In this document: positions 1 to 64,000 of the stretch, piece by piece
Layout of the letters: every line of letters starts with the position of its first letter
How positions within the stretch are numbered: the first letter of the stretch is position 1
Source: Verrucomicrobiota bacterium
GTDB taxonomy: Bacteria; Verrucomicrobiota; Verrucomicrobiia; Verrucomicrobiales; V1-33
NCBI GenBank assembly: GCA_040387795.1
Contig: JAZKDC010000017.1
Coordinates: 486,157-550,156 of the forward strand
Length of the DNA stretch: 64,000 nucleotides
Direction: 5' to 3'
Made by a program: the position numbers and the translations under genes
The notes under the pieces: model-generated
The model's input: only the letters and a program-made list of their open reading frames with translations
Databases searched by the model: none
Told to the model about the DNA's origin: nothing

Positions 1-118
1 GGCAGGGGGGTGTCAAAGGTGATTTTGAGGTTCGGAAGGGACCCCGCACGATCCTTGAGCATGGGAAAGCAGGGATAGACGTGATGGACAAGCCGGACGG
101 GATCGGCAGAATGCGGGA

Positions 119-1138
119 ATGGAAAACCGCTATCAGATTTTTACGCAGCGCCTGGAATTGACGAATCCTTGGACGATTTCGCGGGGAACCGCGGGCTACA
201 AGGAGTATTCCTATCTGAAGTGGGAACGCGGCGGACACACGGCGTGGGGGGAGGCGGCGCACAATTCGCGGTATGGGGAGTCCCTGGAGTCGGTGCGGGC
301 GGGATTGGAGTTGGGAATGGCCCGGATTTTGGAAGACCCGACGGACCTGCCTGCAGCGGCACGCCGGATTTTTGCGGACCCGCGCATTCCCCGGTCAGCC
401 AAGGCGGCGCTGGATATGGCGGTACTGGATCTCGAGGGCAAGCAGTGCGGACTTCCGGCCCGGGTCGTCCTGGGTATCCCGGAGGCCGTGCCGCCGGTGA
501 CGAGTTTCAGCATCGGGATTGACGATCTGGACACGATCCGGGCGAAGGTGTTGGCGGCGGGGGACTACGCGGTTTTGAAGATCAAGCTGGGCACGGACCG
601 CGATGAGGCGATCATGGCTGCGGTGCGTGAAGTGACGGATCAGCCGCTGCGGGTGGATGCGAATGAGGGTTGGAAGGACCCGGAGACGGCGCTGCGGCAC
701 ATTGTGCGTCTGGCGGGGCAGGGGGTGGAGCTGATCGAACAACCGCTGCCGGCGGGAAGGCTGGAGGAGGTGGCGTGGCTGCGGGAGCGGTCGCCGCTGC
801 CGCTCTTCGCCGATGAGGATGTGATGGACAGTGCGGATATTGCGCAGCTGGCCGGGTCCTATCATGGGATCAATATCAAGCTGATGAAAGCGGGAGGGCC
901 GCGCGAGGCTTGGCGGATGATCCAACGGGCGCGGGAACACGGGCTGAAAATCATGCTGGGCTGCATGATCGAGAGTTCCTGCGGGATTTCCGCAGCCGCC
1001 CATTTGTCCGGGGCGGTGGATTTTGTGGATCTGGACGGGCACCTGTTGCTCGCCACGGATCCCTTCCGCGGGCTGCGGCTGGAAGCAGGCCGGGTGCGGA
1101 CCAGTGAGGCTCCAGGTCTGGGCGTGGAGTGGGTCTGA
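119..1138 (+). CDS. Dipeptide epimerase-like enzyme (L-Ala-D/L-Glu epimerase type), enolase superfamily
   Basis: 339-aa ORF with enolase-superfamily (MLE subgroup) landmarks in canonical order: VLKIKLG, RVDANEGW, LIEQPL, FADEDV, GINIKLMKAGG. Confidence 0.8.
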   Translation: MENRYQIFTQRLELTNPWTISRGTAGYKEYSYLKWERGGHTAWGEAAHNSRYGESLESVRAGLELGMARILEDPTDLPAAARRIFADPRIPRSAKAALDMAVLDLEGKQCGLPARVVLGIPEAVPPVTSFSIGIDDLDTIRAKVLAAGDYAVLKIKLGTDRDEAIMAAVREVTDQPLRVDANEGWKDPETALRHIVRLAGQGVELIEQPLPAGRLEEVAWLRERSPLPLFADEDVMDSADIAQLAGSYHGINIKLMKAGGPREAWRMIQRAREHGLKIMLGCMIESSCGISAAAHLSGAVDFVDLDGHLLLATDPFRGLRLEAGRVRTSEAPGLGVEWV

Positions 1139-1231
1139 TCCGCCCGCAAAAGAAAAAGCCGCCACAGAGGGACTCTGTGACGGCTTGAGAAGGAGTTTTC
1201 TGGAAATTGCCCGGATCGGAGGTGAAAAAAC

Positions 1232-2023
1232 CTACGATCGGCGGCGGCGGGAGCCGAGCACCAGCAGGCTGCCCAGGCCGAGCAAAGCAGCGGAAGGCTC
1301 AGGCACGGCACCGAGGATGATGGCGTCCTGAAAATCGTTCGGGGTTCCGATACCCTCAAAGGTATTCACCATGGCATAGGCATGGACCGGATCGTAGCTG
1401 GCGAAGTAGTTGGCGGCCGCCTTGGTGTTGATATCGTCCTTGATGGCGTTGAAAAAATTATTCCGGGCCACTTCCGCGGCGGTGCCGTTCGGGATGTCGC
1501 TGTCCGGGGAGAAGAGGGAGAGCGAAGTGAAGGAGGTATTGTCCTCGTAAAGTTTGCCGTGGAGTTTTTTGACGTATTGCTGGATCGCGTAGAACCGGTT
1601 GAAGAAGTTCAAGTTTTCAGACTGAACGTCGTTATCCACGGGATCGGGCTTGTTGTTCAGGAAGTTGTCCGTGGTTTCACTCCAGGGCAGATAGCTGTCG
1701 AGAATGTATTCCACCACGTTCACCTGCAGGGCGAGGTCGGCCTGGGCGGAGGGATTGGTGGCCCCGGCGAAAGCGAAACGCTCGGTGGTTTGACGGGTCC
1801 AGCCATAATCGAGGCTCACAATATCTGCCGTGTAGCCGGTGGGGGCGGCGATGGGTCCGCGGCTGGCATCCGGCTGGACACAGAACCACCAATATTCGTC
1901 CGACTGATCCACCTTCAGCAGCCCTCCGTCCGGACCATCGATTCCAGCGCTGGAAATATTCGCCGAAAAAGCCGGGGCCAGCAGCAAAAGCAGGGTGGAA
2001 ACAGCAATCCAAAGACTTTTCAT
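1232..2023 (-). CDS. PEP-CTERM sorting-domain secreted protein
   Basis: Signal peptide MKSLWIAVSTLLLLLAPAFSA. C-terminus VPEPSAALLGLGSLLVLGSRRRRS = PEP motif + hydrophobic helix + Arg cluster. Confidence 0.8.
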   Translation of the reverse strand: MKSLWIAVSTLLLLLAPAFSANISSAGIDGPDGGLLKVDQSDEYWWFCVQPDASRGPIAAPTGYTADIVSLDYGWTRQTTERFAFAGATNPSAQADLALQVNVVEYILDSYLPWSETTDNFLNNKPDPVDNDVQSENLNFFNRFYAIQQYVKKLHGKLYEDNTSFTSLSLFSPDSDIPNGTAAEVARNNFFNAIKDDINTKAAANYFASYDPVHAYAMVNTFEGIGTPNDFQDAIILGAVPEPSAALLGLGSLLVLGSRRRRS

Positions 2024-2145
2024 AAAATTAATCCGGTAATTATAATCACCAGAATCAATGCAGCAAGGAATATTTAACCAAGCTGAAGTAATTTATCTTT
2101 GAGGCCGCAGGATTGATCCCGGTATCTCCCGGAAAGGCAAAACCC

Positions 2146-2667
2146 TTACTTCTTGGCCGGTTCGGCCGTGGAACCCTCCGTGGAAGCAGGACCAATCACA
2201 TTTTGCAGGTCTTGGGATTGTTCAGCCGTGCGGCGTTTGCCGGGGGCGGGCGGTTTCAAGCCGGGGCTATCGCTGACCGGGATCGTCTCACCGGCAGGCA
2301 AGGCGGTTGGCCATGAGCGGAAGGTTTCCGGAGTTGGGGTTTGGTTCGTCGGGGCGGGAGGCCGGGCGGAAGGTGCACCGGAAATCACCAAGGTCGTTTT
2401 GGCGGCGTGATCCGGTGCGGGCCAGACGTGAATCAGCAGCATGACCGCTGCGTAAGCTCCCACCGCGGCCCAGGCGGTGGATGGACGGCGCAAGGCGGAG
2501 CAAGCGGTGCCGACGCGTTCCCAAATGAGGGAGGCGGCGCTTTGGGTGGCGATGGCTTTGCGCTGGTAGGCATGGAAGCTGTCGAGAAACCCGTCGAAGT
2601 ACTCCGGGTCGGGTTTTTCGTAGCGTTTCAGCCGGAGAAGGCGGGCCAGTTGTTCGTCCTTGTTCAT
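2146..2667 (-). CDS. Putative anti-sigma factor (single-pass membrane protein)
   Basis: Starts 21 nt downstream of the ECF sigma gene on the same strand. Soluble N-terminus, one hydrophobic helix (AAVGAYAAVMLLIHVW), Pro-rich C-terminal tail. Call rests on position and topology only. Confidence 0.55.
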   Translation of the reverse strand: MNKDEQLARLLRLKRYEKPDPEYFDGFLDSFHAYQRKAIATQSAASLIWERVGTACSALRRPSTAWAAVGAYAAVMLLIHVWPAPDHAAKTTLVISGAPSARPPAPTNQTPTPETFRSWPTALPAGETIPVSDSPGLKPPAPGKRRTAEQSQDLQNVIGPASTEGSTAEPAKK

Positions 2668-2688
2668 GGCGGGGGCCGGGAGGCCGGG

Positions 2689-3282
2689 TCAGGTGAGGTA
2701 ATTGGAAAGATGGGCTTGGAGTTGCTTGTGCGCGTAATGGAGACGGGAGCGGACGGTGCCTTCACTGACGCCAAGGATTCTGCTGATCTCTGCATGGGGC
2801 ATACCTTGGATATCGAAAAGGGTCACCACGGCTCTATGATCATCAGACAGTTTTTGGAGCGCTTCGTTCAAATGCTGCTGCAGCTCGTTGAGCCCCGCTT
2901 CGCGCACCGGGTCACTGGTGGCAGTGAGTTCGAGGAACTCCCCATCGTGCTGAATTCCGCTGTCCACGTCATCCAGGCTGAGCATCCGGCGGCGGTTGCG
3001 TTTCTTCAGGAAATTCAGCGTGAGATTGACCGCGATGGTGTAAATCCACGTGTAGAAGCCGCTTTGGCCCCGGAAGCTCTTCAAATTCCGGAAAGCCCGG
3101 GCAAAAACCTCCTGGAGGAGATCATTGGCATCCTCCCGATGGCTGGTCATGTGGTAAATCAGCGCGTAGAGGCGTTGGCTGTATTTGAGCACGAGGGTGT
3201 CGAAGGCCGCACAATCGCCTTCCTGGGCGCGCTCCACGAGCACGCGGTCCTCCTGTTTATCGGTCAAGACAGCGTCGGCCAT
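2689..3282 (-). CDS. ECF-type RNA polymerase sigma-70 family factor
   Basis: Region 2 (DLLQEVFARAFRNLKSFRGQSGFYTWIYTIAVN) and region 4 HTH (AEISRILGVSEGTVRSRLHYAHKQL). The track ORF extends to 3354, but homology starts after the internal ATG at 3282 (MADAVLTDKQ...). Confidence 0.85.
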   Translation of the reverse strand: MADAVLTDKQEDRVLVERAQEGDCAAFDTLVLKYSQRLYALIYHMTSHREDANDLLQEVFARAFRNLKSFRGQSGFYTWIYTIAVNLTLNFLKKRNRRRMLSLDDVDSGIQHDGEFLELTATSDPVREAGLNELQQHLNEALQKLSDDHRAVVTLFDIQGMPHAEISRILGVSEGTVRSRLHYAHKQLQAHLSNYLT

Positions 3283-3362
3283 ACGAAGGGGGCGATAGGC
3301 TGCGGCAGGCGCAGCCCCGGGGAAACCTGACACGATGGAAGCAGCAGTGGCCACGGCATTTT

Positions 3363-3758
3363 TCAGGAATTGGCGGCGTCAGCGAAGTCCGCCGGCTGCC
3401 GGGTGAGGGTAACGGAAACCGCGCGGGTATCCGGGATGATAAATTTATGAATGCGGACCCGCACCAGGGCGAGCGGCCAGCGGCGCAGCAGCAATTGGCA
3501 GAGATCTTCCGCAAGGGTTTCGATGAGCAGGCGTTCGCGCCGCAGCGCTTCGTCCCGGCAAGCCACTGCAACGTCGTAATAATTGATGGTGCGGAACAAA
3601 TCTTCGTTCAGTCCCGCCAGCGGAACCCGGGGCCACAGGGCAATATCGGCTTCCAACCGTTGCGGCACGGCGCGTTCCTCTTCCGGCACGCCAATATTCG
3701 CCACCAGGCCCAGGGCGTGGATGTCGATACGGTCGCGTTTGATTTTAGGAAAGTCCAA
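3363..3758 (-). CDS. folB: Dihydroneopterin aldolase
   Basis: IHALGLVANIGVPEEERAVPQRLEADIAL...RTINYYDV...LIETLAEDL...VRVRIHKF matches the FolB fold pattern. The track ORF (to 3908) would overlap the divergent gene. A TTG at 3758 gives a typical ~131-aa FolB (MDFPKIKRDRIDIH...). Confidence 0.75.
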   Translation of the reverse strand: MDFPKIKRDRIDIHALGLVANIGVPEEERAVPQRLEADIALWPRVPLAGLNEDLFRTINYYDVAVACRDEALRRERLLIETLAEDLCQLLLRRWPLALVRVRIHKFIIPDTRAVSVTLTRQPADFADAANS

Positions 3759-3831
3759 GCCCCTGGATGGACACGACAGCGATGGCCTGCGTTCAAAGAA
3801 AGTCCGCCGGAGCCGGGGAGGCGTTCCTCGG

Positions 3832-4836
3832 ATGATGCTTGATACCACAGTTCCCGGGTCAGCCGGCCACGGCTTCACCGGGGCGCTGGTTGCCGATGCC
3901 CTCGCCATGCCGGTGCATTGGTATTACGACCGGGTAGCCCTCCGGGCCGACTATGGGGTGGTGGACCGCTTTCTCCGGCCGGAAGGCCTGCATCCCGGCA
4001 GCATCCTGCACCGGTCTCATTATGCCGCGCTGAATGAAAAAGGCGATATCCTGCGCGGCCAGGCGGCCTATTGGGGCCAACCGGGGGTTCATTATCATCA
4101 GTTCCTGCAGGCCGGTGAAAACACCCTGAACCTGCAGCTCGCCCGCGAACTTTACACCCTCGTGGAGGGTTCCGGCGGTTACGATGCCGACGCCTGGCTG
4201 GAATGTTATATCGATTATATGCTGACTCCAAAGAAACACCGCGACACCTACGTCGAGGAATACCACCGCGCCTTCTTCACCCATTACGCCAAGGGCAAAA
4301 AACCGAGGGCCTGTGGCGGGGATGACCTTCACATCGGAGGCTTGGCCCAGGTCGCGGCACTGGTGGCCGCGCTCCCTGCAGCCAGCGAAGCGGCCCTCCG
4401 GGCGGTGGTGCAGGAACACGTCTCCCTCACGCATAAAAATGCCGGCGTGCTCCGGGCGGCGGATGTGCTGGTGCGCCTGCTCTGTGCCCTGAAAGACGGC
4501 CAAGCCCTGCGTCCTGCGCTGACGCTGCATGCCAACGAATTCTTTTCCGGAAAGAAAGCCCTCGTTTACGCCACGCAGCCGGATGAAACCATCATCGGCC
4601 GCATTTTCAGTCCTGCCTGTTACATCGACGAGGCTTTTCCGGCGGCTCTCTACCTCGCTTGGAAATACGCCGGCGATTTCAGCGCCGGAGTTATCGCCAA
4701 CACCATGTGCGGCGGTGACAACTGCCACCGTGGAGCCGTCACCGGGGCCTTGCTGGGAGCCGCCACAGGCGTGCCGCGCCGCTGGACGGCCGGGCTCCTC
4801 ACGCCGCCTCCTTCACCGCGCATGCCAGCCACCTGA
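3832..4836 (+). CDS. ADP-ribosylglycohydrolase family protein
   Basis: GALVADALAMPVHWYYD near the N-terminus and GGDNCHRGAVTGALLGAATG near the C-terminus (ARH-family metal-site motifs). Start moved to the ATG at 3832; the 5' part of ORF 3583.. is antisense to folB. Confidence 0.75.
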   Translation: MMLDTTVPGSAGHGFTGALVADALAMPVHWYYDRVALRADYGVVDRFLRPEGLHPGSILHRSHYAALNEKGDILRGQAAYWGQPGVHYHQFLQAGENTLNLQLARELYTLVEGSGGYDADAWLECYIDYMLTPKKHRDTYVEEYHRAFFTHYAKGKKPRACGGDDLHIGGLAQVAALVAALPAASEAALRAVVQEHVSLTHKNAGVLRAADVLVRLLCALKDGQALRPALTLHANEFFSGKKALVYATQPDETIIGRIFSPACYIDEAFPAALYLAWKYAGDFSAGVIANTMCGGDNCHRGAVTGALLGAATGVPRRWTAGLLTPPPSPRMPAT

Positions 4837-4857
4837 GGGCGGCTTGGGGTGCTCGAT

Positions 4858-7800
4858 TTACTGGCTCACCCCGAGGGCCTGTGGAATCAGGAGGGTCAGC
4901 CGCCACAAAAAGCGGCTCCATCCGGCGCGCCTCAAGGCAAAGGGCAGAAAAACCCTCAAGGTATTGCCATGGCTGCCGGGCGTGAGTATTCCCCCGGAGG
5001 CGGTGATGGCCCTCTCCAGGCCCGCCAGCGCTTCGGTTTGGCGGGTGGCCCGGGGGTTGGATTGATTTTGAAGGCGGACCATGAGGCGTGCCAGATTCAA
5101 TTGCAGCCTGACATCGCTCCCCGTGCCTCCCGGGGGGATATCCTTCTCCCGCACGTCAGAGAGATAACCCAGGGCACGATCCGGCTTCCCTTCGGCAGCG
5201 GCGAGGAATGCCAGCCGGATGCGGTGCCGGACGGTGGCGTGGTCCGCTTTCAGGTGCGTCAAACACCATTCCCTGACTTCCCGCCCTTTGCGCAGGGACC
5301 ATTTTCCATCCTGCAGCGCCGCCACATTGGACAGCATCCAGGAGTGCAGGCCACTGCGCGTCGTCCAATCCCTGCACCACCGGCGTCCCTGCCGGTAGAG
5401 ATCATTGCCGAGATAAAAATAAGCGGCGTAGGCCCATAGATTCTCATGCCGTTTCAGGAAATCCCGGTTCCGATGGATGGCCCAGCGGGCCTTCATGACC
5501 CTGACGTCATCCCAATGGGGAGTGGCCGGGGCGGGTTCCCCTGCAATTTTGAGATAGGCTTCCCATGCGGCGATCCTGGTAGCCTCTTCCGCCAAGCCCG
5601 CAAACCGCTGCCAAACCCCGTGGTTTTTGCGCAGATATTCGTCTTTGACCCAGACGGCATAGGCTCCCGGTCCGACGGTTTGGGGCAGTCCCTCCCATGG
5701 GTCGCCGGTGGCCCCGCTGGCTTGGGCCTTGGTGCCCCAGCCGGCTTTTTTCAGGATGCCCTGGGCCGACTCCATCCGGGCGCTGGAAACCGCCGGATCC
5801 GCGGCGAGGCGCTGCCAGACGTGCATGGCTTCCGGATGATGCCGTTGCCCGGCGGCCCAACGCAGTTCCTTGAGCAGGGTTGCGTGCCCAGGCAGATGCT
5901 CCTGCGCCATTTTCAATGTCATGCCGGCAGCAAGGAAATCCTCACGCTCCAACTGCAGGTCAAAAAGCCGGTCGGAGGCCCACTCATAGGTATTCGACAT
6001 CCTCAACGCCCGGAAAAGATGGGGTTCCGCATCTGCTTTGCGCCCGCAGTTCAGCAGGGCCCCTGCCAGATAGCCGAAGGAGTAGGCGGATTGGGGGGCA
6101 GCTTTGACCAGGGCCTCTGCGTAAGGAACCGCCTCCCCGCCCCGCGAGGCACTTTCGAGCCAATCACAGATCTGCTGCAGCCCGAACTCACTGGTTTCAT
6201 CCTGTTTCAGGGCCACCGCCATCAAATCAATCGCACTCCCCCGGTTTCCACGTTCCGCCTCGATCCATGCCCGGCGCCGCAGCAGCATCACATCGTCCGA
6301 CTGGCCGCAAACCTCCAGCGCCTCGGTGTAACGCCGGAGGTGGGTCAGGCGTTCGGCTTTGGAATCCGTGAAGGCAGCGTGATCCGGCACGCGGAGCAAG
6401 GCCCCATCCAGCGCGCCGAGGTAGGCTCCGGGATCATCGTCCTTCGACAGAAAATGCAGATAGGCCTCCAACCGGGCCACTTCCGGCGGGGCAGCGTCAG
6501 CCCATTCCCGGAGTTCCGACGCGACATTTTCCAGCAAGCCCGCCATCCCTGCTTTTTCATGCAGTTCCCCCACCAACCACAAACGATCCGGTTTCAACCG
6601 CACGGCGGCCACCCACGCGGCTGCGGCTTCCGAGTTCCGTTCCAGCTTCCAGAGCGCCTCCCCGAGCGCTTCCTGGGAGGCCGCATCCTTCACGTTCAGC
6701 GCCACGGAGCTCCGGCAAAAAACTTCGGCCTGCTCCGCCAATCCATGGCTGGTATAGATGCCGGCGATGGTGTGAATCGGGATCCTTCCTCTCACCCGCG
6801 CCACGGTCCGTTCCGCCGCCGCCACGTCCCCCCGCTTCAACTCCAATCCCAGCAACTGCCGCACGGCCCAGGTATAGCCGGGGTCCAGGGCCACCGCCGT
6901 GCGCAGAGCCACTTCGGCCTCATCGCTCCGGTTCAGCGCCAGCAATGCCCCGGCCCGATAACCCCAACCGGACTGCTCGCCCGGACTCAACCGGGTCTGC
7001 CGCGCCGTCCATGACACCACCGCGGCATGGTCTGCCCGGTGGTCATGCCATTCCACCAGTCGTTGTACGGACCAGAGGTAATCCGGGTGCTCCCGTGCCA
7101 ATTCCTCCATTTGCAGGATCGCCTCTGCTTCCTTTCCCTGACGATGGAGGATGTCCGCGGCTCTGGCCCGCCGCCACCGCCCGTCCGCCGCCCCTGGCGG
7201 GCCCGGCTCACAGCACTGCAGCGCTTCCCCGTACTGGGCGCTGTGAGCCAGCAGCACGGCCTTCCGGTCCAACAGATCCCAGCAACCAGGCAGTTGCTCC
7301 AGGGCTTCGTTTAAAACACTCAATTCCTCGGCATACCCTTCCAGGGTGGCCGCGACCGCCGCCCGGCATTCCCAGGCCGCCAGACTTTGAGGCAGGGACC
7401 GGGTCAGATCCGCGGCCTCTTTCCGGACCGCTGCCAACTCCGCCGCATCTCCCTCCGCGGCGGCAGCGCGCAGCGACCAGGTATCCCGGGAGAGAGGGGC
7501 CAGTGCCACCCCGCGCCGGCAAGCCGCCAGCGTGGCCACAGCATCCCCTTCGGCCCGCAGCAGCCTTATCAAGTCAAGCATCACTCCGCTATCCAAAGGA
7601 TTGGAGCGCGAATGCCGTTCCAGCAAGGCCCGGGCCGAGGGAGCATCATCAAGGTTCCGGCACGCTTCCGCCATCCGGCGCACGGCCAGCTCCCACCGTG
7701 GACTCAGCCGCAAGACTTGGTCCAGGGCCTCCCGTTCCCCGGCCGCATCCCCTCCCCGGCCCCGGATCAACGCCAGGTCATACCACACCCTCGGCAAAAA

Positions 7801-10800
7801 AGGAAACCGCTCCGCCGCCTCGGCGACCACCGCCAAGGCCTGATCCCGCCTGCCCATATCCGACAAATGATTGCTCAGTACCGACCACGCCTGCCACAAA
7901 TCCGGCCGGATTCCCCTCACCCGTTCAAGGACTTCCAGCACCTCATCCGGCTCCCGCAGCACCCACGCTTCCGAAGTCCAGCGCATCAGCCCGTCGCCAT
8001 TGGTCACCTGTGTTTCCAATTGCCCCAGGACCCAGCGGAGTTCCGCCTGTTTGGAGACGTGATCCGGAGCCATGGCGATCAATTCGGAAATCGCCCATCC
8101 GTAATCCACATCCAGGGCGAGGGCTTCATGGAGGCACTCCCGGGCCTCCTCCGGCCGTCCTGCCGCCTGCAGGACATCACCCAGGATTCCCGAACTGGCA
8201 GCCACCTTGGGCTCCACTGCCCGGGCCTCCGCCGCCTCCCTGACCGCTTCCCCGTGGCGGCCCTGCTTTTTTAAGTCCAACGCCAGCTCCCGCCGGGCCC
8301 ACCCATCCGCCGGATTCAGTTCCAGCAATTGCCGCAGCACCTCCCCGCGGCGTGCCAGGTCGTCGCCCAGCCAATGGCATAACAGCGCTTTGAGGGACGC
8401 ATGTCCGGGAAACCGGCGGCAGGTCTCCTCTAGGTGTGCCACCGCCGCGGTCCGGTCACCGGTTCCCGCCAGCAAGCCGGCCAGTGATTCATGCACATCC
8501 TTCGCGGCAGGCTCAATCTCCAGCAGGCGGCGGTAACACCCCATCGACTCCATCAATTCCGCGCGGCTTACGGCCTCCGTGGCCATGCGCCGCAGCCAGG
8601 CCCCGTCCGGCACCCGGCGCTCCGCCTGAGCCACCAGCGCCGCGGCCCGGTCCGCCCGTCCGGCATCCCGGAACACGTCCGCGGCATCCAGCAGCAGATA
8701 CCCTTCCTCCGGCCGCTGTCTGACGGCATCCTCCAGCACTTCCAGCGCTTCCCCCTCCCGTTTCAATTGCCCCAGGGCCCACGCCAGCGTCCGCGCCGGT
8801 CCTCCCGCCAGGGCGCCATAGCGTTTTACTCTTTCCCGCAAAAACGCGAGGGATTCCTCCCCTTCCTCCAGGCCTACCCATCGCGCAGCGCTGAAGTAGG
8901 ACCGTGCGGGCCCCTCCTGCATGGCATCCACACAGGCTGCCAGGCGGTAGTATAAAACCGCCTCCCGCCGCCGCTGCTGCGACCAGCGGAAGTCGGCCAG
9001 CCCGCCCAGCGTCGCAGATTGAAAGCCACTCCGCTTGGCCGCGCGCGCCCAAGCCCGTTCCGCCGCCGGCCATTCCCTCGCATCATCATCCAATAGTTCC
9101 GCGAGGAGCCGGTCCACCTCCGGCGGAGCCTTGCCTGCCGCCTGGACGCGCCGGGCAAAAGCCATCTGCTCCTGCCGCCCCGCGGTCGAGGCCAGCAGCC
9201 ACAGCTTCTCATACAACAAAGCCGGCTGGTCCGGATACAGCCGCAGCATCCCGTCCACCCCGTCCAGCTGTCCTGGCACATTCCTGTCCCAATAAGCGAG
9301 GCGCCGCTGCGCCAGGAGGGTCAGCCGGTGCCCCGCCGCCTGCGCCCGCATCCGGTCCAGGAAATCCACCGCCAGCTCCCGGTTATTGGCATGCAGCGCC
9401 CGCTGCAGCCCATGGAGCAAATCGTAGAGTTCCGCCTCTGGCAGCTCCAGCGCCTCCAGGGCCGCCCGTCTGTTCTCCGGGGCCATCACCATCCCGCGCG
9501 GACCGGAAAATGCGTAGTCATGCAGCAGATTCATCCGGTATTCCGCATCATCAGCCCATCCCGGCTCCCTTACCAGAAGGGTGTCCGCCTTGGTATCATA
9601 ACCGATCACTGCCTGCAGGTGGGCACTGGCCGGCTCCACCGTAGTCAGGGTGAAGGGCAATCCGAGGTCAATCAAAGCCAGCACCGTGGGCGGCGTCACG
9701 GTGAACTCCCTCACCACATACCCCCGGTGCTCGGCCCAATGCCGCTCACTATGGTCCGGCGTCCCGTCATAGCAGATTTCCTCCGCAATCTCGACCTGCC
9801 CGGCCGCATCCCCGTGGAAGCGGCAAATCGCCGCCAGGGTCGCCGGCGCGCAGGTCCTCCGATCCTGCTTGACGAAGGGAACCGCCAGCCGCACCCGCCG
9901 CCCTGGATGCTCCGTCCTCAGCCGGTCCGCGATCTCCGCGATAAAACACCCGGGAGCCTGGGCTGCCTGCTCGAGTGCGGCCTGATAGTCCCTGGCGAGG
10001 AAATAACGAAATGCCCGCCATCCCGCCAGCCATTGTTTTGCCTTCCGGTCCGCCAGGGGAACCAGCCGCTCATACCCGTCACTCAGGCGCAGGGCCTCCT
10101 CATAGTTTCCATGTTCCGACTGCCAGTTCGCCAGGGCCAGCACCACCTCCCCATCCTGCACCCGGCCCACTGCCGCCTCCAGAACCTCCCTGGCTTCCTC
10201 CTCGCGGTCGGATGATCTCAATAATTCCGCCAAAATCCGGGGTGCCGTGACATTCCCCGGCCGCACCCTGATCGCTTCCCTCGCATGGATTTCCGCTTCC
10301 CTGCGACGGTCCGCCCGCATCAGCACACCCGCCCGGTTCACCAGGGTCCGGTCGTGCCCCGGCCGCAGTCGATCGGCCTCGTCGAGGCAGGCGGTAGCGC
10401 GCTCAAAATCGGACCACCGCGACCAGTAATCCCCTTCCAGATTCAGCAGGAAAAACCGGTGCCGCTCCTCCATCGGCGGATGGGCGGCCGGATCCCTGAT
10501 GGTTTGCAGCACCGCCAGCGGCCCCCGCCGCCGTCCCTCCAGCGAAAGCGAACGCAAAAACACCTCGGCACTCCAGGGATAACGTTTCCGTGCCAACCGG
10601 TCCACCGCATCCGAACGCCGCGGATTTCCCAACCAGGCGTATAGCCGCGAGGCGTAAAACGCCGGCATCGGCCCCGCCTTCACCCAAGCCGTCAGGGGCG
10701 CGAACCCTTTCGCCAATTCCCATGCATCCAGCGCCCGTCCCTCGTTCAGCAGATCCCCCAGCCGGGCCAGCACTTTTTCGTCAGGGCAGGCAGGCAATGG

Positions 10801-10818
10801 CAGATCAGGGGAATACAT
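4858..10818 (-). CDS. Giant (1,986 aa) TPR-repeat protein with internal C39-like cysteine peptidase domain
   Basis: Uninterrupted ORF with an ATG at 10818. TPR-like helical repeats run throughout. Residues ~308-445 (nt 9484-9897) read VPFVKQDRRTCAPATLAAICRFHG...SAHLQAVIGYD...LLVREP (Gln/Cys/His order of papain-fold C39 peptidases). Confidence 0.85.
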   Translation of the reverse strand: MYSPDLPLPACPDEKVLARLGDLLNEGRALDAWELAKGFAPLTAWVKAGPMPAFYASRLYAWLGNPRRSDAVDRLARKRYPWSAEVFLRSLSLEGRRRGPLAVLQTIRDPAAHPPMEERHRFFLLNLEGDYWSRWSDFERATACLDEADRLRPGHDRTLVNRAGVLMRADRRREAEIHAREAIRVRPGNVTAPRILAELLRSSDREEEAREVLEAAVGRVQDGEVVLALANWQSEHGNYEEALRLSDGYERLVPLADRKAKQWLAGWRAFRYFLARDYQAALEQAAQAPGCFIAEIADRLRTEHPGRRVRLAVPFVKQDRRTCAPATLAAICRFHGDAAGQVEIAEEICYDGTPDHSERHWAEHRGYVVREFTVTPPTVLALIDLGLPFTLTTVEPASAHLQAVIGYDTKADTLLVREPGWADDAEYRMNLLHDYAFSGPRGMVMAPENRRAALEALELPEAELYDLLHGLQRALHANNRELAVDFLDRMRAQAAGHRLTLLAQRRLAYWDRNVPGQLDGVDGMLRLYPDQPALLYEKLWLLASTAGRQEQMAFARRVQAAGKAPPEVDRLLAELLDDDAREWPAAERAWARAAKRSGFQSATLGGLADFRWSQQRRREAVLYYRLAACVDAMQEGPARSYFSAARWVGLEEGEESLAFLRERVKRYGALAGGPARTLAWALGQLKREGEALEVLEDAVRQRPEEGYLLLDAADVFRDAGRADRAAALVAQAERRVPDGAWLRRMATEAVSRAELMESMGCYRRLLEIEPAAKDVHESLAGLLAGTGDRTAAVAHLEETCRRFPGHASLKALLCHWLGDDLARRGEVLRQLLELNPADGWARRELALDLKKQGRHGEAVREAAEARAVEPKVAASSGILGDVLQAAGRPEEARECLHEALALDVDYGWAISELIAMAPDHVSKQAELRWVLGQLETQVTNGDGLMRWTSEAWVLREPDEVLEVLERVRGIRPDLWQAWSVLSNHLSDMGRRDQALAVVAEAAERFPFLPRVWYDLALIRGRGGDAAGEREALDQVLRLSPRWELAVRRMAEACRNLDDAPSARALLERHSRSNPLDSGVMLDLIRLLRAEGDAVATLAACRRGVALAPLSRDTWSLRAAAAEGDAAELAAVRKEAADLTRSLPQSLAAWECRAAVAATLEGYAEELSVLNEALEQLPGCWDLLDRKAVLLAHSAQYGEALQCCEPGPPGAADGRWRRARAADILHRQGKEAEAILQMEELAREHPDYLWSVQRLVEWHDHRADHAAVVSWTARQTRLSPGEQSGWGYRAGALLALNRSDEAEVALRTAVALDPGYTWAVRQLLGLELKRGDVAAAERTVARVRGRIPIHTIAGIYTSHGLAEQAEVFCRSSVALNVKDAASQEALGEALWKLERNSEAAAAWVAAVRLKPDRLWLVGELHEKAGMAGLLENVASELREWADAAPPEVARLEAYLHFLSKDDDPGAYLGALDGALLRVPDHAAFTDSKAERLTHLRRYTEALEVCGQSDDVMLLRRRAWIEAERGNRGSAIDLMAVALKQDETSEFGLQQICDWLESASRGGEAVPYAEALVKAAPQSAYSFGYLAGALLNCGRKADAEPHLFRALRMSNTYEWASDRLFDLQLEREDFLAAGMTLKMAQEHLPGHATLLKELRWAAGQRHHPEAMHVWQRLAADPAVSSARMESAQGILKKAGWGTKAQASGATGDPWEGLPQTVGPGAYAVWVKDEYLRKNHGVWQRFAGLAEEATRIAAWEAYLKIAGEPAPATPHWDDVRVMKARWAIHRNRDFLKRHENLWAYAAYFYLGNDLYRQGRRWCRDWTTRSGLHSWMLSNVAALQDGKWSLRKGREVREWCLTHLKADHATVRHRIRLAFLAAAEGKPDRALGYLSDVREKDIPPGGTGSDVRLQLNLARLMVRLQNQSNPRATRQTEALAGLERAITASGGILTPGSHGNTLRVFLPFALRRAGWSRFLWRLTLLIPQALGVSQ

Positions 10819-10933
10819 CGTCGGGAATGGATAGTGAAAATCCCTGCGCCGTCAAATACTCCTATCGGCACCGCCGCACAAACCTCCATTCCGCCCGGTC
10901 CGGAAAGTCAGCCGGCCGGCCTGGCCGGGCTCC

Positions 10934-12133
10934 TCACGCCACCTCCTTCACCCGCCGGGCCAGCCAGAGACTGACCAATCCGCAGCCTGCCGCGATCCAC
11001 CCCAGCCAGTGATAACCTTGGAGCGGGCCGGTGGGGGAGGGGCGGCTCACGATCAGGCCGCCGAGCGAGGTGACCACTCCGCTGACAAGGTCCCGCACGC
11101 AGGCAGACAGGCTCATGAAGGCGCCCCGTTGCGGCGCCGCCACCGCGAGGCTGGTGATGGCCTGTCCGGGCACAAAGCGCCCGCTGGCAAACACGAAGAA
11201 AAAGCCTGCCAGCACCAGCGCCGGGCCGAGGGTGAGGCGCGGGGCATGCGTCAGGACCAGCAACACGGCGGAAGCCACCAGCGTCACCAGGGTATAAACT
11301 TTCCGCCGTCCCAGGCGGTCGGCCCACCGCCCCACCATGGGGCCGGAAAAGATCGTCAGGATACCGCCCGTGAGATACACCAGGAACAGCTGCTTTTCCT
11401 CCAACCCCACATTCGCCACCAGATAGGGGGACATGAAGGGGATCACCGTAAAATGCGCCCCCACCATCGCTGACATGAAGAGCAGCGCCCATTGCACGTT
11501 GCGGTTTGAGGCCAGCGCCAGCATGGCGTGCCAACGGTTCACCGGCGGACCGGCCGCCAGATGTCCCCGCAGTGAAGGCACGCCCCGCAGGGCGATCACC
11601 CACATCACCGCGCCGACGGCGGCGATCAGAAAGAAGGGGGTTTCCCATTCATATTTCTGAGCCAGGAATAATCCGGCCGGCACCCCCAGCGCGGAGGCCA
11701 CGGAAAACGCCGTCATCACAATCCCAATCCCGGCCGCCCGCCGCGCCGGGGGCACCACATCGGCGACAATGGTCATCACCAGCGCGCCGGAAACGCCACC
11801 GAATCCGCCGCTGATGATCCGGGAAAACAGCAGGGCTTCGAAGCTGCGTGACAAGGCGCAGGCCAGGGTTCCCATCACAAATCCGCCAAACATCACCAGC
11901 AACAACGGTCGACGGTCAAAACGGTCCACAAACGCCGTGGCCACCAATCCGACCAGTCCCGCGCTCCACGTGTAGCCGGACACCAGTGAGGCAAATTCAG
12001 CCGGCCCGATCGCCAGTTCCCGCATCAGTTGGGGCCCCATCGGCATCATGATCATGAAATCCATGATGTGGGCGAACTGCACGGCCGCCAGCAGCAGCAA
12101 CAGCATGCGTTCCGAGAGGGGGGAGCGGGGCAT
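10934..12133 (-). CDS. MFS transporter
   Basis: 399 aa and about 12 hydrophobic segments. MFS-type loop motifs (FVDRFDRRPLLL; WADRLGRRKVY). Confidence 0.8.
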   Translation of the reverse strand: MPRSPLSERMLLLLLAAVQFAHIMDFMIMMPMGPQLMRELAIGPAEFASLVSGYTWSAGLVGLVATAFVDRFDRRPLLLVMFGGFVMGTLACALSRSFEALLFSRIISGGFGGVSGALVMTIVADVVPPARRAAGIGIVMTAFSVASALGVPAGLFLAQKYEWETPFFLIAAVGAVMWVIALRGVPSLRGHLAAGPPVNRWHAMLALASNRNVQWALLFMSAMVGAHFTVIPFMSPYLVANVGLEEKQLFLVYLTGGILTIFSGPMVGRWADRLGRRKVYTLVTLVASAVLLVLTHAPRLTLGPALVLAGFFFVFASGRFVPGQAITSLAVAAPQRGAFMSLSACVRDLVSGVVTSLGGLIVSRPSPTGPLQGYHWLGWIAAGCGLVSLWLARRVKEVA

Positions 12134-12264
12134 TCAGGGGAAAGGATAGAAGGATGAACCGCCAACAGAGCCGGCGCCGGGGCATCACGCGGGGGATGTT
12201 TGAGACCGCAGGTGACTGGCCGTATCTGTGCCACTCCCGGGGCGGGCCCCCCGGGCCTCCGGCC

Positions 12265-13071
12265 TCACTTCTTCTTGAAGAAATCCGCCAGGTCCCCCAG
12301 CTGGTTGGGAGACGGCTCCACATCCGTCGCCCGGATTGCCGCTTTTTGGAGTTCGCACAGGCTGGCGATGCCCAGTTTCCCCAGCCGCATCAGGGAGGCG
12401 AATTCAAGATCGGTGAAAGTGCTTTCCTCGCCCGCGCCTTGGATTTCGACAAATTCGCCGGTCTCCGTCATCACAAAGTTGAAGTCCACCTCGGCGTCCT
12501 TGTCCTCGAAATAATTCAGATCCAACAGCGCCTCGCCTTTGAACATCCCGGCGCTGACAGCCGAGACCAATTTGGTCAGGGGGGAGCGGAACAGCTTTTT
12601 CTCCGCCACCAGCTTGTTGAACGCCATGGCGCAGGCGACTGTCGCGCCGGTGATGGCGGCGGTGCGGGTCCCGCCGTCTGCCGACAGCACATCGCAGTCA
12701 ATCCAGACCGTGCGCTGCCCCAGCACACTCAAATCCACCACGGAACGCATGGCGCGGCCGATCAGGCGCTGGATTTCGGAACTGCGGCCATCCAGCTTGC
12801 CCTTGCTGATATCACGGGCTTTGCGGTCCTTCGTTGAAGCCGGCAGCATGGAATATTCCGCCGTCAGCCAGCCGCCCTGCACCCCCTGCTGCTTCATCCA
12901 ATAAGGCACCCCGTCTTCCACCATCACGGTGCAGATCACCTGGGTGTCGCCAAAACAGCTCAGCACCGACCCTGTGGCCTGCTTCGAAATGTTGGGAACG
13001 AAAGAGATCGGGCGGAGTTGGTCAGGCTGTCGGCCATCGGAGCGTGTCATCCGTTTCTGTGGCCGGGCCAC
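12265..13071 (-). CDS. rph: Ribonuclease PH
   Basis: RSDGRQPDQLRPISF...GSVLSCFGDTQVICTV...LTAEYSMLPASTKDR...GRSSEIQRLIGRAMR...IDCDVLSADGGTRTAAITGA. The true start may be the ATG at 13050 (MTRSDGR). Confidence 0.9.
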   Translation of the reverse strand: MARPQKRMTRSDGRQPDQLRPISFVPNISKQATGSVLSCFGDTQVICTVMVEDGVPYWMKQQGVQGGWLTAEYSMLPASTKDRKARDISKGKLDGRSSEIQRLIGRAMRSVVDLSVLGQRTVWIDCDVLSADGGTRTAAITGATVACAMAFNKLVAEKKLFRSPLTKLVSAVSAGMFKGEALLDLNYFEDKDAEVDFNFVMTETGEFVEIQGAGEESTFTDLEFASLMRLGKLGIASLCELQKAAIRATDVEPSPNQLGDLADFFKKK

Positions 13072-13151
13072 CTTGGGAAAACAAGGGGCGATTCCGGTCC
13101 AGCCTGCCGGGAGCGCTGGTGCCGCAGAGAGAGAGTGATCCGGGAAATGGT

Positions 13152-13862
13152 TTACGCCCGCGGTTTGTCCTGCCGGCGGCGGCGGCCTGCAGCAGCCCCC
13201 AGCACGGCGAGGCCCAACAGGCCAATCGAACCGGGCTCCGGCACGGCAGCAAACACGTCTATTTCGGAATAGCCGGAATAGCCATTCTCCGTGGCGTTGA
13301 AGTCAAAACGGAGCCCCGCCACATTGGAGGCCAGAATCCCCGTGGTATCGCTGATGGATACTTTGGTCACCTGCGGATGCGTGGTGGTCCCGGGATTGAA
13401 ATCCACGGTGGTGAGGGGGAGAAAAGTGCCGGGTGCAGCGGCGGTGGAGTAGAAAATGCTGTAACTCTGCTGGTCCCGGCCGGAGTCCTGCCATCCCCCA
13501 TAAACGGAAATGGAACCAATATTCTGGGCACTGCCCAGCAGGTAGGTCAGGGAGGTTCCGCCCCCGGGCCCGGCGGTGGCGAAGGTAGAGAATTGGAACG
13601 GGCCCCCTAGGTCGCGGGTGATGGGGGAGGCGAACAGTCCGTCGGTGAGCACTCCGGCTCCACCGGCCCCTTCCTGAACGAAATTGCCGGGTTGGGCGGT
13701 AGGGGCGATGCCGTTCAGCAAGTCCGTAGTGCTGACGGCATACGGGTGCGCGAGGGTATCAGTGCCATTGGTTTGGAAGTCGGTGACCGTCACCAAAGCC
13801 GCCGGTGCCGCCGCCGCGGAGACGATCAGAGCCAGGGAAATGTGGGAAAATGTTTTGTTCAT
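13152..13862 (-). CDS. PEP-CTERM sorting-domain secreted protein
   Basis: Internal ATG at 13862 gives signal peptide MNKTFSHISLALIVSAAAAPAA. C-terminus VPEPGSIGLLGLAVLGAAAGRRRR. Confidence 0.8.
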   Translation of the reverse strand: MNKTFSHISLALIVSAAAAPAALVTVTDFQTNGTDTLAHPYAVSTTDLLNGIAPTAQPGNFVQEGAGGAGVLTDGLFASPITRDLGGPFQFSTFATAGPGGGTSLTYLLGSAQNIGSISVYGGWQDSGRDQQSYSIFYSTAAAPGTFLPLTTVDFNPGTTTHPQVTKVSISDTTGILASNVAGLRFDFNATENGYSGYSEIDVFAAVPEPGSIGLLGLAVLGAAAGRRRRQDKPRA

Positions 13863-13989
13863 GGGTAGGGCAGGTCGTGCGGGTCTGGTCAGATCGGGGC
13901 GCGGATGGCAATAAACTCCCCGCTTCCGATTCATCAAGGGACCGGCGGAGTGACAAGGGATATCAAAAACGGGAAATGCTACGCCCGCT

Positions 13990-14024
13990 AGTTATATTTT
14001 CATGAAAAACAAATTTTTAATAAT
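13990..14024. promoter_or_regulatory. 35-nt AT-rich tract in the divergent intergenic region (likely promoter/UP-element region)
   Basis: AGTTATATTTTCATGAAAAACAAATTTTTAATAAT has only 4 G/C in 35 nt, in an otherwise GC-rich 270-bp gap between divergent genes (13862 minus, 14133 plus). No TSS evidence. Confidence 0.3.
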
Positions 14025-14132
14025 CGCGGGGCCGGTGGGCGGACCGTGAGACGGAAAACGGCCGGCAGCGGGTCGGCATTCCAAGGCCTTGCGTTGCCCC
14101 GGCGATAAGGCACTCTGTTCCCCTGATTACCC

Positions 14133-15329
14133 ATGGGAGAACGACTGGACAGCTTGGAACAGTTTGGCATTGAGGTGATCCTCAACCGCCGCGGGGGATT
14201 CCGTGCCGGGATGCTCCGCGGATTTCTGAGTGGGCTGTCGGGACTTTTCCATGGCATGGTGCAGGGCAGGCTGGCTTTGTTCCGGAACCGGCTGAAGACC
14301 GATCATTATTTGGGCGCGATGGTGCTGAGTGTGGGGAATTTGACCGTGGGCGGCACCGGCAAGACGCCGGTGGTGGAGATGCTGGCGCGCCGGCTGCATG
14401 CCGAAGGCCGCCGGGTGGCGGTGTTGAGCCGGGGCTACAAGAGCAGGAGCCTGCCGCTGCCCCACCGCCTGCTGCATCAATTCACCGGCCGCACCGTGGA
14501 GTCGCCTCCGCGCGTGGTCAGTGATGGCTCGGGGCTGAAACTGGATAGCCTGACGGCAGGGGATGAGCCCTACATGTTGGCGAAAAATCTGCCCGGGGTG
14601 GCGGTGGTGGTGGACAAGGACCGGGTGAAGGCGGGCCGTTATGCCGTGAAGGAACTGGGGTGCGATACCCTGATCCTTGATGATGGCCTGCAATATCTGA
14701 AACTGCGCCGGCGCCTTGATGTGGTGCTGGTGGACCGTTCAGCCCCTTTTGGAAACGAACACCTCCTGCCCCGGGGGACGCTGCGCGAGCCGCCGCGCAA
14801 TCTGCGCCGGGCCAGTCACATTTTCCTGACCAAATGCGGCGACGAGTCCAACGAGGAAATCATCCAGCGCCTCCGCCAGCACAACCGCACGGCGTCCATC
14901 CTCGAATGCCGCCACCGGCCCGTTTACCTGCAGAACGTTTACGATCCGGACGACCGTCAGGAGCTTTCTTTTATGGAGGGGAAAAAAGTCGCCACCATCA
15001 GCGGGATTGCGGTGCCGGAGAGTTTTGAAAACATCATCGATCAACAGCTCGGAGCCAACATTGTGGTGCGGCGCCGGTTTACTGATCACCACCGCTACAC
15101 CGAGGATGAAATCGACGAAGCCATCCTGCGCGCCGACGACAAGCTGGCTCATTTTGTGGTGACCACGGAGAAGGACGCCGTCCGGTTCCCGGCGTTCGAG
15201 AAGACGCTGCTGCCGGTGTACTTCCTGCGGATTGAAATCGAAGTCCTGCGCGGCGCGGAAGCGCTGGATGAATGTGTGGGCCGCATCTGCCACCCGCAGG
15301 GCGCCGCCCCTCCCATGAAATTTGCGTAG
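14133..15329 (+). CDS. lpxK: Tetraacyldisaccharide 4'-kinase
   Basis: P-loop [22 protein letters not shown], then VLSRGYK, ILDDGLQ, FRDHH-like TDHHRYT. Confidence 0.9.
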
Positions 15330-15406
15330 CAGGAGCAAGGTTTCAGGTTTCGGATTTCCGGCGCGTATGCATTGATCGCGGAATCTGAAGTTTCCCCCGC
15401 TTTCCC

Positions 15407-16039
15407 ATGCTGAACGAGATCGAATCCATCCACCGCGCCGAGAACGTGGCGCTGGACCGCGTGTTGCGCCGGGTCTTGAAAAAGTCCGGCCTGGCGATGC
15501 CGCGGGCTTCGAGTGCCGGGGCGCCGGGCCCGTTGCAGATTCTGGATCTTGCGTGCGGCAGCTGCCGGGAGGCCGGCACCCTGGCCGAGGTGTTCCGGGA
15601 CTTTGAGGGCGCCAACCGGGATGTCAGACTGGTGGGAGCGGATATCCGGGAGCGTGAGTTGGAGGAAGCCTCCGCCCGCGCCCGCCTCGCGGGCCGGACC
15701 CGGGATCAATTTGAGTTTCTCACCGAAAACTGCGCCAAACTGGACCGCCACCGCGAACTGGGCCGCGATTTCGACGTGACTTTCCTGCGCCATCAGAACT
15801 ACTGGAATGACAAGCCCGTCTGGCAGCGGATTTTCGAGCAGGGCCTCGAAAAACTGAGGGATGACGGGTTGCTGGTGATCACGTCGTACTTTGACCGGGA
15901 GCATGAGCTGGCCCTGAAGGCCCTCGAGCGTGCCGGGGCGGAACTGATCATCACCGGACAGAATGAGACCAGCCGGGTACTGGACACTCCGGGAAAGTCG
16001 GTGGACCGGCACGTCGCGGTCTTCCGGAAAAAGCGCTGA
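15407..16039 (+). CDS. Class I SAM-dependent methyltransferase
   Basis: Motif I ILDLACGSCREAG, acidic loop VGADI, post-I/II pattern DFDVTFL...LLVITSY. Confidence 0.7.
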   Translation: MLNEIESIHRAENVALDRVLRRVLKKSGLAMPRASSAGAPGPLQILDLACGSCREAGTLAEVFRDFEGANRDVRLVGADIRERELEEASARARLAGRTRDQFEFLTENCAKLDRHRELGRDFDVTFLRHQNYWNDKPVWQRIFEQGLEKLRDDGLLVITSYFDREHELALKALERAGAELIITGQNETSRVLDTPGKSVDRHVAVFRKKR

Positions 16040-16253
16040 GGAAGCCGGTGGTGCTTGGTTGGCCCCTGGAAGGGAGAGGAGTGGCGATGCCGCGCGCCCG
16101 GCAAAAAAATTGAACAACCCGGGCCCGGCATGGTCACTAATCCTTGCCGGCTCTGAATTTTGTAACCGGTTTTGATGGGAGGTCGTCGGTGAAGCAAGGA
16201 ACGTCTGCTCCAAAACGCAGACCCCTGATCCACTAATCCCCCTCCCCAAATCC

Positions 16254-16739
16254 ATGAAAACACCGCTTCTCCTCGCAGCCCTCCTGTTTGCGCCCGCCCT
16301 TGCACCGGCGGACGACGCCCCAGCGACTGTCCCCGCTCCGACGACGGCGCCGGAGGCTTTTCCGAAGGCCGCCGCTTTCCGCCAGCAGGTGCTGGAGAAA
16401 TTTGATGCCGACAAGGACGGTAAACTTTCCGAAGCCGAGCGCGGGGCCGCCAAGGCCGCCATGAAGGAAAAGGGCGGTGAATTCCGCGCCCGGATGGTGG
16501 AAAAATTCGATGCGGACAAGAACGGCACCTTGTCCGAGGCCGAGCGGGCCACCGCCAAATCAGCCCTCAAGGCCCGCCGCGCCGGTGGCAAAGGTTCCGA
16601 GGGTGGAAAAGGCGAAGGGACACGCACCGCCAAACACCGGCAGGTGCTGGAAAAATTTGACGAAGACAAGGACGGCCTGCTCTCGGAAGCCGAGCGCGCC
16701 AAGGCCCGTGCGGCCCGCAAAAATAAAACCACTGACTGA
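16254..16739 (+). CDS. Secreted protein with three canonical EF-hand loops
   Basis: Signal peptide MKTPLLLAALLFAPALAPA. Three repeats EKFDxDK(D/N)GxLSEAER (DADKDGKLSEAE, DADKNGTLSEAE, DEDKDGLLSEAE) fit the 12-residue DxDxDGxLxxxE loop. Confidence 0.8.
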   Translation: MKTPLLLAALLFAPALAPADDAPATVPAPTTAPEAFPKAAAFRQQVLEKFDADKDGKLSEAERGAAKAAMKEKGGEFRARMVEKFDADKNGTLSEAERATAKSALKARRAGGKGSEGGKGEGTRTAKHRQVLEKFDEDKDGLLSEAERAKARAARKNKTTD

Positions 16740-16785
16740 CCGGCCCTGCTTTCCGGCCTTGCCTGACTGATTCCAGCTCCTTTCT

Positions 16786-16822
16786 GCCCTGACCGGCTTC
16801 CTTACGGGAAACCGGTCAGGGC
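16786..16822 (+). terminator. Stem-loop between the EF-hand gene and the next gene (terminator-like, no U-tract)
   Basis: Perfect 11-bp arms GCCCTGACCGG (16786-96) / CCGGTCAGGGC (16812-22) with an inner TTCC/GGAA extension. No T-run follows. Confidence 0.4.
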
Positions 16823-16873
16823 ACATGCCATTTCCCACCCCCTGCATCATCTACCCACCGTCCCGAAATTACC

Positions 16874-18235
16874 ATGAAACCTGCCCTGCTTCACGTCTCC
16901 TGGCTCGCCGTCGCGGCGGGTGCCTACTACGCCGGCTCTGCCCTGCAAAAACCGGATGCCAGTGGCAACGCCACCAACCGTTCGCTGAACGTGGCGACAG
17001 GTTCCAGTCTCACCGCTGCGGAGCGCGCCGGCTCCGTGAAGACCTCCGCCATTTCCCGGGATGCTTCCATCGCCGACTTCCTCAGCCGGTATGACCTGGG
17101 CTCGGGCAAGCCACTCACCGCGGAAAAAATGCGCCAGGCCATGTCGGAAGCCCTCCGGGAGACCGACCCCGTGAAAAGCACGATGCTCTTCGCCCGCCTC
17201 CTTGAGGAAATGACCCCTGAAAACGCTGCCGAGAGCATGGCGACCCTGAGCGAGAGCATTTCCGGCTTTGAAATGATGCGCTACATGCCTCTCCTCGCCT
17301 ATCAATGGGGCACCGTGGACTCCAAAACCGCCTTCGCCGAACTCGATAAGCCCGGTGGGGATGGCCGCATGTCCATGATGAGCAAACCCATCATCCTCGC
17401 CGGCCTCGCCAGCAAGGACCCCGCGGCCGCCCAAGCTTGGCTCGCCGAACAGAAGGACCTCCCCGGCAAGGAATTCTACACCCAGTCCATCATCAACGGA
17501 CTGGCCAAATCGGACCTTAATGCGGCGGTGGACTATGCCGCCAAACAGGAAAAGGCCGAAGACCGCACCCGCTCCGCTGAGACCATTGCCCAGGAAAAAA
17601 TCAAAGGCGGCATCGACGGTGCCGCCGCGTGGGCGTCTTCCCTCACCGATCCCGACATGAAGAAGGGTGCGATGCAGACCGTAGCCAATCAGTTGGCGCG
17701 CACCGACGTGAACAAGGCAGCTGAGTATGTCAAACAATACGGCAACGACGAGTGGGCCAGCGGAGCCATCGGCGATGTCGCCCAACGCATGGCCCGGTCC
17801 AATCCCCAGGATGCCTTGAAATTCGCCGAAGGCCTCAGTGGCAGCAATCAACCGGTCGCTTACCGCGAATCCATCCAGGCTTGGACCCGGGATGACTCTG
17901 AAGCTGCCAGCAAATATGTGAACGCCATGCCGGTCGGAGCCAACCGGGATGCCTCTGCGTCCGCGCTGGCCAATTCCATCGCCCGCGATGATCCCGCGAG
18001 CGCCATTGCCTGGACCGATAGCATCGCTGACCCCAAAGTCCGCGAAAGCACCCTGATCGACGTGGCCCGCGATTACCGCCGGAGTGATCCGGATGGCTAC
18101 GCCGCCTGGTTGCCTGCCAGCGGCCTCTCCGCCGAGGCCCAGCAGCAGGTCAACGAGCGTGGCGGTGGCGGCTGGCGTGGGGGCGGATTCCGCGGCGGCC
18201 CTCCTGGTGGTTTTGGGGGCGGTCGCGGCCGCTGA
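16874..18235 (+). CDS. Membrane-anchored helical-repeat protein with C-terminal RGG/FG-rich tail
   Basis: N-terminal hydrophobic anchor. About 8 tandem ~32-aa repeats (x-D-P-x-x-A-x-x-W/Y pattern) at nt 17390-18133. Tail ERGGGGWRGGGFRGGPPGGFGGGRGR at nt 18155-18232. Confidence 0.7.
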   Translation: MKPALLHVSWLAVAAGAYYAGSALQKPDASGNATNRSLNVATGSSLTAAERAGSVKTSAISRDASIADFLSRYDLGSGKPLTAEKMRQAMSEALRETDPVKSTMLFARLLEEMTPENAAESMATLSESISGFEMMRYMPLLAYQWGTVDSKTAFAELDKPGGDGRMSMMSKPIILAGLASKDPAAAQAWLAEQKDLPGKEFYTQSIINGLAKSDLNAAVDYAAKQEKAEDRTRSAETIAQEKIKGGIDGAAAWASSLTDPDMKKGAMQTVANQLARTDVNKAAEYVKQYGNDEWASGAIGDVAQRMARSNPQDALKFAEGLSGSNQPVAYRESIQAWTRDDSEAASKYVNAMPVGANRDASASALANSIARDDPASAIAWTDSIADPKVRESTLIDVARDYRRSDPDGYAAWLPASGLSAEAQQQVNERGGGGWRGGGFRGGPPGGFGGGRGR

Positions 18236-18251
18236 GATTCCTCTTCTTCCG

Positions 18252-18285
18252 AAAACCCGGCTGCCTCACCCGCAGCCGGGTTTTT
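18252..18285 (+). terminator. Intrinsic terminator (bidirectional type)
   Basis: AAAA-CCCGGCTGC(18256-64)-CTCACCC-GCAGCCGGG(18272-80)-TTTTT: perfect 9-bp GC stem flanked by an A-run and a T-run. Confidence 0.75.
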
Positions 18286-18423
18286 CGGTGAATGGGGCAG
18301 GCCGCGAGGTCTGGCGGCTGGTGAGGCCTCTCAACGCGCTTTCCTGTTTTCGAGGAAAAAATACCGCTGGCGCATTTCCCCGCTGCGCCCTTTACTTCGC
18401 GCTTAGATTTTTCCGATTTTCCT

Positions 18424-19548
18424 ATGAAGTTCCGTATCAGCAAAGAGAAGTTTCTGGAGGGCCTGCAGCAGGTCCAGAATGTGGTCAGCAGCCGTGCCAC
18501 TCTCCCCATCCTTTCCAATGTGCTGATCGAGGCCGACCGGCAGGAACTTCGTTTCACCACCACCGACCTCGATATCGTCGTCAGTGGCCGCATCTCCAGC
18601 ACCGGCGACGACGACATCGGGCTCCAGATTCTGGAGCCTGGAGCCATCACCCTCCCCGTCCGCCGCTTGGCCAGCATCGTGCGCGAGCTGCCCGCCAGCG
18701 AAGTGGAAGTCACCGTTTCCGACGAAAACACCGCTGCCATCAAGTGCGGCAACAGCTTCTTCAAAATCCTCGGCCTGCCGCCGGATGACTTCCCGCCGCC
18801 CCCGCGCTTCGAGGACGTCAAGGAATACAAGATCACGCAGAAAACCATGCGCGATGCCTTGAAGAAAACCGCCTACGCCATCTCCACCGATGAGACCCGC
18901 TATGTCCTGAACGGCATCTACTGCCAATTCAAGGAAGGCAAAATGACCCTCGTGGCGACCGATGGCCGCCGCCTCGCCATGACCGATGTCGACGTGGAAT
19001 TCCCCGAGAGCCACGAAGTTTCCGTGATCGTCCCCACCAAAGCCGTCAATGAATTGCAGCGCCTGCTCAAGGATGACGGCGGTGAACTCCGCATCCGCAT
19101 CGGAGCCCGCCAGATCGCTTTTGAGCTGAATCAGAATCTCCTCGTCAGCAAACTCATCGAAGGCAACTACCCGAACTTCCGCCAGGTCATCCCCGGCGCC
19201 GCCAAGGAGCGCGTCACCCTTGAGCGCGAAGCCTTCCTCGCCGCTGCGCAGCGCGTTTCCCTGCTCGCTCCTGACAAGTCGAACAGCGTCAAGCTCCACT
19301 TCAGCAAGGACAACATCGAGATCACCGCCAACAGCGCCGACATCGGTGAAGCCCGCGAATCCATTGCCGTCAAATACAGCGGCCCGGATATGGCCATCGC
19401 CTTCAACCCGGAATACCTCGTTGCCCCCTTCCGCAACCTGGATGCCGACGAAATCTACCTCGACCTCATCGACGAAGTCAGCCCCGGCGTCATCAAGATC
19501 AACACCCCGTTCCTCTACGTCCTGATGCCGATGCGCGTCAGCCAATAA
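18424..19548 (+). CDS. dnaN: DNA polymerase III beta subunit (sliding clamp)
   Basis: MKFRISKEKFLEGLQQVQNVVSSRATLPILSNVLIEA...LRFTTTDLDI...DETRYVLNGI...LVATDGRRLA...LIEGNYPNFRQVIP; 374 aa. Confidence 0.95.
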   Translation: MKFRISKEKFLEGLQQVQNVVSSRATLPILSNVLIEADRQELRFTTTDLDIVVSGRISSTGDDDIGLQILEPGAITLPVRRLASIVRELPASEVEVTVSDENTAAIKCGNSFFKILGLPPDDFPPPPRFEDVKEYKITQKTMRDALKKTAYAISTDETRYVLNGIYCQFKEGKMTLVATDGRRLAMTDVDVEFPESHEVSVIVPTKAVNELQRLLKDDGGELRIRIGARQIAFELNQNLLVSKLIEGNYPNFRQVIPGAAKERVTLEREAFLAAAQRVSLLAPDKSNSVKLHFSKDNIEITANSADIGEARESIAVKYSGPDMAIAFNPEYLVAPFRNLDADEIYLDLIDEVSPGVIKINTPFLYVLMPMRVSQ

Positions 19549-19588
19549 ATCCTAACTGTAGATAGGCCTTCCCGGCCTTTAGCAGAGA

Positions 19589-19620
19589 ACCGGCAAAATC
19601 GCCGGTTTAAAATGTTTGAG
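19589..19620 (+). terminator. Probable dnaN terminator
   Basis: AACCGGC(19589-95)-AAAATC-GCCGGTT(19602-08), followed by the T/A-rich TAAAATGTTT. Confidence 0.45.
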
Positions 19621-19969
19621 TAAACTAAAGTCGGCGATTTGGATTTTTGCTTTGGCGAACGTCGGGGTCGCTTTTGCGGGAATGTGCCTGAGTCTGTTTG
19701 TCGAAAATATTTTCAGCCGCACCTTCCACGGCAGTGACCGCATCCCGGAGCTTACCCATTTTTATTTCAGATATCGGGTTTTGACTTTCGTGGTCATGGC
19801 GATTTCCCTGCCTGCCGTTGCATCGTTCCTGACGTTTCGTCGAAACGTCTCCCCGGAAGCAGTTATACTTTTCGGAGCTGGCACGGTTCTGTTGGGTGCC
19901 CTGCAAATGTTATTGGCTGTGCTGGCGGTTGGGCGACCTTTGTATATTCTTTCGATTACACCTTTCTGA
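19616..19969 (+). CDS. Small polytopic membrane protein, unknown function
   Basis: 117-aa ORF (TTG start in the track; an ATG alternative lies 22 codons in). 3-4 hydrophobic helices. Visibly lower GC than its neighbours. No recognised family. Confidence 0.5.
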   Translation: MSKLKSAIWIFALANVGVAFAGMCLSLFVENIFSRTFHGSDRIPELTHFYFRYRVLTFVVMAISLPAVASFLTFRRNVSPEAVILFGAGTVLLGALQMLLAVLAVGRPLYILSITPF

Positions 19970-20037
19970 GGTCAGAGTTTTCTCTTAATCCGCCCTCCGC
20001 GAAGCACCAGTTCCTCGAACTGGCATTTCTGTGAAGT

Positions 20038-20433
20038 TTACCCGGCCAATGCCCTCAGCTTCGCCGTGACCTCATCCCGGCTGAGCGCGCCCGCGGCGAC
20101 GGAGAGGGTGAGATTTTCCCACGCATCCACATCCAGGATCTCCTCCTTCAGCAGATTGTTTTCACTGAGGAAGACCAGACAGGTGGCGAGGGCCACGCGT
20201 TTATTCCCATCCACAAAGGCGTGGTTGCTGCACAGGTAAAAAAGATAAGCCGCGGCAATTTCGATAGGCTCGGTGATCATCGGGATGCCCATCATGGTGG
20301 CCTGCGGAGCTGCGACGGCCGATTCCAAAAGCTCGCGGGACCGCAGACCGGCACCGCCTCCATGCGCCAGCAGCACTTCGGCATGGATTGCCAGCACCGC
20401 GTCGACCGTGGGATGTTTCACAATGGCACTCAA
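20038..20433 (-). CDS. doc: Doc (death-on-curing) Fic-fold toxin
   Basis: Intact Fic motif HAFVDGNKRVA. 131 aa. TTG start overlaps the antitoxin stop by 4 nt. Confidence 0.85.
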   Translation of the reverse strand: MSAIVKHPTVDAVLAIHAEVLLAHGGGAGLRSRELLESAVAAPQATMMGIPMITEPIEIAAAYLFYLCSNHAFVDGNKRVALATCLVFLSENNLLKEEILDVDAWENLTLSVAAGALSRDEVTAKLRALAG

Positions 20434-20660
20434 GACAGGCGGCGGAAGAGTTCGCTATTCTTTTGAATGAGCCGCTTTGCCGTTTCGGCGGCCTGTTCTG
20501 CCGAAATCACCGCCGGTTCCATCGCGGCAATCGTAATCGTCCCGCCCGCGTGGACTTCCACGTTCACCTCGTCCCCGACCTTGAGCCGGGCGAGCTGAAG
20601 CAGGGCGGAATCGAAGATGATCCCTTGGGAATTCCCGATTTTGGTGATGGTTTTGATCAT
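20430..20660 (-). CDS. AbrB/MazE/SpoVT-type antitoxin
   Basis: MIKTITKIGNSQGIIFDSALLQLARLKVGDEVNVEV = swapped-hairpin AbrB-like DNA-binding fold pattern. Lies upstream of, and overlapping, doc. Confidence 0.8.
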   Translation of the reverse strand: MIKTITKIGNSQGIIFDSALLQLARLKVGDEVNVEVHAGGTITIAAMEPAVISAEQAAETAKRLIQKNSELFRRLS

Positions 20661-20666
20661 GGTTAA

Positions 20667-20695
20667 ACTATGTTTTACGTCAATAAGGTTGTCAA
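20667..20695 (-). promoter_or_regulatory. Candidate sigma-70-type promoter of the toxin-antitoxin operon
   Basis: On the minus strand: TTGACA (20695-20690), a 17-nt spacer, CATAGT (20672-20667), ending 7 nt before the antitoxin ATG. A second TTGACG lies 12 nt downstream of the first. Prediction only. Confidence 0.35.
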
Positions 20696-20751
20696 GACTG
20701 CCGGACGCGATTGCAAATCCCGCGCTTTCCTGTCCAGATGACGCCCCGAAA

Positions 20752-22308
20752 ATGAAAGCAGTCTCCCTTTACGACACCACCTTGCGCGATGGCACGCAGG
20801 GCACCGGCATCAGTTTTACCGTCGCCGACAAACTCCGCGTGGCGGAAAAACTCGATAGTTTCGGAATCGATTACATTGAGGGCGGCTGGCCGGGTTCCAA
20901 TCCCCGGGACGTGGAATTTTTCGCCGAAGCCGCTAAACGTTCGTGGAAACACGCCAAACTCTGCGCCTTCGGCATGACCCGGCGGGGGAACAGCAAAGTC
21001 GAAGACGACGCCCAGGTGCAGTTGCTTCTCGACGCCAACACCCCGGTCATCACCATCGTGGGCAAGACCTGGCCGCTCCATGTCACGGAAGTTTTCCGCG
21101 TCAGCCTGGAGGAAAATCTGGCCATGATTGCCGACACCGTGCGCTTCCTGAAGGCCCACGGGCGCGAAGTCTTTTACGATGCCGAGCACTTCTTCGACAG
21201 TTACAAGGAAGACCCTGACTACTCCCTTGCCACCATCAAAACCGCCCGGGACGCCGGCGCCGACCTCATCGTTCTCTGCGAAACCAACGGCGGGGCCCTG
21301 CCGGACTTTATTGCCGAGGTCACTGCCGCTGCGGTGGCGCATCTCGGCTGCGGGGTTGGCATCCACACCCACAACGACGGCGGCACCGGAGTGGCCAATG
21401 CTCTTGCAGCGATCCACGCCGGAGCCATCCAGGTGCAGGGCACCATCAATGGTTATGGCGAACGGGTGGGAAACTGCAACCTCACCACCATCATCCCCAC
21501 CCTCCAGCTCAAGATGGGGATCGAAGTCGTGCCGGACCTCACCCGCCTCAGCGAAATCTCCCATTTCATCGATGAACTGGCCAACGTGACCCCGGACCTG
21601 CGCGCCCCTTACGTGGGCCGTGCCGCTTTCACCCACAAAGGCGGACTCCATGTGCACGCGGTGCAAAAACTGGCCCGCACCTACGAACACGTCAGTCCTG
21701 CCCTCGTCGGCAACCAGCAGGTCATCGTGCTCAGCGACATGTCAGGCCAGAGCAACATCCTGATGAAAGCCGCAGGCATGGGTCTCACCATCGAAAAGGG
21801 CGGGCCGGTGGTCCGCGATTTGTTGGAGCAGCTCAAGACGCTCGAAAAGGAGGGCTATGAATTTGAAGCTGCGGACGCCTCTTTTGAACTCCTGATCCGG
21901 CGCACCCTCGGACAAACCACCCCGCTGTTTGATCACGTGGAATTCGAGTGCGTCTTCCGCCGGGATACCTTGCGCGGTTACGAAAACTGCCTCGCCACGG
22001 TCAAGCTCCACACCGGCGGAGCGACCATCCTGACGGTCGCTGAAGGCGATGGTCCTGTGAATGCCCTCGACGGCGCGCTGCGCAAAGCGCTGGTCGCCCG
22101 CTATCCGGAAATCGCCCAGGTGCAGCTCACCGATTACAAGGTCCGCATCATCGACGGGCACAGCGGCACGGCGGCCCGCACCCGCGTTCTGATTGATTCC
22201 ACCGACGGGACCCGCGACTGGTCCACCGTCGGTGTCTCCGGCAACATCATCGACGCCTCCTGGCGTGCCCTGGTGGACAGCATTGAGTATTTCCTGATGA
22301 AGCGCTAG
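20752..22308 (+). CDS. cimA: Citramalate synthase (LeuA/CimA family)
   Basis: VSLYDTTLRDGTQGTGISFTVADKLRVAEKLDSFGIDYIEGGWPGSNPRD, HTHNDGGTGVANALAA, C-terminal LeuA-dimer-like region. Start moved to the ATG at 20752. Confidence 0.85.
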   Translation: MKAVSLYDTTLRDGTQGTGISFTVADKLRVAEKLDSFGIDYIEGGWPGSNPRDVEFFAEAAKRSWKHAKLCAFGMTRRGNSKVEDDAQVQLLLDANTPVITIVGKTWPLHVTEVFRVSLEENLAMIADTVRFLKAHGREVFYDAEHFFDSYKEDPDYSLATIKTARDAGADLIVLCETNGGALPDFIAEVTAAAVAHLGCGVGIHTHNDGGTGVANALAAIHAGAIQVQGTINGYGERVGNCNLTTIIPTLQLKMGIEVVPDLTRLSEISHFIDELANVTPDLRAPYVGRAAFTHKGGLHVHAVQKLARTYEHVSPALVGNQQVIVLSDMSGQSNILMKAAGMGLTIEKGGPVVRDLLEQLKTLEKEGYEFEAADASFELLIRRTLGQTTPLFDHVEFECVFRRDTLRGYENCLATVKLHTGGATILTVAEGDGPVNALDGALRKALVARYPEIAQVQLTDYKVRIIDGHSGTAARTRVLIDSTDGTRDWSTVGVSGNIIDASWRALVDSIEYFLMKR

Positions 22309-22316
22309 CGGTTTCA

Positions 22317-22419
22317 GGGGTGGACGAGGCTCCTGCCGAGTCAGCAGAGCAGGAGTTTTTCCCAGACATTGGAGACACAACCATCCAGCGGGGAACTCGG
22401 CAGGAGCCTCGTCCACCCC
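22317..22419. repeat. 103-bp element with perfect 25-bp terminal inverted repeats
   Basis: GGGGTGGACGAGGCTCCTGCCGAGT (22317-41) is the exact reverse complement of ACTCGGCAGGAGCCTCGTCCACCCC (22395-419), with a 53-nt spacer. It sits between convergent genes. Confidence 0.85.
22330..22360 (+). terminator. Probable cimA intrinsic terminator (embedded in the larger inverted repeat)
   Basis: CTCCTGC(22330-36)-12 nt-GCAGGAG(22349-55), followed by TTTTT (22356-60). Confidence 0.55.
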
Positions 22420-22426
22420 GGTCAGA

Positions 22427-24208
22427 TCAGATTTTATCCGTTCCTTCGGTGGAGTTGGCAGAGCCGAGCGCGTTGCTGATGTCCACCGGACTGGGGCTAT
22501 TGATGCCGAGTTGCTTCAGGAGGTCGTCGACGACGGGAAGTTGAATGCGGTGACGGAGCAGGGCATTGACCAATTGATCAGGCACGTTGCCGCCGTTCCC
22601 ACCGCCTCCATTGGAACCACCGCCGTCGCCATTGCCACTGCCGCCGATGAGCTGGCCGTTGGTGCTGAGCACGCGGACGCTTTCGATGTTTTCGAGGGGT
22701 TTCATGCTGGCTGTGATCAATTCGGGAGCGACCTTGGCGAGGATGGATTTCATCTCAAAAGCCATCACCGCTTCGCCAAGCAGATTCTTGGCCTCATTGA
22801 GGGAACGCATCCCGTAGGCTTCGGCCTCGTAGCGCTTTTGATCGGCCTCGGCGCGGATGATGATGGATTCGGCTTCGGCGCGGGCTCCGGTGAGCCTGGC
22901 CTCGGCCAGGTCCTCGGCCGCTTTCTTTTCGGCCTCGGCGGCCACGGTGACGCGGGTGGCATCCCGTTCGGCGTCCTGACGGGCGGAGATCACTTCCACT
23001 TCGCGGGTGCGGTTCGCTTCGGCGATCATCCGCACCGTGGTGACATTTTCCTCCTCCCTCACCTTTTCCGCGAGGGCCTTGGAAGCTTCGGCTTCTGCCT
23101 TGGATTTGGCCTCGCTCTTCTGGGCAATATTGATGGCGGCTTCCTGCTGGGAAATCTCCACCGCCTGCTTGCGGGCAATGTCGGCGGTTTCCAATTGGCG
23201 CGTTTTCTCGAGGTTCGACTGTTCGATTTCCCGCTCCTTGTTGATGTTCTGCAGCGCGATTTGTTTGGCTGCCATGATTTCGGATTCCTGGGCCTCGCGG
23301 TGCCGCATGGCCTGCTCGGTCTTGATCAGCGCTTCCTGCTCGGCTTTGCGCATGGAGACCTCCCGTTCCTGACTGAGCCGGGCAAATTCGCCTTCCTGAC
23401 GGATCGTCAGGGACTGTTGTTCCGCTTCGAGGTTTTTGGCCTCGATGCGGATGCGCGTTTCCTGTTCGATCTTGTTGCGCTCCTCCCGTTTGGCCTCAGT
23501 GATCCGGGCGATATTGGCCAGGCCCTGGGCATCGAACGAGTTGGTGGCATTGAAGTATTCCACGCTGGTCTGGTCCAATCCTGTGAGGGAGACGGATTCC
23601 AGTTCCAGTCCGTTTTTGGCCAAGTCTTCCGCCACGGTGGTCTGCACACTTTGGACAAAATCGGCACGTTTTTCGTGCAGGGTCTGCATGTCCATGCCGG
23701 CGGCCACGGCGCGCAGGGCGTCGACGAATTTGCCCTGCAGGATCTCGCGCAATTCCTCGGGATGCAGGGTCTTGCTGCCGAAACTCTGGGCAGCCTGGGC
23801 GATCGCTTCCGTGTCCTTTTTCACGCGGACAAAGAACTCGGCTTTCACATCGGCGCGGATGCGGTCGAGGGTGATGAGCGCCTCATTGTTGGCCCTCTCC
23901 ACCTGGAGGCGCAGGGTCATCATGTTGACCGGAGTGATCTGCTGGAAAATGGGCAGCACGATGGCGCCCCCGTCCGCGATGACTTTTTGCCCGCCGAGGC
24001 CGGTCCTGACGAAAGCACTTTCCTTGCTGGCTCTGACATAGAATCGGGACAGGATGCTGAGGAAAACCACCAGGATGGCGACGCCGGCGATGGCGGAAAG
24101 CACACCGGTGTTGGTGAGCAGATCCATCACGCCTCCTTGGACGGGGCCTCGGAGTTCAGCTTGGGCGAGGAGGGAGGGCATAGTCTGCAGGGTAGGGAGT
24201 TCAGTCAT
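22427..24208 (-). CDS. Flotillin-like SPFH/band-7 protein (YqiK type)
   Basis: N-terminal TM segment, SPFH domain (FYVRASKESAFVRTGLGGQKV...), long Glu/Ala/Lys coiled coil, Gly/Asn-rich tail. Start set at the ATG at 24208, just after the upstream gene. Confidence 0.85.
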   Translation of the reverse strand: MTELPTLQTMPSLLAQAELRGPVQGGVMDLLTNTGVLSAIAGVAILVVFLSILSRFYVRASKESAFVRTGLGGQKVIADGGAIVLPIFQQITPVNMMTLRLQVERANNEALITLDRIRADVKAEFFVRVKKDTEAIAQAAQSFGSKTLHPEELREILQGKFVDALRAVAAGMDMQTLHEKRADFVQSVQTTVAEDLAKNGLELESVSLTGLDQTSVEYFNATNSFDAQGLANIARITEAKREERNKIEQETRIRIEAKNLEAEQQSLTIRQEGEFARLSQEREVSMRKAEQEALIKTEQAMRHREAQESEIMAAKQIALQNINKEREIEQSNLEKTRQLETADIARKQAVEISQQEAAINIAQKSEAKSKAEAEASKALAEKVREEENVTTVRMIAEANRTREVEVISARQDAERDATRVTVAAEAEKKAAEDLAEARLTGARAEAESIIIRAEADQKRYEAEAYGMRSLNEAKNLLGEAVMAFEMKSILAKVAPELITASMKPLENIESVRVLSTNGQLIGGSGNGDGGGSNGGGGNGGNVPDQLVNALLRHRIQLPVVDDLLKQLGINSPSPVDISNALGSANSTEGTDKI

Positions 24209-24236
24209 GGCAGGATGGTCAGGTGGCAGGTAAATA

Positions 24237-24914
24237 CTACGAATAAAGCGAAGGGGAGAGGTCAGGGTTGTGGTTGGGGGTGCCCCGGTAATGGCCGGTG
24301 GATTCATCACGGCTTTGCAGCAGGAGTTCACCGCCCTGGGGCACGCTGCCGCCGGTGACAAAAGCCATGACGTAGTGGCTCCGCCCGTCAGGTCCGGTGA
24401 CCTTGACTTCCGCGGCGCGGTCGGCGGTGGCGGTGCCGATGGTGACCACTCCGACGCGCCCGATCAACAGGGCCGGGGAGAAGGCGCTGGTTTCATCCTG
24501 GGGGAGGAGGCGGGCGAGCAGACGGTTGGCAAATTTGAGCGCCGGCAGAGCGGCGAAGAAAGCCACCACGGCTGCTACCACGGGAAGAAGAGGCCCGGGG
24601 CCGATCAAAACAAGGAATTGCTGGAGCAGCATGCCGGTGATGCTGAAGGCGGCGAGGAAGGCGCACAGCGAGACCAGCACCGGGACTTTGCCGATTTCCA
24701 GCCACGAGAGCAATGGGCTGGCCACTCCGGTTTCTGCTTCGGCCGAAGTGTCAGGAGCAGAGTCCGCCCCATCCGGCAGACCGAGCAGGTCACTCAGGAA
24801 GTCGGAAATGCCCAGACCCAGGATCAGGCTGATGCCCTCAATCAGGGCGAAGCACAGCAGCAGGACGAAGGCCGCTGCAAAGACGGAATTGTGAGGAGCC
24901 AGCAGCCAGGACAT
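24237..24914 (-). CDS. NfeD/YqiJ-like membrane protein (flotillin partner)
   Basis: Multi-pass N-terminal half and a C-terminal OB-like soluble domain (GRVGVVTIGTATADRAAEVKVTGPDGRSHYVMAF). Immediately upstream of the flotillin gene. Confidence 0.7.
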   Translation of the reverse strand: MSWLLAPHNSVFAAAFVLLLCFALIEGISLILGLGISDFLSDLLGLPDGADSAPDTSAEAETGVASPLLSWLEIGKVPVLVSLCAFLAAFSITGMLLQQFLVLIGPGPLLPVVAAVVAFFAALPALKFANRLLARLLPQDETSAFSPALLIGRVGVVTIGTATADRAAEVKVTGPDGRSHYVMAFVTGGSVPQGGELLLQSRDESTGHYRGTPNHNPDLSPSLYS

Positions 24915-25019
24915 GATAAGGAAGACGCGTCATTATCCTTGGGTTCGGCCAGCATGCGAGTACAATTGCATCATGGTATTGGAAGACCCGGTCCGGGTTC
25001 CGGGGAATCGTTATTTTTA

Positions 25020-25739
25020 ATGGATAAAAAAGAGTTGCAGATTTCCCGCGCAGCTGCACTTTGTGCCGCAAAGCTCAACCTGCCACCTATGATGCCCGCC
25101 GACCGCGAAGCTGCTGACCACCTCAAGACCATCCGGGCCCTGATGGAGCGTGCCACCATTTACCGGGCGATTTCCGCTCCGACGGCTTTGGCAGGAGGAT
25201 TGTCGACCCTCGCGCTCTGCGGCCTGCTCTGGCAGGCGGAGCCGGGCACGCGGCCCTCTCCGGAATCCTTTGTAGGGTTGTGGGTCGGGGCGCTGGTCCT
25301 CGTGAGCGTGTTTAATTTGTGGTTGCTCTACCGCAGCGCCCGCCAGCGGGGCGATGCCTTTGCGAGTGCCGGGATGCGCATGGCGCTGCGGTCGGTTTCT
25401 CCTCCTCTGGCGGCCGGGTTTGTTCTCAGTACGCTGGCCGCGGTCACCCGCTCCAATGGGTATGCCGACATTGTGGCCTTCTGGATTTTGTTTTATGGCC
25501 TGGCGCTGCTGGCCATGGGATCATTCGCCCCCCGGTCCCTCCTGATGCTCGGCACCGGGTTTTTCGCGATGGGACTGCTGGCCTTTCTGCCAGAAGTGAG
25601 GGCCTTGGAGGGACGCTCCTATCAGGCTTCGTTGCTCTACATGGCCCTGTCCTTTGGAATCCTGCATCTCCTGTATGCCGGCTACGTGTTTGTCTCTCAG
25701 AAAAACCGGACGCCATCCGTCATGGAAGACCTGGCATGA
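25020..25739 (+). CDS. Polytopic membrane protein, unknown function
   Basis: Real coding part of ORF 24270..25739, which begins at the ATG at 25020 (MDKKELQ...). About 5-6 TM helices. Its stop overlaps the next gene's start (ATGA). Confidence 0.6.
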   Translation: MDKKELQISRAAALCAAKLNLPPMMPADREAADHLKTIRALMERATIYRAISAPTALAGGLSTLALCGLLWQAEPGTRPSPESFVGLWVGALVLVSVFNLWLLYRSARQRGDAFASAGMRMALRSVSPPLAAGFVLSTLAAVTRSNGYADIVAFWILFYGLALLAMGSFAPRSLLMLGTGFFAMGLLAFLPEVRALEGRSYQASLLYMALSFGILHLLYAGYVFVSQKNRTPSVMEDLA

Positions 25740-26038
25740 TTGATTTCTCACAGCTGGATAAAATCATCCACGAAAAGGGACGTCTGGCCATCATGACGCT
25801 CCTCGCTGCCCGTGCCGACTGGTCTTTCCAGGATCTCAAAGCCGAACTCAAAATGAGCGACGGCAACCTCATCACCCACCTGCGGTCCCTTTTCAAAGCC
25901 GGCTACACCACCGAAACCAAGGAAATGCTGGGCCGCCCCCAGACCCGCTACGCCCTCAGCCCAGCCGGGCGCACCGCGTTTACCGCCTATCTGAATGTTT
26001 TGGAATCCATCGTCCGCTCGGCCCGCCCCGGAGGCTGA
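25736..26038 (+). CDS. Winged-helix transcriptional regulator (HTH_34-like)
   Basis: LDKIIHEKGRLAIMTLLAARADWSFQDLKAELKMSDGNLITHLRSLFKAGYTTE...RYALSPAGRTAFTAYLNVLESIV; 100 aa. Confidence 0.75.
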   Translation: MIDFSQLDKIIHEKGRLAIMTLLAARADWSFQDLKAELKMSDGNLITHLRSLFKAGYTTETKEMLGRPQTRYALSPAGRTAFTAYLNVLESIVRSARPGG

Positions 26039-26118
26039 CCCCCCCCTTTTGAACTGTTACTTTGCGACACAAAGTAAAGTCTCCCACACGTCCCCATAAC
26101 CATAACCTGAACATCCCC

Positions 26119-27030
26119 ATGACTATTACTCTCGCAACCCACCAAGGCATGTGTTTCGGCGTCCGTGACGCCTTGCGCAAAACCCACGACTCCGCTGCTT
26201 CCGGACCCGTCACGGTGCTGGGAGAACTGGTTCACAATCCCGTGGTCCAACTACATCTGGCAACGCTCGGCGTGCAGCGGGCGCATTTGGAGACTGTCGG
26301 CAGCAGCGAAACCTCCCGTGTTATCATCACGGCCCATGGGGCGTCCGACCGGCATCGCGAGGCCTGGCGCGAGGCTGGTTATGCGGTGACGGACACCACC
26401 TGCCCGTTGGTGAAAAAAGCCCACGCGGCGCTGGCCCTCCTCGTCGCCCAAGGCGGCCAGCCCATCGTGATCGGTCAGGCAGGACATGTTGAGGTCCGTG
26501 GTTTATGCGGGGATTTTCCCACGGCTCAGGTCGTGCAGGACGAGGCCGAGGTGGATCGACTAGCTTTCGCTCCGAAGTTTGGGGTCGTGGCCCAAACCAC
26601 CCAGCCCATCGCCAAAGTGCGGGCTCTGGTGGCGCGTCTCCAACAGCGTCATCCCGAGGCCACGATCCTTTTCAAGGACACGGTCTGCCAGCCCACCAAA
26701 GACCGTCAGGCGGCGATGGAACGGCTGTGCCGGGAAAATGATCTGATTGTAGTGGTCGGTGGACGGAACAGCAACAACACCCGGCAACTCGCGGAAACGG
26801 CGCTTCAGGCTGGCGTCAGGGTCCGCCAGGTTGAGACCGCAGCCGATTTGCAGGCCGCCTGGTTTCAAGGAGTGGACCGGGTGGGGGTGACGGCAGGCAC
26901 ATCGACGCTGGATGAAACCGTGCAGGCCGTGGTGGCCCGTCTGAAGCAGATCGACGCGGCACAGCGGGCGTCCAGTCCGGTGGGACGGCTCGCCCCGATC
27001 ATCCAGCAGGCGGCCGCGGCCCTCTTCTGA
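26119..27030 (+). CDS. ispH: 4-hydroxy-3-methylbut-2-enyl diphosphate reductase
   Basis: Three Cys motifs in order: GMCFGVRDA, TCPLVKKAH, VCQPTKDRQ. VVGGRNSNNTRQL. Start at the ATG at 26119. Confidence 0.9.
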   Translation: MTITLATHQGMCFGVRDALRKTHDSAASGPVTVLGELVHNPVVQLHLATLGVQRAHLETVGSSETSRVIITAHGASDRHREAWREAGYAVTDTTCPLVKKAHAALALLVAQGGQPIVIGQAGHVEVRGLCGDFPTAQVVQDEAEVDRLAFAPKFGVVAQTTQPIAKVRALVARLQQRHPEATILFKDTVCQPTKDRQAAMERLCRENDLIVVVGGRNSNNTRQLAETALQAGVRVRQVETAADLQAAWFQGVDRVGVTAGTSTLDETVQAVVARLKQIDAAQRASSPVGRLAPIIQQAAAALF

Positions 27031-27063
27031 GCCACCAAAAATCAACCAACCAGGGACCAAAAC

Positions 27064-27840
27064 ATGAATGCTTGTGAATGGATTCAGTACTACGAAAAAC
27101 ACCGCCAACGGCACGCAGCAGAAGTTTATGACTGGGGCGCGTCCCCGTTGCCTGACCGGGAGCATTCCAGCATCCAGGCCCTTGCGGGATCGTTGGCGAT
27201 TTTCCAGTTGGGAGAGTCCGGCGGAGGGACCCGGCTGCGGCGTTATGCTGAAGTATTGTCAGCGGCGGACCCGGCGTTTGCAGGCTACAGCCGTGCGGTG
27301 GAACTGTTCATCCGGGAGGAAAATGCCCATGCGGAAATATTGAAGGAGATGGTGCGGCGCCTCGGCGGCACTTTGCTGGCGAAACAGTGGAGCAATTCGG
27401 TCTTCCGGTTTATCAGGAGCGCCCTGGGTTTGGAGTTCAATGTGCAGATTCTGTTAAGCGCGGAATTGATCGCCCGGGGTTATTATGGGTTGTTGGCCCG
27501 TCAAGCGCCGGACCCCGTTATCCGGGACAGTTGTCTGAGGATCACCCGGGATGAGGTAGCGCACATCGCGTTCCATGTGGATTTCTTCCGGGACCGTCTC
27601 GCGGTTTGGCCGGCCTGGCGCGCGGCCCTCTGGCGGACTCAATTTCTATGTTTGTTCCAATGCGCCCGTCTGGTGGTCTGGTGGGATCATGGCCGGGCCC
27701 TGCGGGGCTGCGGGATTTCCCGGCAGCTGTTCCAGGAAAAGACGGGGCGGGCTTGTCTGTCGTTTTTGGGTTCCCTGAACAGCCGTGGCGCCAAGTGGTG
27801 GGGAATAAAAGCGGGGTCCGGCACCAGGATTGAAGCGTAG
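27064..27840 (+). CDS. Ferritin-like di-iron carboxylate protein, unknown function
   Basis: Four-helix di-iron ligand pattern E...ExxH...E...ExxH: QLGESGG, EENAHAE, SAELIA, RDEVAHIAF. Confidence 0.6.
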   Translation: MNACEWIQYYEKHRQRHAAEVYDWGASPLPDREHSSIQALAGSLAIFQLGESGGGTRLRRYAEVLSAADPAFAGYSRAVELFIREENAHAEILKEMVRRLGGTLLAKQWSNSVFRFIRSALGLEFNVQILLSAELIARGYYGLLARQAPDPVIRDSCLRITRDEVAHIAFHVDFFRDRLAVWPAWRAALWRTQFLCLFQCARLVVWWDHGRALRGCGISRQLFQEKTGRACLSFLGSLNSRGAKWWGIKAGSGTRIEA

Positions 27841-27850
27841 CTGGAGCAGT

Positions 27851-28681
27851 ATGAAAATATGGCTTATCACCGGGGCATCCTCCGGATTCGGGCGTGAATT
27901 GGCGGCAGCGGTTATCGCGCATGGTCATCGGGTCGCCGTTACCGCACGGGATATTTCCCAGGTGGAGGACTTTGTCCATAACCATCCACTGCAGGCCAAG
28001 GCGTATGCGTTGGACGTGACGCAGCCGGAATCCATCCAGCAGGCGGTCGCGGAGGCGAGGCGGGATTTTGGCCGGTTGGATGTGGTGGTGAATAACTCGG
28101 GGTATGGATTGATCGGCGCCCTGGAGGAGTGCAGTGAGGAGCAGATGCTGCGGAATATCGAAACCAACCTGACGGGGCCGCTGCGGGTCATGAGGGCGGT
28201 TTTGCCCATTTTCCGGGAGCAGCGTGGGGGGCATTTTATCAACATGGGAGCGGCCGCCGCGATTTCAAACTATGCCGGCTTCAGCGTTTATGGCGGAGCC
28301 AAGGCCGGGATGGAGTTGGCTTCCGAAGCCGTTGCGGCCGAGTCGGCCCCGTTTGGAGTAAAGGTGACCGTAGTGATCCCGGGACCGTTCCGCACGGACT
28401 TCATCTCACGTTCGCTGGACCGTGCGGAGCAGTCGGTGCCGGAGTATGCGGCGACGGCTGGCAAGTTTCGGGGTTTCCTCGAAAAGGTGGATGGCAAACA
28501 GCCGGGAAATCCTGCCGCCGCGGCACAGGCGATCATCCAGGCTGTGGAATCCGACAAGCCCCCTTTCCGCCTGGTGCTGGGCAAATACGCCTACCAAAAA
28601 GCACGCCGCCAACTCGACAGGTTGCGGGCCGAACTGGATGGATGGGAAAGCGTGGGGCTGCCGACTGATTACCCGGCTTGA
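27851..28681 (+). CDS. SDR-family oxidoreductase
   Basis: TGASSGFG cofactor motif, NNSG, YGGAKAG (YxxxK). Start at the ATG at 27851. Confidence 0.85.
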   Translation: MKIWLITGASSGFGRELAAAVIAHGHRVAVTARDISQVEDFVHNHPLQAKAYALDVTQPESIQQAVAEARRDFGRLDVVVNNSGYGLIGALEECSEEQMLRNIETNLTGPLRVMRAVLPIFREQRGGHFINMGAAAAISNYAGFSVYGGAKAGMELASEAVAAESAPFGVKVTVVIPGPFRTDFISRSLDRAEQSVPEYAATAGKFRGFLEKVDGKQPGNPAAAAQAIIQAVESDKPPFRLVLGKYAYQKARRQLDRLRAELDGWESVGLPTDYPA

Positions 28682-28694
28682 TCCACCGTCAGGT

Positions 28695-30047
28695 TCAACC
28701 AATAGAATCCAGCTTCCCGGTGCTGTCACCGAAGTTGGCGGTCTTGACGCCCATGCGGTCCATCATGGAAAGGTAAAGATTGCACATCGGGGTGTCGTCA
28801 CGCAGGCGCAGGTGGCGTCCTTTTTTCAGGGTGCCACCGCCGCCGCCGGCCAGAATCACCGGGAGATCGTCGTGGTTATGGCGGTCAGGGTCGCTGATGC
28901 CACTGCCGAAGACGATCATGCAATTGTCCAGCAGGGTGCCGTTGCCTTCCTTGATGCTCTTCAGCTTCTGGAGGAAGTAGGCAAACTGCTCACTGTAGTA
29001 GGTGTCGATTTTGGCGATTTTTTCGAGCTTGGCGGCATCCCGTTGGTGGTGGGAAATGCCGTGGTGGGCATCGGGCACCCCGATCTCGGGGAAGCTGCGG
29101 TTCGAACCGTCGTGGGCGAGCAGGAAGGTCGAGATGCGCGTGGTGTCCGTCTGGAAGGCGAGCACCTGAAGATCGAACATGAGGCGGATGTGTTCCTGAT
29201 AACTCTCCGGGATGCCGGTCGGTTTTTTGTAGTCCGGCATGGACTTGGAAAATTGGTCAGCGCTGGTGAGGCGGCGTTCGATGTCGCGGACGGAGGAGAG
29301 ATATTCGTCGAGTTTTTGCTTGTCGGTGTAGCCGAGGTGTTTTTGCAGGGAGCGGGCATCCTCCATCACAAAATCGAGCACGCTCTTGTTGAAAAACTCG
29401 CGTTTGGCGCGGGCGGCGTCCTCTTCGCTGCTGCCACCACCACTGCCGAACAGTCGCTCGAAGGCCAGCTTGGGGTCGCGCTCCGGGGCCAGCGGGGTGG
29501 TCTCGCTTTTCCAGGCCAGATTGAATTGATAGGAACAGGAGTAGCCGCTGTCGCAGTTTCCGGCGCGGCGGGCTTCGTCGCAGCTCAGCTCCAGGGAAGG
29601 CAGGCGGGTGAGCTGGCCGATGTCGTTGGCGGCCACCTGGTCGATGGAGATCCCGTTCCGGATATCGGCCCCGGCGGTTTTGCGCGCCTGCACCCCGGTC
29701 AGGAAGCTGGCATTGGCGCGGGCGTGGTCGCCGCCGCCATCGCCGTTGGCCCGGGCCTTTTCGTGTTTCAGGCCGGAGATGACCTGGAATTCCGATTTCA
29801 GGTCCTTGAGCGGGGCCAGGGTGGGGCTGAGGTCGTAACTGGACCCATCCTTCCCAGGAGTCCAGTGTTCCATGTTCTTGCCGTTGGGCGTGTAAACAAA
29901 CGCCATGCGCAGAGGCAGCGAGCCGGCAGCTCCGGTTTTGGCCGCGGCCGCCCGTGCGGCAAAAGGAGCGGTGGCTTCCAGAGCAGGCAGGGCCATGAGC
30001 GTGCCGAGACCGCGGAGGAAACGGCGGCGGGAGAATTCCTGGGACAT
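28695..30047 (-). CDS. DUF1552-like exported protein (Tat signal)
   Basis: Twin-arginine leader MSQEFSRRRFLRGLGTLMALPALEA. LRMAFVYTPNGKNMEHWTP...SIDQVAA...HHGISHH pattern, recalled from the PVC-group DUF1552 family. Confidence 0.7.
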   Translation of the reverse strand: MSQEFSRRRFLRGLGTLMALPALEATAPFAARAAAAKTGAAGSLPLRMAFVYTPNGKNMEHWTPGKDGSSYDLSPTLAPLKDLKSEFQVISGLKHEKARANGDGGGDHARANASFLTGVQARKTAGADIRNGISIDQVAANDIGQLTRLPSLELSCDEARRAGNCDSGYSCSYQFNLAWKSETTPLAPERDPKLAFERLFGSGGGSSEEDAARAKREFFNKSVLDFVMEDARSLQKHLGYTDKQKLDEYLSSVRDIERRLTSADQFSKSMPDYKKPTGIPESYQEHIRLMFDLQVLAFQTDTTRISTFLLAHDGSNRSFPEIGVPDAHHGISHHQRDAAKLEKIAKIDTYYSEQFAYFLQKLKSIKEGNGTLLDNCMIVFGSGISDPDRHNHDDLPVILAGGGGGTLKKGRHLRLRDDTPMCNLYLSMMDRMGVKTANFGDSTGKLDSIG

Positions 30048-30219
30048 GACTTTTTGGGAAAAATTTGGGGGATGGAGGAGACCGGAGCGGATCGCGTGCC
30101 GGGGGCCAAAGAGAATGACGGCGGGCCCGGCTGCTTCCTTTCAAGTTTCAGGAACGCCCGCCGGGGCGGAAACGATGCCGCCTTGCACGCCGGTGAAATC
30201 AGCCTACGGCAATCAGCCT

Positions 30220-31311
30220 ATGTCAGACTCCGGATTTTACGTCGTTCCCCCTGCCTTGCACCGTGATCTCATCGCCGCCGCCTATCAACACCGGGGCTAC
30301 ACCGCCGCCGAGGCGGCCGATGCCGCGCGTTTCTGCGAAATGGCCAGCACTCACGGCATCCGGACGCACAATGGCATCAAGGCGCTGCACCTTGACGAAC
30401 ATTTCGGCAGCAAAGCGGGAGGCTGTATGCCGGGCGCGGTGATTGAGGAAATTCCGTCCCGGTTTGCGGCCTCGAAGATCTGGAATGCCAACCTGAAGCT
30501 CGGTCAATCCACCGCGTTTGCGGCGATGGAGGAAGCGATCCGGCTGGCGGATCAATATGGCATCGGGCAAGTGAGTGTGGACAATGCCTTCCACTATTTG
30601 TGGGGCGGTGGTTACGTCATGGATGCGGCCAAGCGCGGCTATATTGCCTACACCAACTGCACCGCCGCCCTCGCCGAGGTGGTGCCTTTTGGCGGGAAAT
30701 TCCCCACCCTTGGCACCAATCCTCACAGTTGGGGATTCCCCACCACCGAGGCCCTCGGTTACCCGGTGGTGATTGATTGGGCGACCAGCACGGTGGCGAT
30801 GGGCCGCGTGCAGCAGCTCAAACGCGAAGGCAAGGAACTCCCGCCCAACGCTGCGGTGGATGCGGAGGGAAAGCCCACCACCGACCCCAACAAGGTGGCC
30901 GCCCTCGTTCCCTTTGGAGCCCACAAGGGTTATGGACTGGCGCTGATCAATGAGTTGGTGGCGGGTCTGATTGGCGGATCGCTGCCGACCCTGCGCAGCC
31001 GCCCGATTCCGGAGGGAGAAAAACGGTCCTGTTGTTTCTATTTCTCGGTGATTCACCCCGATGCCCTCAGCAGTAGGCTCTTTGCCAGAGGCCGCAGCCA
31101 AACCGAAAACCTCAAGGCGGTGCTGGGTGATCTGTTTGGCCACGGCAATGAAACCTGCACTCTGCCGGGCCAGCCCGAAGCCAAAGCGGCGGCTGCCAGC
31201 GCTGCGGCTGGAGGCTTGTTGTTCAGCGAAGCTGAGATTGGGGAATTCAATGTGCTCGCCCGGGAATGTGGCCTGCCCGAGTGGAATCTGGCCAGCTTCG
31301 CACGGGCCTGA
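30220..31311 (+). CDS. Ldh_2 family (malate/L-lactate/sulfolactate-type) dehydrogenase
   Basis: THGIRTHNGI, NAFHYLWGGGY, FGAHKGYGLALINELVAG. Start at the ATG at 30220. Confidence 0.8.
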   Translation: MSDSGFYVVPPALHRDLIAAAYQHRGYTAAEAADAARFCEMASTHGIRTHNGIKALHLDEHFGSKAGGCMPGAVIEEIPSRFAASKIWNANLKLGQSTAFAAMEEAIRLADQYGIGQVSVDNAFHYLWGGGYVMDAAKRGYIAYTNCTAALAEVVPFGGKFPTLGTNPHSWGFPTTEALGYPVVIDWATSTVAMGRVQQLKREGKELPPNAAVDAEGKPTTDPNKVAALVPFGAHKGYGLALINELVAGLIGGSLPTLRSRPIPEGEKRSCCFYFSVIHPDALSSRLFARGRSQTENLKAVLGDLFGHGNETCTLPGQPEAKAAAASAAAGGLLFSEAEIGEFNVLARECGLPEWNLASFARA

Positions 31312-31362
31312 GCGGACGGATTCCCGCCTGGCGGCCGGTCTGGTTCCGGGGCAGGTTGTGCC

Positions 31363-32892
31363 ATGTCCGACTCCGTGCCATTACCCGGATTCCCCTGTTT
31401 GGTCAGTAGCGACGAAATGCGCGGGCTGGAAGCGCGTGCTTTTGCCGCGGGCATCGCGGAGCAGACCTTGATGGAAGAGGCCGGGGCCGGGCTTGCAGAA
31501 TATGTCAGGGAATGCTGGCCGGTTCCCGGAGTGGCGGTGGTTTTTGCCGGCAAGGGGCACAATGCCGGCGATGCTTTTGTGCTTGCAGGACACCTGCTGC
31601 AGGCGGGCTGGCAGGTGGAGTTGCGTCTAGCCTGGCCGGAGGAGACCCTGCGGCCCTTGGCGGCGCTCCAACTTGCGGCGGTGCGGGACCGGGTGACCTT
31701 CGCGGCCGTGGACGCCATCGCGGTGCCGCCGGAGCGTCCGTTGTTGCTGGTGGATGGACTCTTGGGAATTGGAGTGGAGGGACCCCTGCGCGGGGAAGCC
31801 GCCCATGCGGTGCAGGCGTTGAATGCGCTGCGCCAGCGGGAGCAAGCGGTGACGGTGGCGGTCGACTTGCCGAGTGGCCTGGGAAGCGATCCCGGTCCGG
31901 TGGCCGCGGATGTGACTATCACCCTGGGCTGGCCGAAGGATTTGTTGTTCACGGATGACGGGGCGGCTTTCGTGGGGCGCTTGGTGCTGGTGCCCCTGAC
32001 AGGTTTGCCGGGCCCTGCCGGAATGAGGGAGCGGGATGTTTTGGTGACCGCCGCCGGATTGCGGTCGCAACTGCTGCCGCGTCCGGCCTTTGCCAAACAT
32101 AAAGGGCAGGGGGGCCGGATCGGGATTGTGGCAGGGTCGGTGGGGCTGACTGGCGCCGCCCGGCTGGCGTCCACCGCCGCGGTCAGGATGGGCGGTGGAT
32201 TGGTGACTCTGTTTTGCCCTCATCGCGTCTATGATATTCTGGCCGCCAGCTGCCCGCCGGAGGTGATGGTGCGGGCGGTGACGTCTTGCCAGGAAGTGCG
32301 GGAGTTTCCCCTCGATGCCCTGGGAATCGGACCGGGCATGGGGCCGGCTCCGTTGCCGCTGCTGGCAGAGTTGTTGTGGCATGACCCGCGCCCGGTGGTG
32401 GTGGATGCCGATGCCCTGAATGCGCTGGCCGCCGGTCCATGGTCAGGCCGCGGGGCGGTTTCTTTTGCCGGGCCGAGGCTGCTCACGCCGCATCCGGGCG
32501 AGTTGGCCCGGCTGGTGAGCGCCTGGAAGCCGGAGTGGGCGGACCGGCCCCGGCGGGAGCAGGCGGCCGCGCTGGTGGAGGCGTGGGGGGTGACCTTGCT
32601 GGCGAAAAGTGCGCGGTCCTTTGTGATCGAACGTGGCCGTCCGGCGGCGTGGAACGGTACCGGCCATCCGCTGATGGCACGGGGCGGCATGGGTGATGTC
32701 CTGACTGGATTTTTGACCACCTTCATTGCGCAAGGCATGCCGCTTTACGAGGCCGCCGCCCTGGGATCGTGGGTGCTGGGCAGGGGCGCCGAGCTTTATC
32801 ACCAAGCCACCGGTTGGGAGGAGCCGGGCCTCGCGTCCGAGGTCATGCATCACGCGGCCGGGGCCGCGATGGCCGGCCTGCGGGCTGGATAA
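31363..32892 (+). CDS. nnr: Bifunctional NAD(P)H-hydrate repair enzyme (epimerase + ADP-dependent dehydratase)
   Basis: N-terminal YjeF_N (VVFAGKGHNAGDAFVLAGHL) and C-terminal carbohydrate-kinase-like domain (HKGQGGRIGIVAGS...GGMGDVLTG). Confidence 0.85.
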   Translation: MSDSVPLPGFPCLVSSDEMRGLEARAFAAGIAEQTLMEEAGAGLAEYVRECWPVPGVAVVFAGKGHNAGDAFVLAGHLLQAGWQVELRLAWPEETLRPLAALQLAAVRDRVTFAAVDAIAVPPERPLLLVDGLLGIGVEGPLRGEAAHAVQALNALRQREQAVTVAVDLPSGLGSDPGPVAADVTITLGWPKDLLFTDDGAAFVGRLVLVPLTGLPGPAGMRERDVLVTAAGLRSQLLPRPAFAKHKGQGGRIGIVAGSVGLTGAARLASTAAVRMGGGLVTLFCPHRVYDILAASCPPEVMVRAVTSCQEVREFPLDALGIGPGMGPAPLPLLAELLWHDPRPVVVDADALNALAAGPWSGRGAVSFAGPRLLTPHPGELARLVSAWKPEWADRPRREQAAALVEAWGVTLLAKSARSFVIERGRPAAWNGTGHPLMARGGMGDVLTGFLTTFIAQGMPLYEAAALGSWVLGRGAELYHQATGWEEPGLASEVMHHAAGAAMAGLRAG

Positions 32893-32923
32893 AAAGCAAA
32901 TCCGCAGAACGCAGGATCGCGCC

Positions 32924-34015
32924 TCAAGGATTCGCTTTGGCCATCGCTTCCAGCAGGTATCGCAGTGCCGCCATCTCGCCGTCCATCATCATGCGGTCTG
33001 AATATTGACCCTGCACTTCGATCGGGGCGTCTAGAAGATATTGTTCCGCGGGGGCCACCTCGTTAAGGAGGTTGGAAAGCGCTTTCCCTTCGGCGGCAGC
33101 GACCACCAGTTCCTCCGCAACACTCCGGCCGGAATTGGCGATTTCTGTTTCCGGATCCAAATCCTTCAGGAATTTCATCCGCTGCCCCTGCGCCAGCAAT
33201 TCATTCATCAGGGAAGGGGATTCCGTGAACCGTTGTTGTTCGGCGAGCCGCAGTCCCAGTGCGGCCAATTCCTGATATTCCGTTTCCCGTCCCGAAGCCT
33301 TCATTTCCTTCAACTGATCGACGAAAAACACGTTCAGCCCGGAAAAGGCGACGAGGCCGGCCGATGCTTTCGCCATCGGGGCGACCGTTGAAAGAAAGTA
33401 AGTATCCTTCAAGGAAACCCCGCTGGCCAACAAGCCTTCCTTGGCACCGATCATCCGCTCCCGCAGGTAGTGATTGATCTTCCCCTTCGCCTGCAAGGCC
33501 AACTCCAGCGCACTTCTCGTCATCGCAGGGTCTCCCATGGCCACCGCCAACCGCGCCTGGTAATGATATCCCAGCGGATTGTCAGGATTTGCAGCAATCA
33601 TCCGATCTGTCCATTTCTTTTGTTCTGCCGGATCGTCTCCCTTGGTGAATACCAAATTGAGCATCGCCAGACAAACCTGGGGATTCCCCGGAAATTTTTC
33701 CGCGGCTTCCCGCAACACCGTTTCATCCCCGGTCAGGTCCCACATCGCCAGCAGACTCACGGCATCCCGGTTCCGGCTGGCCATCCAGGCTGCACCGCGC
33801 TCCTTGGCCAGTTGATTGAAGGCCTCGGTGCCAAAAGTGGGCAGGGTTTCGGTGGGTGCGCGTGCCGGTGCAACTGTTGCCGCCGGCTGCGGAACCACGG
33901 GTTTTGAGGGGGGCCGGGCCCCGGCCGGTTCAGGAAGCCGCGGGTTCCACCACCACACCAGACCTCCCAGCAAAAGAAGTCCCGAGAAAATCCCTGCAAT
34001 GCTCCGGCGTGTCAT
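32924..34015 (-). CDS. Single-pass membrane-anchored helical protein, unknown function
   Basis: N-terminal anchor IAGIFSGLLLLGGLVWWW, a Pro-rich linker, then an all-helical TPR-like body. No recognised family. Confidence 0.6.
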   Translation of the reverse strand: MTRRSIAGIFSGLLLLGGLVWWWNPRLPEPAGARPPSKPVVPQPAATVAPARAPTETLPTFGTEAFNQLAKERGAAWMASRNRDAVSLLAMWDLTGDETVLREAAEKFPGNPQVCLAMLNLVFTKGDDPAEQKKWTDRMIAANPDNPLGYHYQARLAVAMGDPAMTRSALELALQAKGKINHYLRERMIGAKEGLLASGVSLKDTYFLSTVAPMAKASAGLVAFSGLNVFFVDQLKEMKASGRETEYQELAALGLRLAEQQRFTESPSLMNELLAQGQRMKFLKDLDPETEIANSGRSVAEELVVAAAEGKALSNLLNEVAPAEQYLLDAPIEVQGQYSDRMMMDGEMAALRYLLEAMAKANP

Positions 34016-34060
34016 GGGGGAGGACTAGCGTTCCCCATGCAGCTTGGCAAGCTGCGGGCC

Positions 34061-34160
34061 GAACAAAAGGAGCGCGGATTTGTAATCCGCCCCGGCAACC
34101 CTGGGGCAGCCGGGGAAAGCTACCGCCCAGGCTCCGGGGCGGACTGTAAGTCCGCGCTCC
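34061..34160 (-). terminator. Composite leuA terminator / long inverted repeat
   Basis: GGAGCGCGGA (34069-78) is complementary to TCCGCGCTCC (34151-60). On the minus strand the closing arm is followed by TTTTGTT. Each arm can also form a local GCGGA-7nt-TCCGC hairpin. Confidence 0.5.
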
Positions 34161-34168
34161 GTTTTCCG

Positions 34169-35836
34169 CTAACCAAGCCGGTTCAGGGCGCTGAGCACGG
34201 CTTTGATGGAGGCCAGTTCGATGTTGGTGTCGACCCCGGCCCCCCAGCGGGCGGTGCCGTCGGGGCGGGTAATTTTCAGATAGGCGATGGCGCTGGCGGC
34301 GGTGCCGGCGCTGAGGGCGTGTTGTTTGAAATCGGTCACTTCAAACGGAGGCACCCCTGCATTGATGAGCGACTGCACAAACGCCGCGATCGGGCCATTG
34401 CCGGAACCCGTCAGTTTTACTTCCGCGCCGTCCCGCCGGGCGGAGGCGCGGCAACTGAAGACGCGGTCCACCCCATCGGCATGGAAGTGATGCAGTTCCC
34501 ATGGGGTGGTGCGGTCCACATATTCCTGCCAGAACATGTCCTTCAACTCCTCGCCGCTGACTTCGCGGCCGAGGTGGTCCACCGCGTCATTGGCCAGCGG
34601 ACCGAACTCGCGCTGCAGGTCTTTGGGCAGATCGATCCCGAATTCGCTCTCCAGCATCCAGGCGACGCCGCCTTTGCCGCTTTGGCTGTTCACGCGGATC
34701 ACCTCGCGGTATTCGCGGCCCAGATCCGAAGGATCGATGGTGAGATAGGGCACATCCCAGTGGATGGGGGCCTTGCCCGAGTCCCGCTCGGCGAGACCTT
34801 TTTTGATGGCGTCCTGATGGCTGCCGCTGAAGGCCGTGAAGACCAGTTCGCCGGCGTAGGGCTGGCGCGGGGCGACGGTCATGCCGGTGGTCCGGTTGTA
34901 CATGTCGGCGAGGGCATTGATGTTGGAGAAGTCCAAACCAGGCGCGATGCCATGCATATAACAATTCATGGCCACGGTGACGATGTCCAGATTGCCGGTG
35001 CGCTCCCCATTGCCGAAGAGCGTGCCTTCCACCCGGTCCGCGCCGGCCAGCAGGCCCAGTTCGGTGGCGGCCACGCCGGTGCCCCGGTCATTGTGGGTGT
35101 GCAGCGAGATGATCAGGCTGTCGCGGTTTTTGATATGGCGGCACATCCATTCGATCTGGTCGGCATACACGTTGGGCATGGCGACTTCCACGGTGTCAGG
35201 GAGATTGAGGATCATCTTCCGCTGCGGGGTCGGCTGCCAGACGTCCATCACGGCTTCGCTGATTTCCCTGGCGAATTCCAGCTCGGTGGCGCTGAAGCTT
35301 TCCGGCGAGTATTGCAGCACCACTTCGGTGCCGGTCGATTCCAGGCGGGAGAGCCGGTCCTTGATCAACTGCGCGCCTTGCCGGGCCATGCCGATGATCT
35401 CCTCCTTGGACTTGCCAAAGACCACCCGGCGCTGGGCAGGGGACGTGCTGTTATACAGATGGATGATGACGCGCCGGGCACCCAGCAGGCTCTCCACGGT
35501 GCGCTCAATCAAATCCTCGCGCGCCTGCACCAGCACTTGGATGGTGACGTCGGCAGGAATGCGTTTTTCCTCGATGAGGCGGCGGTTGAAGGCGAACTCG
35601 GTGTTGGAGGCGGCGGGGAAACCGACTTCGATTTCCTTGAAGCCGCATTTCACCAAGGCGTCAAACATCTCCAGTTTTTGGGAGACATTCATCGGCACCG
35701 CGAGGGCCTGGTTGCCATCGCGCAGGTCCACCGAGCACCAGAGCGGCGCTTTGGTGAGGGTGCGGTCCGGCCAGGTGCGGTCCGGCAAAGGGATGGGAGG
35801 ATAAGCGCGGTATTTAACGGAGGGATCAGGAACCAT
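34169..35836 (-). CDS. leuA: 2-isopropylmalate synthase (long, LeuA type 2)
   Basis: PDRTWPDRTLTKAPLWCSVDLRDGNQALAVPM...KEIEVGFPAASNTEF...SLHTHNDRGTGVAATELG. Start at the ATG at 35836. Confidence 0.9.
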   Translation of the reverse strand: MVPDPSVKYRAYPPIPLPDRTWPDRTLTKAPLWCSVDLRDGNQALAVPMNVSQKLEMFDALVKCGFKEIEVGFPAASNTEFAFNRRLIEEKRIPADVTIQVLVQAREDLIERTVESLLGARRVIIHLYNSTSPAQRRVVFGKSKEEIIGMARQGAQLIKDRLSRLESTGTEVVLQYSPESFSATELEFAREISEAVMDVWQPTPQRKMILNLPDTVEVAMPNVYADQIEWMCRHIKNRDSLIISLHTHNDRGTGVAATELGLLAGADRVEGTLFGNGERTGNLDIVTVAMNCYMHGIAPGLDFSNINALADMYNRTTGMTVAPRQPYAGELVFTAFSGSHQDAIKKGLAERDSGKAPIHWDVPYLTIDPSDLGREYREVIRVNSQSGKGGVAWMLESEFGIDLPKDLQREFGPLANDAVDHLGREVSGEELKDMFWQEYVDRTTPWELHHFHADGVDRVFSCRASARRDGAEVKLTGSGNGPIAAFVQSLINAGVPPFEVTDFKQHALSAGTAASAIAYLKITRPDGTARWGAGVDTNIELASIKAVLSALNRLG

Positions 35837-35872
35837 GGGAATACAGAAAATAAATGGTGGGAGGGGAGAGGG

Positions 35873-35963
35873 AAAAAAATCAGCCGCCGTGCCCGGTCTC
35901 CCCGGGAACACCGTGCCGTCGGCCTAAAACAGGAAACGCAGCTCCGCCACCGCATGGCGGAGC
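35873..35963 (-). promoter_or_regulatory. Two tandem terminator-like hairpins in the leuA 5' leader (candidate attenuator)
   Basis: Minus strand: a 9-bp stem GCTCCGCCA/TGGCGGAGC (35941-63) followed by TGCGTTTCCTGTTTTAG. Then an imperfect GC-rich hairpin (35883-35923) followed by TGATTTTTTT (A-run 35873-79 on the plus strand), ending 36 nt before the ATG. Confidence 0.45.
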
Positions 35964-36301
35964 GGGCTAAGTCGGAACGCTGGCAGGCAGGGCATCACCG
36001 TTTAATCACAGCACGGGGCGGTCCGAATGCAACCGGGACGCAGGCCGTGCCCGCCACGGCACGGTCGGGTTGGCGAAATGCCAGAATGGTCATCCGGGTT
36101 GCCGCAGATCGCGGCACGGGGGGCCCGGCCTTGCCAGTCTGGAGGAGGGTGGCCGGTGTATCGTATACAATTAATCTTCAGGGAGTTGCAGTCCGCCACC
36201 GGCGCCCGGGAGCGGCGCTGGCCCAAAGGTTGCAGATCAAAGGCGGCAGGCCTGCGGAATCTTTTGCAGCCTGCCATTCCAAACTACAACCCACCTGACC
36301 T

Positions 36302-36601
36302 ATGAAATCCGTCCTCCTCCTCACTGCCTGCGCCATTTTTGGCGTGGCCTGCGACCAAAAAACCGTGGTCCCCGTCTCTCCCACGAAATCCGTCGTGGTG
36401 GAAACACCCTCTTCCACCAACCTCTGGTGGAAAGGCAACTGGAATGTCGCCCAGGGCAAACTCAAACAGCAATATGCCGACCTGACAGATGACGATCTGC
36501 TCTACGCGGAAGGCAAGGAGGAGGAGCTTTATGGCCGCCTCCAGAAGAAACTGGGCAAAACCCGCGCCGAAGTGGAAAAGATGCTCAACGACCTGAAATA
36601 A
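36302..36601 (+). CDS. CsbD-family stress protein with lipoprotein signal
   Basis: [17 protein letters not shown] (lipobox). C-terminal [46 protein letters not shown] = CsbD motif. Confidence 0.8.
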
Positions 36602-36642
36602 CTTCCCGCCCTTCCCCTGCCGCCCTCCGCTCCTGAATTGCT

Positions 36643-36804
36643 ATGAAAATAAGTTCAATCATCCTCGTGGCACTGGCCCTCGTGGCTGCAGCGTTCGGAT
36701 TCTGGGTTCTGGCAGGGGTCGCGGCCTGGGTCATCCGGGTGTTGGCCCTGATCTTCCTCGTGATGGCGGCGCTCTCCTTGCGGAAGCGCGCAGTTTCAAA
36801 ATGA
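36643..36804 (+). CDS. 53-aa two-helix membrane peptide (below the track cutoff)
   Basis: ATG at 36643, TGA at 36802-04: MKISSIILVALALVAAAFGFWVLAGVAAWVIRVLALIFLVMAALSLRKRAVSK. 41 nt after csbD. Hydrophobic-ORF evidence only. Confidence 0.4.
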   Translation: MKISSIILVALALVAAAFGFWVLAGVAAWVIRVLALIFLVMAALSLRKRAVSK

Positions 36805-37701
36805 GAGGCGGGCCGAAACCCCGACGAACGGCGCCGGGTCCATCCGGTCTTTGGCGAGGATTTCCTCGCGGTCGTTGCGCAGCGTGTACTCATGGAAGGC
36901 CACCCCGCCTTCCATTGAGAGGCTGAAGGAAGGGCTGGGTGTCCACTTCACGCCACCGGCGGCGCGGAAACCCTGGTCATCGAAGGAATCTGCTTCCGTG
37001 TTGGCGCGTGACTCCAACAGCGCGCCGCCGGGATCAAACTCTCCCCGGAGAAAAATCGACCAGACTTCAGTGACGTCATATTCCGCCCGCAGGTCGAGAC
37101 CGTAGAGGTTGATATCAAATTGCTCCGTCACTTGCCAGTCCAGGCCCAGCGCGGGGACCACGAGGGCGTCCTCGTTCAGGCGGGTGAGATAGAGTCCGCC
37201 CAGCCCGGCTTTCAAGGTGGGGGAAAAACGATAACTGGCCATGACCAGACCGCCGCCATTGAGGCTGTCGGAAAAAGAGGCGCCATCCTCCCAGGAAGCG
37301 CCGCCGAGCAGGCCAAAGGTGGCAGACCACGCCTCAGTCAGTTGACCATCAAGGGTCACCAAGGCGCCCACGTTCCAGGTTTGCAGGCCATCTCCGCCGA
37401 ACGGGTCGGTTTCGTAATCAGTGAAGCCTCCGCGCAGGACACCGATGATCCGCCAGTTTTCGCTGAGCGGAACAAACAGCGGCAGGGAAACCCGGGTGTC
37501 GAAAATATCGCCGCCCGGGCCCGCCGGGGACGGGTCGGAGAATTCAAATTGCGTGCTCAGGTCGAGGACCAGGGAGGGAGGGGACCCGGCGGAGGCTGCT
37601 GCGGGGGGAACCAATGGGGTGCCGGCCTGGAGCGCGGACAGGGTGGCGGCCAAGGTGAGGACAGGAGCCAGCCGGGAGAGGGGGGGGAGGGGGGAGTACA
37701 C
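36796..37701 (-). CDS. Putative outer-membrane beta-barrel protein
   Basis: Signal peptide, alternating amphipathic beta-strand pattern, Gly/aromatic-rich, C-terminal ...VSARLSF (terminal Phe typical of OMPs). Confidence 0.6.
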   Translation of the reverse strand: MYSPLPPLSRLAPVLTLAATLSALQAGTPLVPPAAASAGSPPSLVLDLSTQFEFSDPSPAGPGGDIFDTRVSLPLFVPLSENWRIIGVLRGGFTDYETDPFGGDGLQTWNVGALVTLDGQLTEAWSATFGLLGGASWEDGASFSDSLNGGGLVMASYRFSPTLKAGLGGLYLTRLNEDALVVPALGLDWQVTEQFDINLYGLDLRAEYDVTEVWSIFLRGEFDPGGALLESRANTEADSFDDQGFRAAGGVKWTPSPSFSLSMEGGVAFHEYTLRNDREEILAKDRMDPAPFVGVSARLSF

Positions 37702-37844
37702 GTCCCACCTACGCTTCCCATCCTGGCCGCGTCATGGAAAAAGCGCGGATTTATTTTCCGGCGGCCCGGGGGAGGGAAATGGCAGGGAAAGAGGGGCGGA
37801 TTTCAATCTTGACGGAGTTAGGGCTGAAGTGTCAGTTTCCCGGG

Positions 37845-39083
37845 ATGGAAAATAAATTCCGCCTTCTCCTGATCATCCTGCTGGTGCTGGGGGCAGGCCT
37901 CTGGTGGTCCTCCCGGTCTGGTGAGGGAGCGAGCCCGGCCGCCAGTCCGGTTCCACCGGTGGTGACGACCACCAAATCATCCCCGAAGCGGCCCGCGGTG
38001 GCCATGGCCCCGGACCGGAAACGGGAGAGCCCACCGGCCGCGCCGTCCAGTGAGGCTGCTCAGGAAATCGAACGGCACAAAGCGATCGACCGCGAACACC
38101 TGACCAAGCTCCGCACCGGCATTTTTGCCTACAAGGCGAAGTATGGGCGCTATCCGGAGTACCTGACCCAGTTGGTTCCGGAATTCGTGACCGCGGACAC
38201 CCTGATTTCCCCCCATAAAAAAGCCGATGCGCAGGATTTTGCGGACATGGACCACCCGGACCCCGGCCTGGAAAAACCCTCCTATGGCTACGAGTTCAGC
38301 AATCTGGAATTCCGCGATGGACGGACGTTTGCCGAAATAAAGGAAGTCCAGCGCGCTGAGTGGGGGGACGCCATCCCGCTGCTGCGCTGTTTTGCCTACG
38401 GGGAGGTCATGAACATGGCCTATGGCGGCGATGTTTATGTAACCGCGCTGAATTGGGAATGGGATGCCGCGACGATGGATCTGGTGGATAAATATGGCTG
38501 GGGCCCGGGCCTGAAATCCGGGGAAATGGTGAAGGTGCGGGTCACGGGTGCCGACGGCCAACCGGTGGCCAACGCCCAGGTCTGGGCCGATGGACGCAAC
38601 TACTCCTTCGACCTTCCCAACCGCCCCTTTGCCACCGATGCGGAGGGGTATGCCACCATCCCCGTGGGAGCGGATATTGACCGCACCTCGCTGGTGCTCA
38701 GGGCAGAAGCCCCCGGTCTGTCGAGCGCCACCACCCGCTATCCCGCCGGGGCGTTGCCCGAAGGCCAGTCGATACTGCTGGGAGCCACAGAGCAGGTGGG
38801 CGGGGTGGCGCTGGATGCCTCCGGCCAGCCCATGGCCAATAGCCGGATTTATCTTAAAACCGGCGGCGCGGAAAACAACGCCGCTGCCACCGTGACTTCT
38901 GTCAGGACCGACGATCAGGGCCGTTGGCAGGCCGCGGTGCATCCGCAGGATCTTCCGGGCTTGTCCGCCCAGATCGGCATCCCGGGCGGCATGCCCGTGA
39001 AATATTTCCCCGGGCAACCTCTCGATCCCGGTGCTGCCAAGGCCGGCACCGCAGAAGTCCGGTTGCCCGCGGCACCGCAGTGA
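37845..39083 (+). CDS. Membrane-anchored protein with two carboxypeptidase-regulatory-like beta-sandwich repeats
   Basis: Start at the ATG at 37845 (MENKFRLLLIILLVLGAGLWW). C-terminal VKVRVTGADGQPVANAQVWADG...TDAEGYATIPV and VALDASGQPMANSRIYL...TDDQGRWQAAV. Confidence 0.6.
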   Translation: MENKFRLLLIILLVLGAGLWWSSRSGEGASPAASPVPPVVTTTKSSPKRPAVAMAPDRKRESPPAAPSSEAAQEIERHKAIDREHLTKLRTGIFAYKAKYGRYPEYLTQLVPEFVTADTLISPHKKADAQDFADMDHPDPGLEKPSYGYEFSNLEFRDGRTFAEIKEVQRAEWGDAIPLLRCFAYGEVMNMAYGGDVYVTALNWEWDAATMDLVDKYGWGPGLKSGEMVKVRVTGADGQPVANAQVWADGRNYSFDLPNRPFATDAEGYATIPVGADIDRTSLVLRAEAPGLSSATTRYPAGALPEGQSILLGATEQVGGVALDASGQPMANSRIYLKTGGAENNAAATVTSVRTDDQGRWQAAVHPQDLPGLSAQIGIPGGMPVKYFPGQPLDPGAAKAGTAEVRLPAAPQ

Positions 39084-39308
39084 GGAGGACTGGCCGCCCA
39101 CCCACCATGCTCCACTGCTGACCCGGCAGGAACGGGAACCCCCGGCAAAAGCCCCTGCCATCCCCGCGCCAAATTCCAGCCGCACAGCAAAACCAATACT
39201 TTTGATTGAGTAGGCGCTCGATTTTAAACCGGGAGGCTTTCCGGATGGGGGATTGGCAGCCGGGTCTGGTACAAATACGGCTTACCCGTTATTTTACATC
39301 TACAGGCC

Positions 39309-40052
39309 ATGACCGTCTCCGTCCTTACCCTCACCCTCCTTTCCGCCACGGCCCTCGCTGTGCAAGCCGCCTCCATTGGAGTGAACTTTTCAGAAAACGA
39401 CGGCAACCAGTCCTGGCTGACCACCAACACCCCGGTGGGCCCTACTGCCATCCCCAGCGGCTTCTTCAATACCAATAACAATCCCACCGGCGCGGCAGGC
39501 CTGCCGGTCCGGACCGGGTCCCTCGCTGCGGGGTCCCTGCTGGGCCTGATGGACAGCACGGGCGCGGTCACTTCCGCCAGTGTGGTCTGGAGTTCCGCCA
39601 ATGCCTGGTACAACGCGAGCGGCACCGGATCAGACCAAGCCAGACTCAGTGTGGGATATCTCGACGATGGCGGCGCCGGGGCCAGCATCACCTTTTCCTC
39701 CATCCCCTTCGCCCTGTATGATGTGTATATCCTGCTGGGTTCCGATGCCGGAGACACCCACACCTCTGAAATCCCGCGGGTGAATGGCACCAACGTGCTG
39801 GCCGCTGATTTTCCCGCTTTCGGCAACCTCACCGGATCGGGCGGAGGCTGGATTGAGGCCGATGGCACCAACCGCGGCAATTATGTTGTCGCCCGCGGCA
39901 TCAGCGGGGCCAGTGTCAACATCACCGGCCAGAATAGCACCGCCAACCGCATCGGCATCAGCGGGATCGTCATCAACCAGGTCCCTGAACCCTCCGCCGC
40001 CCTGCTCGGTCTCGGCGCGCTGGCCGGCCTGATCGTCCGCCGCCGCCGGTAA
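39309..40052 (+). CDS. PEP-CTERM sorting-domain secreted protein
   Basis: Signal peptide MTVSVLTLTLLSATALAVQA. C-terminus VPEPSAALLGLGALAGLIVRRRR. Confidence 0.8.
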   Translation: MTVSVLTLTLLSATALAVQAASIGVNFSENDGNQSWLTTNTPVGPTAIPSGFFNTNNNPTGAAGLPVRTGSLAAGSLLGLMDSTGAVTSASVVWSSANAWYNASGTGSDQARLSVGYLDDGGAGASITFSSIPFALYDVYILLGSDAGDTHTSEIPRVNGTNVLAADFPAFGNLTGSGGGWIEADGTNRGNYVVARGISGASVNITGQNSTANRIGISGIVINQVPEPSAALLGLGALAGLIVRRRR

Positions 40053-40130
40053 TCCGGCTTATGGTCTACTGCGGTTATCTTGGACTTTTGGTTTCGCCGG
40101 TCGCGGTGCCCTGTAAAACGGGGCTGCGAA

Positions 40131-41903
40131 TCAGGGTCCGCCGATGAGGCTGCGGTAAACAGGGTCACCAAAAAAGACATAACCCTGCTCCGACAGGGGG
40201 GTGCCGGAAAGCAGCGCCTGCAGCAAACCATTGCGTTCCACCAATTTGGTATGGAGCACCGCCTGCCCCGGGTTTGCCATCAGGAGGAACGTCAGGCGGC
40301 CATCCCGGGCGGTGTGCCGGTGGAGCGGGCCCTCCACCTGCTCCGAAAAGGGAAAGGTTTTCCCCAGATCGTCCAGCATGGCGTGGCTGCGGCCCCACGT
40401 GCCGCCTTTTTCGCTGACAAACGTTTTTCCATTCAGCAGCGCCATGGAATCGTGGTAGGCGATCACCGTAAGGAACCGGTTCCCGCCGCCTGCCAACCAG
40501 GCCGTCAGCTTCGCGGCGTGACCCTTGGCCGCATCATAGGCATAGTTGCTGTCCAGAAAGGCGATCCGCTCCACGGCGCGGGGAATCTCCTCCAGACTGT
40601 CCAGATAACGGAAGATGAAGGCCCCGCCACCGCTGTGCCCGGTGAGCACCAGCTGGAGGGAAGGGGCGGCCACCGCCTGCCGCAGCTGATCAAGGATCGT
40701 GGCAATCCGTTTACCGCTGTCACCGTGCTTGCGGCACCACGCCGGCCAGGATTTTTCCGCGCATTCCACGTAGGCGGTCACCAGGGTGACTTCCGGCTGG
40801 TGAGCCCTCAGCCAGCGGGTCTGCGCGGCGATCTGTTGGAGGCCATGACGCCCGTCCCCGTCCGGAGCGGGAAGATGGCCCATGGTTTGTTCGATCGTAT
40901 TCCCGTTGGGCAGGGCATAGATGATCAACCGGACAGGGCGTCCTGGATCAGCGGCGGCCGGACGATTCACCACAACGCGCACCCCTGGTTCCGGCTCCAG
41001 GGTGAGGAGGGTCTCGCCAAAAGCCGCAGCCCGTTCGATTTCCGTTCTGACAGGGGCCGCGGGGGCAGCTGGGGAGGGCAGGGGTTCATCACTCAGAAGC
41101 CCCGCCGTTTTGGGATCGGTCAGGATCTGTTCCGCGGTGGTGTCGCGGCCGTTCAAGGTGACGGTTTTTCCGACCAGGCGGACGCCATGGCTGTAGTCCA
41201 CCCAAGTGTCGGCATGGCCGGTATACAGTGGCTGGATGGGTGTTCCGTCCGGCCGGTGCCAGCCATAGATCGCGACCTTTCCTGGAGTTCCGGCAAGGCG
41301 GGGGGTGGAGACGAGGTCCTTGTGGTGGCCGGCGGTGAGAGTGCCCCACGGATGGCCGGTCAGGACGGCCTGGCGTTGTCGGTGCACCGTTTCCTGATAT
41401 TCCAGAAAGGCCGCCACGGTGGTCATGTCGGGACCCGGCGGGCGGGGGGTGGGCGGCAGCTTCAGAGGCGCGGCAGCGTGGATCAGGTCCACCATTTTCC
41501 GGGTGGGCAGCACACAGTCGAGGCGGTCCGCGATCCGCCACGCGGTGCCGGGTGTGAGCGGGGTTTGGAAGAAATCCGCCTCCCGGCCTACCGCCAGATA
41601 GTCCGGGGAGACTTGCAGGATCAATTTATTCTCCCCCCCGGTCACCGTTATAGGCACAAACTGCCGCCAGAATTCCGGCACATTGCCTGACAGAATTTCC
41701 TGCTGCAGCACCGCCTCCCGTGCGGCGAGGTCCAATCCAGCCACGGCCTGCGCCACCGCCATGCCCCCGGGCGCACCGGCGGGACGGGCCGGCAGGTCAG
41801 GGGCAGCGTTGGCAACCTGACAGAACCACCACAGGCCCATCACGATCCTCGGCCTGGGTCGGCCATGACGGCGGGACCAGTTGAATAAAGGGGGCGGGCT
41901 CAC
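40131..41903 (-). CDS. Secreted two-domain protein: unknown His-rich N-domain + alpha/beta-hydrolase-like C-domain
   Basis: Probable signal peptide from the internal Met (MGLWWFCQVANA). N-domain motifs GHHKD, IYGWHRPDG, TGHAD, DYSHG. C-domain has a nucleophile-elbow-like LTGHSGGG plus IIYALPNG and IAFLDSNYAYD. Confidence 0.65.
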   Translation of the reverse strand: MSPPPLFNWSRRHGRPRPRIVMGLWWFCQVANAAPDLPARPAGAPGGMAVAQAVAGLDLAAREAVLQQEILSGNVPEFWRQFVPITVTGGENKLILQVSPDYLAVGREADFFQTPLTPGTAWRIADRLDCVLPTRKMVDLIHAAAPLKLPPTPRPPGPDMTTVAAFLEYQETVHRQRQAVLTGHPWGTLTAGHHKDLVSTPRLAGTPGKVAIYGWHRPDGTPIQPLYTGHADTWVDYSHGVRLVGKTVTLNGRDTTAEQILTDPKTAGLLSDEPLPSPAAPAAPVRTEIERAAAFGETLLTLEPEPGVRVVVNRPAAADPGRPVRLIIYALPNGNTIEQTMGHLPAPDGDGRHGLQQIAAQTRWLRAHQPEVTLVTAYVECAEKSWPAWCRKHGDSGKRIATILDQLRQAVAAPSLQLVLTGHSGGGAFIFRYLDSLEEIPRAVERIAFLDSNYAYDAAKGHAAKLTAWLAGGGNRFLTVIAYHDSMALLNGKTFVSEKGGTWGRSHAMLDDLGKTFPFSEQVEGPLHRHTARDGRLTFLLMANPGQAVLHTKLVERNGLLQALLSGTPLSEQGYVFFGDPVYRSLIGGP

Positions 41904-42062
41904 CTCCCGGCATTAATCCAAAAACGGCGGACCGGACAGGATAAATTACAGGTGCGGCGTAGCCGGCAGGAGCGCGTGTCCGGCTTTTCGGGATAAAAAT
42001 ACCCTGACAGGTTGCGGTTGCATAAAATCAATATCCGCTGGAAACGACATTCAGCATGTCCC

Positions 42063-44720
42063 ATGGAAGCAACGCTGGTTCAAAATAACCTGGTAGCCCG
42101 CAAAGCGGTGGAATTCCGGGTGCACAGTCTGCCGGCGGTGCCGCCGGCCCTGGCAGCGCTTTTCCCGGAAGTGGCCATCGGGGCTCCCCTCTCCCGCTGC
42201 GGCGCCCAGATGCTTTATGGAGCGCAGCTGCGGTCGGATGGGACCGCCTGTCTTGTATTGATAGTGGAAGCCGCCTCCTTCCGCGACGACCGTCACCGGC
42301 AACACTTCCTGGCGGGCCTGCCGCGGGTGCAGGCCATCCAGCATCCGCATCTCCTGAAGCTGCTCTGGATGGGGGAGCGCGGAGGAAACGTGTGTCTGGG
42401 TTACGAAGCCTTTGCCGGCGAATGCCTCTTCCCGGTGATGGATCGGTTTCTGATGGACCCACCCACCGTGGTCAGCATCACCGCCGCTCTCGGCGGAGCC
42501 CTCGAGGCCGCGCATGTTCAGGGCGTGATCCACCGGGATCTGAATCCTTCGTGGATCCTGATGGATGCCACGGGTGGCCTCAAGCTGGCCGGCATGGGGA
42601 TTGCGGCCCTGCTGCACGGGCCGGACGAGGCGTTCGCCAGCGTTTTGTTATGGCGTTCAGAGTATCTGAGATCCTATCCTGCTCCGGAACAGTTGAATCC
42701 GGCAGAGGCTTCGGATCACCAGGCGGATATCCATGCGCTGGGCATGATCACCTATGAATTGCTGACAGGAGCCCCGCCCGGGGGGTATGTCGGCCTCCCT
42801 TCGGCCCGGGCCGCGGTCGGGACCCATGTGGACCAGGTGATTTTCCGGGCCCTCCATTCCTCCCGGCCGGCCCGTTATCAATCGGCCGCTGAATTTGCCA
42901 GGGATGTGCAGTTGCTCTACGCCGCGCACCGCAATCAATACCTCCAGCAGGGACCGGCCCGGGAAAGTCAGGGCGGCGGCCCGGCCCCCCGCAAAAAGAA
43001 ACGGTTGCTACCCTGGCTGATCGCCGGAGCCGTGCTGGCCGTCATCGCTGCCTCCGGTTGGTGGTATCTCCACCCGGAAACCAGGGCGCGGGCCATGGCG
43101 GATGACGCGGAGAGCGAGGAGCAGATGAAGGAACTGGCGGCGGCCCTCTCAAAATCCCGGCCGGGCATGTCCAAGGACCAGAAAGAGGCCATCATGGCGG
43201 TGACCGGCAATCTCATGAGGCTGATGATGGAAAGCGCCATGGGAAGCCGGAAACTGGATCGGGGCACGGCGGCAGCCTGGCTGTTCATGCAGGCCGGCTT
43301 GGAGGACATGGCCTTGGAAGAGCTGTTGAAGCTGCAATTGGAAGCCCCTCCGGATTCAGTCGATTGGCGCCGGATCGAAGCCCTGATCCAGTTGATGCGG
43401 GGAGCGCGGGACGGATATGCGCCCGCCTGGGCAGCGGCCGATCAGGCCCGGCTGGCCAACGACCGGAGACGCGAACGGGCGGCCCTGGCCCGGGCGGCGG
43501 GATTCATTCCGAACCATGTGGGCCTGGCAGAAAGGGAACGGCAAAACGGCTATGATCCGGTGCCGGACCTCGAGGCCGTGCTCCGCCGCCTGCCCGGCGG
43601 GCCGGTAACTTATGCGGTCCGCACCCGGGGATTGATCCTGGAACTGGATCTGGCCCACAACAAAAACCTGACCAATCTGAGCGATCTGTCCGGTTTCCCT
43701 ATCACTCATCTGGACCTCAGTGGCACCGGGGTGGTGGATCTGTCGGCCCTCCGCGGGATGCCGCTCCATTCCCTGCTGCTGGACGATAGCCCCGTCCAAA
43801 GTCTCGCGCCCCTCGCTAATGGTTGCCTCGGATTGCTCACCGCCGAGGGCAGCCGGATTGCCGATCCGGAGCGCCTCGAAGCCTGCCCGGTGCTGGCGGA
43901 CTACCGGCTGACGGCCGCGGATGGCACCCTCTTCACCAAAACGGGCAGTCCTTCGTGGGACCGCCCATGGGTGAACTCGCTCGGCATGCAGATCCGCCCC
44001 ACCGCCTATCGCGGCACGGTGTTGATTTCCTCATGGGAAACGCGCGTCCAGGATTTCCAGCAGTTTGCCCGGGCGCACCCGGCGCCGGACGATCACGGCA
44101 TGATCGTGCAAACCCTGTCCGGGAAATGGGAGCGGTCCAAGGCGACCTGGCGGCAGGCCTCCCTGCCGAAAAACCAGACCGATCCGGTGGTGGGGATTAC
44201 CTGGCAGGAGGCAGCGGATTTTTGCGCCTGGCTGACGGCCAGTGAACAGCAGCAACGGATGCTTCCCGGCCGGGCCGCCTACCGGCTGGTCAGGAGTGGC
44301 GAATGGAACCAGGCAGCCGGCCATTTTTCAATCCCGCTGCGGGGTTCCTCGCCCCTCGTCACCAGCGGGCCTCTCTTCAGCTACGGCGGAAACCAGCCGC
44401 CCTCGTGGCAGCTTCCCTCCGCTGCGGCCATGGCAGGTCTGCGGTGGACCCGGCCCGCCCCCGCTCCGGCCGGCACCTTCCGCAGCCTCTTCGGCATCGC
44501 GGACCTCGGCAATCACGTCCGCGAATGGTCCAGCGAAGTGCCCACCGGAACCGGCGTCCTGCCCGGGGTGCATCTGGTGCGCGATCTTTCCCGCTCCGGC
44601 TCCCCGCCCACCGGCCGGTTGCCCACCGCGACCGGACAGGCCGAAGACCTGACCCGTTGGGAGGATCTGGGCTTCCGCATCGCCCTGCAACTGCCCCCGG
44701 TCCATGTCTTGGCAGAATAA
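42063..44720 (+). CDS. Ser/Thr-kinase-like (predicted pseudokinase) - LRR - FGE/SUMF1-domain fusion protein
   Basis: Kinase fold with HRDLNPSWIL (nt 42531..) and GMG in place of DFG (nt 42591-99); APE is retained. One TM (LLPWLIAGAVLAVIAASGWWYL). LRR-like LTNLSDLSGFPITHLDLSGTGVVDLSAL. C-terminal FGE-type motifs VVGITWQEAADFCAWLT, YRLVRSGEWNQAAG, GNHVREWS, GFRIAL. Confidence 0.8.
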   Translation: MEATLVQNNLVARKAVEFRVHSLPAVPPALAALFPEVAIGAPLSRCGAQMLYGAQLRSDGTACLVLIVEAASFRDDRHRQHFLAGLPRVQAIQHPHLLKLLWMGERGGNVCLGYEAFAGECLFPVMDRFLMDPPTVVSITAALGGALEAAHVQGVIHRDLNPSWILMDATGGLKLAGMGIAALLHGPDEAFASVLLWRSEYLRSYPAPEQLNPAEASDHQADIHALGMITYELLTGAPPGGYVGLPSARAAVGTHVDQVIFRALHSSRPARYQSAAEFARDVQLLYAAHRNQYLQQGPARESQGGGPAPRKKKRLLPWLIAGAVLAVIAASGWWYLHPETRARAMADDAESEEQMKELAAALSKSRPGMSKDQKEAIMAVTGNLMRLMMESAMGSRKLDRGTAAAWLFMQAGLEDMALEELLKLQLEAPPDSVDWRRIEALIQLMRGARDGYAPAWAAADQARLANDRRRERAALARAAGFIPNHVGLAERERQNGYDPVPDLEAVLRRLPGGPVTYAVRTRGLILELDLAHNKNLTNLSDLSGFPITHLDLSGTGVVDLSALRGMPLHSLLLDDSPVQSLAPLANGCLGLLTAEGSRIADPERLEACPVLADYRLTAADGTLFTKTGSPSWDRPWVNSLGMQIRPTAYRGTVLISSWETRVQDFQQFARAHPAPDDHGMIVQTLSGKWERSKATWRQASLPKNQTDPVVGITWQEAADFCAWLTASEQQQRMLPGRAAYRLVRSGEWNQAAGHFSIPLRGSSPLVTSGPLFSYGGNQPPSWQLPSAAAMAGLRWTRPAPAPAGTFRSLFGIADLGNHVREWSSEVPTGTGVLPGVHLVRDLSRSGSPPTGRLPTATGQAEDLTRWEDLGFRIALQLPPVHVLAE

Positions 44721-44828
44721 TCAGGATGCCGCTCCGGACGGGAATCACGGTCCGGGCATGCGGAAAATGTCAGGACCATCACAAAGTGTTCTTGTGTTAT
44801 TAGCGCAAACCAGGCAGGGTGGGTGGAT

Positions 44829-47159
44829 ATGAAACGCCCCCTTCCAATACCTACTTGGTTTTTATCGGGGGCAGTCCTCGTCCTCGCTCCGCTGGCGGCG
44901 CAGGCCGGGCCGCCCCTCGAGGAGTTGAAGCAGGAGTTCCGTCAAGTGGAGTCCGGGAATGATCCCCTCGCCCTGCTCCGGCGAGGCCGCCCGCTGCGGG
45001 ACCGGCTGGTGGAGGCGAAGGATTACCCGGCCGCCGCGGAGGTGGCATTGAAGGTCGCGTTTGCGGCGGACCTGCAGGGCACCCCCGCCGAGGCGGTGGA
45101 AGCGGCCGGGGAGGCCCGCCGGATTGTCGGACTTTCCCGCGCGGGGCGGATGCGGGCCTGGGATTGGATGCTCCAGGCCCAAATGTCAGGCCTGGCCGTC
45201 AAACACCTCATCCACGAAGGCCGCCTCAGCCTCGCCTCGCAGCGGCAGGCCGAAGCGTGGGAGTCCATCCGGCGCGGCGTGCGTGAGGAGACGGCGCGCG
45301 ATTGGCAGCCCGGCCCGTCGCTGCCTCCCGGGATCAGTGGGGATCTGCTGAACATCCTCCTGCGCACCGCCAGGTATGAGGGCGAGCTGCTTTCCCTTGC
45401 CGGGCGGAACGTCGAGGCCGTGGCCCGGATGCGGGCCCTGGAGGCGGATCTCACCCGGTCCGGGATGCCGCGCGGCCTGTATGGTGGACAATTGCTGGGG
45501 TTTCTGGTAGGAGAACAAAAGTTCCTTGGTTTCCGCACCGAGGCGCTGGCCCTGCAGGAGCGGTTGATTGCCCAGGCCGGACCGGACTCGTTTGCCCGCC
45601 ACAATGCGCTCTTCAACCGGGCCTACTGGCGCTCCCAATGGGAAGGGCCACTCCCGGAATTGCTCCAGGAAGCGAAGGCCGCGTCCGCTGCGGCCGGGGA
45701 AGCCAATAGCAATACCAGCAACACCCAGAGCCGGCGGCGGCTCCTCGCCAAAATGGCCTTTGCCTATCAGGACGCCGGATTTGAGATCGGGGATCTCGCA
45801 GCCCTCGTGAAGGAGGCCGAAGCCGCGGGGGACGAAATGGAAGCGCTCTACACCAGACGGGATCTCGCCGTGATCCAACGCCAGACAAGGGATTTCGCTC
45901 CGGCCGAAGCCAATCTTCTCACCGCCCTCACCGCCGCCCGCGCCGTGGGACGCAAACGCGCCGAACCCAACCTGTATCAGGAATACGCCATCCTGCTCCA
46001 GGAAACCGGCCGCCCCCGCGAGGCGATCCGCATGGCCCGGGAATCCATCCGCCTGACCAAATCATTCCAATGGACCCAGCACCTGCCAGGCCTGCTCCAC
46101 GTCCTCGCCAACGCCCAGCAGGCCGCCGGGGATGAGCCTGGATTGCGGGCCACCCTGGCAGAATTGGAGGGACTGCTGGCGTCCGGTAAATTGGAGGCCT
46201 ACCGTGCCCTTGATGCCGGCGTGGCCATCGCGCTGTGCCAGCACGCCCTCGCCCGGCCACAGGAAGGCGCGGCCACTCTGCAACGGGCCCTCGCCGCCGC
46301 CCGTCAACAAGGCGTGCCCGCCTGGCAGATTGATCTGGCGGAGAAATTCCCCTTCGGTGACCTGACCCCGGCCAAGTCCACACCCGGACCGCCCTTGGCT
46401 GATTTGCAGCCGCTCAAGATCCACTCCACCGTCCTTCCTGACCAAACCGCCCGCGTCCGATTCACCCTCTCCAATCCGTCCGCCTCCGCCGCCACGGGCA
46501 CCCTGGTGGTGGAAGGAGAGCACCTCTCGGTCGATTGGCAGGACACCGCGGGAGTGGGCCGGATCAGCCTGCTGCCCAGCGGAGGGGATCGCGTGGTGCG
46601 CCGGCCGGTGAGTCTCGCGGCTGGAGAGGAATTTCTGCTGATCGCGGAAGCCGCCGGCGGGCTGCAGGGTACGGTCAACGTACGTTGGGAAGCCGCCGGC
46701 GGTGCCGTCCAACAGTCCGGCTGGACCCTGACTTCCAGCGGAACCGATGGCACCGACCTCGCTGTCAGCAATGCCAGTCTCGCGGGCCGGAATCCCTTCT
46801 ACGCCCTCAGACTGCATCATGCCCTGTATCGCCGCGGGGGTGACCCTGCCGCCCCGGTGGACCTCCGGGTGGCCGCCTCGCGGCCCATGCGCATCGAACT
46901 CCTGAATCCTGACACCGGTGAGTTGCTGGCGGTGGATGCCAACGGCGACGGCCAGCTCGATGGCCCGGGGGACGTCCTCCTGGCCGACGCCAATCACGAT
47001 GGTTTCGCTGATCTGCTCTGCGCTTCCGGCACCCCCGCGGAAGTCGCCCTCCTGATCTATCCCCTGACGACTACAGAACCGCCGGGCGAACTGTCCCTTG
47101 ATATCCAACTCCGCAATGCCCCCGGCTGGGGAACCGCCGCCCGGAATCTCCTCAAGTAG
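44829..47159 (+). CDS. Secreted TPR-like / beta-sandwich protein with Ca-binding-type DxNxDG motifs
   Basis: ATG at 44829 gives signal peptide MKRPLPIPTWFLSGAVLVLAPLAAQA. Helical N-terminal ~500 aa, then a beta-rich region, then DANGDGQLDGPGD and DANHDGFADL. Confidence 0.7.
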   Translation: MKRPLPIPTWFLSGAVLVLAPLAAQAGPPLEELKQEFRQVESGNDPLALLRRGRPLRDRLVEAKDYPAAAEVALKVAFAADLQGTPAEAVEAAGEARRIVGLSRAGRMRAWDWMLQAQMSGLAVKHLIHEGRLSLASQRQAEAWESIRRGVREETARDWQPGPSLPPGISGDLLNILLRTARYEGELLSLAGRNVEAVARMRALEADLTRSGMPRGLYGGQLLGFLVGEQKFLGFRTEALALQERLIAQAGPDSFARHNALFNRAYWRSQWEGPLPELLQEAKAASAAAGEANSNTSNTQSRRRLLAKMAFAYQDAGFEIGDLAALVKEAEAAGDEMEALYTRRDLAVIQRQTRDFAPAEANLLTALTAARAVGRKRAEPNLYQEYAILLQETGRPREAIRMARESIRLTKSFQWTQHLPGLLHVLANAQQAAGDEPGLRATLAELEGLLASGKLEAYRALDAGVAIALCQHALARPQEGAATLQRALAAARQQGVPAWQIDLAEKFPFGDLTPAKSTPGPPLADLQPLKIHSTVLPDQTARVRFTLSNPSASAATGTLVVEGEHLSVDWQDTAGVGRISLLPSGGDRVVRRPVSLAAGEEFLLIAEAAGGLQGTVNVRWEAAGGAVQQSGWTLTSSGTDGTDLAVSNASLAGRNPFYALRLHHALYRRGGDPAAPVDLRVAASRPMRIELLNPDTGELLAVDANGDGQLDGPGDVLLADANHDGFADLLCASGTPAEVALLIYPLTTTEPPGELSLDIQLRNAPGWGTAARNLLK

Positions 47160-47181
47160 CCGCCGGGGCGGCTTGCATTTT
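47158..47181 (+). terminator. Weak terminator-like hairpin
   Basis: AGCCG(47158-62)-CCGGGG-CGGCT(47169-73)-TGCATTTT. Confidence 0.35.
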
Positions 47182-47337
47182 GCCGTGCCGCCGCCGCCGG
47201 TTGCGGCATTTAGCCGCTCCGGAAGCCACCGTGGACGGGCATTCCCCCGTAGGAGAGCGGCGGCACGGGCTTTGCAGAGGATGGAGTCAACCCATGGTCC
47301 CCCGGGCCAGGGTCTTAAACCTCAATCGTCCGTTATC

Positions 47338-47610
47338 ATGAATACCCGTTTGCTCACTCTGGCCACCCTGATTGCCGCTTTCACCCTCACTGCTTGTGAC
47401 TCCGCCCAGGAGGAAGCCCGCAAAAAAGCCCTCGAAGCCCAGGCCGACCAACTGGAGCAGCAGGCCGAAGCCGCCCGCAAAGTGGGAGAAGCCGCCGCGA
47501 AAGCGCAGGAAAAACAAGGTGAGGCCGATGCCGCCGCGACCAAGGACAACAACGAAACCAAGGCCGATGTCCTCGAGAAACAAGCCGAGGCCCTCCGCGA
47601 CAACAAATAA
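47338..47610 (+). CDS. Small coiled-coil lipoprotein
   Basis: MNTRLLTLATLIAAFTLTAC (lipobox LTAC), followed by a Glu/Ala/Lys/Gln-rich helix. Internal start of ORF 47098..47610. Confidence 0.6.
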   Translation: MNTRLLTLATLIAAFTLTACDSAQEEARKKALEAQADQLEQQAEAARKVGEAAAKAQEKQGEADAAATKDNNETKADVLEKQAEALRDNK

Positions 47611-47652
47611 TCCGCCTTCCCGGCAGTCCGGACCTTCAACCCCCTCCCTCCC

Positions 47653-48150
47653 ATGTCCCCCCCCTCCCCCGAAAGAGTCCATGAACTGCTGCTGAGCTTC
47701 CACACTGCCATGCTGGTCACCCATGGCGGAGGGGACACCCTGCACGCGCGGCCCATGGAAATTGCCCATGTCAGCCCGGACTGCCATGTCTGGTTTTTCA
47801 CGGACACCCACAGCCCCAAGACCCGGGAAATCCGTCAGGAGGATGCGGTCCTCCTCACGTTCCAGAAGGACCACCAGAAGTATCTTTCCATGGATGGCAC
47901 GGCCGATCTCGTGACCGACCGCGCCCTGATCGAATCTTTCTGGCAGGAACCCTTCCGCGTCTGGTTCCCCGAGGGGATCAACGACCCCAACCTCATGCTG
48001 GTGCACATCATTCCGCACCAGGCCGAGTATTGGGACAACTCCAGCCTCCAAGGCGTGAAGTATCTCTACGAGGCAGCCAAAGCCTATGTGTCCGGCACCC
48101 AGCCGGAAATTGAAGAAGGCGCCCAGCACGGTAGGGTCACCTTGGCCTGA
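47653..48150 (+). CDS. Pyridoxamine 5'-phosphate oxidase-like (general stress protein 26 type)
   Basis: LLSFHTAMLVTHGGGDTLHARPM...VWFFTDTHSPKTREI...LSMDGTADLVTD...FWQEPFRVWFPEG...DPNLMLVHIIP..AEYWD. Confidence 0.8.
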   Translation: MSPPSPERVHELLLSFHTAMLVTHGGGDTLHARPMEIAHVSPDCHVWFFTDTHSPKTREIRQEDAVLLTFQKDHQKYLSMDGTADLVTDRALIESFWQEPFRVWFPEGINDPNLMLVHIIPHQAEYWDNSSLQGVKYLYEAAKAYVSGTQPEIEEGAQHGRVTLA

Positions 48151-48187
48151 TAGGGGATCCCCCATTCTTAATCCCGTTTCCAAAGCT

Positions 48188-48313
48188 ATGAAACTCATCA
48201 AACCGCACCGGTCCGCCAGCCGCCCCGCCGGCAAAATCGGCTGGATTCTCCTTTGGCTCCTCGGGATTCCCCTCCCGATTCTGCTGCTGGTTTATTTCTT
48301 CAAAGGCGGCTGA
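48188..48313 (+). CDS. 41-aa membrane peptide (candidate)
   Basis: Internal ATG of ORF 48086..48313: MKLIKPHRSASRPAGKIGWILLWLLGIPLPILLLVYFFKGG, a basic N-terminus plus one TM helix. 37 nt after the previous gene. Confidence 0.35.
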   Translation: MKLIKPHRSASRPAGKIGWILLWLLGIPLPILLLVYFFKGG

Positions 48314-48405
48314 GAGAGGAAATCTGAGGCACTTGAAGTTTGCCGGCTTGGCTAATATCGTTAATGCGGTCTCCGCCGGACCGCAAATGTCCGACCGATC
48401 TGCCT

Positions 48406-49062
48406 ATGCCGTCATCCTTTATCGAGTTCCAACGCTGCCACGACCTGGAAACCGTTGAAGAAATCAAAACCGTTCTGGGGCGCGGGGGGATACCCTATCA
48501 ATTAGCCTCTTCCGCCGGGATATCCAGCGAATCGTGGATGGGGATGTCAGGACGGGACGCGGGCGGAACCATCATTGTCCAGGTGCCCGCAGACCAGTGC
48601 GGAGCGGCGATGGCGGCGATGGCTAAGGAATACCTCAAGTCCGGCCTTCCAAATGATCATTTCCTGCATCGGGCCAGCGATGATGATTTGACTGCCATGC
48701 TGGGTGAAGCCAATACGTGGAACCCTTATGATATGGCACATGCCCGGCGATTGATTGAGGAGCGTGGCATTGACCCGGCGGCCGTCGCTGCCAGGAAAGC
48801 GGAATATCAGCGGAAATTGACCTTGGGCCGCCGCCCTCCCGCAGGACTCGTGGCCGCAGGGTGGATCTGTGCGTTCCTCGGTGGCATCTTCGGTGCAGTA
48901 ATCGGCTGGTCGCTCTCTTCCTCCAAGGACACCACACCAGCAGGAGAGTTCTACACTTACGATGAAGCCTCGCGGAAAACCGGTCACACCATTTTAGCCC
49001 TCTCCTGCCTGAGCAGCGCTCTGATTTTTCTCCTAATGGCCTACCGCCGTCTAGCCGATTGA
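48406..49062 (+). CDS. Hypothetical protein with soluble N-domain and C-terminal TM helices
   Basis: Start at the ATG at 48406 (MPSSFIEFQRCHDLETVEEIKTVL...). Two C-terminal hydrophobic helices. No confident family. Confidence 0.55.
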   Translation: MPSSFIEFQRCHDLETVEEIKTVLGRGGIPYQLASSAGISSESWMGMSGRDAGGTIIVQVPADQCGAAMAAMAKEYLKSGLPNDHFLHRASDDDLTAMLGEANTWNPYDMAHARRLIEERGIDPAAVAARKAEYQRKLTLGRRPPAGLVAAGWICAFLGGIFGAVIGWSLSSSKDTTPAGEFYTYDEASRKTGHTILALSCLSSALIFLLMAYRRLAD

Positions 49063-49069
49063 CCAGACG

Positions 49070-49105
49070 GCTCCGGCCCCGGGATTTGGGAGGCATGGCC
49101 GGAGC
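49070..49105 (+). terminator. Stem-loop after gene 48406..49062
   Basis: Perfect 9-bp arms GCTCCGGCC (49070-78) / GGCCGGAGC (49097-105) with an 18-nt loop. No clean T-run. Confidence 0.35.
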
Positions 49106-49200
49106 TCCCCGGTTATTTCAAATCAGAAATCTTCGGCCATCCCCGTTCTGATCCTTTCCCAGCGATTGCGCTGATTCCGTATTCATCAGAGACTGACGCC

Positions 49201-50085
49201 ATGACCACCGCCCTGGAACGGTTCATCCTGCACCTCGCCACGGAGCGCGGGCTGTCGGTGAACTATCAATTATCGAACCGGCAGACCCTGGAGGCGCTGG
49301 TGTCGTGGCTGGAGGAGAAACATGGCGTGAAGGACGCGGCGGCGGTGGAGTTGGGGCATCTGACGGACTATCTTTTTCTGCGGAAGGGGGAAGGGCTGAG
49401 CAATGCGTCGATCCGGCTGCAGGTAATTGCGGTGAAGATCTTTTTCCGCTGGCTGGCGATCCGGAAATTCATTCCGAAGGATGTGGCCGAGGGATTGCAG
49501 GCCCCGCGGTTGGATGCTTCCCTGCCGGAGACCCTGACGGAAACGGAGGTGGAGCATCTCCTGGCCAGCATCGAGCCGAAGGAACCGCTCGATTACCGGG
49601 ATCTGGCGGTGTTGGAATTGCTCTATGCCAGCGGGCTGCGGATCTCGGAATTGGCCAATGCCACGATGGACCAGCTTTCCATGGAGGAAGGATTTATCCG
49701 CGTGACGGGGAAGGGGAATAAAACGCGGCTGGTGCCGGTGGGCCGCCGGGCACGGGCCGCGGTGCAGGCTTGGTTGGACAAGGGGCGGCCGGAACTGGTG
49801 ACGCGGAAAACGACCAGTCATCTCATCATCGGGAGGCACGGGCAGGCCCTGACCAATCAACGGCTCTGGCAGATCGTGAAGGCGCGGGCGGCCGCGGTCG
49901 ATCTGGTGGTGTATCCCCACCTGCTCCGCCATAGCTTTGCCACCCATCTGCTGAGCGGCGGGGCGGACCTGCGGGTCATCCAGGAAATGCTGGGCCATGC
50001 CAATATCTCCACCACCCAGATTTACACCCACGTGGACCAGCGGCGGCTCAAGGAAGTGCATGCCAAATTCCATCCGAGAGCTTGA
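49201..50085 (+). CDS. xerD: Tyrosine recombinase, XerC/XerD family (XerD-like)
   Basis: N-terminal SAM-like domain ([26 protein letters not shown]). Catalytic region [13 protein letters not shown]...[39 protein letters not shown]...FHPRA. The C versus D assignment is uncertain. Confidence 0.8.
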
Positions 50086-50087
50086 GA

Positions 50088-50207
50088 AAATTTATGATTG
50101 GTGGTTTATGATTTATGATTTGGCCGGTGGGTGGGATCAGGTGGCAGGCCGGACCTGGAACGAGTCCATTCCCAATCATAAATCATCAATCGTAAACCAT
50201 AAATAAC
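50088..50207. repeat. AT-rich imperfect inverted repeat built from TTTATGA(T/A)T units around a GC-rich spacer
   Basis: Perfect 13-bp core ATGATTTATGATT (50108-20) / AATCATAAATCAT (50174-86). The arms extend to ~34 nt with mismatches. It fills the whole xerD-cdd gap. Confidence 0.7.
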
Positions 50208-50600
50208 ATGACCGATTTTTCTGCTCTGATTCCCGCGGCCTGGGAGGTCCGTGACCGGGCCTATGCGCCTTATTCGAAGTTCCATGTCGGGGCGGCGCTG
50301 CTGGGGGCGGACGGAGTGATTTACCGGGGCTGCAATGTGGAGAATCTGAGCTTCGGCCTTACCATTTGTGCGGAGCGCAATGCCGTGGCCCAGGCTGTGG
50401 CCGCGGGGTGCCGGGAATTCACCGCGCTGGTGGTGGTGGCGGATACCCGGGAGCCCATCTCACCCTGCGGCGCCTGCCGTCAGGTCTTGGCGGAATTCGG
50501 GGATCTGCCCATTCTGATGGCGACGCGGGAGGCTTCGGAAGAGACCACCTTGGGAATTCTGCTGCCCCGGGCGAAGACCGGAATCCTGGATGGCGTCTGA
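50208..50600 (+). CDS. cdd: Cytidine deaminase
   Basis: Zinc motifs CAERNAV and PCGACRQVLAEF; 130 aa. Confidence 0.9.
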   Translation: MTDFSALIPAAWEVRDRAYAPYSKFHVGAALLGADGVIYRGCNVENLSFGLTICAERNAVAQAVAAGCREFTALVVVADTREPISPCGACRQVLAEFGDLPILMATREASEETTLGILLPRAKTGILDGV

Positions 50601-50800
50601 AGCTGGAACGGAGAGGGGCAACCCCCGATTTCGCGGATGATCCGGAAGCCGCAGCATTTCCGATGGCAAAGGCCATCTGTGTGAGCCGCGATATCCGTGG
50701 CTTTCTCCTCGATCGGAAGACCATTAACTTTCCCTGATCTTTTACTTTACAATTCCTGATAAATGCGGCTTTTATGGAAGACCCCCATCTTTTTTAAACC

Positions 50801-51553
50801 ATGCAAACCAGCGAGTTGTCTCCCCACGGCTACATTATGGCCCTTCCCCCGGTGATCCAGGGCACGCCGGTGGGCGAATTTTTCAACAGCCTGATCCGCG
50901 GGCTGGTCCACAAACAGAACAATTTTCTGGCGGTCATCCAGGGTTTCTCCAGTCTGATCCTGATGGGCGATGAACTGGACGAGACCACCAAGGAAAACCT
51001 GGAGCACATGAAAGAAGCGGCCCAGGGCGCGGCCGGTCTGGCCGAACGCATCCTCGCCGCCGGCGGGTGTGTCAGGATTACCCCGCAATCCGTCCAGCTG
51101 AAAGACTATCTGCCGGTGATGGACAACATGCTGCGCGCTCCCTTTTCGAAGTTCAGCGTGCCCTTCCAGATCAACATCTCCCCGGACGTGCCGCCGGTGA
51201 AAATCGATAGTGGCCGTTTCAAGGAACTGCTCGGCGATCTCCTCCTCAACGCTGCCGAAGCGGTGGCCAACAGCGGCCAGCCGGGCGCTGCGGCCCTCGA
51301 CGTCCTCCCCCCGGGCTCGGTGCCGGAAAGCCGTCCCGGCCATGTCGATGTCTTTGTGAGGAACACCGGAGCCCCGATCCCGCCCGAAAAGCTGAAGGAT
51401 GTCTTCAAACCTTTTGCCAGCACCAAGGACAGCAAACATTTCGGCATCGGCCTCACCGTCGCCTCCGTGCTCGCCTCCCAGATGGGCGCCACCCTCGGCG
51501 TCCGCAGCACCCCGGAGGCGACCACCTTCTGGCTGAGCGTCCCCGTCGCATGA
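50801..51553 (+). CDS. Soluble orphan histidine kinase (DHp + HATPase_c only)
   Basis: H-box LVHKQNNFLAVIQGF (HisKA_2-like H-x-x-N-N). G-boxes NTGAPIPPEKLKDVFKPF and HFGIGLTVASVL. No TM or sensor domain, and no response regulator nearby. Confidence 0.75.
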   Translation: MQTSELSPHGYIMALPPVIQGTPVGEFFNSLIRGLVHKQNNFLAVIQGFSSLILMGDELDETTKENLEHMKEAAQGAAGLAERILAAGGCVRITPQSVQLKDYLPVMDNMLRAPFSKFSVPFQINISPDVPPVKIDSGRFKELLGDLLLNAAEAVANSGQPGAAALDVLPPGSVPESRPGHVDVFVRNTGAPIPPEKLKDVFKPFASTKDSKHFGIGLTVASVLASQMGATLGVRSTPEATTFWLSVPVA

Positions 51554-51679
51554 CCAGTGCCGGTGGACGAAGGTCCTCCTGAGTTTCAGAGCATCGGCCA
51601 AGCCTTGGTGCTGCGCAGTCCTTCAATCCGCCATGGAAGTCTTGCTCTTCGGCGGGAGATCGGTTATTAAATCGGCCGT

Positions 51680-53038
51680 ATGCCCCCCGACCGCGAAGCT
51701 CCTGCCCCGGCTTCCCCGTTGTGGTCGTGCTGGAAGATCTTCGCCTGGTTGCTCGGCCTGCTGGCTATTTTTCTCACCGCCCTGCTGGCTTACGATACCA
51801 AACTGGAGCCCTACGACGACCTGACGCCCACTCCGACCCGCGTCCCGGATCTGCGGACGAATGGGTATCTGATGCTCAAGGCCAGTTGGGAAAATTGGCT
51901 TGATGCGGATGAGAAAACGCTTCGGCAGTGGAGAAGTGTCCGTGACGGAGAGGTCCCCTGGGATGATACCATTGCTGATGCCCTGAATCCCCACCGCCAC
52001 AACCTGTCGAATGAACTTCAACAGGCTCTCGCCGCCCCGGAATGGGTGGCTCCCTTGCGGGGTACCAACGAGTGGTGGCAGGGAGAAAAGCGATTCTATT
52101 ACGGGCCGATGCTCGAGGTTTTGGAAGCCGCTGCCCGGCAAAATCTGAGAACCGGGAATCCTGCTCCAGCCCTCAGTCTGGTGCAAAATCTGCGGGCTCT
52201 GAGCCGGAGGGAAATCAAAGGCAGCCATTCCACCACTGACCTGATGGCGGCTTACAATGTCAACGTGAGGACGGCCCGGTTGACCTGCTCTGTCCTGGCA
52301 GACAGCACGCTGACGGAAACCTCACTGCTTCAATTGGCCTCGGCCTGGGAGGATGATCAACTCACTCAAGTCGAACTGGACGCTTCCGTCGCCGGCGACA
52401 GTCTTTTCATGACCAACTATTTCCTGAGCACAGGATATGAAGAGCATGGCTATGGTTCGCCGGCGACGCGCCCGCTCCGTAAAATCACCACCAAGCCCAA
52501 TGCCAGTCTGAATTTTCTCCATCGGGTGCTCCGCCTGCAAAAAACCAAGGGACTGGCCACCGCTCCCACTGGGGAATCCAGTGTCTTTGCCGAATTGGAA
52601 CAGCTAACTTTCCAACGGGAAGGAATCCTCCGTTTCCTCGACGCAAATTTTTCCGGCCGGCAGATTGTTTGGACATTTTTCTGGGTTTTTCAGAGCGAGT
52701 TTCTGGGGGGTTCCCGTTATTTTTTGTTCGAAACGCGCGCCGTCAGGATCGCCATCGCGATCAAGCGCTGGCAATTACGACACCCCGGCCAAATCCCGGC
52801 TCAACTGGAAGACCTGGTGCGGGAGTATCTAGCGTTTATTCCCGCCGATCCTTGGGATGGATCACCGCTCCGTTGGTCCGCGACCGATCAGATCATCTAT
52901 GCAGTCGGCACCAACTGGACTCCTGACGTGCCGGTCTTTCCCTCCAGTTACCGAGCATGGATTGGGGATTGGGATTCCGATCCCGGCCTTCGCCTTGTCA
53001 TCCCGCCACCACCACACCCTCCCACCCCGGCCAAGTAG
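51680..53038 (+). CDS. Membrane-anchored hypothetical protein
   Basis: N-terminal anchor IFAWLLGLLAIFLTALLAY and a helical body. The C-terminal IPADPWDGSPLRWSATDQIIYAVGTNWTPD resembles the pseudopilin G C-terminal signature. Confidence 0.6.
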   Translation: MPPDREAPAPASPLWSCWKIFAWLLGLLAIFLTALLAYDTKLEPYDDLTPTPTRVPDLRTNGYLMLKASWENWLDADEKTLRQWRSVRDGEVPWDDTIADALNPHRHNLSNELQQALAAPEWVAPLRGTNEWWQGEKRFYYGPMLEVLEAAARQNLRTGNPAPALSLVQNLRALSRREIKGSHSTTDLMAAYNVNVRTARLTCSVLADSTLTETSLLQLASAWEDDQLTQVELDASVAGDSLFMTNYFLSTGYEEHGYGSPATRPLRKITTKPNASLNFLHRVLRLQKTKGLATAPTGESSVFAELEQLTFQREGILRFLDANFSGRQIVWTFFWVFQSEFLGGSRYFLFETRAVRIAIAIKRWQLRHPGQIPAQLEDLVREYLAFIPADPWDGSPLRWSATDQIIYAVGTNWTPDVPVFPSSYRAWIGDWDSDPGLRLVIPPPPHPPTPAK

Positions 53039-53134
53039 CGACCAGCGAACGGGTTGGACTCCGCCCCAATCTCGGCATGGCGCGGGGTTTATTCCTCCGA
53101 TAGCACCCCGCCGGAATGTGTGTCACGGAACGGG

Positions 53135-54568
53135 ATGGCTTTGAATCCATTCCTTCCTTTTCTTCTTGTCCTTGGCATGATCGGTCTGGCGGCTCCCGTT
53201 GGACTGCGGGCGGCTCCGACGCAGGTGACGGTGGAGGTTTCCAAGGCGCTGCAGTCGTTTGATGGGCTGGGCTGCGGGGCGATTTTTTATGAGGGGCACA
53301 TGACCAGCCTGGCGGCGCGGAACAAACCGGAGGAGCAGGAGCAGCTCTACGATGCGATGTTCAAGGAAGTGCGCACGGATTACATGCATCTCTACATCCG
53401 TCACGATCACGAGCCGCAGAATGACAATGCGGACCCGTGGACCCCGGTGTTCAAGGCCGGGGATTTCAAATACTGCGAACACACCCTGGCGATCTGCAAG
53501 GCGGCGCTGCAGCGGCAGCCGCAGATGAAGTTTTACGCCACGCTCTACACGCCCCCGGCGTGGATGAAAACGAACGATGATGTGTCCGGGGGAGGGGCGC
53601 AAAAAGGCACCCTGAAAAAAGGCTTGGAACTGGAATTGGGGGAATACCTCTGGGCCTTCCTCGACCACATGAAGCGCAACGGGGTGGAGATGCACTATCT
53701 GAGTATCGCCAATGAGCCGGGCTGGCCGCACACCCAGCCGTCCTATTTCCTCGACCCGGACCAGCACGCGGCGCTTTTTTCCAAGGTGGCGGATTACCTG
53801 ACCGAAATGGCCCAGCGGCATCCGGAAGTGCCCCGGCCGAAATTGGTCGGACCGAATGGGCTCAGCGTGATCGACGCAGCGGAACGTTATTTGCCGCCCT
53901 TGCTGCGGAAGGCGGGCAACCAGCTCGACATCGTGGGCACCCACGACTACGACCGCCGGGGCGACCGGTGGAAAACCCTGACCAAGGCCGCCAAAGGCCG
54001 GCCGGTCTGGGGCACGGAATGGTGTGTGAATGGCCCGGACGATTCGCCGGGGCTGATCCGGTCGGCCACGGAATTCTGGCTGGCGATGAGTGAAGCCTTC
54101 AATGGCGGGGCGAATGTCTGGATGGCCTACGACTGGGTTTATCCGCCCCGGCAGGGTGGCGAGGCGCTGATCCATCTGAAGTGGGGGGAATCCTGGGAAC
54201 CGACCCGAATTTACCATGGGTTCCGGCAATTTGCTTCCAAACTGGAGCCTGGCATGACGGTGGTCTCCAGCAGCGTCTCCGGCGCGGGGGCCAGCGGCTT
54301 TTCCAAGCCCGGGGTGAAAGCCTGTGCCTTCCGCAGCAAGGAGGGGAAACGCGTCGTCCTGAATGTGGCCAACGTGCAGGACCAGCCAGTGGAGCTGGTG
54401 GTGAATTTCCGGGGAGCGGGCGACGGTCCGGCCCAGGCGTGGCTGACCAGTGGCACCGACACTCTGTCGCCGCTGCCCGCCCAACCCGGCAAAGGTGGCC
54501 CGCTCAAATTTACCCTGCCACCCCGGGGGATGCTCACGGTGGAAACCGGTGGGACCGCCGGCCGGTGA
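53135..54568 (+). CDS. Glycoside hydrolase, family 30-like (clan GH-A)
   Basis: Signal peptide. QSFDGLGCG, TPPAWMKTN, acid/base LSIANEPGW, nucleophile region WGTEW, then a C-terminal beta-sandwich. Start at the ATG at 53135. Confidence 0.7.
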   Translation: MALNPFLPFLLVLGMIGLAAPVGLRAAPTQVTVEVSKALQSFDGLGCGAIFYEGHMTSLAARNKPEEQEQLYDAMFKEVRTDYMHLYIRHDHEPQNDNADPWTPVFKAGDFKYCEHTLAICKAALQRQPQMKFYATLYTPPAWMKTNDDVSGGGAQKGTLKKGLELELGEYLWAFLDHMKRNGVEMHYLSIANEPGWPHTQPSYFLDPDQHAALFSKVADYLTEMAQRHPEVPRPKLVGPNGLSVIDAAERYLPPLLRKAGNQLDIVGTHDYDRRGDRWKTLTKAAKGRPVWGTEWCVNGPDDSPGLIRSATEFWLAMSEAFNGGANVWMAYDWVYPPRQGGEALIHLKWGESWEPTRIYHGFRQFASKLEPGMTVVSSSVSGAGASGFSKPGVKACAFRSKEGKRVVLNVANVQDQPVELVVNFRGAGDGPAQAWLTSGTDTLSPLPAQPGKGGPLKFTLPPRGMLTVETGGTAGR

Positions 54569-54698
54569 GGCAGCGGTCTGCCGGAAATGCCGGCCGGAAG
54601 AGCAGGGACGCGGAGAATGTCTTGCCATCGGCCTGCATTCCCGCCAAATTCCGCAGTTCAGTTCCTATTACTCCGTTCCTCATAAATACCATCCTTCC

Positions 54699-56141
54699 AT
54701 GACCAACCGCCGTTCCTTCCTGACCAAATCCGGCCTCGCCGCCGGGGCTCTCGCGTTTCCCAACATCCTGCACGCCCAGAACAAAGGGGACAAGCTGCGC
54801 ATCGCTTTTGTGGGAGTGGGCGGGATCAACAAACGCCATACCGATGACACCAAGGCGGCCGGCGACATCGTGGCTTGTTATTGCGATGTGGACACCCGGA
54901 ACTACGTCAATGCCCTCGCGCACAAGGACGACCCGAACTGGAAGGACGCCAAAGGGTATCAGGACTACCGGAAGATGATCGAGGAGCAGGCGAAGAACAT
55001 TGATGCCGTGATTGTGGGCACGCCGGACCACCATCACTTCCCCGCCACCGCGCTCGCCATGATGGCCGGCAAACATGTTTTCACCCAGAAACCCCTGACC
55101 CACACCGTCTGGGAAGCGCGGCAACTCCAGCTGGCCGCCGAGAAATTCAAAGTGGCCACCCAGATGGGTAACCACGGCCACGCCAACGAGGGCAACCGCC
55201 GCATCTATGAATTCGTGAATGGCGGGTTCCTCGGCGACGTCACCGAGATCCATTGTGTCACCAACCGTCCCATCTGGCCGCAAGGCGGGGAAAAGCCCAC
55301 CACCACCGACCCCGTGCCGGCGGAATTCAATTGGGATCTCTGGCTCGGCCCGGCTCCGGCGCGGCCGTTCTCGCACAATCCCGCCAACAAACGCGGCGGG
55401 GTTTATCACATGTTCAACTGGCGTGGTTTCCTCGATTTCGGCGGCGGCGCCCTCGCCGACATGGCCTGCCACACCATGGACTCCATCTTCATGTCCATGA
55501 ACCCAGGCTATCCGGAAGCGGTGGAAGTCATCGAGATCAATGGCCAGTCCAGCGACATGTTCCCCAAGGGCGCCATTTTGAAATGGACCTACGGCCCCGG
55601 CACCCTGCCGAACGGCAAGGCCCGCCCTGGTTTCACCGTCACCTGGTATGACGGAATGCTGAAAAATGAGAAAGGCGAAGACGCCCTCGCGCTTGAACGC
55701 GTCGCGAAGGCGATTGGTGAGGAAAAACTGCGCATGCCCGACGGTTCGCTGCAGAAGATCCCGACCAGCGGCAATGTTTACATCGGCACCAAGGAAAGCC
55801 TGCTCGTCACCGGCGACTATGGCGACCGCTCCCGCATCATCCCGGAAGCCAACATGCAGAAGATCGGCAGTCCGCCGAAATTGCTGGAGCGCTCCATCGG
55901 CCACCACGAGGAATGGCGTCAGGCCTGTCTGGGGAACAAACCGATCGACTTCCCCGGCTCCAACTTCAAATACGCGGCCCCCTTCACCGAAACCATCCTC
56001 CTCGGCAATGTCGCCCAGCGCGTCGAGAAGGGCAAAAAGCTCCTCTGGGACGCCAAGGCCATGGCCTTCACCAACAGCCCGGAAGCTAATGCCTTCATCA
56101 ACAAGTCCTACCGCGCCGGCTGGGACTACAAGATCGGCTAA
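54699..56141 (+). CDS. Gfo/Idh/MocA-family oxidoreductase with Tat signal
   Basis: MTNRRSFLTKSGLAAGALAF (twin-Arg), Rossmann motif IAFVGVGGINKRH, GTPDHHH, QKPLTH. Start at the ATG at 54699. Confidence 0.85.
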   Translation: MTNRRSFLTKSGLAAGALAFPNILHAQNKGDKLRIAFVGVGGINKRHTDDTKAAGDIVACYCDVDTRNYVNALAHKDDPNWKDAKGYQDYRKMIEEQAKNIDAVIVGTPDHHHFPATALAMMAGKHVFTQKPLTHTVWEARQLQLAAEKFKVATQMGNHGHANEGNRRIYEFVNGGFLGDVTEIHCVTNRPIWPQGGEKPTTTDPVPAEFNWDLWLGPAPARPFSHNPANKRGGVYHMFNWRGFLDFGGGALADMACHTMDSIFMSMNPGYPEAVEVIEINGQSSDMFPKGAILKWTYGPGTLPNGKARPGFTVTWYDGMLKNEKGEDALALERVAKAIGEEKLRMPDGSLQKIPTSGNVYIGTKESLLVTGDYGDRSRIIPEANMQKIGSPPKLLERSIGHHEEWRQACLGNKPIDFPGSNFKYAAPFTETILLGNVAQRVEKGKKLLWDAKAMAFTNSPEANAFINKSYRAGWDYKIG

Positions 56142-56160
56142 GCCGGCCGCCTGATTCCCT

Positions 56161-56205
56161 GGCCACGGGGCTTTCCGTCCTGCGGGAAGCGCCGTGGCCC
56201 TTTCC
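56161..56205 (+). terminator. Terminator-like long hairpin
   Basis: GGCCACGG (56161-68) / CCGTGGCC (56192-99) with an inner CTTTCCG/CGGGAAG helix, followed by CTTTCC. Confidence 0.45.
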
Positions 56206-56342
56206 ACCGGGGCAGCGCGGTCCATTTCCCGCCTGGTGGTTCTTCATTGAGATTTCCCGGCCAGCAGGAATACTGGGCCTCCTCCCACCCGCTTTTTCCC
56301 GCGGCGCCCGTTCTTTTTCCCTTTTCCCCTCACTTATCCGGC

Positions 56343-58499
56343 ATGGCCCACGCCACTCAAACCTCCCGCGGTGTCACCGTCCTGCACACCGACCTGCTCA
56401 CCACCCACGGCGTTCTCCTTGTCCCCGCGCGCCTCGCCGCCGCGGATCTGCCGCGGCTGGTCAAGCTGGCGGGCGGGCGGACGGTCACTCTCCTGACGGA
56501 ATCCAGCGCCGCTTATGCGCCGGCCTTGGCTCAAGCCATCGCCGCCCTGAACCTGGCCACCATCGAGCGGGGCAGTGCCGGATCGGCCGAGACGGTGCAG
56601 GCCACCGTCCACCAACAGGGCGTGGTGCTGTATGTGCCGCCCACCGTCACTGCTCCTGCGGCAGCGAACCTCGCGATTCCCCACCTGCTGCTGCAGGACC
56701 TTTGCCATCACGGCGTGCCCCTGCAGCCCGTCGGGGTGGATTACCCCCGTGCGGAAGCCCTGTCCATTGCCGCCGGCAGCGCGCCGGTCGAAGTCGTTTA
56801 TGCCATCAGTGCCGTGATTCCAGCGGAGGCGGTGACCTATCCCGCCGTGCAGGCGGCGTTGATCGAAGCCAGTGCGGAGGCCTTTGCCACCCGGCCTTCG
56901 CTCAATGTCCCGCTCGGGCACATGCTGCTGGCAGGTTTCAAACAACATGGCGCCACCGGCGAGGTGATTGATGGCCTGGATGGCAGCGTCACCTCTTACG
57001 CCAAGGTGTTTGCCGCCGCTGCCGCCCTCTCGGAGTTGATCAAAAAAGAAACCTCGCAGCCCCGGATCGGCATCGCTCTGCCTCCCGGCCGCGGCGGTCT
57101 CATCGCCAACATGGCCGCCGTCCTGGCCGGAAAAGTCCCGGTCAATTTCAACTTCACCGCGGGCAAGGAAGCCGTCGAAAGCGCCATGCGGCAGAGCGGG
57201 ATCGACCGATTCCTGACCGCCGACAGCTTTGTCAGGAAAGTCCAGACCTTCCCGTGGCCGCCCACCAAGCAGTTGATGTTCCTCGAGCGCATCATGCCCC
57301 AGATGCAGCCGAAGATCATCAAATGGCTGATCGCCCTGAAGCTGCTGCCTGTCCCGGTGCTTGCCAAACTGCTCGGGCTTTCCTCCGAAGGCGGGGACCG
57401 CGAGGCCGCACTGCTGTTCACCAGCGGCAGTTCCGGCGAACCCAAAGGGGTGGCCCTCAGCCACCGGAATATTGTCAGCAACGTCACCCAGTTTGCCATC
57501 CGTCTCGGCCTGTCTTCCGAGGATAAAATCCTCGGATCGCTGCCCCTGTTCCATTCCCTCGGCGGCACCGTCACCCTGTGGTTCCCCATCTTCCAGGGCC
57601 ACAGCCTGGTCACCTACCCCAGCCCGCTGGAGGTCACCAAACTCGCCGAACTGGTCGACAAACACGGCGTCGCGCTCATGCTCAGCACCCCAACCTTCCT
57701 GCGGGGCTACCTGAAACGGGTCAAAGTGGAGCAGCTCGCCAGCCTCAAACTCATCGTGACCGGGGCGGAAAAACTCCCGCTCACCCTCGAGGAGGAGTTC
57801 CTCAAAAAATTCGGCAAACCCGTCATGGAAGGCTACGGCCTCACCGAAACCTCCCCGGCCACCAACTTCAACCTGCCGGAGCCCGCCAACTCCCCCTGGC
57901 CCGTCCTCCCGGTCCGCCGCGTCGGTTCGGTGGGTCAGCTCATGCCCGGCCTCGCCGTCAAAATCACCGACCCCTCCACCGACGCCCCGCTGGCCGTCAA
58001 CCAGTCCGGCATGATCTGGTTCAAGGGCCCCAACGTCTTTAAAGGGTATCTCAAACAACCCCGCAAAACCGAGGAAGTCCTGCAGAACGACTGGTTCCGC
58101 ACCGGTGACATCGGCCGGCTGGATGAAGACGGTTTCCTTTTCATCGAAGGCCGCCTTAGCCGGTTTTCCAAAATCGGGGGCGAAATGGTCCCCCATGAAA
58201 TCGTGGAGGAACACATCACCAAAGCGATGCATCTGGAAGGCGAGTCCGAGCGCCGCATTGCGGTGGTGGGCATCCCTGACGATGAAAAAGGCGAAGCCCT
58301 CGTCCTTCTCAGCACCGTTTCCAGCGAAGCCGTGAAACAGGAAATTATCCAGCTCCGCTACACGCTGCTGGAACGCGGCGTACCCGCCCTGTGGATTCCC
58401 AAACGCCTCGTCCGCGTCGAGCAGATTCCGGTGCTTGCCAGCGGCAAACTCGACCTCAAGGGTTGTGAGAGACTAGCCATTGCCCGAAGCGGGGAATAA
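56343..58499 (+). CDS. Acyl-AMP-forming ligase (AMP-binding family) with ~250-aa N-terminal extension
   Basis: LLFTSGSSGEPKGVALSHRNI, EGYGLTETS, WFRTGDIGRLDEDGFLFIEGRLSRFSKIGGEMV. Start at the ATG at 56343. The N-terminal domain has no clear HX4D motif. Confidence 0.8.
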   Translation: MAHATQTSRGVTVLHTDLLTTHGVLLVPARLAAADLPRLVKLAGGRTVTLLTESSAAYAPALAQAIAALNLATIERGSAGSAETVQATVHQQGVVLYVPPTVTAPAAANLAIPHLLLQDLCHHGVPLQPVGVDYPRAEALSIAAGSAPVEVVYAISAVIPAEAVTYPAVQAALIEASAEAFATRPSLNVPLGHMLLAGFKQHGATGEVIDGLDGSVTSYAKVFAAAAALSELIKKETSQPRIGIALPPGRGGLIANMAAVLAGKVPVNFNFTAGKEAVESAMRQSGIDRFLTADSFVRKVQTFPWPPTKQLMFLERIMPQMQPKIIKWLIALKLLPVPVLAKLLGLSSEGGDREAALLFTSGSSGEPKGVALSHRNIVSNVTQFAIRLGLSSEDKILGSLPLFHSLGGTVTLWFPIFQGHSLVTYPSPLEVTKLAELVDKHGVALMLSTPTFLRGYLKRVKVEQLASLKLIVTGAEKLPLTLEEEFLKKFGKPVMEGYGLTETSPATNFNLPEPANSPWPVLPVRRVGSVGQLMPGLAVKITDPSTDAPLAVNQSGMIWFKGPNVFKGYLKQPRKTEEVLQNDWFRTGDIGRLDEDGFLFIEGRLSRFSKIGGEMVPHEIVEEHITKAMHLEGESERRIAVVGIPDDEKGEALVLLSTVSSEAVKQEIIQLRYTLLERGVPALWIPKRLVRVEQIPVLASGKLDLKGCERLAIARSGE

Positions 58500-58747
58500 G
58501 CCGGTGGCCAGCCCAGTCGCCTGGTTGATCCAACCTAAAAGGGACGGCGGTGGCCCGTCATTTTCCCAACCAAGTCCAGCGACCTGGCGCCCCGTGGGGA
58601 CCGGGGATTCCCGGGAGGATCTTCCCGCGCCGCATTAAATCCAATGTTGCGCTTTTGCGGCTTGAAGATAGTCTCGCCGCAGCCTTTTGCCCAAAAGGCG
58701 ATCCCATCCAGCGTCACTGCCGGTCCGACCGGTCTTACTTTTTCACG

Positions 58748-61141
58748 ATGAACCCATCCGCCCTCCTCCGCCGTCCGGCTGCGCCCCGTCCTCTCCTTCT
58801 CTCCCTCGCCCCGCTGGCCTGCGCGCTCGCGCTGCCGGCTGTGCTCCATGCGCAGGCCCTGCCCGGCCTGCTTCCGCCGCCCGCCTCCGCTGAGAGTGCG
58901 GCCTTGGCTCCGGCGACCGGTCCCGTCGTCCGCTCCGTGGAAATCCGCTTCAAAGGCGAAGCTACCGTGGACCGCGAACGCATCCTGTCCAACATGCGCC
59001 TGAAGACCGGCGAGATCTACACCAGGGAAAAAGAGGAACAGGATCTCCGCGCCCTTTATAACACCGGCGATCTGCTCGATGTGCAATTCACCACCACGGA
59101 AGTGGCCGGAGGCATCAAACTCACCGTCACCGTCGAAGCCCGGGCCGGCCTCGGCAACATTGAGTTCCTCGGCAACACTGTCTTCACCGCCACCCGCCTG
59201 CAGCAGGAGATCGAACTGAAAATCGGGGGTTCGGTGGATGACACCAGCCTCGCCAAGGCCAAGGACGCCATCATCGAAGTCTACAAAGCCAAGGGCTATC
59301 CCGACGTCACCGTCGATTATTCCGTCACCAAGGGAGCCACCCCCGGTTTTTCCCGGGCGGTCTTCTCCATCAACGAAGGCGGACGCGGCATCATCAAGGA
59401 CGTCATTTTTGAAGGGGCGACCTCCTTCTCCTCCGGCAAACTCAAGAGTGTCATAAAGAGCGACAACCGGAACTGGATCAAATTCTGGGACCTCAAACGC
59501 CGGGTCGACCGCACCAAGATCGAAGAGGATATCAAGGCGATCGAGGAGTTCTATCAAAACGCCGGTTATCTGGATGCCAAGGTGACCAACGTGGTGCCCC
59601 AGCGCGTCGATGACAAAAACGTCAATCTGGTCTACAGCATCGTTGAAGGTCCGGTCTACACCGTGGCTGCGGTCACCGTGGCCGGCAACAAACTCTATCA
59701 GACCGCCGACCTGATCCCCGTCTTCCAACTCGAAGCCGGCCAGACCTTCTCCCTCGCGGACATGAAGATCGACCTCGCCACCATCGCGGACTACTATGGT
59801 TCCCGCGGTTATGCCGATTCCAAGGTCACCCCGCGCATCGACAAACAAGCCGGCAGCCAGTTGGGCATCACTTACGCCATTGAGGAAGGCAACCAGTTCA
59901 AGGTCGGCAAAATCAGCATCTCCGGGAACCAGAAGACCAAGGAGGAAGTGGTCCGCCGCGAGCTGACCATTGCGCCCACGGACGAATACAACACCATCAA
60001 AATCCGGAAGTCCCAGTCCCGCCTGATGAACCTCGACTACTTCGAGGGAGTGGACTTCATGCCGGTCTCGTCCGACCTCGGTCCTGACTACAAGGACATC
60101 AACATCGACCTCAAGGAAAAGCCCACCGGCTCGGTCCAATTCGGCGCCGGTTTCAGTTCCATCGACAATCTGGTCGGCTTCGTGGAAGTCAGCCAGAAGA
60201 ATTTCGACATCGCCAACTGGCCCTCCTTCACCGGAGCCGGCCAGCGCTTCCGCCTCGGCCTCAAGGCCGGCACGGAACGCAAGGACTTCATCATGAGCCT
60301 GACCGAGCCCTACTTCCTCGGCCAGCGCCTCTCCCTCGGCGGGGACCTCTTCTACACGGAGAAAAACTACCTGAGTGATTATTACGACGAGCGCGACGTC
60401 GGCGGCAGCATCAACCTGCGCAAGCCCCTCGGTGACAATACCGATCTGCGTCTGACCTATACCCTGCAACAGGTGGAGATCTACGACATTGATGAGGATG
60501 CTTCCGAATACATCAAATCCCAGGAAGGAGACTACCTGCAAAGCCGGCTCGGGGCCGCCTGGGTCTTCGATAACCGCGACAGCTTCCAGATGCCGACCCG
60601 CGGCCACAAGATCAGCGTGGAAGGCAATCTCAGCGGCAGCTTCCTCGGCGGGGATGTGGACACCGTCAGCCTCAGCCTCTCCGGTCAGAAGTACTGGAAA
60701 ATGCCCTTCGACACCATCTTCAGCCTGCAGGGTGAAGTCGCCTCCGTCGACACCACCGGCGACGGCGACAGCGTGCCGATCTTTGAACGCCAATTCCTCG
60801 GCGGGGCCAACAACTTGCGCGGCTTTGAATACCGCGACGTCGGACCGAAGGATGAAAACGGCGAACCAATCGGGGGCAACACCCTCGGATGGATCACGGC
60901 TGAACTCACCTTCCCCATCGTGGCCAAAATCCGGGGTGCCGTCTTTGCGGACGCCGGTTTCGTGAATCCTGACTCCTGGGATTACTCCAGCTCCGACTAC
61001 AATGCCGACATCGGCCTTGGCGTCCGGGTCAATCTGCCCCTCGTTGGTCCCGTCAAAATTGACTACGGTATCCCGATCACCACCGACGAATTCAACGACG
61101 ACGGAGGTCAGTTCCAGTTCAGCGTGGACTACAAGTTCTAA
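58748..61141 (+). CDS. bamA: Outer membrane protein assembly factor BamA
   Basis: Signal peptide, POTRA repeats (VRSVEIRFKGEATVDRERILSNMRLKTGEIYT...), beta-barrel with RGF/RGY motif (LRGFEYRDVGP) and C-terminal ...FQFSVDYKF. Confidence 0.9.
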   Translation: MNPSALLRRPAAPRPLLLSLAPLACALALPAVLHAQALPGLLPPPASAESAALAPATGPVVRSVEIRFKGEATVDRERILSNMRLKTGEIYTREKEEQDLRALYNTGDLLDVQFTTTEVAGGIKLTVTVEARAGLGNIEFLGNTVFTATRLQQEIELKIGGSVDDTSLAKAKDAIIEVYKAKGYPDVTVDYSVTKGATPGFSRAVFSINEGGRGIIKDVIFEGATSFSSGKLKSVIKSDNRNWIKFWDLKRRVDRTKIEEDIKAIEEFYQNAGYLDAKVTNVVPQRVDDKNVNLVYSIVEGPVYTVAAVTVAGNKLYQTADLIPVFQLEAGQTFSLADMKIDLATIADYYGSRGYADSKVTPRIDKQAGSQLGITYAIEEGNQFKVGKISISGNQKTKEEVVRRELTIAPTDEYNTIKIRKSQSRLMNLDYFEGVDFMPVSSDLGPDYKDINIDLKEKPTGSVQFGAGFSSIDNLVGFVEVSQKNFDIANWPSFTGAGQRFRLGLKAGTERKDFIMSLTEPYFLGQRLSLGGDLFYTEKNYLSDYYDERDVGGSINLRKPLGDNTDLRLTYTLQQVEIYDIDEDASEYIKSQEGDYLQSRLGAAWVFDNRDSFQMPTRGHKISVEGNLSGSFLGGDVDTVSLSLSGQKYWKMPFDTIFSLQGEVASVDTTGDGDSVPIFERQFLGGANNLRGFEYRDVGPKDENGEPIGGNTLGWITAELTFPIVAKIRGAVFADAGFVNPDSWDYSSSDYNADIGLGVRVNLPLVGPVKIDYGIPITTDEFNDDGGQFQFSVDYKF

Positions 61142-61160
61142 CCGCAACCAGGTTTCCCCC

Positions 61161-61196
61161 ACAGCCGCTTCCGCAAGGGAGCGGCTGTTTTGTTGT
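61161..61196 (+). terminator. bamA intrinsic terminator
   Basis: ACAGCCGCTTCC(61161-72)-GCAA-GGGAGCGGCTGT(61177-88), followed by TTTTGTTGT. One G-U pair in the stem. Confidence 0.7.
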
Positions 61197-61246
61197 GCAA
61201 AAGGACCGGCCTCCAGCGGGGCACCGGCTGGCGTGGCATTGGCCCA

Positions 61247-61870
61247 TCACATCCACGCATCCAGCAGCGCGGACACGTGGGACAAGTCCCCTACCGTGAT
61301 ATCCGGGCGCGATTCGGCGATCACTTCCGGAAACTCATACCCGGTCAGCACTGCAATGGACCGGATCCCCGCGGCCTGCGCCGCGTGGACGTCATGCCGC
61401 ATATCACCGATCATTACGGTGCGGGCCGGCTCCAGCCGATGCTCCTCCAGAATCCCGGAGATGCGCTTGGTTTTGTCCCTCACCCCGGCATAGATCACTT
61501 CAAAAAAGCTGGTCAGCCCGAGGTCTGCCGCTTGCGACTCCACCGCCTCGGGAGGGGCGGAGCTGAGCACAAACATCCGGCACCCCTGCCGGGCACAGCG
61601 TTCCAGAAAGGGCAGGGCATGGGGAATCAGTGTCACCGGCGCAGTGCTCGCCGCCATCGCCGGACGGAAGATCAATTCCAGTTCCTCGATCCCGACTCCC
61701 GGCAGCATGCGTTCATAAAAGCCCGTGAAGGGCAGGGAAAACTGACGGCGGAACTGCTCGCGGTCCATTGAGGGCAGTCCGTAGTGCGTCATCACGGCAT
61801 TGGTCGCCTCGACCACCGGTGGCAGATCATCCACCACCGTGCCCGACCAATCAAAAATCACGTTGCGCAT
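61247..61870 (-). CDS. HAD-superfamily hydrolase (subfamily IA-like)
   Basis: Motif I VIFDWSGTVVDD, motif II VLSS, motif IV MIGDMRHDVHAA. Start at the ATG at 61870. Confidence 0.8.
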   Translation of the reverse strand: MRNVIFDWSGTVVDDLPPVVEATNAVMTHYGLPSMDREQFRRQFSLPFTGFYERMLPGVGIEELELIFRPAMAASTAPVTLIPHALPFLERCARQGCRMFVLSSAPPEAVESQAADLGLTSFFEVIYAGVRDKTKRISGILEEHRLEPARTVMIGDMRHDVHAAQAAGIRSIAVLTGYEFPEVIAESRPDITVGDLSHVSALLDAWM

Positions 61871-61956
61871 GGCGCGCCGTCGTCCCCCGGTCCTGCAAAA
61901 GCAACCTGAAACCGTAGCTTGCACCGCCGCCGCAACCTCAGCACCTTGAGGCTTCC

Positions 61957-62448
61957 ATGTCTCTCCGTGCCCTGCTCTCCGCCCCGCCATGGCCGCGCCT
62001 CCGGCAACACGGCGCCCGCTATCTCTGGCTCGGCCTCTTCATGGGGGCGGCCATCTTCGTCTCCCTGAAAACCGGCGAACACTATCCGTTCTCCCACTTC
62101 CCCATGTACGGGAATCCCAATCCCAAACCGGTCGATTATTATTTCCTCACCGATGCCACCGGCCAGCCGCTGCCCGTGGTCGATCTTACCGGGGACACCG
62201 CCCCCAAGTTGAAAAAACGGCTCAATACGGAGCTCAACGAGTGGGGTTTTGCCAACGACACCCGCATCAAATCCGAGATCCCCCCCGACGTCAGGGCCCG
62301 CCTCACCAAGGAAGTCCTCGACAGCTTTGTCGCCCAATCGAAACACCGCGGCACCCCACTCCCCGACCGCGTCCAGCTCTGGCGGGGCGAAATCCACGCC
62401 GGTCCGGACGGCTACCACGAAACCTTTGTGAAGGAGGCGGAAAACTAA
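61957..62448 (+). CDS. Hypothetical protein (one N-terminal TM helix)
   Basis: 163-aa ORF; YLWLGLFMGAAIFVSL anchor; FSHFPMYG motif. Translationally coupled to the next gene. Confidence 0.55.
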   Translation: MSLRALLSAPPWPRLRQHGARYLWLGLFMGAAIFVSLKTGEHYPFSHFPMYGNPNPKPVDYYFLTDATGQPLPVVDLTGDTAPKLKKRLNTELNEWGFANDTRIKSEIPPDVRARLTKEVLDSFVAQSKHRGTPLPDRVQLWRGEIHAGPDGYHETFVKEAEN

Positions 62449-62449
62449 C

Positions 62450-63718
62450 ATGACCTCCCTGATCCGCGAAACCCGCACCCACGGGCTGAAGGAAGCCCTG
62501 CTCGGCGGCACCGGCCTGCGCGATGTGGGCCGTCTCGAAGGGTTTATCCTCCGCTTGCTCTTCGCTGTCGTGGTCTGGCGCAGCCTGGAATTTTACCCCG
62601 CCTACCCGACCGCGCCGAAACCCGTCGGCCTCGCCGCCTGGCCCGCCCTTTGGGAATGGCTCGGCTGGGAAATCACCCGCCTGTCCGATCCCGCCTTCTG
62701 GGCCCAGTGCTTGACCTGGGTCAAGGTCGCCCTCGTTTTTTACGTGCTGGGTTTCGGCCTCCTACTGGCCCTGCCGGTCATCACCGTTGTCCACATCGCC
62801 ATCCGCACCCTGAACAACTCCCAGGGCGCGGCGCACCACGGATTCCAAATGGTCAGCCTCGCCCTGCTCACCCAGACGCTGGTGGTCTGGGTCCTCGCCG
62901 CCGTGCGCGGCTGGTATTTTGTCAGGAAAAGCGGCCTCCCGCGCTGGGCCGCCCCGGGTAACTGGACCTGGCTGTGGGTTTATACCATCGCCATCGCTGC
63001 CGCCAGTTACATCATCTCGGTCTGTTCCAAACTGGATGAATCCAAAGGCCAGTGGTTGAAAAACTCGCCCTACGTGGCCACCCAGATTGTCAAAACCCAC
63101 CGGCAAAACTACTACAACAGCCTCGACCCTCAGTTCATCCAGGGCGTCCAGCCCGCCACCGCCCCGGTCGCCGATCCTGCCACCGACCGCTACCGCCATC
63201 CCATCCCTCCTTCCGCGGATTGGCTGGGCCGCCACCCGGACCTCGCCCGCCTCATCTTCGGGGCCGGCTTTTTCCTCGAACTGCTCGTCTTCCTCGCCGT
63301 CCTCGACCGCCGGGCCGCGCTGCTCTTCGGCCTCGGTTTGGTGAGTCTGCACGGCTCCATCGCCTGGCTGATGGAACTCTCCTTCCCCTTCAACGAACGC
63401 ACCGTGGGCGTCTTCTTTGTCAATGCCGCCGGCTGGCTCATCCTCATGGCCAAAGACCCCGCGTGGAGGCCCTCGCGGAAAGTCTGGCTGGGTTGCCTGC
63501 TGGGCGCCACCGCTCTGCTGGCCGCGCACCTCGCCACTGCGGCCTCAGAGTCCACCCTCGCCCATTTCCTGGACCTCGCCCACCACCCCGCCGCCATCAT
63601 TCCTGGCCTGTTCAACTGGCGGGTCGCCATAAAATGGGCCGTGGTCCTCGTCACCCAGACCCTGCTCATGGCCGCGGTGGTGGTTTCGCTAAAGTCCGTC
63701 CTCCGGAGATCCGCCTGA
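62450..63718 (+). CDS. Polytopic integral membrane protein, unknown function
   Basis: 422 aa and about 9-10 hydrophobic helices. AAGGAGG at 62431-37, 12 nt before the ATG at 62450. The upstream stop TAA (62446-48) lies 1 nt before the ATG. Confidence 0.6.
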   Translation: MTSLIRETRTHGLKEALLGGTGLRDVGRLEGFILRLLFAVVVWRSLEFYPAYPTAPKPVGLAAWPALWEWLGWEITRLSDPAFWAQCLTWVKVALVFYVLGFGLLLALPVITVVHIAIRTLNNSQGAAHHGFQMVSLALLTQTLVVWVLAAVRGWYFVRKSGLPRWAAPGNWTWLWVYTIAIAAASYIISVCSKLDESKGQWLKNSPYVATQIVKTHRQNYYNSLDPQFIQGVQPATAPVADPATDRYRHPIPPSADWLGRHPDLARLIFGAGFFLELLVFLAVLDRRAALLFGLGLVSLHGSIAWLMELSFPFNERTVGVFFVNAAGWLILMAKDPAWRPSRKVWLGCLLGATALLAAHLATAASESTLAHFLDLAHHPAAIIPGLFNWRVAIKWAVVLVTQTLLMAAVVVSLKSVLRRSA

Positions 63719-63720
63719 CA

Positions 63721-63766
63721 GAAAATAGGCCCTATAAGCCCTATAAGTCATATAGGACCTATTTTC
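63721..63766. terminator. AT-rich hairpin after gene 62450..63718 / upstream of ileS
   Basis: GAAAATAGGCCCTATA (63721-36) versus TATAGGACCTATTTTC (63751-66): 15 of 16 bp pair. The loop region contains the tandem CCCTATAAG CCCTATAAG. Confidence 0.45.
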
Positions 63767-63858
63767 CCCCCGCCCCCCGGCAGAAATCGCGCCCTCAATT
63801 CTCCCCTTTCCCCGTCCCTTCAAGCCGGTAGCCTGCGCGCTCCCTTTTCCCTGATTCC

Positions 63859-64000
63859 ATGAGCGCTCCCGCCCCCAACTACAAGGACACCGTCCACCTG
63901 CCGAAGACCGACTTTCCCATGAAGGCGGACCTGATCCTGCGCGAGCCCGTCCGTCTCGCCGCCTGGGAAAGCGCCGGTCTCTATCAAAAAATCCAGGCCC
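63859..64000 (+). CDS. ileS: Isoleucyl-tRNA synthetase, 5' fragment (runs off the window)
   Basis: [47 protein letters not shown] matches the conserved IleS N-terminus ([14 protein letters not shown]...REP...W). Confidence 0.85.

Follow-up and report, generated by a model that had tools for sequence, protein, structure and literature searches.

Within the stretch of DNA analysed here (64,000 nucleotides in full, hereafter the 64-kb window), an intact reading frame of 885 codons ends with its stop codon at position 44720 (Table 1). Its start was placed at the ATG at 42063, in agreement with where the L001 and L009 orthologues begin; an alternative TTG start at 42012 is also open. From N- to C-terminus, the 885-aa protein comprises a Hanks-type kinase fold, a TM helix, a helical domain, four LRRs and an FGE/SUMF1 fold. 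The first-pass annotation had given the order as kinase, TM, LRR and FGE, which was correct as far as it went, and had overlooked the helical domain of ~175 aa (43113-43637) between the TM helix and the LRRs.

The TM helix itself spans 43005-43070; it is the sole Kyte-Doolittle peak of the protein and corresponds to a helix at residues 316-336 of the AF2 model. Because RKKKR flanks this helix on its N-terminal side, the positive-inside rule would place the kinase-like domain in the cytoplasm and the helical-LRR-FGE part in the periplasm. The product most likely crosses the membrane once and is laid out like a receptor, and the charge distribution fits the orientation proposed for it on first reading.

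Table 1. Features of the receptor-like pseudokinase gene and its downstream neighbour.
Feature	Coordinates	Strand	Details	Basis
Receptor-like (predicted) pseudokinase gene, complete	42063..44720	+	885 aa + stop codon	ORF list, Pfam
Hanks-type kinase-like domain (predicted pseudokinase)	42168..42962	+	residues 36-300	Pfam, AF2, Foldseek, dN/dS
Degenerate glycine-rich loop LSRCGAQMLYGA	42189..42224	+	GxGxxG to SxCxxQ; S44, C46, Q49	
β3 strand CLVLIV	42249..42266	+	VAIK Ala to Leu (L64), Lys to Leu (L66)	
αC-helix Glu to Gly (G85)	42315..42317	+	canonical E 224/224	
Catalytic loop HRDLNPSW	42531..42554	+	HRD kept; Lys to Asn (N161), Asn to Trp (W164)	
GMG replacing Mg-binding DFG	42591..42599	+	Asp to Gly (G177); canonical D 224/224	
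APE motif retained	42681..42689	+	after family-specific activation segment R198...L-R203-x-Y	
RKKKR + single TM helix LLPWLIAGAVLAVIAASGWWYL	42990..43070	+	residues 310-336	Kyte-Doolittle, AF2
Family-specific α-helical domain	43113..43637	+	~175 aa, ~8 helices, residues 351-525	AF2 secondary structure
Four internalin-like LRRs + cap	43632..43958	+	21-23 aa each; residues 524-632	
FGE/SUMF1-type (C-type-lectin-like) domain, predicted non-catalytic	43959..44717	+	residues 633-885	Pfam
Secreted TPR-like protein, neighbour, possibly co-transcribed	44829..47159	+	776 aa; not part of the feature	

Fold and catalytic positions of the kinase-like domain

The kinase-like domain matches the Pfam Pkinase model (PF00069) over residues 80-239 (E=3e-20; 73.1 bits against a cut-off of 31.7), and its AF2 core, with a pLDDT of ~95, contains β1-β5, αC, αE and αF in canonical order. 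The best PDB fold matches of the modelled domain in Foldseek were PknI and PknB of Mycobacterium tuberculosis (E of about 1e-17; 4.5e-17 for PknI). As modelled, the domain keeps the bilobal Hanks-type fold. HRD, APE, the αF Asp and the subdomain-XI Arg are retained in it.

We mapped the catalytic positions pairwise against PknE and StkP, against 120 kinase hits and with an HMM of 262 kinase domains; conservation was counted over the 224 canonical kinases in the HMM alignment, which show 99-100% identity at the catalytic Lys, Glu, Asp, Lys, Asn and Asp positions. The G-loop glycines, present in 194, 214 and 210 of these kinases, are S44, C46 and Q49 in the protein studied here, and Leu occupies the two β3 positions at which 219 of 224 kinases carry the VAIK Ala and all 224 the Lys. 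In the catalytic loop, the replaced Lys and Asn are found in 222/224 and 224/224 canonical kinases, respectively. Both metal ligands have been exchanged, one for Trp (from Asn) and the other for Gly (from Asp). Inspection of the alignments revealed no Lys, Asn or Asp equivalent at a shifted position near the catalytic sites; residues 58-72 contain no basic residue at all, and downstream of GMG acidic residues first occur at D188 and E189. The activation segment has its full length plus an insert of 4 residues that includes R203, and is devoid of the canonical phospho-acceptor Thr residues (T190, G197 and T198 replaced).

The first-pass annotation had assigned the loss of three catalytic residues to the VAIK Lys, the catalytic loop and DFG. 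The alignments, including that to the Pkinase HMM, place these substitutions at L66, N161, W164 and G177, and the coordinates given for HRD (42531-42539) and GMG (42591-42599) were exact; APE within YPAPEQL lies at 42681-42689 and LVRDLSRSG, in the FGE domain, at 44574-44600. Its count, however, was too low: seven canonical positions are lost. It had not included the G-loop, where SxCxxQ has displaced all three glycines, nor the VAIK Ala, now Leu (L64), nor the αC Glu, now Gly (G85).

A pseudokinase is defined at the sequence level by the absence of at least one of VAIK-Lys, HRD-Asp and DFG-Asp; here two of the three, the VAIK Lys and the DFG-Asp, are gone. The Lys-Glu salt bridge, GxGxxG, HRDxKxxN and DFG Asp that characterize a catalytically competent Hanks kinase are all missing. 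Having lost its binding residues for the ATP phosphates and Mg2+ along with those that position the substrate, the domain is predicted to be a pseudokinase incapable of canonical phosphate transfer. With bulky Leu side chains in place of the VAIK Ala and Lys, the adenine pocket is probably filled, which would occlude ATP.

A predicted helical, LRR and FGE-type ectodomain

The helical domain, modelled at a pLDDT of 62-93 over residues 351-525, had no match in Pfam or NCBIfam and weak TPR-like matches at most in Foldseek; in one relative, a TPR_16 match remained below threshold. It is followed by the LRR block, which runs from 43632 to ~43892 with a cap extending to 43958 and is longer than the ~43650-43820 first assigned to the repeats. 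The tandem pattern LxxLxLxxTxVxDLxxL is readable in the sequence in four copies, the AF2 pLDDT of the block is 85-93, and Foldseek retrieved the internalins InlB (E=8e-4, rmsd 2.3 Å over 98 columns) and InlH. Pfam LRR models stayed below threshold on the 885-aa protein, and LRR_4 fell just under the cut-off in relatives.

The C-terminal domain matches Pfam FGE-sulfatase (PF03781) over residues 662-825 (E=1.4e-9; 38.4 bits against a cut-off of 23.3). A profile of this domain matched PorK, pFGE/SUMF2, PvdO, CalU17 and true FGEs, with E=1e-12 to 1e-11 against the FGE structures 6muj, 2q17 and 1y1e, and its closest solved sequence relatives are the PorK/GldK ring proteins. The catalytic copper-binding Cys pair is absent, there being no Cys between REW and GFR; the sole Cys of the domain, C721, lies in the structural FCxWL motif, and none follows it. 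Moreover, the RGxSW-type motif, LRG[AG]SW in the nearest relatives, is replaced by VRDLSR (44574-44600); the deviation which the first-pass annotation had noticed at this motif is accompanied by the loss of the Cys pair. With both missing, the FGE fold is predicted to be non-catalytic, and the helical-LRR-FGE ectodomain most likely binds a ligand instead of catalysing a reaction. The AF2 model of the ectodomain is of moderate confidence (mean pLDDT 72), with values below 50 in the C-terminal FGE loops. These loops are the most variable stretch of the FGE domain.

Orthologues, wider family and gene neighbourhood

Orthologues at 41-94% identity carry the same catalytic substitutions. The catalytic loop of close orthologues reads HRD[LF]NP[SG]W, with H157, R158 and D159 invariant. 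Measured against three orthologues, dN/dS was 0.12-0.34 for all modules. The kinase-like domain gave 0.12 (L001), 0.18 (L009) and 0.25 (L010), and in the L009 comparison it was the best conserved module, at 82% identity versus 73% for the FGE domain. These values, together with the strong conservation of the kinase-like domain, show that the gene is under purifying selection and not decaying.

We searched 1.84 billion representatives exhaustively with an HMM and recovered ~17 further cluster representatives with the order kinase-like-TM-(helical)-LRR-FGE, an order without counterpart among the 224 canonical kinases. Degeneracy extends to all of these ~17 representatives: the DFG Asp is absent in every one, and the Lys and Asn are absent in nearly all. 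Across 22 family members, the VAIK Ala position is L in 11, and the VAIK Lys position is L in 12, H in 5 and K in one, with the rest unaligned. The residues at the αC Glu position include G (8), D (3), R, N and S (2 each), never E, and at the DFG Asp position no member has D and 17 have G. Retention is seen elsewhere, namely of the APE Glu (E209) in 20/22 and of the HRD-Asp in 13/22 (lost in 9/22), while NPxW in the catalytic loop and RxxxLRxYLAPE in the activation segment are kept even in members that are only 25-35% identical. In an NJ tree, the 19 placeable family members formed an exclusive clade with the canonical kinase P0178 as sister. The named members come from Verrucomicrobiota MAGs; a word-indexed homology search with the family alignment returned only close orthologues and canonical kinases and did not yield the taxonomy of the wider family. 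On this sequence evidence, the pseudokinase family is monophyletic, degenerate throughout and, as far as its named members show, restricted to Verrucomicrobiota. The fusion described by the first-pass annotation is real and is not a one-off. Databases label family members "SUMF1/EgtB/PvdO family nonheme iron enzyme" or "serine/threonine protein kinase", and both labels suggest activities that their sequences cannot support. Beyond the fused forms, P0121 is a natural helical-LRR-FGE homologue that has neither kinase domain nor TM helix nor signal peptide and occurs on three contigs.

The gene for the TPR-like protein follows after a gap of ~100 nt in which no terminator-like site was found, and a hairpin (47158-47173) lies at its end. 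It is conserved beside the 94% and 75% orthologues and not beside more distant ones, which led us to reject it as a conserved operon partner. Each of P0003, P0004, P0005 and P0140 sits in a different neighbourhood, and no conserved partner gene was found across family neighbourhoods. When every ORF of 100 aa or more in the window was searched with phmmer, the protein retrieved only itself, hence no paralogue, and Pfam, NCBIfam and PADLOC identified no kinase, phosphatase, FHA or defence gene among the neighbours in the window. PADLOC matches to PD-T4-6, mad6 and PglW are generic kinase-domain matches with no defence context, and a defence-system kinase was discarded as a candidate.

Proposed signalling role and comparison with known systems

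We propose that the protein is a receptor with a ligand-binding ectodomain and a pseudokinase domain that signals via protein-protein contacts and not by phosphorylation, a reading to which we assign a probability of about 0.6. Binding of a ligand to the ectodomain would change its conformation or oligomeric state, and this change would be passed to the pseudokinase domain, which may then engage an active Hanks kinase encoded at another locus of the genome, either by acting as its allosteric or dimerisation partner or by providing it with a docking scaffold. Signalling through a scaffold or partner seems to us the most reasonable reading, with the Hanks kinase as presumed partner and allostery or docking as presumed mode. 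Precedents exist for both halves of this model. The pseudokinase of MviN has a hydrophobically filled ATP pocket, forms a back-to-back dimer and, upon phosphorylation by PknB, recruits FhaA, and EssB/YukC provides a scaffold precedent for a non-catalytic role (PMC12599244). The FGE fold is put to use as a sensor or structural module in STAND proteins (PMC13581612) and in PorK (PMC12421860). Several observations speak against the model: no partner kinase, FHA protein or phosphatase is encoded within the 64-kb window; gene neighbourhoods vary among distant members, so that context favours no particular partner; the HRD triad is invariant in close orthologues, which makes residual or unusual chemistry conceivable; and P0121 shows that the helical-LRR-FGE module can persist alone.

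A non-signalling role, in which the periplasmic helical-LRR-FGE part is a structural or adhesive component of the envelope and the kinase-like domain its folded cytoplasmic anchor, appears unlikely. It would agree with the kinship of the FGE domain to the PorK/GldK ring proteins, PorK being a comparable case of a repurposed FGE fold, as well as with the existence of P0121 on three contigs and with the lack of an encoded signalling partner in the window. A mere anchor, however, would hardly explain why the kinase-like domain is the most conserved module or why NPxW and RxxxLRxYLAPE are kept at 25-35% identity, and P0121, having neither signal peptide nor TM helix, offers no evidence for a free periplasmic module.

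We regard it as improbable that the domain is an atypical active enzyme that binds nucleotide and catalyses phosphotransfer or another reaction via relocated or unconventional residues. Atypical activities have precedents in WNK, CASK, DLHK-type predictions and SidJ-type alternative chemistries. The invariance of H157, R158 and D159 in close orthologues, the HRD-Asp in 13/22 family members and the strong purifying selection on the domain would all be in line with catalysis, and some pseudokinases lacking the β3 Lys still bind ATP (PMC12599244; bioRxiv 10.1101/2025.01.12.632604). Against this stands the joint loss of seven canonical positions, both metal ligands among them, and the Leu at the VAIK Ala position would be expected to clash with adenine. 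The G-loop position of a WNK-type compensating Lys is Q, H, R and Q in orthologues and thus unconserved, so a WNK-like relocated Lys was rejected. Finally, since 9/22 members have lost the HRD Asp, catalysis cannot be the function conserved in the family.

Decay of a kinase gene into a pseudogene, which would persist here as a relic devoid of selected function, is very improbable: many catalytic residues have indeed been lost, but the 885-codon frame is intact, every module is constrained in the dN/dS analysis against all three orthologues, which contradicts decay, and the substitutions themselves have become fixed throughout a deep family. That the C-terminal fold provides the variable part of a protein targeted by a diversity-generating retroelement (DGR), as the frequency of FGE-sulfatase/CLec folds among such targets, TvpA (2y3c) in the profile matches and the variable C-terminal loops might suggest, can practically be dismissed, because the window contains no template/variable repeat copy of the gene's 3' end and none of its five direct-repeat families involves 44300-44720.

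Returning to the receptor that signals through protein contacts, we tentatively suggest that the locus is the founding case of an eighth bacterial pseudokinase family, a phylum-specific LRR receptor pseudokinase that, when ligand-bound, would allosterically switch an active Hanks kinase. If true, it would be a convergent counterpart of plant LRR-RLK pseudokinases and HER3. Bacterial Hanks-type pseudokinases are a young field, with seven families catalogued in 2025 and almost none studied experimentally, and the locus points to a further family that is coherent, deep and degenerate in every member. Given its clear receptor layout, this family could reveal how a dead kinase signals across the bacterial membrane and what FGE-fold sensors recognise. 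We found no description of a verrucomicrobial dead-kinase receptor family; the tables of Kwon et al. 2019 and the bSTK atlas supplements may list it.

Among the published families, MviN (Rv3910 of M. tuberculosis, ActPs3) likewise combines a membrane-anchored, non-catalytic Hanks-type pseudokinase, its ATP pocket filled by bulky hydrophobics, with an extracytoplasmic binding domain (PMC12599244). MviN, however, is actinobacterial, lacks HRD, has a truncated activation loop and is fused to a MurJ-type flippase, whereas the protein described here is verrucomicrobial, has a helical-LRR-FGE ectodomain and keeps HRD, APE and a full activation segment; ActPs3 is marked by loss of the HRD-Asp and DFG and by a deletion of ~40 residues in the activation loop. 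The GLW family (representative MBH9021688.1), for which the accessible published text mentions no LRR or FGE domain, is found mainly in proteobacteria and by its description replaces HRD in 99-100% of members, whereas H157, R158 and D159 are retained here (PMC12599244; bioRxiv 10.1101/2025.01.12.632604). DLHK resembles our protein in keeping the HRD Asp while β3 Lys and DFG are degraded; according to the same sources it is cytosolic, is fused to a helicase/DNA2 domain and keeps the catalytic-loop Asn, in contrast to the TM helix, the lack of a helicase domain and the Asn-to-Trp exchange seen here. None of the seven published families of bacterial pseudokinases accommodates the verrucomicrobial family, GLW and DLHK being judged by their available descriptions.

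A further comparison is with the canonical Verrucomicrobiota/Planctomycetota Hanks kinases with FGE-sulfatase or LRR ectodomains, among them P0006, P0158, P0178 and the 'Proteo1'-type kinase-TM-FGE architecture. These kinases share the pre-kinase motif ALFPExxI, the TM position, the 21-22-aa LRR type and the FGE subtype WVNSLGM...ETRVxDF...FCxWLT, but all their catalytic residues are kept and their ectodomains are built as FGE×2-5, LRR×5-17 or FGE-LRR×n, never as helical-LRR×4-FGE. PorK/GldK, pFGE (SUMF2) and PvdO have an FGE-sulfatase fold that likewise lacks the catalytic Cys pair (profile E=1e-19 to 1e-15); they differ in being lipoproteins or soluble, in having no kinase-like fusion and in keeping the RGGSW-type motif. 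Structurally, the modelled kinase-like domain comes closest to M. tuberculosis PknI (Foldseek E=4.5e-17, target-normalised TM-score 0.79). PknI retains the catalytic Lys, Asp and Asn, and its activity is measurable though low. The proposed mechanism resembles in principle that of eukaryotic receptor pseudokinases such as HER3, RYK, ROR, PTK7 and the plant LRR-RLK pseudokinase BIR2, in which a ligand-binding ectodomain is linked through a TM helix to a dead kinase that partners an active one; LRRs are part of the ectodomain in the protein described here. There, the ectodomain is N-terminal, whereas here the kinase-like domain is, so that the orientation is opposite, and the protein described here is of independent origin.

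Gene, surroundings and catalytic positions

The frame 42012/42063-44720 (+) is the only long one with homologues in its region of the window, whose G+C content is 59-67%. ATG 42063 is the likely start codon, because the orthologues on contigs L001 and L009 (94% and 75% amino-acid identity) share the Met-Glu N-terminus. The resulting product of 885 aa matched two Pfam domains (table), and NCBIfam returned generic kinase matches, all sub-threshold, a weak PorK/GldK match and nothing else.

Among the surrounding features, the translated direct-repeat units look EF-hand-like by eye (...KFDxDKDGxLSEAER...). The two genes upstream on the same strand fit a Verrucomicrobiota-type exosortase cargo neighbourhood. 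The divergent 590-aa gene is present in L001, but L009 has lost most of it and retains an 82-aa piece from the 3' end. The ~880-bp segment is missing in the syntenic L001 and L009, so either it was inserted in the window lineage or those two lost it.

Features of the window protein (residues) and of the surrounding DNA (nt of the window)
Feature	Position	Description
Pkinase domain	residues 80-239	Pfam, E=3e-20, 73 bits, cut-off 31.7
FGE-sulfatase domain	residues 662-825	Pfam, E=1.4e-9, 38 bits, cut-off 23.3
LRRs	nt 43632-43892	four repeats of 21-23 aa, readable in sequence
G-loop glycines	S44, C46, Q49	replaced
VAIK Ala	L64	replaced
β3 Lys	L66	replaced
αC Glu	G85	replaced
HRD Asp	D159	kept
Catalytic-loop Lys	N161	replaced
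Catalytic-loop Asn	W164	replaced
DFG Asp	G177	replaced
Direct repeats	nt 16382-16698	three copies of a 62-nt unit, 73-82% identical, spacing 105 and 150 nt
449-aa protein	nt 37734-39083 (+)	Big_1/CarboxypepD_reg domains; upstream; conserved in L009
247-aa protein	nt 39309-40052 (+)	PEP-CTERM-anchored; upstream; conserved in L009
590-aa gene	nt 40131-41903 (-)	divergent from the pseudokinase gene; sole match α/β-hydrolase, sub-threshold
Hairpin	nt 47158-47173	end of the downstream 776-aa TPR-like gene
~880-bp segment	nt 48316-49198	240-aa ORF (48340-49062), no Pfam match

The first-pass annotation, whose nucleotide positions were all exact, had predicted a pseudokinase in which three catalytic residues are lost. 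We placed the kinase-like domain in three independent alignments, namely phmmer against PDB chains, MAFFT with 120 kinase hits, and hmmalign of 262 kinase domains including 224 canonical proteins, and in all three the unusual residues fell on catalytic positions. In the phmmer alignment, HRDLNPSW lay opposite HRDVKPEN of PknE and HRDLKPQN of StkP, AGMG opposite DFG, and CLVLIV opposite VAVKVL. In the canonical set of the hmmalign alignment, five positions are invariant (224/224 each: β3 Lys, αC Glu, HRD Asp, catalytic-loop Asn, DFG Asp), and the catalytic-loop Lys is present in 222/224. The β3 Lys, catalytic-loop Asn and DFG Asp are indeed replaced in each alignment, but the tally of three was too low, as the G-loop glycines, VAIK Ala, αC Glu and catalytic-loop Lys are also gone. 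The VAIK Ala is a catalytic-spine residue in contact with adenine. No compensating Lys, Asn or Asp was found in the alignments near the lost positions, which confirms the original observation and leaves the pseudokinase reading standing. Residues H157, R158, D159, APE-E209, αF D222 and R271 are kept. In the activation segment, the HMM alignment shows a motif conserved within the family, R-x-x-x-L-R-x-Y-[LP]-A-P-E, and none of the canonical Thr residues, which fits a fixed, non-phosphoregulated conformation. We predict with high confidence that the kinase-like domain is catalytically dead.

For residues 1-350, an AF2 model based on a 44-sequence alignment reached a pLDDT of ~95 over residues 30-290, with strands and helices in canonical order and a TM helix at 316-336. 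Its closest PDB folds were M. tuberculosis PknI and PknB (E=4.5e-17).

Membrane segment and ectodomain

The protein has a single hydrophobic segment (residues 315-336) with RKKKR just before it, which by the positive-inside rule would place the kinase-like domain in the cytoplasm. The AF2 model of the ectodomain (residues 351-885; mean pLDDT 72) begins with a family-specific helical domain of ~8 helices over residues 351-510, which had no Pfam or NCBIfam match and gave only weak TPR-like matches in a Foldseek search. Four LRR turns follow (pLDDT 85-93), and the LRR block matched InlB in Foldseek (E=8e-4, rmsd 2.3 Å); the LRR-like repeats proposed earlier are present by sequence, model and fold search.

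The FGE/SUMF1-type domain had also been recognised at first pass, with deviations such as LVRDLSRSG, and Pfam bears it out. It is of the subtype WVNSLGM...ETRVxDF...FCxWLT...YRLPTxxEW...GNVxEW...GFR, as in P0124-P0132. The domain profile matched PorK/GldK (E=1e-19), pFGE/SUMF2, PvdO, CalU17 and true FGEs (E ~1e-12), of which pFGE and PvdO are non-catalytic FGE folds. Its one Cys, C721, is structural; no Cys occurs in the segment corresponding to the copper-binding pair of FGEs, and VRDLSR stands where the nearest relatives have LRG[AG]SW. Judged by these residues, the C-terminal domain is a non-catalytic FGE/C-type-lectin-like fold.

The 518-aa protein P0121 (L013:10001-11557; also on contigs L014 and L015) is homologous to the helical-LRR-FGE module only, with 43% identity to residues 351-885, and has no kinase-like domain, TM helix or signal peptide. 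In each of three independent contigs an ABC-transporter ATPase gene lies 50 nt upstream of its start, and the protein is in effect a natural deletion variant without the pseudokinase half.

Orthologues and the wider family

A word-indexed homology search retrieved five full-length orthologues only. The orthologues P0001-P0005 (92-41% identity) share the substitutions: their catalytic loop reads HRD[LF]NP[SG]W (HRDLGSPG in P0005), the DFG position [AV]G[MVTI]G and β3 C-L-[LV]-L. The apparent N-lobe loss of P0004, an 846-aa database entry from a Verrucomicrobiales MAG, reflects a mis-called start, as its frame continues upstream (contig L012, ~760-952; ...TQGGDQILY...CLLLLIG...) and supplies the N-lobe with the same Lys→Leu change.

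An exhaustive profile search, covering all 1.84 billion cluster representatives, extended the family by proteins of 812-1127 aa, with a single match across the whole profile, and by fragments (added members: P0139-P0142, P0144, P0145, P0169, P0175, P0180, P0186, P0196, P0232, P0244, P0263, P0274). In scans with HMMs of the four modules, all of them begin with the kinase-like domain, followed by the (helical) domain, one LRR block and one FGE domain. This order occurred in 0 of the 224 canonical kinases of the same retrieval, whose layouts were kinase-FGE×1-5, kinase-LRR×5-17 or kinase-FGE-LRR×n. All family members, by contrast, are degenerate at catalytic positions. NJ analysis with a PASTA kinase as root grouped the 19 placeable members in an exclusive clade, sister to the canonical kinase P0178, where long-branch attraction is possible; the common ectodomain supports the grouping independently of the tree. 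In some members (P0175, P0196) a further C-type lectin domain is found at the C-terminus (Pfam Lectin_C; P0175, E=1.6e-7). Members with a named source are from MAGs of Verrucomicrobiales, Verrucomicrobiae and Verrucomicrobiota and from a soil metagenome. P0140, P0286 and P0289 are annotated as "SUMF1/EgtB/PvdO family nonheme iron enzyme" and P0004 as "protein kinase"; the first label is given despite the absence of the catalytic residues and the presence of a kinase-like domain. The earlier interpretation as a receptor-like pseudokinase is supported and extends from one protein to a family, whose function we infer.

Proposed signalling and relation to known pseudokinases

The window protein combines a receptor-like layout with a folded and selected kinase-like domain devoid of the ATP-phosphate, Mg and substrate-orienting residues. 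L64, L66, C46 and Q49 may fill the adenine pocket, by analogy with MviN, whose C-spine is completed by bulky residues that prevent ATP binding (PMC12599244). The LRR and FGE ectodomain would bind a ligand, and the pseudokinase would pass the signal on through protein contacts. One route would be dimerisation with an active Hanks kinase, comparable to back-to-back PknB activation, and another a role as phospho-docking scaffold, as in MviN-FhaA (PMC12599244). We assign this overall picture, a dead-kinase receptor with partner-based signalling, a probability of roughly 0.6; for a scaffold or allosteric output of the pseudokinase the odds are about even.

The window and L001 (OW818657.1, a metagenome-assembled chromosome of 6.3 Mb) are collinear over 32-55 kb. 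No terminator-like site lies between the pseudokinase gene and the downstream gene for a 776-aa secreted TPR-like protein, a neighbour found beside the 94% and 75% orthologues only; the neighbourhoods of P0003, P0004, P0005 and P0140 all differ. No kinase paralogue was detectable within the window, and the flanking genes include no phosphatase, FHA or defence protein (Pfam, NCBIfam, PADLOC). With varying neighbours and no partner gene nearby, the context points to no partner, and a non-signalling, structural or adhesive role is conceivable, if unlikely. Of 22 family members, 13 keep the HRD Asp and none has the DFG Asp; 12 have L at the β3 Lys position, with H in 5 others and K in 1, and 12 have W in place of the catalytic-loop Asn. 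We regard an atypical enzyme as improbable. A decaying gene is ruled out for practical purposes by the low dN/dS (Nei-Gojobori) of the kinase-like domain (0.12 against L001, 0.18 against L009, 0.25 against contig L010), which does not exceed that of the other modules, and by its amino-acid identity, the highest of any module. Within the FGE domain, variability is greatest and AF2 confidence lowest in the C-terminal loops; a DGR target is the reading to which we give least credence.

Seven bacterial pseudokinase families have been defined, ActPs1-3, GLW, CP1, DYD and DLHK, and the accessible part of that work mentions no LRR or FGE domain for any of the seven and reports FGE-sulfatase only with the canonical Proteo1 family (bioRxiv 10.1101/2025.01.12.632604; PMC12599244). 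As described there, GLW resembles the window protein in its poly-Leu β3 strand and C-terminal TM helix but has GLW in place of HRD and is mainly proteobacterial; DLHK also keeps the HRD-Asp but is a cytosolic helicase fusion that retains the catalytic-loop Asn; ActPs3/MviN, unlike the window protein, has no HRD and a truncated activation loop (bioRxiv 10.1101/2025.01.12.632604; PMC12599244). Full-text searches for pseudokinases with FGE-sulfatase or in Verrucomicrobia found no such protein described, and non-catalytic FGE folds are already known in PorK (PMC12421860) and STAND sensors (PMC13581612). Judged against the published descriptions of the seven families, the proteins probably form a new family among membrane-anchored bacterial Hanks pseudokinases. 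A bacterial receptor pseudokinase is unsurprising in principle, and this one is a clean, deep and apparently undescribed example.
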